A stretch of 64,000 bases of DNA, from the NCBI RefSeq assembly GCF_009914755.1, contig NC_060947.1, one strand, 5' to 3'. The stretch's first letter is position 1. The number at the start of each line of letters is the position of its first letter. Both the position numbers and the translations under genes were made by a program. The notes beneath the pieces are model-generated. The model searched no databases. It saw only the letters and a program-made list of their open reading frames with translations, and was not told the DNA's origin. Shown here one piece after another: positions 1 to 64,000 of the stretch. Source of the stretch: the human T2T-CHM13v2.0 reference genome, Homo sapiens.

Positions 1-1110
1 TTCATAAAAATTAAAAATGTTCGTGCATCAAAGGTTACTAGGAAGAAAATGAAAAGATGACCTACGTAATGGAAGAATATATTTGCAAATTATATATCTG
101 ATAAGTCTTGGATCTGAAACATATAAAGAACTCTTTCTTACTAATAGGAATTCTTTTTATTGAATTCTTAAGGAATTCAATAATAAAAATTTAAATAACC
201 CAATTAGAAAATAAAAAAAGATGTGAATAGACATTTCTCCAAACAAGAAAGATATACAAATATATTTTCCAAAGATATATAAATGGCCAACAAGTACATG
301 AAAAGATGCTCAACATCACCAGTTGGCAGGGAAATACAACTCAAAACCATAATGAGATGCCATTTCACACCCACTAGAATGGCTAGAATGAAAAATTCAA
401 TTCAGATAATAACACGCATTGGCAAGGTTGTGGAGAAATTGGAACACCCATACACTGCTGGTGGTGCCCCCATACATTGCTGGTGTTAAAGTGGTCCAGC
501 CACTTTGGAAAACAGTCTAGCAGTGCCTCAAAAGGTTAAATATATAACGGCCATTTGACCCAACAATTCCACTCCTAGGTATATATCCCAGAGAAATAAA
601 AACATATATCTGCCCCAAAACTTATACACAAATGTTCACAGCAGTATTATTCACAATAGCCAAAAGGTGGAAACAACCCAAATATCCATTAACTGATGAA
701 TGGATAAAATGTGGTATAGTCATGCAATGGACAGTCAGTAGCAAAAAGGATGAAATTCTGATACATGCTACAACATGAATGAACCTTGAAAACATTATAA
801 TGAGTACAAGAAGTCAATAAGAAAAGACCAGCTTCCACTCATGTGAAATGTCCAGAATAGGTAAATCCACAGAGACAGAAAGCAGATTAATGATTTCTAG
901 GGCCTGGCGGGCGTTGGGGGAAGGTTGAATAGGGAGGACTGGTCAATGGGTACAGGAGTTTATTTTTGAGGTGATGAAAAAGTTCCAAAATTTATTATGA
1001 TGATGATTGTACAACTCTGTGGATTTACAAAAAACGTTGAATTTTACCGTTTAAGTGGTTTAATTGTATAATATATGAATTATATCTCAATAAAACTGCT
1101 ACCAAAAAAG
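1..1110 (+). mobile_element. Old L1 (L1MB/L1ME-type) 3' ORF2 end and 3' UTR fragment
   Basis: Degenerate ORF2 C-terminus (KRCSTSPVGREIQLKTIMRCHFTPTRMA, ORF 283-489), L1M 3' UTR motifs, ends tatctcaataaaactgct followed by an A-rich tail. Confidence 0.85.
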
Positions 1111-1114
1111 AAAT

Positions 1115-1760
1115 CAAGTTCTTGATGCATGATTTTAAATAAATGACCCTTGAAAACATAGTAAGTGAAAGGAAGCCAGTCAAAAATAGCCACATATTGT
1201 ATAATTCATTCATGGGAAATGTTCCCAATAGGCAAATCCATAGAGGCAGAAAGCAGATCAGTGGTTTGAAAGAGGATAGGGGAATGGAGAATGACTGCTA
1301 CTGGGCGCAGGGTTTCTTTTTAGGGTGACAAAATGTCCTAAAATTGGGTAATAGTGATAGCTGCACATGCTAAAAGGTAGAACTTTGTAGTATGTGAATT
1401 ATATTTCAAGAAAGCTGTTATATAGAAACATAAAAATTTTAAATGATAAAAGTTATTCCTGTTAGGTAGGAGAAAATGTGTATGTTTATATAAAAGATGA
1501 GATTAGACACGAAAAAATAAAGGAAGAAAAGAAGAAAAAAGCAAGTAAGCTGATACATGCTACAACATGAATGACTCTTGAAAACATGCTAAGTGAAAAC
1601 ATACTAAGTGAAACAACCTTTGTATGATTCCACTTACATGAAATATCCAGAATAAGAAAATTTATAGAGGCAGAAAGTAGATTAGTGGTTATTTAGGGGG
1701 GAACCTGTTAATTGGTACAGGGTTTCTTTTAGGGAGGGGTAGCAATGTTTAAAAACAGAT
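1115..1760 (+). mobile_element. Two further L1M 3' UTR fragments in tandem
   Basis: Repeated motif series ccttgaaaacat...aagtgaaa...atagaggcagaaag...ggtttctttt at about 1145-1420 and 1550-1740. Confidence 0.7.
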
Positions 1761-4231
1761 AAAATAAACTTTAAAATGTTTAAATGCCCTTTTTGTACTT
1801 ATTATCTTTATTACAAAACAATACATTTATGTTAGCACTTAAAAAAAATCTTCAAATGGTAACTAGAGTAGCAGCTTGGGCATTGTGGGGCTAGCACCTG
1901 CCCTGTCATTATGAGCCTGTGGGGACTTCATATGGATATATTTGATAATGACACACTATAAGGACAATCTCATGTTATGGGGATTAAAACAGAACCCGCT
2001 CTAAGATGGCTTGTGGGCCAACAGGAGAGGAGAGGAGAGAGATGTCTGCTGCTTTTTACTAAACTCCTACTTACCTTTTCCCTATAAAACTCTGCTATCC
2101 AGGTGGCCCTGGTGTTGGAAGCAACGTAGTCTGCTTTATAAAACAGCAGTCCAGCAGAAAATTACTGTGACTCTCTAGATAAACACTTAATGGATATATA
2201 TATGATTGATCCAGCATTGAGAATGTAATGTTTCCAGACATCTCTATATACACGCATACGCTCAGTATGCACATATAACACGCTTTCATTCACTGCTGCT
2301 CTATGATCTACTGGCTCAAATCAGGTTCAGAACCAGTGTAGCATCTGTGACTACCTTGCCTCCTCTGCTTTTTGCAGAAAAAGTGAGAGGAAATCTTGGG
2401 CTATGAGTGGGCTTAGAAATGTCTCTCATTTCCATGCTGTGCATTAACCAAAGTGAAATGGTTGAATTGGCTCTATAGTGCCAAGCCCTCCCTGATCAAA
2501 AGATTAAATTAGCACCAGTTGTGGCCAAGTCTGTCAGAAATGAAAACTCTTGTCCACTTAACATATCTTGTGCTCATTGATCTGTTCCCTGGAGGCGAAA
2601 ATAAAAATAAAAATAAAAACTCCCAAACAAAATCTCAGCCTTAATTAAGGGCAGTGAAGTATATTATTACAACAGCACTCATTAAGAAATCAAATGAAGG
2701 AACGGGATTTGTCCATTCCATCAGATACGGCTTAATACAGTCTTGGAAATAGATGCTGGTCCTATGGTACAGGCCAGGGGAAGGCTGGTCATAAGTTTCG
2801 TTATGACTAATTGCTTCAGTGAATGAAAAAAGCTGATCTCCCTTCTCCGGAGTGACATTTTCCAGGGTTTCTTCCCCTAGCACATTAAGCAGAAGACTGA
2901 GACCAGGGGTGATCTTCAGGCCCCCTAAGTTATATTATTTGAATTTCCTTGCACACAAAAAAATCCCCCCCTTCTCTCTCTCTCTCTCTCTCAGGTTCAC
3001 ATGTGCACACACTTCTGGAAAGGAAGGAACAAGTAAAAGGGAGAAATGTAGAACTTTAGCAGAGATAGTAAACCTGAATGCCCCTCCCTGACCTCCCCCT
3101 GGGTTTTAGCAGGGCTAGTCTTAGTCTTACTGAACACTGCAAGGCAATGGGCTATAATAGTATTACTTGTGAGGTACTACATAAGCCCCTCTTTCAAAAC
3201 CGTCTGCCCTACTCCCAGCAAGACTACTTGAAATTCCTTACACTGGATGCACTCATGAAGGTTGTTCTTAAGGAGCCATATATGATAACTATCAGGCCAT
3301 TATGTTATAGAATGTATTGGGGGAGATATTGGGGACAGTATAACATGTCAGCTAACTGCCTCATTCCCTCAAGGCTTTGCCTGGTTGGAGCGGGCAGCAG
3401 GACTGGTGAGCTCTGTGGGGAGTCCAGATAAGTCTGGCATTTAAGGCCAGAAGAACAGGCCTAAGCAGAACTTCATAGAGGGGGATCTGATTGATCCAGA
3501 GACAGCTGGGAATCCTAGGTGTCCAGATAGCACAATAGGATGTGGAAATTTGGGCACTGCAGATGAATATCTGAACAGCGGTGGCAGTGGTAGCTGGAAA
3601 CAGTCTTCCCCATGCCCCCTGTGACTATAGCATTTCCCCTAGTCTCCTGAAATGGAGGGAGAAAGGGATCTGGGCTGTTTGCTTGCATGTGTGTTTTTAC
3701 AGCAACACAGTGATCTCATGCTCATGACCCACCCCACTCCCAGCTAGATAGCTTTACTATAGGAGGCTTTCATCACTTGTTATGAGATCTTGGCTAGATC
3801 GGTAGTCTGAGAGCCAGGCAAGCAAACCAGACCAAGCCTCCTGAATGACGTAGGCCCTTCTTACCAGATCAAACAGGCCTTCAGCTCCTCATTGGCTGCA
3901 GGCCCCACATCTCAAGTTATTTTAGTTGCGACAGGCAGGGCTTCCCTGAATATCTGCACCCTCTTATTCAGTGCTCTCGGGAAGTGGGGTATGCATTTGC
4001 CATGCTCCAACCCACTGAGATGTGCAGCTCAGACAACAAACATGCATATGCACACAGAGAAAAGCACCACCCCCCTCCCCCGGACATGACTGCATTGGCA
4101 ATGGCTGCAAGCCTGGCCCCCACAGGTGGGGACTCTTGGTGTCCCTGGTGATTTGGCTGCCGAAAGGTGACCTAGATCCAACTGCCTGCCTCTTCCCCTG
4201 TCCCCATCACTCTCCACCGCATCTGAGCTCA

Positions 4232-4471
<240 letters not shown>

Positions 4472-5105
4472 TCATGAGAGGAAAGAGGACCATGATCCCA
4501 CCCAGGTGTCCTGCAGAGCTTGGACTCAACCCCAATGCTGACAGCACCCTTCAACATTCATTTGATTAGTCGTCCCCTTAATAACTCAGTAACAAAGTGT
4601 CTGAGTTACTGGTAAAAGCAGAAGCCCAGGCCACAGCTTGTCATCTCTGGGCAGCTGCTATTCAGGCCAAACTCACTAGGAATTCACTTGCCTCTCAATT
4701 TCAGCTATTAACATATACACCTCTTTCTTTGTCCTAAGAAGTTCATTCATGTGAAGCAATGATTGAGGCAATGAAAGCACTTAGTACTCCCCTGACTCTA
4801 CCCCAGTGGCTGGAGTCATTGCAATCCAATAGGAGAGCCAAGCTCCCACATGTGAAAAACACTTCAGAACCCTTAGAAATCCAAGTCTAAGTGGCAGTTG
4901 ATACTTCCTAGCCTGCGTGCTCAAAGGATGCAGACCCAAAGAGTGAGTGCGGTTGGTTAGTGCAGTCCAGGAACACTTCCTTGAGGAAGGAATTTATGAG
5001 CAAGGGAGATGGCCGGGAATCAGAAAGAAGAAAGGGCTGCCCAGGCAAAGAAGCTGCCTGTGTAAAAGGCATGTCAAAATCAGATACCAAAGAGTTTTTC
5101 AAGGA

Positions 5106-5128
5106 GTGTGTGTGTGTGTGTGTGTGTG
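5106..5128. repeat. (TG)n microsatellite
   Basis: Direct reading. Confidence 0.9.
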
Positions 5129-5306
5129 ATGATGATCATTGTGTGTGTTCTTCAAGTCTTGCCAATTGGTTTGGATTATCTACAGGGCTGCTGCCCTTTG
5201 CACATGCAGATAAATGAGAGTTTGCTCTATCTATAATAATTACCAGGGCAGCAGTGAGGAGTGTGAGTTTTAAATGCCCTTAAGGTGCTGTCTGTTTGGG
5301 CTTTAC

Positions 5307-5649
5307 TTTTTTTTTTTTTTTTTGAGACAGAGCCTCACTCTATCACCCAGGCTGGAGTGTGATGGCATGATCACGGCCCACTGCAACTTCCACCTCCTGG
5401 GCTCAAGCCATCCTCGCACCTTGCACCTTGCACCTCAGTCCCACCCCAGTAGCTGGGACTATAAGCACGCACCACCACACGTGGCTAATTTTTGGATTTT
5501 TTGTAGAGACGACGCTCTAGAAACTAGAGTTGAGTTCTAGAACTAGAGTTGAGTTCTAGTCTCAAACGCGAACTCTTGGGCTCAAGTGATCCACCCGCCT
5601 TGGCCTCCCAAAGTGCTACAATTACAGGCATGAGCCACCACGCCGGGCC
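5307..5649 (-). mobile_element. Alu (AluJ-like) with internal rearrangement
   Basis: PolyT followed by gagacagagcctcactc...gagccaccacgccgggcc; non-Alu tandem duplication at about 5512-5560. Confidence 0.9.
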
Positions 5650-5650
5650 T

Positions 5651-5705
5651 CTTTAGTTTCTTAATAAGCACATATGTCTTTATTGTGCTTATTAAGAAAC
5701 TAAAG
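5651..5705. repeat. Perfect inverted repeat, 22-bp arms and 11-nt loop
   Basis: ctttagtttcttaataagcaca (5651-5672) is the exact reverse complement of tgtgcttattaagaaactaaag (5684-5705). Confidence 0.95.
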
Positions 5706-6060
5706 GGGAGAAGGGGGAGAGGGCTCGTGCTGCATTCTTCAAAGGGAAGGAATTAGCTCTTATTGATTTCACATGCAACAAGTGCCAACTAAGTTGTCTC
5801 ATTCCAAGTCTCAACTGTCTGGTCTCCAGAAGGTCTCATCAGCACAGCAATTCTGTGCTGGCAATGAAGGGTCCAGACAAGGGAGTTGCCAATGCAGCAG
5901 CCATCATGAAAGGCTTAATGGTGTAATGGAAAGCACCATCCAAGAGTCAGAAAATTCTGGAATCCTAGGCTTGAATTCACTATCAATTAGCTCTGTGACC
6001 TGGAGTAGGTCACTCAACCTCTCTGGGACTCAGCAGGAAAATTAAAGAATTGCACCTGAT

Positions 6061-6307
6061 CAGCATCTCCCAAAGTGTGTTCAGAGGGATGCTCATAAGA
6101 TTTGTTGTATGAGAAAGGGATCCGTAGTCCAGTCAATCTGGAAAATTCTGGATTAGACAAAGTTCAGTAGCCTGCTTTTCAACAAAACTTTTCTGAAACT
6201 TCAAAATGGTTATGTATATGGTGAAGTTCCAAGAAACCAGGCAACAATATTATCTCCCAATGTATGTAAGCGGAATGTCTGGCAAAAAACACTTTGAGAA
6301 ATGCTGA
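6061..6307. mobile_element. Non-autonomous hAT/Charlie DNA element (MER103-like)
   Basis: Terminal inverted repeats cagcatctcccaaagtgt ... acactttgagaaatgctg. Confidence 0.55.
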
Positions 6308-7298
6308 ACTAGAGTTCCTTTAGCTTTGAAATGCTATGACTTATTTGTGCACCGATTACTCCTGAGCCTGCCAGGGTAAAGGTTCCTAAACTTCAAGGCC
6401 TGCCTTAAGTCCAGTTTCCCACCAATCAGTGAAACTCATGCTTCTCTCTATCTTCTGAACACCTAAAACTTGGCTGTTAGCATCAAAAGTTTTGCATCTG
6501 AATGTTCTTAGCCTCCTCACTCATTCATTCGTTCATTCATCTATTCAACAAATATTTATTAAGGTCAAGTACTTACCATGTTCTGGGTATCCGTGAGAAA
6601 GAAAGAAGTTATAGCTCCCTATGTCTTAGCTACCGCCCCTACATCAAGGCTGTAGGCAAGCCCTCCTTAGCATCCCCCTTAGCAACTAGCACAGTGCAAG
6701 GCATGCAGTAACAGCTGTGTCCACTGGGGAGCGCAGAATACCAACACAGCTTGTCACTTCCTTTGACTTGAGACCACTGAACAGAGTCATCCTTCAGCAT
6801 ACGATAATTTAAACACTGGCCCTTATAAGGAGTTGATGCAAATTATAGATGACATAGGTAAAGAGCTTAGCATATGATCTGGCATGTAGTAAGTGTTCAA
6901 TAAATGTGAGCTAGTGTTAGGGACTCAGTAATTACTTGTTTATCAGGGCTGGATTCAATTCTATCTCATTAGAAGCAGCCCCATATCTATAACTGAATAG
7001 TGAACTGTACAATATGCATAATTGGAGGCAGAAGCCAGCATGGAGTAGAGCAACGAAAGATTATAGAACTGTTTGCTTGATAATTGCTGCTTAAGTAATT
7101 TCTGTTTTGGATGACTTGGGCAATTTCTTATCTACTAGAATTTGCCTATATAGGGGCATGGTTGGGAAAACTTGGCAATTCTACCTAAAGAGAGAAAGAA
7201 TAAAAAATGAAAATGAAATAGGAAACGTATATTTTCTGCAAGATCCCTTTTAAAAGTGTTTTCAGAAAAAAATAATTTCTACAATAATAAAATATTTA

Positions 7299-7941
<643 letters not shown>

Positions 7942-9453
7942 CTACTGTGCCCAGACGATTTATTGATTCTTGACAGGTGGATCTCATTCTGGCCTTCTGA
8001 AAGGGGAACAACTTTATGCTCAGAAGATTTAGAAACACAGCAATTGTTGCCCCTCTTGCTTCAAAATCCCATAGTGGAAGAGAGGAAAGCAAAGCTAGGA
8101 TTCCCTAGCAATTCCTGAGTTGCAAACCTGCTTCTAATAATCCAGCAAAGACAGGGAGAAGAGAGTCAGCAGCTAATAGCCATTTGTGACACAATCTATA
8201 AACACTGAATAACTGGATAAAAACATGTCTAATAAACTATTTAGGCTGTAATAATGAATTCAACAAACAATCATTGTATGAGCAGAAAAATTGTACATTA
8301 ACACATTTTTATGTTCCTAAATTAACAAAATGACTAGTGACTTTGGAACTGTAACAGGTGCTGAAAGTTAAGTATGCATATAGTCCAATTTCCCCCCAAT
8401 TTTCCATTCTTTTCTGGGCAGAAACAACTTATTTTCCCGCAAAGATTCAAAAATAGCTAAAGCAATGGGTGTCTCTTTTAACCATGGACCCTAGAAGAAA
8501 AAGAATGTTTCCATTCCATCCTGTAGTGTGGCTCTGAGTGTGGTGGTGGTATAGCTTTGTTAGCAGGGAGCTGGGGAGACACGGAGAGATGGTAACTGCC
8601 AAATATGGTAGGTTGGCTGCTGTTGCTCTAGGTCAGTGGCTTGAAAGCTGGATACGGCCTTTGTGACAACCCATTGCCAGACATACAATGTCAGTAGCAA
8701 GGGTCTATGTCTTCAGCCTGCTTTCCATTAGGAGACCGCCCTATCCCTAACTGTATCCAACACCCCCCACCCCCACTATCCCATGAATGAAGACGAGCCC
8801 TGGTCTCAGCCCTGGGAGTGAGATACAAAGCTGGGTACTGTCCATGTGCTATGTTGCTTTTGAAACCCTAATGGAATCTGAGATGGTTGCCATATATTCA
8901 AGTCTATAAATTTGGCCTTTGAAGCTTTCTTTTTTAAAGTGTGGTGGGGGCACCTTTCAATCACCAGCAGCTAAGCCCTCCACAGGCTGTTTTTCAAAAT
9001 CTAGGAAAAGCACAAAGAGTAGAGAGATCTAGACAGCAGGTATGGGTAAAAACTCACATTTGTACCCAGCAATGTTTATATGGGTCACCTATACACTGGA
9101 TAACTTATGCCATCACAGGGTACAGCAGTTGCAGTCAGTGAGCTGACAGCTGAGAGCTGACAGCTGTCTGGACTTCTATAACAAAGCCACTGATTTCCCT
9201 GTCTCAGCCCAAAGACTATGCATTCCCAAGCAGCAAGTAACTTTCAACATACTCATCCAGTCATGGTCTGCAGTGTGTCACATGCCAGAAAACAGCTCAT
9301 TGAAGGCTGTTTTTTTCTCCAGGGAAGAAAACACAGCTAAATCTAATGAGAAATGGTTGCCTCTAAGTTGTATATTTGCTTATCCACAATGCATACAGGC
9401 AGCCCATCTGAATTGAAATGAATGAGCTTTTAAAATACATCGCATAATGATGA

Positions 9454-10125
<672 letters not shown>

Positions 10126-11316
10126 TAACTAAACTTTCTTCCCTTTAACCTCCCAACAGCCACCTTATTCTCTGGCCAGCCCTGACTAGTTCTAAAACTT
10201 CTAAAACTGTACTCAAATATTTGGTCTTACAAAAAACAAACTTGAGAACAGAGAAAAGGCATTTCGTTGCTACCACTCTTCATCAAGATATCCTGTGCTG
10301 CCACCTTCTTTTATAGGCATCTGTTTAGTTCATATCCAAAAAGTCAATTGGTTTGGTAGTTGGGTTTGCTTTGGTGAGAAGGCCTTTCACTCATTTATTC
10401 ATTCATTCATTCATTAAATATTTTGGAGTGCCTAATCTCTTTCTCTCTTTTTCTCTCTGTCTCTCTCTCTCTCTGAGACACAATACTAAACAGTGATAAC
10501 ACAGAGATGAAGAAGACCCAAGCACTGCCATTAAGAATCTGTGATCAGGCTCTCAGCATCCCCTGCCCCACATCATGTGTGAAGCCAGGCCCCCAGGAAG
10601 CCACAAGGAGGTTTCCCTCTGTTCTTCCAGACAAAGTTTTCTGTACCATACACCACTAAAGAAAACTCAGCAAAAGAATGGAAGAACAACCCAAAGAACT
10701 GTTCAATTCAATTCTGTCTTTACACTCAATGTCTCACATTGCATCTTATGATTTCCTTTTTATTGTGTGTGTGTGTGTAAAGCTTATCATTGTTTAGTGA
10801 CATTTGCCTCCCTTTCTAATTATTCCATGCATGATCACCTATCACTCATAGATTGTGCCACAATTTAGGCAATGGATACACGAGTAAGTTTTGCCAAAGA
10901 GAATTTTTGTAAATTTAATCCTATTTAACAGAAGCCTGTGGAGGCATCTTTTGTTTCTACCTCCTTTTACTCCTCAACAAATTAATCTCTTTCTTAGATC
11001 TGAATTACTATCTACAGCAAAACCTCAGCTGAATTTGTCAGATCATGGTCTGTTCTGATTGGTTTTTTCTGATGAAGCAGAAAAAGCCTTAGTAAGTAAA
11101 ACCTGGTAACCATTTTCAAAGAAGATTGCAGGACCTCAGGCAAATCTTTGACTATCAGAGTTGGAGGTGCCAAAGAAGAAATTAGAAAACTGAAAAGTAA
11201 ACGTGACTGAGTCTAATGATCTGAACTTGTTTTCTTGTGCCTTGCTTCTTTGTCCTAGGAGCTAAATAAACACAGTAAACAAATCTAATTCTGGTTATCA
11301 AAGTTTTATTGGGTTA

Positions 11317-11439
<123 letters not shown>

Positions 11440-11569
11440 TCAGGGCGTAATGCAATCCTTTCACCCTACCCCTTATCCTTCAGTTATATTCTTAAAATAG
11501 CCTAGAAAAAATATACAAATGGAATTGCCATTACAGAGAATTATCCTTCCTTTAAAAAAGACAATGATT

Positions 11570-12185
<616 letters not shown>

Positions 12186-12345
12186 ACAAATGCAAAAAAC
12201 CTGATCTATTGTTTTGTGGGTTGGGGCCCATTAACTCTGGATGCCTATTACTATTCACGGGTGTGCCCAGGGAGACAAAATTGTTTTGATAAACACACAG
12301 AGCCATAAAGAAAAGACTGAAACATCTGACTACATGAAAATTTCA

Positions 12346-12642
12346 GGCCGGGTACAGTGGCTCAAGCCTGTAATCCCAGCACTTTGGGAGGCAAAGGCAG
12401 GAGGATCACTTGAGCCCAGGAGTTTTGAGTTGAGGCTGGGCAATATGGCAAAACCTCATCTCTACAAAAATTTTTTTTAATAGCTGGGCATTGTGGCATG
12501 TGCCTGTAGTCCCAGCTACTAGGGAGGCTGAGGCGGGAGGATCACTTGAACCCAGGAGATTGAGGCCGTAGTCAGCCATGATCATGCCACTGCACTGTAG
12601 CCTGAGTGACAGAGCAGGACCCTGTCTCAAAAAAAAAAAAAA
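12346..12642 (+). mobile_element. Alu (AluJ-like)
   Basis: ggccgggtacagtggctca ... A tail. Confidence 0.92.
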
Positions 12643-12649
12643 GTGAAAC

Positions 12650-13200
12650 TTATGGAGAAGAAATAAGTCAATAAAAGAATGACAAACTAGAAAACAATAC
12701 TAGCAACAAATATAACAGATACAGGGGCCAAATTTCTTAATTTATAAAGAGCTCATATAAATCAATAAAAGACAAACAACTTGGTCTAAAAGGGACAAAG
12801 ACTACAAAGCAGTTAGCAGAAAAAGAAATACAAATAATCACATATGAAGAGGCTCCATCCCACTGACAATTAAAGAGATAGAAATAAACATATCAAATAA
12901 GTATTGTCATCTATCAGATTGTCAAAATCCTTAATTTGGATGATATTACATTGCTGACGAAGGTGGGAAAAAATAGGGACTCTCATGCACTCTGGAGTGA
13001 GTAGTTCTAACTCTCTAAAGAGCAATTTGGCAATACCTATCAAAATTTAAAATGCACATACCTTTTGATCCAGGAACATCACTTCTCGAACATTACCTTA
13101 TAGATAAATAGTCACACTTGCACACAATAATATACATACAAGAATGTGTATCACAGCATTGTTTCCAATAGTTAAAAACGGGAAACAACCAAAGTGATCA
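12650..13200 (+). mobile_element. Old L1ME ORF2 3' fragment
   Basis: Degenerate L1 motifs (gagcaatttggcaatacctatcaaaattt, cttttgatccag, ggaaacaacc). Confidence 0.7.
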
Positions 13201-13278
13201 TGAAAAGGATAGTTCTCCCATGACTCACTCCATGTCATGCTTCTAAGGAAGCATGTCGGTTGATAATCAAACTTTTAG

Positions 13279-13637
<359 letters not shown>

Positions 13638-13699
13638 ATGCTTTCATTCTTGATGAAAGTTTGTGTGGGGGGTGGGGGTGGGGTGGGAGGGAGATCTGA

Positions 13700-14235
13700 G
13701 GAGCACCACAACCCAGAGAAAGGGTGCTATAGTCATCTGTGCCAGAAGGCCATAGAAAGGCAAGCAGAGACTTTGTGCCTATGATAACTCTCCTTGAGGT
13801 CTTGATGTAACTGAATGAACTATTGTAAAGTGGGGTTAAGTAGATTCTGGAATCCCCTTGCCACTCCAGATCTGCTCTTTTCCCAGACATAGCTATGCTG
13901 CCATTGCTGTTTCATGGGTGGGCTTCAGGCCCATCCTGTCCTGCTTTCTAGCTGTAAACCCCTGATGTATCTCCAGAGGTGGGGGGCCGGGGGGCGGGGC
14001 TGGTGACCACAGGCTCTAAGGCTAAGGAGAACTTGAGAGTTCACATAGCCAGAGTGACTGAAGCCTTGGAGTGCAAAAGGTTCCAAATCACCATGAGAAC
14101 TGACAGGGCTGTGGTGTCAAGATTGCTTCAGACCCACTTACTGAGATGCCCTGTGGTTCCCCACAATTCCCCCTCACTGCCACAGGTAATAAACCCAATT
14201 TGTTCAACGACAGGTATGTTCCTGGCTGAAAGGTA
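13700..14235 (+). mobile_element. Old ERVL-type LTR fragment (family uncertain)
   Basis: LTR-like 3' portion: aataaacccaatttgttcaacgacaggtatgttcctgg. Confidence 0.4.
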
Positions 14236-14444
14236 TTGATATTTTAAGTCACTCAACTTTTATGAGTTAATATTACAATTCTGCCTAAAGATGACTTGAG
14301 TCCCAGGCCCACACAGTGATCAATAATTACCCCGCTCACACACACATGGAGACACATGCACACACACACCCTCTCCACTCCAATAACCATACCGCCTTTC
14401 TTATCATATGCAGACCATCAGGAGAGCCCACATCAATGGATTTA

Positions 14445-14859
<415 letters not shown>

Positions 14860-15496
14860 ATTCAAAAGCTCTTAGGAAATTCAGAGGGAGAACAGGAGGA
14901 GTTTGTGTCATTGGTAAGTTCCTGGCCATCTTAATAAACACAGCAGCACCCCCACCCCTGCCACTTTAGAAGCCTTTTTAGACATTGGGGAAATAAACTA
15001 TCTTAGAGAAGCCTGTGGGAAAAAAAGCCCGTTAACCACAATGTGGGGCCATGGTAGGCTAACATTGTCATTGACCTACCACTGTCAAGTGTAGAAGATA
15101 GAAAGGGAAAAAAAAAACACTAAAGAGAAAAATATGAAAGATGAGGGAGAACAAAGAAAGAGGGCATCTTGGCTACATCTGAACTTTTAGAGCACTAATA
15201 GAATCATTGCATTTAACCCTTGAGCTTAGACTGTCCTGTCTGAAATTCTTTGTAGCATACTTGCCTTATTTCCCTAACCAAATCCTAAAAGCCCTGAGGC
15301 TTTTAGCAGGCACTCTGTTGACAACACCACCATCAACCAATCCAGCTGGACATGTGGAACTGTCTCCTCTCCTAAACAACCCAGCAACTACAGCAAAACA
15401 CAAATCTCCCCTTGAGTTCAAATTCTCTTCCTGTTACCATCCCATTCCTCTGCATCTCTTTAAAGTAAAATTCTTTAAAGAGTTATCTATACTTAC

Positions 15497-15620
15497 TGCC
15501 TTTATGTCCTCACTTTCTATTCTCGTGAGCTCTCCAATCAGGCTTCCAAACTGAACTGCTTCCAAGCCAGTCCACCAACACTGCGCTTGCTGAATCCACC
15601 AGTTCCTTTAACTTTCAGCA
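15497..15620 (-). other. KIAA1210: Candidate non-coding alternative first exon of KIAA1210
   Basis: Donor ggca|GTAAGTAT (GT at 15496-15495); no ATG in the segment; lies directly downstream of a promoter motif cluster and 4.1 kb upstream of exon 3. The 5' end is uncertain. Confidence 0.6.
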
Positions 15621-15625
15621 GCATC

Positions 15626-15645
15626 TGACGTGATTGGCCACGCCC
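15626..15645 (-). promoter_or_regulatory. GC-box/KLF + CCAAT + CRE-like promoter cluster
   Basis: Minus strand reads GGGCGTGG-CCAAT-CACGTCA contiguously. Confidence 0.6.
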
Positions 15646-15937
15646 TTCTTTTTGAATAATTTTATCACTTGTCTTCTGGAACACCACACTCCCTTAATTT
15701 TCCTCCTACCTTATTGGCTGTTCCTTCTGGGTCGCCTTTGCTGGATCTCTCTCCTCTCCCTGATTTTGAAATGTAGCACTGCAGGGCTCTGTCCTTGGCT
15801 CTCTTCTTTGTCTACAATCACTTCCTAGAACCTCACCATTAAATAGAAAAGTTAACCTGAGCAGAATTGCAAGCCACGTATTTTCAATTTTCTAGTAGCT
15901 ACATTTTTAACAAGAAAAAAGAAACAGGTGAGACTGC

Positions 15938-17263
<1,326 letters not shown>

Positions 17264-17889
17264 TAAAAAGTGGTTCCTATCAAAGAACCACCTTTGTGGT
17301 CAGAAATTTCTTCAGACACAGAGGCATGCTATACGGGGCAGAGGAAGACTTGTCCTAGCAGAAGAACCCCCTTGTTTTCCAGTTTAGCAAGACCTGTCTT
17401 CCCTCCCAGCCCTGGGTTATTCACCTGTACAGAATCAAGCACTCTTGGACCCCTCTTTCCCTTGATACACAGATCCCATTCCTAGATATCCTAGCCACGT
17501 GAACCGTGAGTGTGGAGCCCCATTCAGCTGGGCTAGGTCTGGACCCTCATGGAGAAAGATGTTTCAATAAAAGAAATGCTGCCTCTTCCTACTTTCCAGC
17601 CACCACCTTTTCTGTCCTTTTTCCCCCACAAGCTGATCTTATTAAATAATTTCCTTCCCAAGTGTCTCCTTTTAGAGGCATCACTGTATATTTCTTTCAC
17701 GTGCCTCATTATGGCTAATAAAAATTTAAAATAAATTTGTCCCTTAATCATACCATGATTCATTGGTAGTGACCTTGGGGCTGCCTCCTCTGAGCTATAC
17801 GTTTATTTATGATATTTAGAAAAAGCTACAGTCACCTCACAATCTCAAAAAAGGCACAGTGTTCTCTCTGAAATATAACCATGAGCCTC

Positions 17890-18345
17890 CCCGCTTAAAC
17901 TTGTCCACCAGCTTCCTGCTGCCTGCAAGATAAAAGCCAAGTTCTTAACACTCAAGGCCCTCTGCAATCTGGTGTTCTCTGCCCACTGGAGGGGGTCCAG
18001 TCTCCCAGCAGCCCACCCCTGACTCACAGCCCCATGCTCTGACCTCCCAGAATCACCATGTTCTTTTGTTTTCTCTGTGTTCCACACAGGTTGTGCACTT
18101 GGCTTGGAACATCGTCTCTCTAATTCCCACATCCTTGAAATTACACATATGCTTCAAGACCCAGCTCAAAGGTACCGGCCACCCATGCCCCATGCTCTCA
18201 GACCTTTGCGCATACCTGTTGTCATAGTTGATATCACCTTGAGAACAGTGACCATGTTTTGATTATCTGAGTATTACCAGCACCTAGCACAATACCAGGC
18301 ACGCAGGACGTGCTCACTATATATTTTTGTGGATGGATGAATGCA
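17890..18345 (+). mobile_element. L2 3' fragment
   Basis: gataaaagccaagttcttaac...aaggccct...cagcacctagcacaataccaggcacgcag...tggatggatgaatg. Confidence 0.6.
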
Positions 18346-18951
18346 GGGGGTGGAGAGGGTCTTGCAGTGGCAAACAGAAATCAGTGGGAAAAGTGGTCTT
18401 TTTTAAACATATGGGGACACATTGAGACACACTTTCAGTAAAAGACCCTTCTGCATGAAGTCCCATGAAAAAGCTGGCAAACCGAATGAGGGAAGAGGAA
18501 CTATATGTTTTTATCCAGTAAATTATGAGAGGCTTTCGGAACCACTTCCAAGGACCAAACATAGTCATGTAATAATGGTTATCAGGAAACCTGGCAGAGC
18601 AGAGGTATCGAGTCTCGTTATCAAGTCATTATTAAAGTGCTTTGTTTGCTTCTCTAGGCCAACCCCAGATGCTTAGGCCCCAGAGCTGCCTTTTCCTTCT
18701 GAAACTGGCTCATTTGAGGGTTGAACAAGGGTTTTGGGGGAAAAAGAGGGGAAAAAAGGGGAAAAGGCCCTTCTTCCAAGGTTGTTGAATTTTTTTAAAC
18801 CACAGCCTGATTTGGCTTCAGGGATTCAGAAGACTTTTCCTGACAGCTCTGTTGCCCTCCCGGAATGGAGAATGCTAATGGAAAGCAGCTGGCCTCATGT
18901 TGTTGGTTTTCTTTAAACAATGTAATAGGATGAAATGTATTTCACAGAGTC

Positions 18952-20103
18952 TGCGGTAAACAGAATTCTAAGATGACCCACAAGATTCCCACCCCCTGGT
19001 ATGCATGTCCTGTAAATCCCCTCTCCTTCAGTGTGGGTGGACCTAACCTAATCAGGTGGGCCTCTGAAAAGGAGGGTTTACATGCTCTCACTTATACGTG
19101 GGAGCTAAACATTGCGTGCGCATGGACATAAAGATGGGAACGACAGACACTGGGCACTGGGGACTACTAGAGGGGAGAGGATGGGAGGGAGCAGCGTTGA
19201 AAAACTACCTATAGGGTACTATGCTCACTTCCTGGGTGATGGGATCAATCATACCCAAAACCTCAGTAACATGCAATTTACCCATGTAACAAACCTACCC
19301 ATGTACCCCCGAACCTAAAATAAAAGTTGAAAAAATAAACAAAACACACATTTGAACATGAGTAAATAAAAGGAGGATTTAGAGATCAGATAATAGAAGC
19401 CAGAGAGATCAAAGCTGCAGCAGATGCTGTCCTGTTGGCCTTGGAGTAACCAACTGCCATGTTGTCGAGGGCCACATGGCAGGGCATGGCAGGACATGAC
19501 ATGTGGCCTCTAGTAGCTGAGAGAACCCCTTAGCTAACAGCCATCAAGAAACCAGGGACCTCAGGCAGGGCACAGTGGCTCACGCCTATAATCCCAGCAC
19601 TTTGGGAGGCCGAGGCAAAGGATCACTTGAGCTCAGGAGTTTGATACCAGCCTGGGCAACACAGGAAGACCCGTCTCTACTAAAAATACAAAACGTAGCC
19701 AGGCATGGTGGTGCACACCTGTAGTCCCAGTTAAGGCTGAGGTGGGAGGATTGATTGCGCCCATGAGGTTGAGGCTGCAGTGAGCTGTGATTGCTCCACT
19801 CTAGCCTGGGTGACAGAGTGAGACCCTGCCTCAGAGGGGGAACAAAAGGAAATCAGGAACCTCAGCCCTATAGCCTCAAAAAACTGAATTCTGCCAACAA
19901 CCATTCAGTTTAAAAGATAACCCTGTACCTCAGAGGAGACCTCAGCCCTGACGGCGATTGAGCCTTGTGAGACCCTGAGCAGAGGACTCAGCTAAGCCCA
20001 GTCTGGACTCTTGACTCATAGAAACTGAGAGATGGTATATTTGTGTTGTCATAAGACAGTATTTTTTTTGTCATTTGTAACATAGCAATAGAAGACTAAT
20101 AGA
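18952..20103 (+). mobile_element. MaLR LTR (MLT1E-like) with a nested L1 3' end (about 19081-19368) and Alu (about 19564-19835)
   Basis: Starts tgcggtaaacagaattctaagatgaccc, ends tttgtaacatagcaatagaagactaat; the L1 is flanked by duplicated aaggagg(g/a)ttta. Confidence 0.8.
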
Positions 20104-20409
20104 GTCCTAGAGGCTCTAGCTCTAATTGCAGATGAAGCCAAAACTGGGGTAGGTTTGGAGCCATGTAAGCTGCAACACAGACCTGGTATAGAAGCACACG
20201 AGGGGATTATATGCTCCCTTCCCCCAGCACACCCCACTGCAAGCACTTCTTTACGAAGAACTTAAGTTGCTACTCTCTCAAGCAAATTGTCAGCTGGACT
20301 GATTAGACCCTGCCAAAATGTTAGAGCATGCAAAATCCCCTTAAAGGCTCAGCTTGTTTGAGATGGCTTTCCCTACCCTCAGGACAATGTCTTTAACCCC
20401 TTTCAAACT

Positions 20410-20784
<375 letters not shown>

Positions 20785-21418
20785 TGAACATTCTGAGGTG
20801 TGGTAAGGGGAGAGAGTGGTGGTGATTGGATTCTTCTAGAGGGAGCGTCTGATGCCAGGACGCCAACTCATTGAGGAACGAGGAACCACCCAAAATGAAA
20901 GTATCAGAAAGGGCCCCTATACCCCTTAATTGCAAAATAAAGTATCCTCCAGGGGAAAGGAGGCTATAATCACCCCACAGCTTCCTCTTTTCTTGCAGGA
21001 GGTTGGCAGGAGGGCATCAGAGGTCCAGCCAGCTCCTGAAATGCAGCCCTTGGACACTCCGTAATGAAGATGGCTGCCCTTCAGATCACACAATGAGCTC
21101 CAGAAGTCCTACTCCACGAGTCCACCAGTAGTCAGTATGATTCCATTGTGGAAAGTCACCCCACTGATTGGCAGAGTTCATTTGGTGGGGTAGGGGTTTG
21201 ATACCAGGTTCCACCCAGGATACAACTACGTCCATGCACAAATCAGGGCTGTGGGATATAGACGGAATGATTGGCATTTGCCCAGCAGGGGCCAAGAGCA
21301 GCAGCATTTCTCAGCAAGCCCAGGGCCAGCTAGCTAGCCTTGAACTTCTGTTTGTTTGTGCTCCTAGGAGCAGGTGTGAGCACCCTCACGGGAACCTGGG
21401 TAGAGGAGGAGAACAATC

Positions 21419-21500
21419 TTTTTTTCTTTTTCTTTTCTTTCTTTTTTTTTTTTTTTAAATACTGTGTCTCGCTCTGTCGCCAGGCTGGAGTGCAGTGGTG
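21419..21500 (-). mobile_element. Severely 5'-truncated Alu with target-site duplication
   Basis: PolyT plus about 40 bp of the Alu 3' end, flanked by gaggagaacaatctt on both sides. Confidence 0.85.
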
Positions 21501-21602
21501 GAGGAGAACAATCTTGATGGCCATTTATGCTGGCTCTGAGAGCCCTGGGTGGGTATCTACCCAAAGCAGAAACTGATGCATGGCTTTGGTGGCACATTAT
21601 TA

Positions 21603-22188
21603 TATTTTTTAATTTGGAAATTTTGTATTGATACATTATGTTTGTACATATTTATGGGGTACATGTCATACTTTGTTACATGCATAGAACATATAATCAT
21701 CAAGTCGGTATTTAGTAGATATTCATCACCTCAAATATTTGTGTTGGGAACATTTCAAGACCTCTTTTGTGGCTATTTTGAAATATACAATATATTATTA
21801 ATTATAGTCATTCTACTCTGCTATGGAACATTAGAACTGATTCTTTCTATCTAACTGTATGTTTGTATTAACCAACCTCTCTTCATTCACCCCTGCCACC
21901 CATACACCCTTCCCAGTCTCTGGTAACTATCATTCTACTCTCTACCGCCATGAGATCAACTTTTTCATCTTCCACATATGAATGAGAACATGTATTATTT
22001 GCCTTTCTGTGCCTGCCTTATTTCACTTAACATAACATCCTCCAGGCTCATTCACATTGCTGTGAATGACAGGATTTAATTCTTTTACATAGCCAAGTAG
22101 TACTCCATTGTGTATATATACTGCATTTCCTTTATCCATTCATCTATTGATGGACAGTTAGATTAATTTCACATCTTCACTACTGCGA
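21603..22188 (-). mobile_element. L1MA-type 3' end
   Basis: Antisense L1 3' UTR (gtacatatttatggggtacatg...catatgaatgagaacatg); TSD-like tggcaca(t/c)ta at about 21590 and 22189. Confidence 0.85.
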
Positions 22189-22669
22189 TGGCACACTACT
22201 TAAAATGACATCTTCAGCAAATTCGGCAAAGTCAACCCTCCAAATGTCCATGGATGTCAGCAGCAAGACATACCAGGGAGAGAAGATCATCTTTCTACAT
22301 TCCACACCCTCACCTGTGGGTATTTGAACATCTGGATCATCAAACAGATGCCCAAATAGGCTCTAGGGGATGCCTGCCTCAGATACTTGCTGCAGGACAA
22401 TTGTCACTGAGGCCTTTCTTACACACTAGAAGGCCAAAGAATAATGGAATCCACCCTCTCCACCTCGCCATCATGAGGAAGCCCATTTCAGAAATACCTC
22501 TGAGCACCCTGATTGTCATCCAGTGAACATGCAAAGAACTTGGCCTAAAAGGTCCTTTCTGAGATCTCTCTAGTGGCCTAGAAGCCTAGCAGACAGGGAG
22601 TCCTATTCCATCTTACAATCCACAAATCCTGTGATCAAAGGCTCTGTTCTTGTGCAGTGAGGGGCAATT

Positions 22670-22960
22670 AATATTATGCAATTAATCCAACTAATGAAAT
22701 TGCTGAGTCCTCAGTCTGTGCCAGGCAGGCACTGTGAAAAATTATTTTATGTGCATTATCTAATTGAGTCCTCACAAGAGTTCTATGTAGTAGGCATTGT
22801 TATTTTGTTTTTATTCTTTTCACACCCACTTCCCAGATGAGGAAACTGAGTCTTGCTGAAATTAGGCAGTCTGTGCAAGGTCATACACGTTGTGAGTAAT
22901 AGAGTTAGGACTCAAACCCAGTTCTGGATTTTAAAGCCCATGATTCGACCACTACACTCT
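22670..22960 (-). mobile_element. MIR
   Basis: tgtgccaggc...cagatgaggaaactgag...aaggtcataca...ggactcaaaccca. Confidence 0.8.
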
Positions 22961-23541
22961 TCTCCTTCCTCACTTGGCAAAATCTGGTCAATTTGAAATG
23001 CCCACTCACTGCTGCCCTAGAGAATCTTCCTTACTGGTCTATTACATGACCCGAAAATAGAATAGTTCACCAGGCCATTAGCAGCCCCCAACACCTTTGC
23101 AGATATTTGCTGACATTTTAACAATGCACAGAGTCCTGCCAAAAATGACCCACTAGATACATATATTGTGATGAGGGATCTTAAGGGAGATAGGTCTGCA
23201 GCATGGGGACCCTTGGGTGGTCAGACTGAAGTGCTGTTCCAGCATTGGGGAGGAGGGGCAGGAAAGCATGAGAACACTGGGAGACTCAAGAGAAAAGTCA
23301 GAATTGAGGGGCCCTAAGGATGGACTTCACAGCTTTGAGTGTGTGTTGGGTGCCAAGAGCTCTGCCCCCAAATGCTCTGCTAGTTCTCAAGCCCATCCCA
23401 GCAGAATGTGTCTAAGGCTTTTGATCTTGTTGTTGAGTTACTGCAGTAGCTGTTATTACTGCTTCCAGTGGTCAATAATAACACCAGTTGAGGGAGGAGG
23501 TAAAAATCTCCAAAGAGGAAAAAAAAGTAAAAGTAGAAGAA

Positions 23542-23841
<300 letters not shown>

Positions 23842-24313
23842 GTAGAAGAAAGGGGGTTGCTAGTGGAGGATGTGAATTTTACATAGCTCATTGGATTCTG
23901 TGGGATTTGATATAGATATCTCCTGCTCTTAGAATTCAAAAGCCGTCAAGGAGTGGAGACACCAGGAGTCATTTTCTGGCCAGGGGAGGTAGGGGAGATA
24001 AGGGAGAAAGAACAACCAGTCCTCTGCAATGTGTCCCCAGCCCAAGCTGAACTATCTGTGTCCTTTGTGCAGGCACATTGTAACTTTCTGGTTTCATCTT
24101 GCAGCCTTTTGGCCCACAGGGTGGAGGTTGGGGAAAGCAATCTCAGCATCACCCCATGGTTATGAGAAATAGCCTTTTGGTCTCCCAGTTCTGGAGGGAT
24201 ATAGAAGTCTCTGAGTGAATTTCATCTTAGCAGGAAGGGAATGGGCATAAGGAGGGGTGATGCTGATGTCTTTGTCCCCAGAGGGCACATACCCACAGAA
24301 ATAACAATGCCAT

Positions 24314-24441
24314 GGCCAGGTGCAGTGGCTCATGCCTGCAATCCCAGCACTTTGGGAGGCTGAGGCCAGAGGATCACTTGAGCCCAGGAGTTCAAGAGCA
24401 GCCTGGGCAACATGGCAAGACCCCATCTCTACAAAAAAAAA
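24314..24441 (+). mobile_element. Alu monomer (FLAM-like)
   Basis: Left arm only, followed by an A tail. Confidence 0.8.
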
Positions 24442-24864
24442 TTTCTGAAACTTTAGAAAATTTCTAAAAATATTTTAGAAAAGAAATAACGCCTCCAAGA
24501 ATCTGAGATCACTGGACATTCTCAGTCAAGGTGACATCTGAGAATTTAGGACCTCAGATTTCTTTAACCCTGATCCCATGTACAGCCCTGCAGCTCAGCA
24601 GAGGCAGCTCCCTACCTGGAGTTGTGGGAAGAGTTATCCGAAGGTTCTCTAGCCCCAAATCTTTCCTTTTACCCCAGCCATGGCATCACCCTCTCTTTCT
24701 ACCTGGCCTAAAATATCCACCATCAGAATCCTTCCCCTTGAACCAGACAGCAAAGTCAGAACATTATTTCCCAGAGCCTGTCTCATTAGTAACCCCAAGG
24801 TCTTTATGCACAGCTACTATGTGCTTAGACCTGTTTCAGGTGCTATGTAGGCAATGACAAAATA

Positions 24865-25110
24865 AAATCGTTAACATTTACTTGACAATGAATATGTGCA
24901 AATGCTGTTTGAAGTGCTTCGGATACATCATCTCATTTAATCCTCAGAACAATCCTATGAGGTAGGTACTAGTTATTTTCACTTCTCTCCCATTTTGTAG
25001 ATGAGGAAACAGAAAGGCTAAGTAACTGCCCAGGGGCACATGACAAGTTCGAATTCTGAAGGTAGGATTTGAATCTAGGCAATCTGACTCCAGAGCCAAT
25101 AAGTGCTACA
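24865..25110 (-). mobile_element. MIR
   Basis: tctcatttaatcctcagaacaatcctatgaggtagg...cccattttgtagatgaggaaac core. Confidence 0.85.
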
Positions 25111-25346
25111 GAAAATGACCAATTCCCTGATGACAAAGAGAAAGAATACACATGAAACAATTGAGAATAGAACTACATTAGGAATTACAAAGCCCGCGTC
25201 CTGAAATCTGCTGTTCCAAAAAGTTGTCCTTGCAGCCTTGCCCGAGTCATAGCCCCTCTTTGGACCTCAGTTCTCACATTTGTAAAATAAGATGAGGCAA
25301 AATTATCATGTGTTAGGACAAGGATTCTCAGGGTTAAACTCTAGGG

Positions 25347-25560
25347 CAAGCTTGTCCAACCCATGGCTCCTGTGCCGCATGCGGCCCAGGATGGCTTTGA
25401 ATGTGGCCCAACACAAATTCATCAACTTTCTTAAAACATTATGAAATTTTTTTTACAATTTTTTTAAGCTCATCAGCTGTAGTTAGTGTATTTTATGTGT
25501 GACCCAAGACAATTCTTCTTCCAATGTGGCCCAGGGAAGCCAAAACATGGGCCACCCCTG
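25347..25560 (-). mobile_element. MER30 hAT-Charlie MITE with 8-bp TSD
   Basis: caagcttgtccaacc...ggccacccctg flanked by ctctaggg (25339-25346 and 25561-25568). Confidence 0.88.
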
Positions 25561-25787
25561 CTCTAGGGCACTGGCTACATGTGGAAGGAGTCTGCAGGCC
25601 CCAAGAGTTGTGGAACAAAAAGCTGGAGTGTACTTTGCTTACATGTGTGGTACAGGGGGCTAGATGCCAGAAATGAGGCAGAGGGGTAAGATCAAGTCAG
25701 AAAAGGGTGTCCATAACACATGGCAAAGCTGAGAATGGCAAGGAACAGCAAAGCAAGGCTAGTATGCTGAGATTTAGATGTAAATGA

Positions 25788-26319
<532 letters not shown>

Positions 26320-27100
26320 TAGGCAGAAAAGTTTGCTGACAGCTTGAGCACTGAGGCACTGAGAGTCAGCACAGATGAGTTACAGATGAGGACAGAGAGG
26401 GCAGGTGACATCCACAAACCCTAGTGAGCAGGAAGGAGTAAATGATGTGCCCAGGCTCTTCTTCCTAGAGTGTACTACCTGGAAGGAAAAGAAAAGTGGC
26501 AGTGAACCCCAGGAGAGCAGAAATCTGTTGGGCTTCTCTAAACTTCAGGCACAAGAATCCCTAGTCAGAATGACCTAGGAAAAAGAAAAAGCCACACTGG
26601 AGTAGCATCTGTCCTCACAGTGCCCGGGAGAAGCTCCTAAATGGGGGTGGCAGGTGGTTGGCCCCTGACCCAGCTGGACACTGCCCCGTTGTCCACTTGA
26701 GCATGAGAGAAAAGCATACCCCAGCATGTGAGGAATAAATGAGATGCATAGAAAGTAGCACAGTGCCTGGCACAAAGAAAGTGCTCAATAAATAGTGAGG
26801 TTTACAAAACTCCCATGACAGATAAAGGCAAACTGTGAGCACAGGGTTTAAGGAGGAAGGCTGTAAGTCAAGAGCATGGGTAACGATCACTGATTCCTTG
26901 GCACTCACTCACAGGGATGCTGCTTCTTCAGAGGGAGTGGGGCCCAGGGACCTGCAAGTCCAGAACCTTCCAGGTGACTCCTGGGAGGTGAGGGCTCCAA
27001 ATACCTAGCTTTAAGGAAACCCTGCTGTAAATCACCTTGGGTACAGGGCATGGCTGAAACAGAAAACCTGAATTGGGAAGCCATAAGAAATGGATGGCAG

Positions 27101-27503
27101 CTAGAGAGTGGATTAATAGACATTGGAGCCTCAGGAAAGTGGGAAGGTGGGAGGGGAGTGGATGGTGAGAAATTACCTATTGGGTACAATGTATACTATT
27201 CGGGTGTTGGGTGCACTAGAAGCCTAAACTTCACCAAGTATCCACACTATATCACTCATATAAAGCTCTTGGCAAGAGGCATAACACACAGTAAGCACTC
27301 GATACATGTTCACTGTTATTGGTATTACTCTCCCTTCTGCACAAGAAGGCTGTCCTCCCCGTGGTGGTAATGACCTGTGTTCCCTGCTCTTCATCAGTTT
27401 CCCTAAAGTAGGGGATGAGATGTTCTGCAGTTACCCACAATATATCCATGTAACACAACTGCACTTGTACCTCCTACATCTATAAAAATAATAAATAATA
27501 AAA
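27101..27503 (+). mobile_element. L1PB/L1MA 3' end split by a 203-bp non-L1 insertion
   Basis: L1 3' UTR (aaattacctattgggtacaatgt...acttcacca | caatatatccatgtaacacaactgcacttgtac); TSD aagaaatggatgg(c/t)ag. Confidence 0.85.
27235..27437 (+). repeat. Direct dispersed duplicate of 30767-30969
   Basis: Both copies are 203 bp, with about 17 mismatches and no indels by manual alignment. Confidence 0.95.
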
Positions 27504-28016
27504 AGAAATGGATGGTAGGACAGGGCAAGTGTGGCGAAGAAAAAGCAATTTGAATGATATCTAGAGAGAATCGTGACCACAGATGAAGGTATTTTTCTTC
27601 TAATAAACACCTCTAAGATGTGAGTCTCCAATGAGGCCTCTAGCAATTTTTGGACAGTTCAAACCCCAGCTCTGCAATTAACTAGCTGTGAGGCCTGGGG
27701 CACATGGAGTCCTTTCTTGGAGCCTCCGTTTACTCCCCTAAGGAGTAAGGGGTTGAACTAGACTTGAAGTCTAGGGTTATTTTTAGCTCAGGCATTCTTG
27801 GATTCTATTATTTCCTGAGATGATCTTTCAAAGTTCCCAGTTCATCCTAGAGTAGCCAGATTTTGCAGAGGCTCACTATAAGCCCTCCCTGAGTGGGCCA
27901 ATGGTGGCCCAGCCTTCACAGCAAGACTTTCAGAAGCCTGTCAATATTGCAGAAAACTGTCTTACTTTCAGATTGTTTAGAAACCAAAGCTATATTTCCC
28001 ATTTAAAAAATGCACA

Positions 28017-28384
<368 letters not shown>

Positions 28385-28561
28385 CTACCTCATCCCAAAG
28401 AGTTTCCTCCTTCCTCTAACTCTGAAGAAGCAAACAGAAGCCATTTCTGTATAAAATAAGTCTCAGGATCATTGATGTTTGGCTTCTGGGGCCACAAGGA
28501 CAAAAGAAACAAACATTCTTCACGTGTGAAGTTAAAATTATGTCCTTCAAAAATAGGGCAT

Positions 28562-28684
28562 GGCTGGGCATGGTGGCACATGCCTGTAGTCCCAGCTACT
28601 GGAGATGCTAAGGCAAGAGGATCACCTGAGCCCAGGAGTTCAAGGCCAGCCTGGACAACACAGCAAGACCCCATTTTTAAAAAG
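28562..28684 (+). mobile_element. Alu monomer (FLAM/FAM-like)
   Basis: Single arm. Confidence 0.75.
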
Positions 28685-30069
28685 GGTTTTGGAGGTTTAG
28701 TGGGGATATTCCCCCTCCTCTTTCCGTTAACAGGTTTCTGGATACCCCTCCAACTATCACAAATGAACAGTGAACTAATGCAGAAACCTTTGTTAATATG
28801 CTTGATGGCAAACTCTAGAGAGGAAGCTTTCCCTGATCTACTGGGTTCTAGTGCAAATCTGAGGAGGCAGACGCGCCCGTGCTCCCAGGACCCTTTCCTT
28901 TCTCCCATGGGCTCAGAAGACTCTCCCTTTGACTTACTTCCCTCTCCATTTTCCCAGGACAGTTGGGCTTATGGAAAGGGAAGATCTAAATGCAGTAAGG
29001 AAGAAGTACCATGATCCTTAGTTCATAGGATGGGCTAGTTAGTACTTAGCTCATGAAGTTCACAGGCCAGGAAATAAGAAATAAAGACCTTGTTAATGTA
29101 AAAATGCAACATGACTTTATCAACCTTCTGTAGCAATATTTTTCTGAAATACACTGCCTCCTGTGCTGTTGCTCTTTTCTTACTCATATCTGGACTTTCC
29201 CAGGTCCATATCTCTTCTTTTCCTGTTCTCTTGTTTCTATTTCTCATTTTGAACATCTCCCTTATATGTTATAGTAGATAACTGAATTACATTGTTCTAA
29301 GTTTTTGTGTTTGTAGCAAGAAATATGGTTCAAAATGTTCAAATTAGATGGGTAAAATATTTTGTTTCTACTTTTAGAAGTTCAAGCAAGTTGATTTAAC
29401 AATATGGGGCCCTTTGTTAATTTTTTCCCCTGGGGCCTTGGCCTCATTAGATGAAACTCTCCCTCTTCCTATCAGGCTGGGGAATTTTTGAGGACCAGAA
29501 CCTCAGACTAATGCAGATCTTGACAAGCTGAGTGGCCTAAGGTAAGTCATATAATCCCATCATGCCTCAGTTTCCTGATTTATAAAATGAACATGATAAT
29601 AGAAGGGTCTGGGGACAGAAGTTAGGAGATGAAGGAAGTAGGTGGAATGAAAGAAGTATGAACATCATAAGTCATCTTTGTGTAGTGCTCTTGACTCTCT
29701 GATCCAGTAGTTTCTAAGCAGATATGCTTTTGTCACAGAAAGAGAAATCTGGCACATTGACCTTCTGAGTAGGAAGCATAACATAATTGTGAAAGGGTTA
29801 GGCTATGAAGCTGGACAAATCTAGGTTTGAATCCTAGCTCTTGTCAATTACTAGGTGTGTGATCTTGGGCAAGACACTGAACTGCTGAAAACCTAAATTT
29901 CCTTAGCTGATAAGTGGGGCTTAGTACTTTCATCATAGGCTAACTGTGAAGATTCATTCATTTAATAATTGTTCATTGAGCTCCTGATATGTGCTAAGAA
30001 GAGCCCAGAGCAGTGCTCAATAAAGAGAAGGGCCCTGCTCTCACAGACAGCTTGGTGAACTAACTCACT

Positions 30070-30786
<717 letters not shown>

Positions 30787-31524
30787 CTCATATAAAGCTC
30801 TTGGCATGAGGCATAACACACAGTAAGCACTCAATACATGTTCACTATTATTGGTATTACTCTGTCTTCTCCACCAGAAGGTTTTCCTCCCCATGGTGCT
30901 AATGACCTGTGTTCCCTGCTCTTCATCAGTTTCCCAAAAGTGGGGGATGAGACTTTCTGCAGTTACCCATACTCTCTCCATCAGCCTCCCAGTAACCAGC
31001 AGGTTTGTCCAATGGTTACCTGCATTGGGGGCTGGGGCCCATGGGTGTGTGAGGGCAAAGCCAACTGGATCCAACCTGTGCCCTTGGCCCATTAGCCACC
31101 ATTGGATCAATAGGCCACAGATACGGCTTGAGTTTCAATCCCAGACTCCTGGGAAACCAGCTGTCCCCAGAAAGCCTCTCTCTGGGTTCACAGAATGGAG
31201 TGACTTCTTTGAGGCAAGTATCAAGCCCAGGTGAGGCTGCTCAGGCTCCTCCTTAACTGTATTTGTGACCACCCAGGCCCTGTGCTTTTTATATTTCACC
31301 CGAGGCTATTCTTAAACAGTTCAGACTGCTCTTTTGGACACTGTAGTGGCACAGCAAGGAAAATCCTCCCCCTTTCCTCTTCTCCAGAAAGGACTAAATG
31401 GCTTTCCTATACCAACAGCAGAAACTTTCATTTCCTTTGGCTGTCCCAGAAGAACAGAAATGGGATCATGACTACCTAATTGGTTAATGGTCACTCTTTG
31501 TTTGTCAACATAAGGTGACAAGGG

Positions 31525-31745
31525 AACTCATATTTACTGAGGGCAACCTATGTGTGCCTGCCAGTTACCTAATTTAATCTTTGTGACAACACCATGAGGT
31601 AGGAATCATCTCCATTTTACAAATGAGAAAATTAAGGCTCAGAAAGGTTAAGGCATTCACCCATGGCCACATGGCTAGTAAGTAGCATTGTGAGGATTCA
31701 AACCCATATTTGACTCCAAAGCCCCATGCACTTTCTACTATATGG
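31525..31745 (-). mobile_element. MIR
   Basis: ccattttacaaatgagaaaattaaggctcagaaaggttaag core. Confidence 0.8.
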
Positions 31746-32479
31746 TACCAAAATATTTTCCACGTGTGTACATATGTATCTGTCAGTCCAGACACTCTGC
31801 CTAAGTGGCTGAACCGTTGGGAAGTATGGCCTTTGATGGCACACTATAAGCTGCTCTTCTTTCCCCTTGGACCACATGACTTGCTCCTTCATTAGGAGCC
31901 TGGGAGGCAGGTTTGCCCATATAGTGCTCTGGCTTCCCAGCCCCAAATGCCAAGCTTCAATGCATCCTTAAAATGGTGCCTGGGCTGTCCTGCCATACAC
32001 TGGTCAGGTGACCAACAGAGCAGGGCCTAACATCGTGAGGAACTCCCGGTTTCCTGCTGCTCTCTGGTACAACCTTCCCAATTCGGACACTTACATTCCA
32101 AATTTAAGACAGTTTTACCAAGGCAGGACTTTTGTACTGAATCTGGATGAAAGCACAGCTGTGTAATGTGCAAACTTTTGGCACAAACCTTATGCTTCCA
32201 GAGGGACTTGTACTCTTCAGAGCACAACCCAACAATGCTGTAGCATAGACAGCTAGGGGAGAAGCACTACTATGATTACCATTTTATTATTCCCACTTTA
32301 CAGATGTGGCCAAAGAGGCATGGGGACATGACTAGAGGAATCCTGTGAGGGCTGAGAGTTGGAGCTCTGCCTCTGAAGTGGCCTTTAAATAGTATTCCAG
32401 GGGAGGTCTTCTTTTTAAGCCCTGCACAAGCCCCACTTACATGATGACAATTACTATAGTTATCACAAATCTCTAGCAA

Positions 32480-32700
32480 TAATTGCTAACATCTCTCAAA
32501 TTCTTACTGTGCTAGATACTGCTACATGTTTTATTTCTCATGCATAATTTAATTTGATACTCACCATCCTGAAAAGTAGGTACCATTGTTACTTCTTGTT
32601 TTACAGATGAGAAAACTGAGGCTCAGAAGGCCTAGATGACATACTCAAGACCATAAAGCTAGAAAGTGGTAGACTGTGGACATGAACCAAGGACTATGCT
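32480..32700 (-). mobile_element. MIR
   Basis: ttttacagatgagaaaactgaggctcaga core. Confidence 0.75.
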
Positions 32701-32721
32701 CCACTAGACCATAGTGCCTCT

Positions 32722-32932
32722 AACACTGAATCCAATAGGAAAGCCACTAGCCACATGTGGTTGTTTAATTTTAAATTACTTGCGATAAAATAAAATTAAA
32801 TACTCAGTTCTTCAGTTATGCTAGCCACCCTGCAAGGGCTCAGTAGCCACACGTGGCTAGTGGCTATCTTATTGGAAACCACAGATAGAGGTCATTTCCA
32901 TTATCACAGAAACTTCGAGTGAACAGTGCTGG
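32722..32932. mobile_element. MER3/MER33-type hAT element
   Basis: agccactagccacatgtgg...aaattaaatactcagttcttcag...agccacacgtggctagtggcta. Confidence 0.75.
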
Positions 32933-32997
32933 TCTAAACGCTCTTAAGGTGGGTCCTCCTCAGACTTCTACTTTGGGAAACTGTTATTAGTTTAAGG

Positions 32998-33240
32998 TAG
33001 AGTCTCATAATCTCGGCATGATTGACATTTGGGGCTGCAAAATTCTTTGGTAGGAGGTAGGGAGTGGCTCTTCCTGCTCATCCTTGGATGTTTAGCCGCG
33101 TCCCTGGGCCTCTAACCACTAGATGTCAGTAGCATACCTTGGCCCCGGTTTTGACAACCAAAAATGTCTCCAGACATTGCCCAATGTCCCCTGGGGAGCA
33201 AAATTATCCCCCACATGCCCCTGCCACCCTCCAGTTGAGG
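32998..33240 (+). mobile_element. MER20
   Basis: ttgacatttggggc...gacaaccaaaaatgtctccagacattgcccaatgtcccctgggg. Confidence 0.85.
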
Positions 33241-33283
33241 GTCAAGGTAAGTACTATACATGCATTTGAAGTAATAGCATGCA

Positions 33284-33382
33284 ACAGGGGCCTGCAACCC
33301 CCAAGCCACAGACCACTACCAGTCTGTAGCCTGTTAGGAACCGGGCCACACAGCAGGAGGTGAGTGGCAGGTGAGGTGAGCA
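33284..33382 (+). mobile_element. MER1 5' fragment
   Basis: caggggcctgcaaccccc...cctgttaggaaccgggccacacagcaggaggtgag. Confidence 0.75.
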
Positions 33383-33954
33383 CATCCAGCTGTTAAGAGA
33401 ACAAGTACTTACCTTGACTCAGAAGTACTGGGTCAAGGCAGTACTATATATGCATTTGAAGTAATCAAATGGCAAGCCTTCACTAACTTAACTTGGCCTT
33501 CTGAAAGCAAGCCAATTCACTAAAACTAATTTCTTCTAGTGAATTATAAAGTTTATAGCAATTTGAATTGAATGGGCTGGTTTAATAGCTCTTGAAGATT
33601 TCATGAAAGAGTAAAACCGTTTAAAGCAGTAGAAGGAGAGTAAAGATGCCAAGAGGGATTACTATAATACATTGTAGGATTCATTCCTCAAATTTGCTAT
33701 CCACTGACTATAACTATGGAATTGTGAAGGAAGCATAAGAAGCAGATTGGTTTAAAAAGCTAAAAGAATGCTAAAGTAGAAAATCATTAGGAAATGACAA
33801 GGGCAATCACATCGCATTTTACATTTTGGTTACTAATTTCCAGAAATAACACACAACAAAAAATTATGGTATATGAGAAACTGATGAAAGAATTCTAAAA
33901 ATGCTAAAGTTGACACAACTGAAAATGCACTTTCAAAGGATTCAAAAGAAGCTA

Positions 33955-34100
33955 GTGCACAAAAAATAAGTATATGAGGTGATGGGTATGTTAGTTACCT
34001 TGATTTAATCATTCCACAATGTATACATATATCAAAACATCAGGTTGTACACCATAAATATACACAAATATTCCATTGTCAATCAAGAAAATACATAAAT
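33955..34100 (+). mobile_element. L1MA 3' end fragment
   Basis: gaggtgatgggtatgttagttaccttgatttaatcattccacaatgtatacatatatcaaaacatca. Confidence 0.8.
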
Positions 34101-34839
34101 TTCTTTAAAGAAACAAATTTAAGCATTCCCATATAATATGCTGAAATTTTGGCTCCTGATGAAATAATATACTTTTCCAGATTGTTCATATATTCCCAAG
34201 GAAACCAAACCTCCCTACAACAAGTGGAACATCCCTTAGAATGCTGCTAAAGACCAAATGAAACCTGTCAACTACATCTTTAGAGACATCTCCAAAAGCT
34301 TTAAAACCATTTTCTCCTAAATGAATTTTTGCAAAGATTTAAATACTTTATGTTGTAAATAACTGAAAGAAAAAACTTTAGGTGAACTGGTAAATACGGC
34401 AAATAATTTATTCAAGAAATTGCCCAAGAGCCAGTTTCCCCCTAACTCCTTACAGAGGGTGAGGCTGGGGGCCTGGGAGAGTATCTCCTCCCTCTGACCC
34501 CTACACTGGTACCTGCCACTCCATTGGCACCCATCAATTCTCCTATCGCTCTCATGAATGAAAAGTGCAACTGAGTGAATGCAAGTTAGCAAAATGCGAC
34601 ACCCAGACTGAGCCCCTTGCCAGGGAATTAGAGTTAACAATCTTTCTTCTAAAACTAGGGGGAAAGAAAAAAAAAACAGGAAAGAAGGGAGGGAGAGAAG
34701 GAAGTGAAGTGCCACAGGGATCTCTAATGACCACATTAAACACGTCTAATTACAGTGAGGAGTGGAAGTTGGGTCTGATCTGGCAGGCTAAGCTGCAGCT
34801 ACACATTTCTGGTGCTTTCAAATGGCCTAAATTTGCCTT

Positions 34840-35425
<586 letters not shown>

Positions 35426-35634
35426 AGTTGGCTAAGAGCTAGCCCCTGGGCCACAAGATGGCAATGTGTTAGCCAAGAGGAAGTCCACGGCCTAGAAGGC
35501 CAGAGGCCTGGAGAAGACAGGCTTGGAGAGAAGGGCAAAGTTCAGGCCCAGAACGCCTGGGGTGGAAGGGGTACTGAAATCGGAAATGGGTTGTAACAGG
35601 AGAGACTGGGGTTGCTAAAAACAAAGTTGCCCTG

Positions 35635-35931
<297 letters not shown>

Positions 35932-38011
35932 GTTGCCTGAGCTCACCATTTTGCCTTAGGCTGAATTGACCTCTGCAGCAGTCCCAGAGAGAGGCCACAG
36001 TATCCCACAATGTATGCTTTTGGTCTACTACTCAGATGACAATCTTTCCTCTATCTGAGCTAGACAGCTCTGTGCTGGGAGTCAGGGTACTCAGGAGTCT
36101 AATCTTTGTATTGCCACTGACTGTATGACCCAAAGAGAATAGCTAAAAACCTCTGGGGCCCACTTTGTTTACTCTTAAAGTGAAGACATTGTCACCCACC
36201 CCACAATTACAGGGTCTTGTCAGATTTTAAAAGTTCTTTTGCTTTGCCTTCATCTCCTTCTATACTTGTGCAATATGGTATCACATAATTTAAGCCTACT
36301 GCTATTTTCTCCCTTCTTCCAAAAAGTGTATTCACCAATCTCTTGATAATTCTCCTGTAAACTGCTGTCCTTCTATCTCTATGAAAATAGTAACAGAACT
36401 TAATAACTAGTTATCTTGAACAAGATCTATATCTACAGTAACTAGTTTGGAATTTAAAAACCCAAACTGGGTTTTTAAACTAGAGACTCATTTGATTAGA
36501 GCAAAGTGCCAATGAGGCTCTTGGCATGGAGTCAAGGCCCACAAGAATATGGATGGCTGCTCTGAACATACCCATTTCCACCACTGGCCAGACATTTCAA
36601 ACATCTCCACGATGAGAAATGTATATATTTATACATAAAATCTAGACTGCAATTGTATGTGGGAGAGGAGACTGTGAACCAATCCTGTGTTTCTGCCCAA
36701 ATTTGAATTTCAAGGCCTATTGGGCTTCCTTGAGAAAGTGCAACCCTGCTGATTTGGCCAAGTTGTGATCCTAGGAAACCTCCTTGTGTTGGGGGGAGGT
36801 GGGGGTGTTAGGGGGATGGAGGGTGCGAGAGTGCCCAAGGTTTACGGGGGAGCAGTGAGTGTTTGAGCCAGCACCATTTCCCTCCCAGTCTTCCTCTCCC
36901 ACAACACCTGGAGCCTAGGAAAAAGCTCAAAGAAGAGGACCCGACAGTTCCTCCATGTGCTCGCTTCCAAGTGCTCCTACTCTCATTTACATTCTCTCCT
37001 ACTGAGCTTATGTCCCCATCCTCTACCTCTTGCAAACTGCTGTTTACTGGCCTGGTCACCCCCTAAGAAGGCAAGCTCCTTAAGTGCATCTTCGTTCAGT
37101 CAACAAGATTCTTTCAACAAATACTTGTGCCAGACACTGTGCTTGCTTGGCTCCAGGAGGGGAAAGGAAAAGTTTCTCCCAGAGGGAGAAACTAGCTTTG
37201 TGCCGAATTGTCAGGGCCAAATGAACCCATGCAACGCTCAGTGATTGGAGACTTGCAATGAGTGAGGTGGGTTTCTGGCTGTGATTCCAAGTTGGAATAG
37301 TTAAGGGAAAAGAAGAGTGTTCACTCCATGATTGAAAATTGGCAATAATCATGTACACTCACATACCCACTAATTAACCATATGACTAAATCTATTTTGG
37401 TTAATATCTTCTTCCTTTTGGAATTGCTTGCAATACGTAAACATATGCACATACAACATCCAAAAACAACACTGTGGACACATAATAAGAATATACTGCT
37501 TGAATATAATACCCCATCAAGTAACTGGGAGACTGCATATTGTACAGCTTGGAATAAGTTTAGAAAATTAAGACAACTCGGAAAATTTAAGGTGATTCTT
37601 CTCTACTCATCCATGTTTCCCTCTCTCTTTCCATCCCTCTCTCGGCCTTCCTCTCGTCTCTCTTCCACTTCTTGGCCCCAGTCCCCCATCTCCCTTATCT
37701 CCCTACAAGATCATTTATTGTCAGTCATGCTAGCTGCTTGCTGGCTGCTTACTAGTGCCAAAACATCATGTTCTGATATAATTGAACCACATTATTTGAC
37801 GGAATTATTGCTGTCAGTTATTTGAATGGTGTTACTAATCAATGAAATGAGCCTTGTAAAATCCAGGTTTGTGTGGTGCTTTACTTTGAGATGATGTTGG
37901 CTAGGTTTCTTGACACATAGAGAAGCTATAGCTTTGTCCAGTCTCTCTCCCTGGTCTGTCTGTTATATAAACATCACCCTTGTGCAGCTCTCCCTTCTCA
38001 GACTTGAGTCA

Positions 38012-38950
<939 letters not shown>

Positions 38951-40639
38951 CTCAGTCCAAAAAGGGCTGGGCTTGTTCCTTACATGGTTAGGAACTGTTA
39001 ACTCCCCTTTTCCCTCTGTCTCCATCTTCCCGCCACAACAGCATCCTTAGAGCAAAATACCAGATGCTCTTTCTTAGCCTCTCTGTATCCCTGCAGAGCT
39101 GACCGTGAGAAGTAATTTGGAGATGAAACCCTAAGGAAAGAGTAGAGGCTTTTATCCGAGCAGGAAAGGACACTCAAGGGCTTTGGGAAGGCGATGTAAA
39201 TAAATCGCTTTCTGGCATTTTAGATGGTGTGGGATGGAGGGAGAGGGGAGCAGAGGGGAGAAGAGAGAGGTCAGGGAAGAAAGAAAATTTAAGTAGCAAG
39301 GCTGCAAGCATTCCCATCTAGATGTGAACACTGTTTTTGAGGTGTTCTAAGCTGTTCTTGTTCAGTCTTAAGGAAAACTATTTACTCCCTAAGCCAGTCT
39401 GGGGCCATGAACCAAAAAAGCAAGAATTTCCTTAAATTTGTGAAATCTTTTCTGCCCTCGAGATGAAAGTCCCTACCAAAGGTTGTGTGTACACGGGGAA
39501 CCCCAATTATAACATGGCTTACATTACATGGATTCAGAGATGTTGCAGATCAGATTGTGTCCACAGAAAACCAAAAGAACTGGAGACAGAGACAACGAGC
39601 AAAAGTGTGACCTAATGTTGACTGCCTGGAAGACCCAGTAGGGCACCTTTCCCAATCTCAGTCCCATAAAGAGGTGTGTGTCCCTACCTTGGCCTCTGAG
39701 ATGCACAGATCTGAAATATTTTGATTTTTTAAAAGTGCCTAATGGGAGTGCGACACGCAAAACAAATGCAGATGCAGGCTTTTGGCTTTTTAAAATGACT
39801 TTTGAGGAATCAAGAGTTTCAAAAGATTGTGATTTCTCCTGTGCATGTATTCATGAGGGGCATTAAACACTGTCTAGCTGGGCCTAATCTGACAGGCTTT
39901 CCAAATTGGGTTTGTCCAAATAAGAATAAGAAGAAAGAAGAAATTTAGCTGGGGTCCCTTCAGGGGGTCTTCGCAAGTCTGGTAGCGGAGGCCTGTTTTT
40001 CCTTTCAGTCTGAAATAGGCAACACCCTGCTTCTGGAATTTCACTGGGTGGGTAGGCTGGGGTCTCTGGACAGGGCAGTACATGTGACCCTCTCTTATTA
40101 ACTTTGGGGAAAAGGAACATAACTGAGCAAGAACTAGATTTATGTTGCAGATGCTAAAGTCTGACCTGTGGCTAGAATTTCTAGCTAGAATTCCTGTCTA
40201 AGTCAAATTTGTGGTTAGTTCTCCATTATTCATATGTGGCTTTGCTTACCCACTTAGTACATTTCCTGTAATTGTGTTTTTAATCAAAGAATAACTTCTG
40301 GAATACCTACACCGGTTGTAATGTCAGCAGGCTGTTAAGAAAGACCAATTTTAATATTGGCCAGAAAAGAAGCTAATTAGAAAGGCAAATCTATATCATT
40401 CCCTTCCCACCCAAAAAGAACACACTTTGAAAACCATGAGCTTTGGTGTTTGGATAATGCATGCTTTGTGATTCTCTGCCTAACTCCTTCCTTCCATTAC
40501 TTCAAATAATCAGAAGTAGAGAGTCCACAGAAAATCCATCTTATAACCCCCAAACTGCATTGATGGCTCCTTCTACTGAAATCTCATATCACCTGTGGTC
40601 AAGGCTCTGGGGTCAGAGTTGTGTTCAAATTCTGACTCT

Positions 40640-40930
40640 GGTTAAGTTTCTGAGGTGCGGTAACTGCATTGTGATTGTGTAGGAAAATGTCTTTGTTCTT
40701 AGGAGATACATGCTGAAGTATTTAGAAAGGAAGTGTAATGATATCTGCAATTTATGCTCAATTAGGTCAGAAAAAATGCATAGGAGTGAGTTTGTGTGTG
40801 TGTGTGTGTAGTGAGAGAGAGAGAATGATGAAGCAAATGTGGTAAAATGTTAATAGTTGGTGAATGTAGGTGAGGCATATACGGGTCTTCATTACAGTAT
40901 TCTTCAACTTACCTGTAATTCTGAAGTGTT
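40640..40930 (+). mobile_element. L1ME-type 3' end
   Basis: gaaaatgtctttgttcttaggagatacatgctgaagtatttag...ttttcaaaataaaaagtt. Confidence 0.75.
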
Positions 40931-40934
40931 TTCA

Positions 40935-41165
40935 AAATAAAAAGTTGGGAATGAGATGTTAGCTCTGCCTGCCTTTACCAACTGCCTTACAGCAAATTAT
41001 TTACTCTCTTAAACCTGAGTTCCCTTGGCTCAAAAGTAGAGATATTAATAGAACCCATCTCAAAGGGTTGTTATGAGGATTAAAATGAGATAATAAGTGT
41101 GATGCCTTTAGCATAGTGCCTGTCCCTTAGGAAGGTCTCAATAACTGATAGGAATTGCTATTATC
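40935..41165 (+). mobile_element. MIR
   Basis: ggttgttatgaggattaaaatgagataat...ttagcatagtgcctg. Confidence 0.7.
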
Positions 41166-41248
41166 ATACCATTCCATTCCACATCTTATTATATACTGTC
41201 TTTTGTTGTCCTCGTGGTGTTTCAAATGCACATAACTTTTCTCCTTAA

Positions 41249-41620
<372 letters not shown>

Positions 41621-42210
41621 TAGGTAGTGAATAAAACACCTTGTTGAGGGACTTTGTGGTTACTGTTCTGAGGGATCTGTGGTCATAGCATTGACTTGAA
41701 AATGACCACATGCCCAAAAGCCAGTCATTAGGACAGACCAGTAGAAGAAAATGTTAGAATAACACGGTGGGAGCTGGATAAGGCTGGATAAGAAGACAGG
41801 ACTACAAAAACAAAAACAACTATTTGGGGAATAGTTTTTTTTTTTTTTAAGCTCTGGGTTTTGGAAAGTGTTCATCCTTTGTAAATCCCAAGAGGGCATA
41901 CATTCCATTACTTGGCATTCCGGATGCGTATAACCTCTACTAAGAAAGTTGGGCACATTCTTAAGATGCTGGCCCAATAACGTAGATTTCCAGGTGCAGC
42001 ATAGCTCAGCCACTTGCTTCCAGCAAAAGATAAAGTACAAACACCATGAGTGAATCCCCCCAAACCGCAGTTCCTAGATAAATGCCTCCATTGCTTTGGG
42101 GGGAATCTGATCTTCCTAGCTCTAAGAATGATTCCAGTGAGTCTAAAACATGCAGGATAAATTTAACTGAAACCTTCAGGGCTGATTCAGAAACTCTACC
42201 AGGCTTTTTA

Positions 42211-42650
<440 letters not shown>

Positions 42651-44538
42651 TCAGTCTCTGTCTCTCCTCCCCTTCCTTTGGCTCATGTCTCCCTGCTTTC
42701 TCTTTCCCAATCCCCTCAGCCCACCTCCTGAGGCTCACTGAATGAGCTCCCACTAAAGGCTGGCAAAGGTGTGGGTGGGTTTAAGGGTGAGAAATGAGAG
42801 AGACAAAGCGGTTTAGTGTCTAAATCCATGTGACCCTGCTGATTAGAGCATCTCAGATGGAGTGACATCTCACGAAGCCCAGGAGGCTGAGTTAGAGATC
42901 TGAGTTATGGCTTCTATGGAGCCATTTCACCAGGCTTCTCAGAGTGCCTTGAGAATATCTGCCCTCACAACGCTCTAGGGAGGCTGGGGGCAAGTGGGAC
43001 CACCAGATCCAGAGTTGTCCTTAAGGGAGCTAGGCTGGAGGAAAGTACACTTGGCAGGGCAGGGACCTCCCCCAGCCCTCCCCCAACATTTGTTAAACAG
43101 GCCAAGTCTGACATAAATTCACATTATGGGCAAAAAAGTAGGGTGGAGGAGAGCCAACAAGATACTATGGTGGGTTAGGGGGAGGAGAGGATGCCTTCTA
43201 GGGAGGAATGCTTACATAATGATGCTTATATAGGCATTTGCTAATGGCAGTTATCAGTCCTGACTACTTCTTCCTCCCCCTCTTCCCATTCCTCCTCCTC
43301 TCCCATCAGGCAGTATTCAGAGTCATTGGACATCTCTTGGCTGGGGTTGGAGTAGTGGGGGAGGACAACCAGAAAAGTCACCATGACTCACCACACTCCT
43401 GGCTCGTTCTTGTAGTGGAGGAGATTTAGAGGAAGTCTGTATAGTATAGAATGTCTACAGTACAGTTTTATTACTTTCGGGCTATATATCCAATAACACA
43501 ACACAAACTTGGCTCTAGGTGTGGTCCTAGGGGATCTGCCTGACTGAGCAGAGATGAGTGGAGTTTGTAACTAGACATTGCGCAATGTTTCTAAACACAC
43601 ACCTGTCCATCCACCTGCCCGCTTGTTTGCCTGTATTTCAGATTGTCCCCTTCAGGAGTGGAAACTGGAACTCAGATGGGGTCAATGATGCTATCAGTAA
43701 AGGTGCAAGGATGTGGAAGGCCCTTGCCAGTTTCTTGCTGGATGCCTTCATCTCCTTTCTCCTGGCTGCACAAAACTCTAAAATAATTCGCTCCACTCCC
43801 TCCAGCTCTCTGGTCCTCAGGAGCCTGAAAATGGAACAGTGCTCAGGAAGGAGGAGGAACCCAATTTTTTTCCCTCACCTCCAGCCATGGCCAAAGTCAC
43901 AGTCTCCAACCTGAAAATCCCCAGCAGGGAGAAAACACACACATTTATCACTCACACTTCACTTAACCCAGAGCTTGGAGGGGTGAGGCACTGCCCCCAC
44001 ATGCAGCCTTATCCAAAGCCTGCACGCATCCCCTCCCCTCAACATCAGCCAAGGGAGCAAGGGCCCAGCCAGGTATGCCACCCCCATTGGAGGAGGGACA
44101 CTTGCTTGGCATAGTAAATGGCATTTTTACCATCTAGCCAGGCAGAGAATTCTTCTGCCTTCCTTGGCCAGGCAGCTGAGAGGAAAGCAACCCCCTGGGA
44201 CTGGAATCAGTGATTCACACTGGCCTACCCAAACAGCCTCCTACTGTCATTTTCTTTCCTTCCTTCCTTCCTTAATATCCTGGAGAAGGAGTTTTCAGTA
44301 CTTCCTCCTGGGCTGCTGACATCCTGAGCTGAGTGACTGGTCAATGGGAAAAGCAGAGGCATGTAGCCAGGGTACCTGGCCTCCAAGAACTTCCCCAAAA
44401 GACAAAGAAAAAAAATGGCTGGAAAATTCTAATGGTAGACAAGGTATAAAATGATGAAACATGAAAACCCATCTCTACCCTTCACCACCACCATGTCCCT
44501 ACCTACTTCTTGGTTTCCTTCCAGGAAACAAAAGAGCC

Positions 44539-44728
44539 GTGTGTGTGTGTGTGTGTGTGTGTGTACCTACATGTACGTATATATACACACACATATGTAT
44601 ATATACATATGTATGTACATACATACGCATATGTGTGCATATAAATGTATGTATATGTTAAGTGTATGTGTATATATAAGTTATCACTATACATATATAT
44701 ATGTTATCACTATACATATACATATATG

Positions 44729-44773
<45 letters not shown>
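44539..44773. repeat. Compound (TG)n/(TA)n low-complexity tract
   Basis: (TG)n, mixed TA/CA, three copies of gttatcactata, ending in a long (TA)n. Confidence 0.9.
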
Positions 44774-44776
<3 letters not shown>

Positions 44777-45299
44777 TTGCTATCTTAGCAATCTCTTCCT
44801 CACAGGCCAAGGTGTTCCTCATACTTTGATAACTGCAGCCTCTCGAATGATCCTTGGGAAGGAAAATTTGAGAACAGATACATTGGCTTCTCTCTTATAC
44901 TCAGCCCCAAAGTCTCTGTCCTGCTTCCTTAGCATCTCAGAGCCTTGCTGTGTGCCTGGTGACAACAGCTGGTAATAGTAATCAAGCCAAAGAATCGATG
45001 CATTATTTGTCTCAAAACACAAAGAGCCTAGGCTTGCGGAGAGGGTACCCAAAAGTGGTGTTAATGGCAGGAGGTTCGAGTATCATGCTGAGTACAGTGC
45101 AGAGGCTATTTGAGTTGAAGTGGGGTGGGGGAAAGAAAGGTGTAGATTTTCAGGCCACCCCCTACATGCCACCTACTCAACTACTGAATTGAACTGCCCT
45201 GCTGAATTACTGCCATCCTCAAGATGACTTAGCATTTATACTTCAATGTTCACCTACACAAGGGACCCAAGAAAAGGGGATAAACAGAGGAACAGAAAG

Positions 45300-45805
45300 G
45301 GCTTTTCTTTTTAAATTAAACTTTTTATTTTGAGGTAGGTTCACATGCAGTTAGTTCACATGTAAATTGTAAGTTATCACAAGTTGTAAGAGAGATCCCA
45401 CATACCCTTTACCCAGTTTCCCCCAATGGTAACATATCATTAATATAAAACTTAGTATAATATTAAAACCAGAATATTAACATCAATACAGTCAAGATGC
45501 AGAACGTTCCATCACTACAGGGATCCCTCATGTTGCCCTTTTATAGCCACACCTATTTCCCTCATTCCTTTTCTTTAACCCCTGGAAGTCACTTATCTTC
45601 ATTTCTATACTTCCTTCATTTTCATTTGACATGTTATATAATGGAATCATGTAATATGTAAAGTTTTGGGATTGGCTTTTTTTAACTTAACATAATTCTC
45701 TGGAGATTAATCCACATCATTCTATGTATCAATACTTCATTCTTATTTTGTCATTGAGTGTCCATGGTATGGATGTATCACAGTGTGCTTAACCATTCAC
45801 CAATG
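45300..45805 (-). mobile_element. Old L1M 3' fragment
   Basis: acccagtttcccccaatggtaacat...cataattctctggagatt...ttaaccattcacc. Confidence 0.75.
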
Positions 45806-46639
45806 AGGCACAGCTGAGTTCTTTACAGCCAGTCTCCATCCAGATGGGAGATATATTTCCTTGAAAATTCATGAAAAGAATGTCAAACCTCCCGGTATCC
45901 AAGGTGAAAGCAGAGCCCAAGAGCACACATAGCAGCTATGTGCCCACAGACTGCTGAGGCTCAAAACCTGACAGTTCACCCAAAGCTCTGGGCCCTGCTT
46001 CTGCCCAGCAGGGCACTGAGGCTAATGGGTGCTTTCATAAAGGGGTATGGGAGGGAGGCAGGCGTCTTATTCAGAAACTTGAATCTGGACTTCAAAGCAA
46101 CTAAAGAAATGAAATAGCAACCGAATCCCAGGGGAGTGGGGGAGCAGAACTTCTGCCAAATCTGAAATCTCTTGCATTTTTTTTTCTGACCTTTTGGGCA
46201 AGATGGGGGAGGAGGAGTCACTCCTAAATGACTTCCTACAGGGCCTATAGGGAGATATATGGTTTCTCTCAGCAGTGGTTACCTCTGGAATGAGAATTCA
46301 GGGTGGGCAGGATCTTTCCTTTTTAAATTAATGTAGTTCTGAACCAGATCGTTTTTTCCCACAATGAGTATATATTCTACTTTTGTCATCATAGAAACAA
46401 CTAATTTTAAAAAGTCATGGTAGGGTGTGGCATGGGGGAATGAAAACAACTGATTGGCTGCAAAGGTGTTCTGAATGGAGGGTCCCAGTTGAAAAATGTC
46501 TTGGGCATTCCTTCACTCCTGCTTTTATTTATTTATTTATTTATTTTACTTTTTACTTTTTTGTGATTAAAATAAAACTTTTTAATGAGATATTTTGCAT
46601 TTGCATTTTCTCACAAGTCTTTAAAATGGTTATTTTACA

Positions 46640-47035
46640 TGTAATTTTTTATTTTTAAGTCTTGGGGGTACTTAGTAGGTGTATATATTCATAGGGTACA
46701 TGACATATTTTGATACAGGCAGGCAATACCATCACATCATGGAGAATGGGGTATCCATTCCCTCAAGCATTTATCCTTTGGTTACTAAATCCAATTATAT
46801 TCTTGTTATTTTAAAATGTCAATTAAATTATTATTGACTATAGTTGCCCTGTTGTGCTATCAAATACTAGGTCTTATTCATTCTTTCTATTTTTTTGGTA
46901 CCCATTAACCACCCCCACCTCTCCCCCAGCTCCTCACTACTCTTCCTAACATCTGGTAACCATCCTTCTACTCTCTATGTCCCTGACTTTGTTTTGATTT
47001 TTAGATCCCACAAATAAGTGGGAACATGTGATTTA
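46640..47035 (-). mobile_element. L1MA 3' end
   Basis: gggtacttagtaggtgtatatattcatagggtacatg...gatcccacaaataagtg. Confidence 0.85.
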
Positions 47036-47039
47036 TTTG

Positions 47040-47048
47040 TCTATCTGT

Positions 47049-47079
<31 letters not shown>

Positions 47080-47385
47080 GTTATTTATTTATTTTAGAAA
47101 CAAGATCTTGCTCTGTTTCCCAGGCTACAGTGTAGTGGTGCAAACTTAGCTCACTGCAGCCTCAACCTCCTGGGTTGAAGCAATCCTCCCACCTCAGCCT
47201 CCAGAGTAGCCAGGCCTACAGGTGCACGCCACCACATCCAGCTAATTTTCTTTTTTGAAATGTTTTGTAGAGACAAGGTCTTGTGATGGTGCCCAGGCTG
47301 GTCTCGAGCTCCTGGCCTCAAGCAATCTTCTCGCCTAAGCTTCCCAAATTGCTAGTGCTACAATTTGGACCACCGTGTGTAGCCC
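47040..47385 (-). mobile_element. Alu (AluJ-like) with a (TATC)n tail-derived microsatellite
   Basis: (tatc)n at about 47050-47079, then the antisense Alu body. Confidence 0.85.
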
Positions 47386-47769
47386 CACCCCATTTAATTT
47401 TGGGGGCACCCACTCTTTAATGCCCTCCTCCAACCCCCAGCTTAGTCTCAGTAGACTGAACATAGCTTCAGGACCTCAGACACCGTGCCCCCTGTCCCCT
47501 CCAAACACAATGTTTTATCTGGACTCTGCTCCCACATGCAGGAAACTGCTTTCTGATGCATGATGATGAAAAGCATATATGGGTCAATCAGAATCAGTCA
47601 GATTATGAAAACCCTGTTGGAGCCAATGTGAAAAATCTCCAGAAACACAGTACCATCAACCCGTGGGGAAAGACATAAGGACCTCAGGAAATTCTTTCAT
47701 TTTTTTCTAATGCTGATAATGAATATTTCAGCCACAGCAGTAGGTTTCTCAGTTAGGACAGTTTGACTG

Positions 47770-48212
47770 GACAATGGCCAGGACCATCTATGACAGTAAG
47801 ATTCTGACCCACAACCTCTACATCCACCAGCCAGGAAACCAAACCACAGTCTCTCAGCAATCACTCCAGAGCAGTCAGGACATGGTCAATCTCACATCCC
47901 AGATTTACTATCTTTGCCACTGTCCCTTCCACTTCCAACTCAGGAATAACCAGAGAAAGTGAAATAGGTCCCGCACACCAATCATGTAGGATGCCTTGTT
48001 TCTAGTTAAACTGGTCCAGTTTTCCCTTGCCAACAGCCTCCAATCAGGGCATATGTTTAGCCTTCCCTTTTTTCACTATAAAGCTTTGCCACCCCCTGCC
48101 TGCCTTTGAGTCTCTGCCAACCCAAATTGTGGTGGCTGACCCCTTTGCTATAGCAAGCTCCGGATAAATACCCTCTTTTGTTCTTGTTTGGGTGATCTTT
48201 GTTTATTCTACA
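47770..48212 (+). mobile_element. ERV1 solo LTR (MER34/MER39-like)
   Basis: ctgacccacaacctct...aacagcctccaatcagggcat...cactataaagctt...gctatagcaagctc...aaata. Confidence 0.6.
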
Positions 48213-49374
48213 ATGTCCTACCACATAGCTGGGTTCTTGCTCCAGCCTGCTACCTGCCACTGGCCAGGGCTGCCCACAATGTCCACACTGGCACACTTGA
48301 ACTGTTCCAACCACATTGAAATCGAGCACTTTCATGATTAAGTACTGTCCCCACAGTTGCTACCGCCTTTTGGCAACTTGGTAGCTTGGTGTAGTGATAA
48401 AAAATATTAATATTGAAGCCAGAAACTCCAGCATTTATTAGCTGCATGACTTCAGGCATGTTACTTACCCTCATTACCACATCTGTCAGGTGGAGGGAAT
48501 AATGTCCTCTGGATCTCTTTTGTAGAACTGTTGCTGCATCTTGGAGGGAGGCAGCCTTGACCTAGAGAGGTATCTAAATGTTTGGGTCCCGGTCCCTCAA
48601 AGCAGTGGTTTTAGCCAAGCGCTCACTGCTAAGCAGTGGGATAAGAAGGGAAAACTTAACAATCCTCAAAGCCTTCATGTGGGAAGTATGGATCAGGCTT
48701 TGGCCCAAGTCACTGAGAGGTTATCATACCTGGCTTTTCCTGCTCTTCTGGCCCACGGCCAGGGAAAAGAATGCCTGTCCTTCTGATGGGCTTGCAAAAA
48801 GATTTATTGAGGAATGAATGAAAAGGTCCAAGAGTCTTTGTTTTCTTCTTATTTAGCCACACATCGGGGCTTTTGGAAAGCCACTTAATCTTCCTGAGTC
48901 TCAGTTTCCCCATCTGTAAAATAGTAAAATAACCTCCACCCTTCCTGAATGACTAGATCATTATGAAGATGTGATGGAATAATGTATGTGAAGGTATGTT
49001 TAATTTTTTTAAGTGTTATACAGTTGCAAGTAACGATTCTTAGGGGACATATATTTACAATGGAAGTCTTGGCAAAGAGAGGCCAAATGAGGAAGGCGAA
49101 GGTTCTTCACGTTTTGGAGCTGGGCTCCAAGTTCAACCCCAAGGGCCCTGCCCCTTGCAAAGGACTCTCCCTGACTCCTCGTGATCCTAGAGTGCCCCAG
49201 AAGTGGCTTTTCCATGTCAATGAGCCCTCATTCTTTTCAGAGAATGCTCAGAAATGAAAACCCTCTCTTGCGTCTCTCATACACAGCACTTAACAGTCTA
49301 CAGGCCTTCCTCCTATCCTGGCTCCTCACAGAAGCCAGGTTTTAAAGCTGGGTTGTTTGGTGACATCTCTGTTC

Positions 49375-49572
49375 TAGAACATGCTGCCTGTATGGCCTTA
49401 GGCAAATTACGTACTCTCTGTAACCCAGTTTCCCCATTTGTAAAATAAACATGAAAATGAAGTAGTACCTACTTCACGGTATTGTTGGGAAGATTAAGTG
49501 AGCTGATATGTGTAAACACTTAACAGTGCCTGGCACTTAGTAGGTGCTTGATAAAGGTTAGTTACTGTTATT
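49375..49572 (+). mobile_element. MIR
   Basis: cagtttccccatttgtaaaat...acttaacagtgcctggcacttagtaggtgct. Confidence 0.8.
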
Positions 49573-49623
49573 TTCGGGCAGGGCAGGGTATGCTATCCCC
49601 ATTTTAGTCAACTGTAGAACTAG

Positions 49624-49933
<310 letters not shown>

Positions 49934-49974
49934 TAAGAAAAGTCATTCTATAAAACTGAGAGCACTCAAGGAAT

Positions 49975-51525
<1,551 letters not shown>

Positions 51526-51861
51526 TAAATTTGTTTAAATTTTAAAATTAGTACAGTGGCTGGAGAGGATATAGAGACATGGTATAAAAGAAAGATCAGA
51601 ATTGGGAAAATGCTACTAGAGGAATAGTGCCAGACCTTTTCCCAGCATGCCACAGTTCCCATTATCTAGTTAGGCTCTTTCCAGCCTAATGATTTCTGCT
51701 CAATTTCAGAAGGACTTTTCCCTTTGGAATCCAAGAAAGTAGGAAATGAGGTTTACTTATATGTTAATACACTACATATGTTCAAAGAAGGAAAACAACT
51801 CTTTTCTTTCCTAAGTAGCAATTGCTCCTCAAACAGTATGACATTTTCAAAAGGAACTTGA

Positions 51862-53945
<2,084 letters not shown>

Positions 53946-54304
53946 ATACATATAGGATAATTACAATTTTCTAAAACATCCTCTCTGTGGAAAAAAGATT
54001 GGAAGAAAAAATGTCAAAAATGTTATGTGATTGTCCTTAGGCTGCTGAAAGATGGGTTTCAAATATTTTAATTTTTCATTCTATTTTAAAATTTTCCTAT
54101 AATGAAATGTATTACTTTTGGAATGGAAAAAATGCTTTAAAACCGCCCCCCCCCAAAAAAAAGACAAAAAACAGATTTCTCCATGTACCTGATACAAAAT
54201 GATCAGTAGTCATTTGAAAAACATGACTGAACACTTACTCCGTTACAATGTTCTGGCGCATTTTACATGGGAAATAAAGTATTGTGTTTTGATTAAAAAA
54301 AAAA

Positions 54305-54845
54305 AAAAAGCTTCCCATAGCTTTTAAGGTTAAGACCAAACTTCTCAGCGGACTCCTTAAAGGTCTGTCATGATCTGGCCTTGGAAGCCTGCTGACTTTG
54401 CCAGCCTCAGCTATCACCCTGCTTTTCCTTGATCCTCTGTTCTACCACATTGGTCTTCTTGCAGGCCCTCCATGGAGCCTTTGCACATACAGTTCCCTCT
54501 GCCAGAAATACCCTTCCTTCCACTCTTTGCCTAGTTAAAGTCTACTCATCCCTCAGGTCTCAGCAAAATCTTCACTGCCTCGAGGAAACCCTCCCTGATC
54601 TCCTGAAAAGTCAGAACATCCCTATTATGTGTTCTCATAGCATTTACCTCTCCTTTCTAGAATTTTTCACAATTGTATTTTAACATTCATTTCTTGATAA
54701 TGTACTTAATGTCTTACTCGCCAACTAGTCTATACGTTCCATGGGGGCCAGGACCATGTGTGGTTTCGTTCATCAGTAGGGCCAGCACAGTGCCTGGCCA
54801 TAGTAGAGTGCTTAATAAATATTTGTTGAATGAATTAAAGAATTA
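54305..54845 (+). mobile_element. L2 3' fragment
   Basis: gcctttgcacatacagttccctctgccagaaatacccttc...cagcacagtgcctggc...aataaatatttgttgaatgaat. Confidence 0.85.
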
Positions 54846-56604
54846 ATGGCAAACAAAAGGAAATAATTTTTAAGATGAAACTGATAGACAGTCAAGTTTC
54901 CAAAGTACAGAGATATCTGATCTTAAAAATCCCTAATAAAAGTATTGGGGTGTTTCTCTGTGTCTTGAAGCTCCTCAAAGCCCCTTCTCTTGAAATGATT
55001 ATATTCTGATTAAATGGGACAGGTTCATAGGAACTGTATCTATTTCCCTCCCTCCATATCCCAACTTACCTGCCAGTTTTATAGCTCTTGAGTGCACCAG
55101 CTCCATGCATCAGAGGCACATTCTGCTGATGCCCATCCAGCCCTGTTCGCCACTCCCTTAACCCAGTAGGCATAATGCATGATCCAGAATCAGTGTAGCT
55201 ACAGCAAGAGGATGGCAGTTCCTCTGAGCTCCCCACTAAGGGCTAACAAGGCTAGAGGCCAGGGATGGATGGCGAAGTCCTGGGTACCTGGAATGCAAAA
55301 AGCTCAGGGTGACGGGCAAAGCCTCAGGGCTGGGGAGGAGGGAAAGAAGCACCCAGTTACCCACTCTGGAGTCGAGTCAAAGAATACATACCTGCTGCTA
55401 TCCACCTATCCCCTAAGCCCTGTCTAACTGGAGTCAGGAAGGAACTGTCAACAGATTCCAGATGGGAGTCAGGAAGATATTTTTCCTCCAGAACTTGGCA
55501 CTTCTGTTCATCTGCAGAGATTAATACAGACTAGCAGAAAGGATTGCCTCCTGATTTATGAGGACTCTATGACAAGGTAGTCTGGGAGCCAGGAGAGGTG
55601 GAATTCCAACCCCCACGTCCTTATGTCTGGAGAGCCACATTTTTGTGGGAGGAAATGCAAAGTCAATTAATTTTTGACACCATGTAAAAAACTGGTATTT
55701 CCTGACCCAACACCAGGGCAGCTAGAAGTTTATAAATGAAGACTCTATGGTTCCTTTGTTTGAAAATATGTAAGTTGTTGTTGGAATAAAGCAGCTTTAG
55801 TTCTTTATTGGAAATATTCTGTGTTGGGTAAATAGAAGCCAGAAGCATGTTCCACTGACGGTATGACTTCAGCATGGGCAGGCTAATGAAATGTACACTG
55901 TCAGCCTGGGCTGCAGAGGCACATGGCAAGAGCAAGCTGCACATTGTTGCCAGAGTCAAAGGAAGCCCACAGAGTAGGTGGAATCAAAACAAAACTTCCC
56001 AAACTTTGCTGAAGTGTGCCTTGGACAAGGTGGCTTTGTGACTGTGCCTGGCCTGATTCTTCTCTGTGCTTGACCTCTCAGTCAGCACCTCTAGGACTTT
56101 GCTCATGCTGGTCTTCAGCCTCTCCTGCCCCACTAACTGGGATGTCAGGGACCCTAACCTGGGCAGGTCCCCACTTTTCTTTTGCTATGTTTCTTCATCT
56201 AGGAAATGAGAAGTTTGGACCAGAATCTAGTAACCAGATGTTCTCTCTGGTGCCTCCAATTCCTCACCCCATCTGTCTCTCTTCCTTCTAGGTGGGTAAA
56301 CAGCTAACATCTCCTCCAGGAAGCCTTGCCACCTTATAAATTCTATCTGGCCCTACACTGCATAATCACACTCAAGTCATTTCATGGGTGCACAAGCCAG
56401 ATAGGTCTTTGGATACGGGAACCATGCTTTCTAGTTCTTTTGTCTCACACCCCATCTTCAACATGTAGTGGAGTTTTCTTTGTAAAACTAGTATGCAATC
56501 CAGGCTGCTGACTGACTAGCTGAGTAATCAGGTGGTTACTTACCAAAGATAAAAGAAAATTAGAAGAATTTTTGAAAGAAAAGCAATAAAAATGAGAGTT
56601 AAAT

Positions 56605-56860
56605 GGCATCAAGTATGGTTGAGAACAGGGATTCTAGAGTCAGTCAGCTGCAGGCTTAAAACCCAGCTTTACTGAGTACTAACTCTGGGTTCTTGAGCAA
56701 GTCACTCACATTCCACGTGCCTTAGTTTTCTCATCTATAAAAACAGGGATAATAATAGTCCTACCTTAGGGCTGTTACCAAGTTTCAGTGAGATCTTGCA
56801 TGAAAAGTCTGCAGCATAGTGCCTGACATATAAGAAATGCTCCAAGAAATGTTAACTCTT
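56605..56860 (+). mobile_element. MIR
   Basis: ttgagcaagtcactcac...cttagttttctcatctataaaaacagggataata. Confidence 0.8.
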
Positions 56861-57309
56861 TTATGTTCATGATGGTGATGTGAACCCATCCCAGGAGGGC
56901 CGATCTCAAGGCAGAATGTCCACAGGATTGGCCCACTGTTTCTTCCTCCCTACTCCTAAAAAAGTAGATGTGATTTCCAGAATCTTGAATAAATGCTCGG
57001 TTGCCTTTGGAATATCCACACTTGACTTCAAGGAGTCAGGAAGTGGTGATCCGAGGTCCTCTTTTACTTGTCCTCACAATTTAAGGAAATGTCTTTAGGA
57101 AACATGGAAATTCAAGGGTACATATGTGGCCTGTTACAAATGGCGGACATAGGAGAATTAGGGAGGGGAAAATATAGATTTGGGGATATCAGCAAACTCT
57201 ATTCTTAGAAGTGTAATAAAAGCGCAAAAGGACACATAAGGAGGGAATTCACACAGAATCCAGAAATCCCTCCTCAGAAACACCTCAAAGCTGGGCCTCT
57301 CTCTTGTTA

Positions 57310-58220
57310 TCAAGCTGCTATTGGACATCTCCACCTGGATGTCCCATGGGCATTTCAAACTCAACTTGTCCAAAGTTGAGCTCCTTCTCTCCCCTTTATT
57401 CATAATCTCCTAAGCCTCTCTTTACCACCCAATTTGCCAAATTAAGAAATAGAAGGTCATCCTCAGCACTGCCTTCTGTCTCAGCACATGACTGTCAACT
57501 AATCCACAAGCTGTGTGGATCTGAATTCCTAAATAGCTCTCTAATGCACTTATGGCTTGTCTTCCGCCCCAATTTATCAACTCTCCTTGGACTGGAACAA
57601 TATTCTTCTCAATATCTCCTTTGCTATTACTCAGTTAATTTCATCCCCCTGCCATGTACAAAACCACCAGAGGGAACACTGTAAAAGTCAAATCTGCCCA
57701 GGTCAATTTATTGCTTTCAAAACACCTCCCTGTCTTCCCAGAGCCTTTGCAGTGAAGTGAAAATACTTGGAGAGACACAAGCCCTGGCCACAGCTAAATT
57801 GTCTCCAACACTCTTTCTTCTCATGGGGGCCTCAGATAGTTTACATCAACAAGAGGAGGGACAGATTATAGGTCTATGAGCTGCCCTAATTCATTATTGG
57901 CATGCCATGCTATTTTACTCTTGTATGCCACCTCTATCCAAAAAGTGCTCCCCTTCCCCTCCTTTGACCTGGTGAATCTTACTCAGTTTTCAAATTTTAC
58001 TCAAACCTCACCTCCTCTTTGTATGTCCTCCCTTCACTACAGCCTCTCCTTTGCATGCTAATGTTCCATATAAGACCTTGAACACGCTCCTCGTACTGTA
58101 ATTGTCTGCTCAAACTGAGGCCCTTCCTGGGCAGGGACCATATTTTATTGATCTCTATCTTTAGCACTCAACACAAGACTGAGACCAAAGAAGGCATTTG
58201 AAAAGGTTTGTGGAATGAAC
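57310..58220 (+). mobile_element. L2 fragment
   Basis: ttggacatctccacctggatgtcccatgggcatttcaaactcaacttgtccaaa...gggcagggaccatatt...gtggaatgaa. Confidence 0.7.
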
Positions 58221-59257
58221 TCATGGCCTCACTAAGTCCCTATTCCCTATAACAACAGGTCAGTGTCTAATGAGAGCTCCCAGACTTTGGCAGGGATGGA
58301 ATCTGAGAAATTTCAAGGGACTTGAGTTCTGGCCTTGGCTGGTACTCAATGTGAATGACTTTTTGTTCCGGGCCCAACTGTTCCATCTCCACTCCCCTGA
58401 GAAGAAGCACAAAGAGAAACAGGGCAGTGGCACTATCATAGTCTTGATCCTCTAGTCACATAATTCCTCTGCCCTTTTCAAATCCTCCCTCCATCCCTCA
58501 AGGTCTAGTTTGGACCTTTTCCATGAAGAAAAAACATTCTCACCCGAGCCCAGGAAGGGATTCCTTCTCCTCTGAATTCCTGTAAAGTTCATTGCCTGGG
58601 CAAGTCTGAGACATTGAGGCTCAGAAAGAGAAGTGACTTGCCATAGACCCCAAGTCTCCTGGGGAATGTGATCAAAATAGATTCCTGTGCCAGACCCTAG
58701 ACCTATGAAATCAGAATAAGGATCTGGGGGACATCTTTTGAAAAGTACTAAACTATCTCATGCCAGATCTATGTTGTGTCTCCTCAACTGGCTTACCAGG
58801 GGCTGATGGCAGAGGCTCTTTCTTCTTAGTTCTCTGTGTCCTCCATGGCCTCATATTTGTGTCCTCCACAGTTATCTGTGTCCTCCATAGCCCCAAACTA
58901 CAAAGGTTTTTTCATTGACTAACCCCTGGGCTGCTTCCCCATGAGAAAATTAAAATGAATAAAGAAACCCAACTTAAAGTTAGTCTCAGGGCACCAAGGA
59001 AAAGCTGGCCTTGGCAGTGGCAGCCTTCCTCGGATGCTGCTTTCTGTCTGATTTTCTAAGTGCCAAGGTTATCCTTAACCAAAATTATTCCACATTGGAA
59101 GATTATGTTTCTTAGGATGATAAAGGGTCATTTACTTGGACCCCCTCAGACATTTTTCTCAACTCTGTTTTGGGAAGAAAAATGAACATTCCAAAACAAA
59201 ACAAACAAATGAACGCACCAATGCATGAATACCTGGACATACACTGAGATCACAGTC

Positions 59258-59549
59258 ATTTTTTTTTTTTTGAGACAAGGTCTCGCTGTAACCGTAGGGT
59301 GCAGGGGCGCAATCGCGGCTCACTGCAGCCTCAAACTCCCCAGAGCTCAAGCGATTCTCATGCCTCAGCCTCCTGAGTAGCTGGAACTACAGGCATGTGC
59401 CAACATGCCTGGCTAATTTTTGTATTTTTTTGTAGAGACTGGATTTTGCCATGTTTCCCAGTCGTGTCTCTAACTTCTAAGCTCACGTGATCCTCCCACC
59501 TTGGCCTCTCAAAGTGCTGGAATTACAGGCATGAGCCACGGCGCCCGGC
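59258..59549 (-). mobile_element. Alu (AluJ-like)
   Basis: Antisense dimer. Confidence 0.9.
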
Positions 59550-61219
59550 TTGAGGCCACAGTTTTATACTTTGTTGATTTCTATCCCTAGCCTGGGCAAT
59601 GATTCCAGATAATCAAGAAGATGAACCACCTCACGAAGGTTCGTTACAGTCACTAGGCTGAGCTCATTAAGGCAGGAAGGTAGCCTCAGATATTGTGGTA
59701 ACTCTTCTGACAAGGAGGGTGACAAAATAGGCTTTCTGTTTGAGCCTCAGTTTCTCAGAAATTCCTACTAAGCCCCTTCCCCAGGATTCTGATCAGTTAA
59801 GGTTCTACTTGGCTGAGAAGGCCAGAGTTATCTAGACCTCAGGCCTAGGTCCCCACTGACTCCACTGACCCTACCTCTGGGAAGAAAAGTGGCCTACATC
59901 CTTGTCACCCATCAGAAAATAGACACAGGATCAGCCCCAGCCTGACCCCAAAGATTCTTTCTCATACTAAAAAGCCATTGCCCTGTCCCTGGGCCTTTGG
60001 GCACAGTTGGATAGGCAGGAACCCTGGTTAGAAGAAGAAAGGGAGCTCACTCATTCACTTTTGTCACTAGTCATCCCATGCACAGAGACGTGGCCAGCAA
60101 GTCCTCTCTAGAGTCCATTAACACTCGTGTGCATCCAGAGCTTCTCTGGTCACCCCTCTGGGAGTAGAGGGGTGACCAGGCAAGCTCCCCTGAGAAGGAT
60201 GCCTAGGAGTTGAATATACTCAGGCAAGACAATTACCTCAAGTCTCCAAAAACATACAAGATGTTTCCTGGGACGCCAGAGGGTTAGTGTGGGGAAGGTT
60301 ATGTTCGGTTGTTAATTTCCAAGGGCAAGTGCAGAGTGAGAAACAAGAGATAAGACCTGAAATGTCAGGCACCAGGTAGACACTACAGTGGAGGCAGGAT
60401 TGAAAAACAAGGGTGTGGGCAAAGTGAGAAAGCCCAATTACATTAGGGATGGCAGAAGTGGGAGTAGGGGTAGGAAATTGAGGCATAACTATAGGTCTCA
60501 AGGACATGAACAGATTATTCTGAGTTAAAGCTCCAGGTCCTGGATGGATACTAAGGTTTTCTAGTGGGGCCTCAACAAGACCTTGCCCTCAGGGAGTCTG
60601 AAGTGTAGCAGGGCCTTTCTGTACTTAAAGAAGAAACTGCAGTACCTCCCAGCCTTGGGTCGCCAAAGGCCACCAAATTGTTGAAGCTAGAAAAAGTCAT
60701 TGGCATGATAGTAGGCCCTCCTCTGTGTAGGAAGGTGTCACTAGTCAAAACTTCTGCATTGGTTTTGAGTTGTTTTTGCTACATGTGAGATGGACTGGCC
60801 CTGACTTGCCACATTCTCTCATGGAGTTTGCAGTGTAGCTAAAGAAATATATTTGCCAAATCAGGCTCACTTCATTATCAAGGGTTTCCTGACTGATGCA
60901 CTATGTTCCTAAAAACTGATATAACTTGACCGCCAATCCCTGAAGGCACCTAAGGAAAGAAACATTCCAGTTTCACCCTGGCCTATGTAGCTTGATAAGC
61001 ACTAAGCTCTACAGTTTTCTGGGCTTTATTCTTGTTAGCTGAAATCAGTGGAGGCCCAAGGGCCCATGAATCATATGAACTTTCTGACTTTCTGATACCT
61101 TTTGAATCTCTACAATTCCATGAAAAGGACAATAAACCCTTATAATCCTGGGGGAAGGAAGGGGAGCCATTCCATCGTCTTTCACTCTGGGATATTTTTA
61201 ACAAGAATAAGAACTACTG

Positions 61220-61390
61220 AGCTAGGCTTGGTGGCTCACACCTGTAATCCAAGCTACTCAGGAAGCTGAGGGAGGAGGATTGCTTGAGCCAAGGAGTTAA
61301 AGGCTGCAGTGAGCTATGATTGCATCACTGTACTCCAGCTCTGGACAGCAGAGCAAGACCCCATCTCTAGAAATAAATACATAAATAAAG
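61220..61390 (+). mobile_element. Alu monomer (FAM/FRAM-like)
   Basis: Single arm with an (AAAT)n tail. Confidence 0.75.
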
Positions 61391-61429
61391 AATTTCCATC
61401 CAATGGAGCGTTATTCTTCATGCAAGGCA

Positions 61430-61780
61430 GTATGTAGAAGTGCTTTACCTACATTACCTGAACTAATTCTTACAACAGCCCTAGGGCAGAGGTGCTAGAA
61501 GTAGGTCCACTTCACAGAAAGGTTTAATGACTTGCCTAAGGTCACACAGCTAATCTGAGGCAGAACCCAGATTTAAACTCAGGTCTATTGAATCTTAAAG
61601 CCCATGCTCTTAATCACTGCACCTGTGTTTCTCAAAGCAGGATTTCGGTAAACATGAGCAGATTCCCAGGCCCCACCCCAGATCTGTTGACTCAGAATCC
61701 TGAAAGGTGGGGCCTGGGAATCCACATGTTTAACACCGCACCAGGGGCTCTTCTACATTCAGAAGTTTTAGGGCCCTGGT
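61430..61780. mobile_element. MIR followed by a MER5-like fragment
   Basis: gacttgcctaaggtcacacagct; gcagattcccaggccccacccca...tggggcctgggaatc. Confidence 0.65.
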
Positions 61781-62530
61781 GACACTATATGGCCTCCTGC
61801 GTTTGCCATACAGTACAGGCAAGAATGGGTAAAGCTTCCATGCCAGGCCTGACATTTCTCAGCACTTTTCCCAGCAAATCTGCCACCTGGGAATGGTCAC
61901 TGAAAATCTTTTAGCAGGACCAGGACATCCGAGCCCCTTCATCTAGAACAGGGACTCTTAGCCCTTATGGGATCATATACTTCTTTGGGAATTTGTTGAA
62001 AGCTCTGGGTCTCTCCTCTTTCCCACACAGGCACATACACACAGAGGCCCACACTACTTTGGTGGCCTCCACTGAAAATATACACACATAACCCTTTGCA
62101 TATATTTTCAGGGAGTATATATATCTTCTGAGGCCCCTTCATGAGCCACTCTGCAGCTCAAGGACCCCACATCACAGAGGCCTCTGACCTAGAAATGTGA
62201 ACACAGACTAGGTCCAGTGGGCATGTTGTTTTTAAATCCTTTCTATGTTAGAGATGCATACTGGAGTATTACAGATGATGTGATCTGTTGTCTGAGATTT
62301 GTTTGCAAATACACCCAGCTATGAGGGGATGACAGGCATGGGGAGCAGCAAGATAGCTCCAGCAAGAATGCCCATAAGTTGCTCATTGTTGAAGCTGGGA
62401 GATGGGTACATGGGAATTCATTCCACTGGTCTCTCTACTGTTTGTGTGTGCTTAGCAATGTCCATAATCAAAAGTTATATAAAAAAATTAGGGTGAGTGA
62501 CTTGGTATGTGAAATGTGAATTATATCTCT

Positions 62531-62957
62531 GTCAAAAGACAAAATTGCAACAAATACAGTTTAAAGATATGAATTGGCTTTAATTGTGATTCTAGAATCT
62601 AGCAGCACCTCATTCTATAAAATAGAATAAGTGTTCACATGAACTGAGCAGGGGAGTTTGGTTTTATAGACAGAAAAGGGCCGAGGAGAGCAGAAACAGA
62701 GAACAAAAAGCAAATTCCAAAGTTACTTTCCTTGTAAAGGTTAAAGCAGAGGGGACTTATCATGCTGGCTAAAACTGGCTTGTGGTATTTGGCTATTCTC
62801 TCTCACTCTTTTGATTTCTCAGAAGATCAGATAAACAACTTAGTTTCAGCTTGGTGAAATGCAACCTTGGCATGAGTGACTGTTTTGGTTTGGTCTGTTG
62901 GGTCTAGCGCAGGAGCTCAGTCCAAATCAATGGGCTCCTATAAATTTTATTTAATAT
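62531..62957 (-). mobile_element. ERV1 solo LTR (MER31-like)
   Basis: Minus strand begins taaataaaatttataggagcccattgatttggactgagctcctg; other end tgtcaaaagacaaaatt. Confidence 0.65.
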
Positions 62958-63724
62958 CTTCATAAGACTGCTTTTAAAAACAATTAACCTCCTTATCTGA
63001 TCCACCTAAATCTGCCAGTGGACACATGTACTAAAGGCCAAGAGAGAACTATTTAATTTCCTGCTTGCTGTTCTTTAAAGTCATAACAGTTAATCAAAAC
63101 CTCTTGATCTTGCTAAGATGGCAGAACCACACCAAGCAGGCCTCATTAGGGAATTGAGAAGACCAGTTGCTGTATATGAAGGACTACATGTACAAGGACT
63201 ACTCTGCTAATAGCACAATAATGATAATCATCATTTACATTCCAAGGTCAGAGCACTTTATGAAGAGACATGAAACTGAGAGTTACCAATACCCTCTCCA
63301 GAAGCAAAAAAAAAAAAAAAAAAAAATAGCAGAGATCCCATTAACAGGCCTAATTCCCTGCTGTTTAAAGCTTGGAATAAAAAAGATGTTTCCTGAGTGG
63401 ATTTCAAAGTTCTTAAAGCTAGCAATTTGTGAGGTTTCTTAGCAAGGTCCCATAATAATCAAACAGGTTTTCTATGCAGGAGGATATGGGGGTGGAGGGT
63501 GAAGAGTGACATCCCTACCTGTGTGCAAACATTTGCAAAGAGGCTCCCTCCTCTCCCTTCTTGTCCTGAAATGCTGAAGGGACCTTCCCCCCATAAGCTC
63601 CCCATACAAAAAAAAAAAAAAACTGTGGTTCTTGCTTGGGAGGTAAATAAACCTATAGCCATCTGCAGAGTTGACTTAACCACATCTCCATTTTTTTATA
63701 GCATATGTTCCTCTACCACTGCAA

Positions 63725-63860
63725 CTTCTTTATAAAATGGGGATGACAATGGTCCCTGCCTCAGAGGGTTGATGTGAGGTTTAAATGAGATTTTCCGGGT
63801 GAATACCTCAGAATGAGGCCTGGGCACACCACAAACTCTCAATAAATGTTAGTTATTCTT
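63725..63860 (+). mobile_element. MIR
   Basis: tataaaatggggatgacaat...cctcagagggttgatgtgaggtttaaatgaga. Confidence 0.75.
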
Positions 63861-64000
63861 ATTCATGTTGTTTTCTTTGGCTCACTGCAGTACAAGCCAA
63901 GCCATTCCTTAGATATAGCAGAGTGATAGCCAATAGCATCCATCTGGCCCCTTCCTCTCTAGTGGACTTACATAGGACCAGGCTGCTAAAACTATCCAGG

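What the first reader, a model, noticed from the sequence alone, without database searches (positions are those of the whole stretch)
15490..15650. Candidate KIAA1210 promoter and first exon exapted from the antisense strand of an L2 RT motif
Seen: the minus strand carries a contiguous GGGCGTGG (SP/KLF), CCAAT (NF-Y) and CACGTCA (CRE/ATF-like) cluster at 15645-15626. An ATG-free ~120-nt stretch follows, ending at a consensus donor gca|GTAAGTAT (15497). On the plus strand the same bases are an L2 ORF2 remnant: ctttcagcagcatctgacgtgattggccac reads LSAASDVIGH, the decayed RT motif LSAAFDTVDH. Known: CRE sites bound by CREM-tau drive post-meiotic spermatid genes, and KIAA1210 is acrosome-associated. 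Inference: point mutations in an RT motif created a germ-cell promoter that yields the shorter isoform starting at MAESLSE (11382, strong Kozak).
Basis: partly seen in the sequence, partly recalled or inferred. Interest (0 to 1): 0.7.

Follow-up and report, generated by a model that had tools for sequence, protein, structure and literature searches.

The report
KIAA1210 promoter built from antisense L2
The main annotated start of the testis gene KIAA1210 (promoter motifs, first exon and its splice site) lies on the reverse strand of a decayed ancient L2 retrotransposon, an ordinary though tidy case of a gene borrowing repeat DNA.

Summary
On the minus strand GGGCGTGG, CCAAT and CACGTCA lie end to end at 15645-15626. 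The donor gca|GTAAGTAT ends an exon at 15497. One slip: an ATG sits at 15624-15622, but 15621-15497 has none.

The "candidate" exon is already annotated. It is exon 1 (15497-15582) of the RefSeq-selected transcript NM_001394962.1, so the cluster lies 44-63 nt upstream of the annotated start.

The plus strand is an L2-type reverse-transcriptase remnant (about 15351-15826, probably on to about 16170). A profile of human copies plus two window fragments hits platypus reverse transcriptases at E = 5.5e-25. Platypus proteins align to LSAASDVIGH and its flanks.

Against 21 other human L2 copies, 7 of the 20 cluster bases depart from the majority; elsewhere in the remnant 56 of 389 do. None of the 21 copies carries either CpG of the cluster. 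Substitutions therefore made the motifs.

CREM-tau control, germ-cell use and cross-species conservation could not be tested here. This is a new example of a known kind (TE-derived promoter) and of low to moderate interest.

The parts
15351..15826 (+). Decayed L2-type LINE ORF2 (reverse transcriptase) remnant, 5' part. It runs from HVELSPLL (matching HAHVSPIL), through SKIL*RVIYTYC, QSGF...STNTAL, LSAASDVIGH and FSSYLIGCSF, to QGSVLGSL, with stops and frameshifts.
   Evidence: Profile A2 hits platypus RVT_1 proteins at E 5.5e-25. tblastn of platypus proteins: 15674-15808 at E 3.4e-4, 15612-15671. Local alignments upstream reach 15351. DNA alignments to up to 38 other human copies cover about 15350-15829.
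15990..16170 (+). Probable continuation of the same L2 ORF2 (C-terminal region, QWLPIKLRVK...), after an internal loss of about 165 codons.
   Evidence: tblastn with platypus P0004/P0010 is weak: E 0.019-0.075 against the whole window and 4e-4 against the 1.2 kb region.
15638..15645 (-). GC/GT box GGGCGTGG (Sp/KLF type), -63 to -56 from the annotated start.
   Evidence: It is the antisense of codons H-A (CAC GCC). At 15642, 0 of 21 L2 copies share the window base, where the majority is T.
15633..15637 (-). CCAAT box (context GGCCAATCA), -55 to -51.
   Evidence: It is the antisense of ATT GG(C), in the I-G codons. At 15637, 2 of 21 copies share G. At 15633, 7 of 21 share A.
15626..15632 (-). 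CRE-like site. CACGTCA contains the half-site CGTCA. With the flanking T it reads TCACGTCA, 7 of 8 of the palindromic CRE. Position -50 to -44.
   Evidence: It is the antisense of (T)GAC GTG. The L2 majority is GAC ACA. At 15630, 0 of 21 copies share G.
15606..15611 (-). A/T-rich TTAAAG at -29 to -24, a possible weak TATA-like element.
   Evidence: The position is right for a TATA element. Function and origin are not resolved.
15497..15582 (-). Exon 1 (86 nt, non-coding, no ATG) of NM_001394962.1. The annotated start at 15582 is the A of GCGCAGTG.
   Evidence: Hub annotation. Sequence and absence of ATG. The exon is the antisense of the L2 codons from ...YTYC to STNTAL.
15489..15496 (-). 5' splice site GTAAGTAT of intron 1.
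   Evidence: It is the antisense of TAT ACT TAC (Y-T-Y). The column majority of 17 L2 copies equals the window here, but 0 of 24 copies carry an intact GTAAGT and 1 of 24 carries GTRAGT.
11322..11392 (-). Exon 2 with the start codon (11382-11380, MAESLSE; A at -3, G at +4).
   Evidence: Hub annotation.
38062..38854 (-). Alternative distal first exons of other KIAA1210 transcripts, in CpG-rich DNA (G+C 0.59-0.67, CpG observed/expected up to 0.66).
   Evidence: Hub annotation. This contrasts with the CpG-poor L2-derived proximal promoter (CpG observed/expected 0.30-0.47).

Best explanation
An ancient L2 LINE inserted in the plus orientation into what is now the KIAA1210 locus and decayed. Its antisense strand was later co-opted as the proximal, CpG-poor promoter, transcription start, 86-nt 5'UTR exon and 5' splice site of the transcript that RefSeq selects for KIAA1210.

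The element brought no promoter of its own, because the DNA used is internal reverse-transcriptase coding sequence read backwards. About seven substitutions are concentrated in the 20 nt that encoded the D-T-V-D-H-S part of the RT motif LDLSAAFDTVDH. They turned it into an abutting Sp/KLF box, CCAAT box and CRE-like site 44-63 nt upstream of the start.

The inferred mechanism is that NF-Y, an Sp/KLF factor and a CRE-binding bZIP protein assemble on this module. The bZIP protein could be CREM-tau in spermatids, but this is not shown. Together with the A/T-rich -29..-24 element and the CA start, they would direct initiation at about 15582. The transcript splices 15497->11392 and is translated from the first ATG at 11382.

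Shown here: the sequence features, the L2 identity and the derived state of the motif bases. Taken from the annotation: the exon and the junction. Inferred: factor binding and tissue of use.
For: Motifs, donor and ATG-free exon. The exon coincides with exon 1 of NM_001394962.1 in the hub table, which places the cluster at -63..-44.

The motif cluster is rarer than chance: 1 in the window, against 3 of 200 shuffles with any.

L2-type RT identity:
- 9 dispersed DNA relatives on six other chromosomes at 70-82% identity; all 9 align at higher sensitivity.
- Profile A2 finds 569 proteins at E<=1e-3. The 8 best are platypus RNA-directed DNA polymerases, and 116 of the 120 listed carry PF00078.
- tblastn and local alignments of platypus proteins to 15351-15808.
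- Platypus LINEs are mainly L2 (PMC3501640, passages).

Derived state of the motif bases: 7 of 20 cluster positions differ from the majority of the other copies, against 56 of 389 in the rest of the remnant (one-sided Fisher p 0.022). Only 15 of 390 20-nt windows are as diverged. 0 of 21 copies have the G at 15630 or at 15642.

Literature:
- A bioinformatic analysis cited in PMC3091680 places CREs preferentially near -45 (passage).
- L2s are a known substrate for promoters, irrespective of orientation (PMC7890895, passages).
Against: - No transcript-end, junction-read, chromatin or binding data could be consulted. The start and exon rest on the annotation alone.
- Cross-species conservation could not be tested, because no mammalian genomes other than this one are held.
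- The copy comparison uses alignments anchored on the window. The majority at 15633 is a tie (13 G / 13 A) and at 15638 it is 11 T / 9 C, so only 4-5 changes are clear-cut.
- A p of about 0.02 is modest.
- The mouse orthologue Gm14569 is listed among Sertoli-enriched genes (PMC11195235). KIAA1210 also appears in adrenal and prostate papers (listing). Use of this promoter in spermatids specifically is therefore unproven.
- The TE-derived TSS atlas files that could be read do not list KIAA1210. Its two largest files could not be read.
Confidence: 0.7

Rival explanations
1. The promoter and L2 origin are the same, but the bZIP site is not a CREM-tau site. The plus strand reads TGACGTGA directly abutting ATTGG. 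From recall, this resembles the ATF6/CREB3-family site TGACGTG(G/A) next to an NF-Y site, as in ER-stress elements. The module would then be read by ATF6-like factors (for example the spermatid CREB3L4), or by ubiquitous CREB/ATF with NF-Y and Sp/KLF, possibly also in Sertoli or other somatic cells.
For: Sequence. The site is 7 of 8 of the CRE palindrome rather than a perfect CRE. CREM occupancy and regulation are poorly predicted by sequence (PMC3091680). The mouse orthologue is listed as Sertoli-enriched (PMC11195235). KIAA1210 occurs in adrenal and prostate expression papers (listing only).
Against: The ATF6/ERSE resemblance is recalled, not tested. The ERSE-II spacing (one base between ATTGG and CCACG, recalled) is not met. 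The half-site CGTCA is a bona fide CREB/CREM half-CRE (PMC3091680). KIAA1210 is reported as a late-spermatid gene (PMC13623318).
Confidence: 0.2
2. The motif cluster is a by-product of neutral decay and contributes little. Initiation at 15582 would depend on other elements (distal enhancers, permissive spermatid chromatin), or this start would be a minor one that the annotation over-weights, with the CpG-rich distal promoter at 38.1-38.9 kb doing most of the work.
For: 3 of 200 shuffles give such a cluster by chance. 15 of 390 20-nt windows of the remnant are equally diverged. A CpG-rich alternative promoter exists. KIAA1210 is absent from the readable tables of the TE-TSS atlas.
Against: The only such cluster in 64 kb sits at -63..-44 of an annotated start, with an A/T-rich element at -29..-24. 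RefSeq selected this transcript as the representative one. Both CpGs of the cluster persist in CpG-poor DNA and are seen in none of 21 other copies. The atlas's largest files were unreadable.
Confidence: 0.1

Closest known systems
TE-derived transcription start sites in human tissues (RAMPAGE atlas, PMC12963367; main-text passages read)
   Same: The start lies inside a transposable element. Testis is the tissue richest in such starts. L2- and MIR-derived starts fall in the old 'Mammals' class and are more diverged than promoter-proximal copies.
   Different: Here the element supplies no intrinsic promoter. Antisense internal RT coding sequence was remodelled by substitutions. The start is the RefSeq-selected one of a protein-coding gene. 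KIAA1210 was not found in the 3 readable supplementary files, and two large files were unreadable.
L2-associated mammalian promoters (PMC7890895; passages)
   Same: L2 acts as raw material for promoters. [quoted passage not shown] The authors conclude that lineage-specific variation unmasks latent regulatory potential.
   Different: That study associates L2 with tissue-shared promoters. KIAA1210 is described as testis-predominant (PMC6969474). The study names no individual motifs, whereas here base-level changes are mapped.
CREM-tau / CRE-dependent spermatid promoters (PMC3091680; passages)
   Same: A half-CRE CGTCA within a near-palindromic site at -50..-44, the position reported as preferred for CREs. 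The gene is reported as expressed in late spermatids.
   Different: Occupancy and dependence are unknown for this gene. The paper stresses that sequence does not predict regulation. Its supplementary target lists could not be opened.
Other gene-structure exaptations of L2: the L2-derived intronic poly(A) site making IL18R1-Short (bioRxiv 10.64898/2026.05.25.727421, abstract only) and L2-derived microRNAs (PMC6433296, listing and abstract only)
   Same: An ancient L2 fragment supplies a signal that shapes a host transcript.
   Different: Those cases supply a 3'-end signal or a hairpin. This one supplies promoter motifs, start, 5'UTR exon and splice donor.

Membership tests
L2 (LINE-2) retrotransposon, ORF2 reverse transcriptase remnant | Translated similarity to reverse transcriptase (Pfam RVT_1, PF00078) of non-LTR elements | tested here: met
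   Profile A2 (8 fragments of human copies plus 2 window fragments) finds 569 proteins at E<=1e-3, best 5.5e-25. 116 of the 120 listed carry PF00078. tblastn of platypus proteins onto the window gives E 2e-4 to 3e-4. Direct Pfam scans of single fragments gave nothing (0 of 4, 0 RT of 5, 0 of 3).
L2 (LINE-2) retrotransposon, ORF2 reverse transcriptase remnant | Many dispersed, highly diverged copies in the same genome | tested here: met
   9 DNA relatives on six other chromosomes at 70-82% identity. 26 of the 30 loci fetched with the platypus RT piece are of this type (37-56% identity, stops inside); the other 4 are L1-like. Copies align to the window at 58-72%.
L2 (LINE-2) retrotransposon, ORF2 reverse transcriptase remnant | Assignment to the L2 clade rather than CR1/L3, RTE or L1 | tested here: inconclusive
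   The 8 best hits are platypus proteins, and platypus LINEs are mainly L2 (PMC3501640). L1 copies score only about 30% identity with the same query. No Dfam or Repbase library was at hand, so neither the family label nor the subfamily is formally assigned.
TE-derived (exapted) promoter / first exon | Transcription start and first exon lie within the element | tested here: met
   Annotated exon 15497-15582 lies inside the remnant 15351-15826 (hub table).
TE-derived (exapted) promoter / first exon | Experimental 5' ends and promoter activity at the site | not testable with these tools
   No CAGE, RAMPAGE, chromatin or reporter data are available. The evidence is the RefSeq model only.
TE-derived (exapted) promoter / first exon | Purifying selection on the co-opted bases across species | not testable with these tools
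   No other mammalian genomes are held. Only a within-genome comparison with paralogous L2 copies was possible.
CREM-tau-dependent post-meiotic promoter | CRE or half-CRE close to the start | tested here: met
   CGTCA within TCACGTCA at -50..-44. Motif definitions come from PMC3091680.
CREM-tau-dependent post-meiotic promoter | CREM occupancy in round spermatids and loss of expression without CREM | not testable with these tools
   The supplementary target lists of PMC3091680 could not be opened. No paper holds KIAA1210 together with CREM in a relevant context (3 papers, none on testis regulation by title; listing).
CREM-tau-dependent post-meiotic promoter | Expression in spermatids from this particular start | not tested
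   A passage in PMC13623318 states late-spermatid expression of the gene. Promoter usage per cell type is unknown, and the primary paper (Iwamori 2017) is not held.

The most novel reading that the evidence does not exclude
A burst of about seven substitutions in a 20-nt stretch of antisense L2 reverse-transcriptase coding DNA created, from nothing, a compact KLF/Sp, NF-Y and CRE module. Together with a near-ancestral cryptic splice donor in the same element, this module gave an X-linked gene implicated in sperm-head formation its principal, spermatid-active promoter. Each substitution could be placed on the mammalian tree and matched to the gain of post-meiotic expression. That would make this a base-by-base model of promoter birth from transposon coding sequence.
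Probability: 0.3. Interest if true: 0.45.

Novelty: new member of a known kind. Interest (0 to 1): 0.27.

Why it matters
KIAA1210 is an X-linked testis gene repeatedly listed among male-infertility candidates (PMC9826517 and PMC13623318, passages). Its representative transcript starts in a small, CpG-poor, repeat-derived promoter whose three motifs occupy 20 nt. That gives a short, well-defined non-coding target for variant interpretation in infertile men.

It is also a clean teaching case. The promoter did not come with the transposon; it was made by point changes in backwards-read coding sequence. The general phenomenon of TE-derived and L2-associated promoters is well documented, so the gain is one mapped example rather than a new principle.

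Tried and rejected
- **Direct family scans.** Pfam on stop-free fragments of the window (4) and of other copies (5 and 3) gave no RT match. There was one spurious Fungal_trans hit at E 0.031.
- **Solved structures.** phmmer of an 81-aa fragment gave 0 hits. hmmsearch with profile A2 gave only 5 weak unrelated hits at E >= 0.92. The RT identity came only from the profile search of the large protein database.
- **Wrong query.** A genome search with an 84-aa fragment of locus L007 mostly hit an unrelated repeat joined to its tail (query positions 59-84). It was useful for only a few loci.
- **Inherited splice donor.** The idea that the donor was inherited intact from L2 is half right. The column majority of 17 copies equals the window. 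In a window-independent codon extraction, 0 of 24 copies carry GTAAGT and 1 of 24 carries GTRAGT. I therefore call it near-ancestral only.
- **Origin of TTAAAG.** This could not be settled. The window seems to lack about 46 nt of L2 here, so the alignments are unreliable.
- **RNA families.** Rfam finds nothing in 15350-16170. The hits at 16461-16600 are Alu-type and one CRISPR-repeat hit is noise.
- **Sources unavailable.** Earlier findings were not open. Iwamori et al. 2017 is not held.
- **Literature.** KIAA1210 appears in 56 papers. It appears with 'acrosome' in 12, with 'CREM' in 3 and with 'transposable' in 1. By title, none deals with the gene's promoter. I did not open the 3+1 papers.

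Full report
**1. What is in the sequence**

Read on the minus strand, window 15660-15480 contains AAGAAGGGCGTGGCCAATCACGTCAGATGCTGCTGAAAG..., and the exon further on ends ...AAAGGCA|GTAAGTAT. By script:
- GGGCGTGG is at 15645-15638, CCAAT at 15637-15633 and CACGTCA at 15632-15626.
- The exon ends at 15497 and the intron begins GTAAGTAT.

The one slip is that an ATG lies at 15624-15622, directly after the CRE-like site. The ATG-free run is therefore 15621-15497.

The 20-mer is unique in the window even with 3 mismatches and occurs in 0 of 100 shuffles. A looser and fairer test asked for any GC box, any CCAAT and any TGACG half-site within 30 nt, on either strand. It finds one place in 64 kb, this one, and only 3 of 200 dinucleotide-preserving shuffles yield any such place.

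**2. The 'candidate' exon is the annotated one**

The hub's table gives exon 1 of NM_001394962.1, the RefSeq-selected transcript, as 15497-15582. Exon 2 is 11322-11392, and coding starts at 11382. The predicted donor, junction and start codon are therefore those of the reference model.

With 15582 as +1, the elements sit as follows:

| Element | Position |
|---|---|
| GC box | -63..-56 |
| CCAAT | -55..-51 |
| CRE-like site | -50..-44 |
| A/T-rich TTAAAG | -29..-24 |
| second CCAAT | -135..-131 |

- The start is the A of GCGCAGTG. This fits the initiator pattern as I recall it; I did not test it.
- The exon has no ATG. Spliced to exon 2, the first ATG has A at -3 and G at +4 and opens MAESLSE, with in-frame stops upstream.
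- The acceptor of exon 2 has a long pyrimidine tract.
- The promoter is CpG-poor: 4 CpGs in 15500-15700, observed/expected 0.47.
- The alternative first exons at 38062-38854 sit in CpG-rich DNA: G+C up to 0.67, CpG observed/expected up to 0.66.

The gene thus has a distal CpG-rich promoter and a proximal CpG-poor one. Some joins of the distal exons to exon 2 keep an upstream in-frame ATG open, so a longer isoform is possible. I was not given those transcripts' structures and cannot confirm it.

**3. The plus strand is a decayed L2-type reverse transcriptase**

The three forward frames show pieces such as QSGFQ...STNTAL, LSAASDVIGH, FSSYLIGCSFWVAFAGSLSSP and NVALQGSVLGSLL, interrupted by stops and frameshifts.

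*DNA relatives.* A DNA search of the window's own genome with 15480-15860 found nine relatives on six other chromosomes at 70-82% identity. With more sensitive settings all nine align, together spanning 15402-15825.

*Scans that failed.* Single-fragment scans were uninformative:
- Pfam gave 0 of 4, 0 RT of 5 and 0 of 3.
- Solved structures gave 0 hits with a single fragment, and only 5 unrelated hits at E >= 0.92 with a profile.

*Profile search.* A profile of eight fragments from other human copies plus two window fragments (alignment A2) was searched against longer proteins of the 5.8-billion-protein set. It gave 569 proteins at E <= 1e-3 among 8000 scored candidates. The eight best are platypus 'RNA-directed DNA polymerase' entries (5.5e-25 to 3.5e-23), and 116 of the 120 listed carry PF00078.

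*Platypus proteins against the window.*
- They hit 15674-15808 (E 3.4e-4, 54% identity over 46 residues) and 15612-15671.
- LSAASDVIGHALL aligns to LSAASDTVDHPLL; most platypus and frog proteins read LSAAFDTVDH.
- SKIL*RVIYTYCLYVL aligns to SKILERVVYNGCLEFL, and HVELSPLL aligns to HAHVSPIL at 15351.
- A weak match (QWLPIKLRVK against QWLPIDLRSK) suggests that the same ORF continues at about 15990-16170, after an internal loss.

*Family label.* Platypus LINEs are mainly L2 (PMC3501640, passages), and L1 copies match the same platypus query at only about 30% identity. The label L2 is therefore well supported. It is not formally assigned, because no repeat library was available.

*Other checks.* Rfam finds no RNA family in 15350-16170.

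*Mapping of the gene features onto the L2 reading frame.* All of the following are the reverse complement of L2 ORF2 codons:
- the promoter module: motif ...D-T-V-D-H-S;
- the start: H-S-T-E-T-A-L;
- the whole exon;
- the donor: Y-T-Y-C in the window, V-Y-N-x-C in platypus.

**4. Were the motifs made by substitutions?**

I fetched further human copies using a 190-residue piece of a platypus protein as the query, which is independent of the window. Of the 30 loci returned, 26 are L2-type.

*Codon-level extraction.* The usual DNA of the motif in those copies is ...TCA GCA GCA TTT GAC ACA GTT GAT CAC TCC CTC..., whereas the window has TCA GCA GCA TCT GAC GTG ATT GGC CAC GCC CTT.

*Base-by-base table.* Of 67 unique loci, 21 copies have a DNA alignment spanning 15618-15655. 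Against these, the window departs from the majority at 15630, 15631, 15632, 15633, 15637, 15638 and 15642.

The number of the 21 copies that share the window base at each position is:

| Position | Window base | Copies sharing it |
|---|---|---|
| 15630 | G | 0 |
| 15642 | G | 0 |
| 15637 | G | 2 |
| 15632 | G | 3 |
| 15631 | T | 6 |
| 15633 | A | 7 |
| 15638 | C | 9 |

- The bases 15630 and 15642 are the G of the two CpGs of the cluster.
- Four changes are therefore clear, two are likely and one (15633) is ambiguous; it is a 13/13 tie in the larger set.
- On the minus strand the majority reading GGGAGTGATCAACTGTGTCA became GGGCGTGGCCAATCACGTCA. Each of the three motifs needed at least one change.

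*Is the cluster unusually diverged?* Over all 409 columns with ten or more copies, the window differs from the majority at 63 (15%). The cluster has 7 of 20 against 56 of 389 elsewhere (one-sided Fisher p 0.022), and only 15 of 390 20-nt windows are as diverged. The motif stretch is thus among the most changed parts of the remnant. This is what motif creation predicts, but the statistic is modest and the alignments are anchored on the window.

*The start and the donor look different.* Around 15582 the majority equals the window, except for 15585 and 15592 (14 copies). At the donor the column majority of 17 copies equals the window's ACTTAC. In the window-independent extraction, however, 0 of 24 copies carry an intact antisense GTAAGT and 1 of 24 carries GTRAGT. 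The donor is near-ancestral rather than inherited intact.

That ATG lies upstream of the annotated start.

**5. How it most likely works**

*Shown here:* a compact Sp/KLF box, CCAAT box and CRE-like module; an A/T-rich element; a CA start; an ATG-free leader; and a consensus donor. All lie within antisense L2 coding DNA, and the activator motifs are derived.

*Taken from the annotation:* transcription starts at 15582 and the transcript splices to 11392.

*Inferred:* NF-Y, an Sp/KLF factor and a CRE-binding bZIP protein drive the start. The context GGCCAATCA fits the recalled NF-Y consensus.

*Evidence bearing on CREM-tau.*
- PMC3091680 defines CREs as TGACGTCA or the half-sites TGACG/CGTCA, and it cites a bioinformatic analysis placing CREs near -45.
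[quoted passage not shown] - The mouse orthologue Gm14569 is listed among Sertoli-enriched genes (PMC11195235), and the gene turns up in adrenal and prostate papers (listing).

CREM-tau is therefore a reasonable candidate and no more. An ATF6/CREB3-type reading of TGACGTGA next to ATTGG is a recalled alternative.

**6. Comparison with what is known**

TE-derived starts are abundant, above all in testis, and L2/MIR-derived ones belong to the old mammalian class (PMC12963367, passages). L2s are a recurrent substrate for promoters regardless of orientation, which was interpreted as variation unmasking latent potential (PMC7890895, passages). Other L2 exaptations shape transcripts at the 3' end (bioRxiv 10.64898/2026.05.25.727421, abstract). 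This locus is one more member of that kind.

It is mildly distinctive in two ways. One internal RT-coding fragment supplies the whole unit of promoter motifs, start, leader exon and donor. It also serves the transcript chosen as representative.

I found no paper linking KIAA1210 to CREM or to transposable elements in a relevant way. The searches gave 56 papers for the gene alone, 3 with 'CREM' and 1 with 'transposable' (listings only). The gene is absent from the three readable supplementary files of the TSS atlas, but two large files were unreadable. The CREM target tables could not be opened. Iwamori 2017 is not held.

**7. Verdict**

- The structural interpretation is correct but already annotated.
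- The L2 origin and the creation of the motifs by substitution are supported.
- The regulatory claim (CREM-tau, germ cell) and conservation remain untested.
- This is a new member of a known kind, and interest is about 0.27.

Noticed in passing
window 38062-38854 (minus strand): The alternative first exons of other KIAA1210 transcripts sit in a CpG-rich block (G+C 0.59-0.67, CpG observed/expected up to 0.66). The gene therefore has a distal CpG-island-like promoter besides the CpG-poor L2-derived one. Some joins of these exons to exon 2 keep an upstream in-frame ATG open.
   Followed up: partly
window 57306-57395 (+) and 1577-1693 (+): There are further L2-type RT fragments in the window. Platypus proteins hit 57318-57395 at E 2.5e-5 and hit 1577-1693 weakly at E 0.08-0.17.
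   Followed up: no
window 15624-15622 (minus strand): An ATG directly follows the CRE-like site. It was created by the same TTT-to-TCT change that turns the RT motif's F into S. It lies 40-42 nt upstream of the annotated start, so it would matter only for transcripts that start further upstream.
   Followed up: partly
window 15633-15645 and 15626-15637 (plus-strand reading): The plus strand reads TGACGTGA abutting ATTGG and then CCACG. From recall this resembles ATF6-type sites and ER-stress elements (NF-Y site next to CCACG), though the recalled one-base spacer is missing. This was not tested.
   Followed up: no
window 16461-16600: An Alu-type repeat lies just beyond the L2 remnant. Rfam gives sub-threshold hits to SRP RNA, mir-3135 and mir-1268, and the translation shows the usual Alu-derived peptide.
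   Followed up: no
L042/L051 (G000:C23:117667007-117667459, about 113 kb beyond the window's end): One of the better preserved human L2 RT remnants found lies close by on the same chromosome. It matches the platypus RT at 44% identity over residues 4-157 and has a 99-aa open stretch.
   Followed up: no
L007 1670-1746 and many loci: The tail of the L007 fragment (...IWFGCMPPPNLMLKCDSQC) belongs to a different, very abundant repeat. Most of the 146 matches are to that tail (query positions 59-84), not to L2.
   Followed up: no
L013/L057 (G000:C19:54157964-54158221): An L2-type copy has unusually long open stretches around it, up to 218 aa in one frame and 186 aa reported. This is probably chance in serine/leucine-rich decayed sequence.
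   Followed up: no
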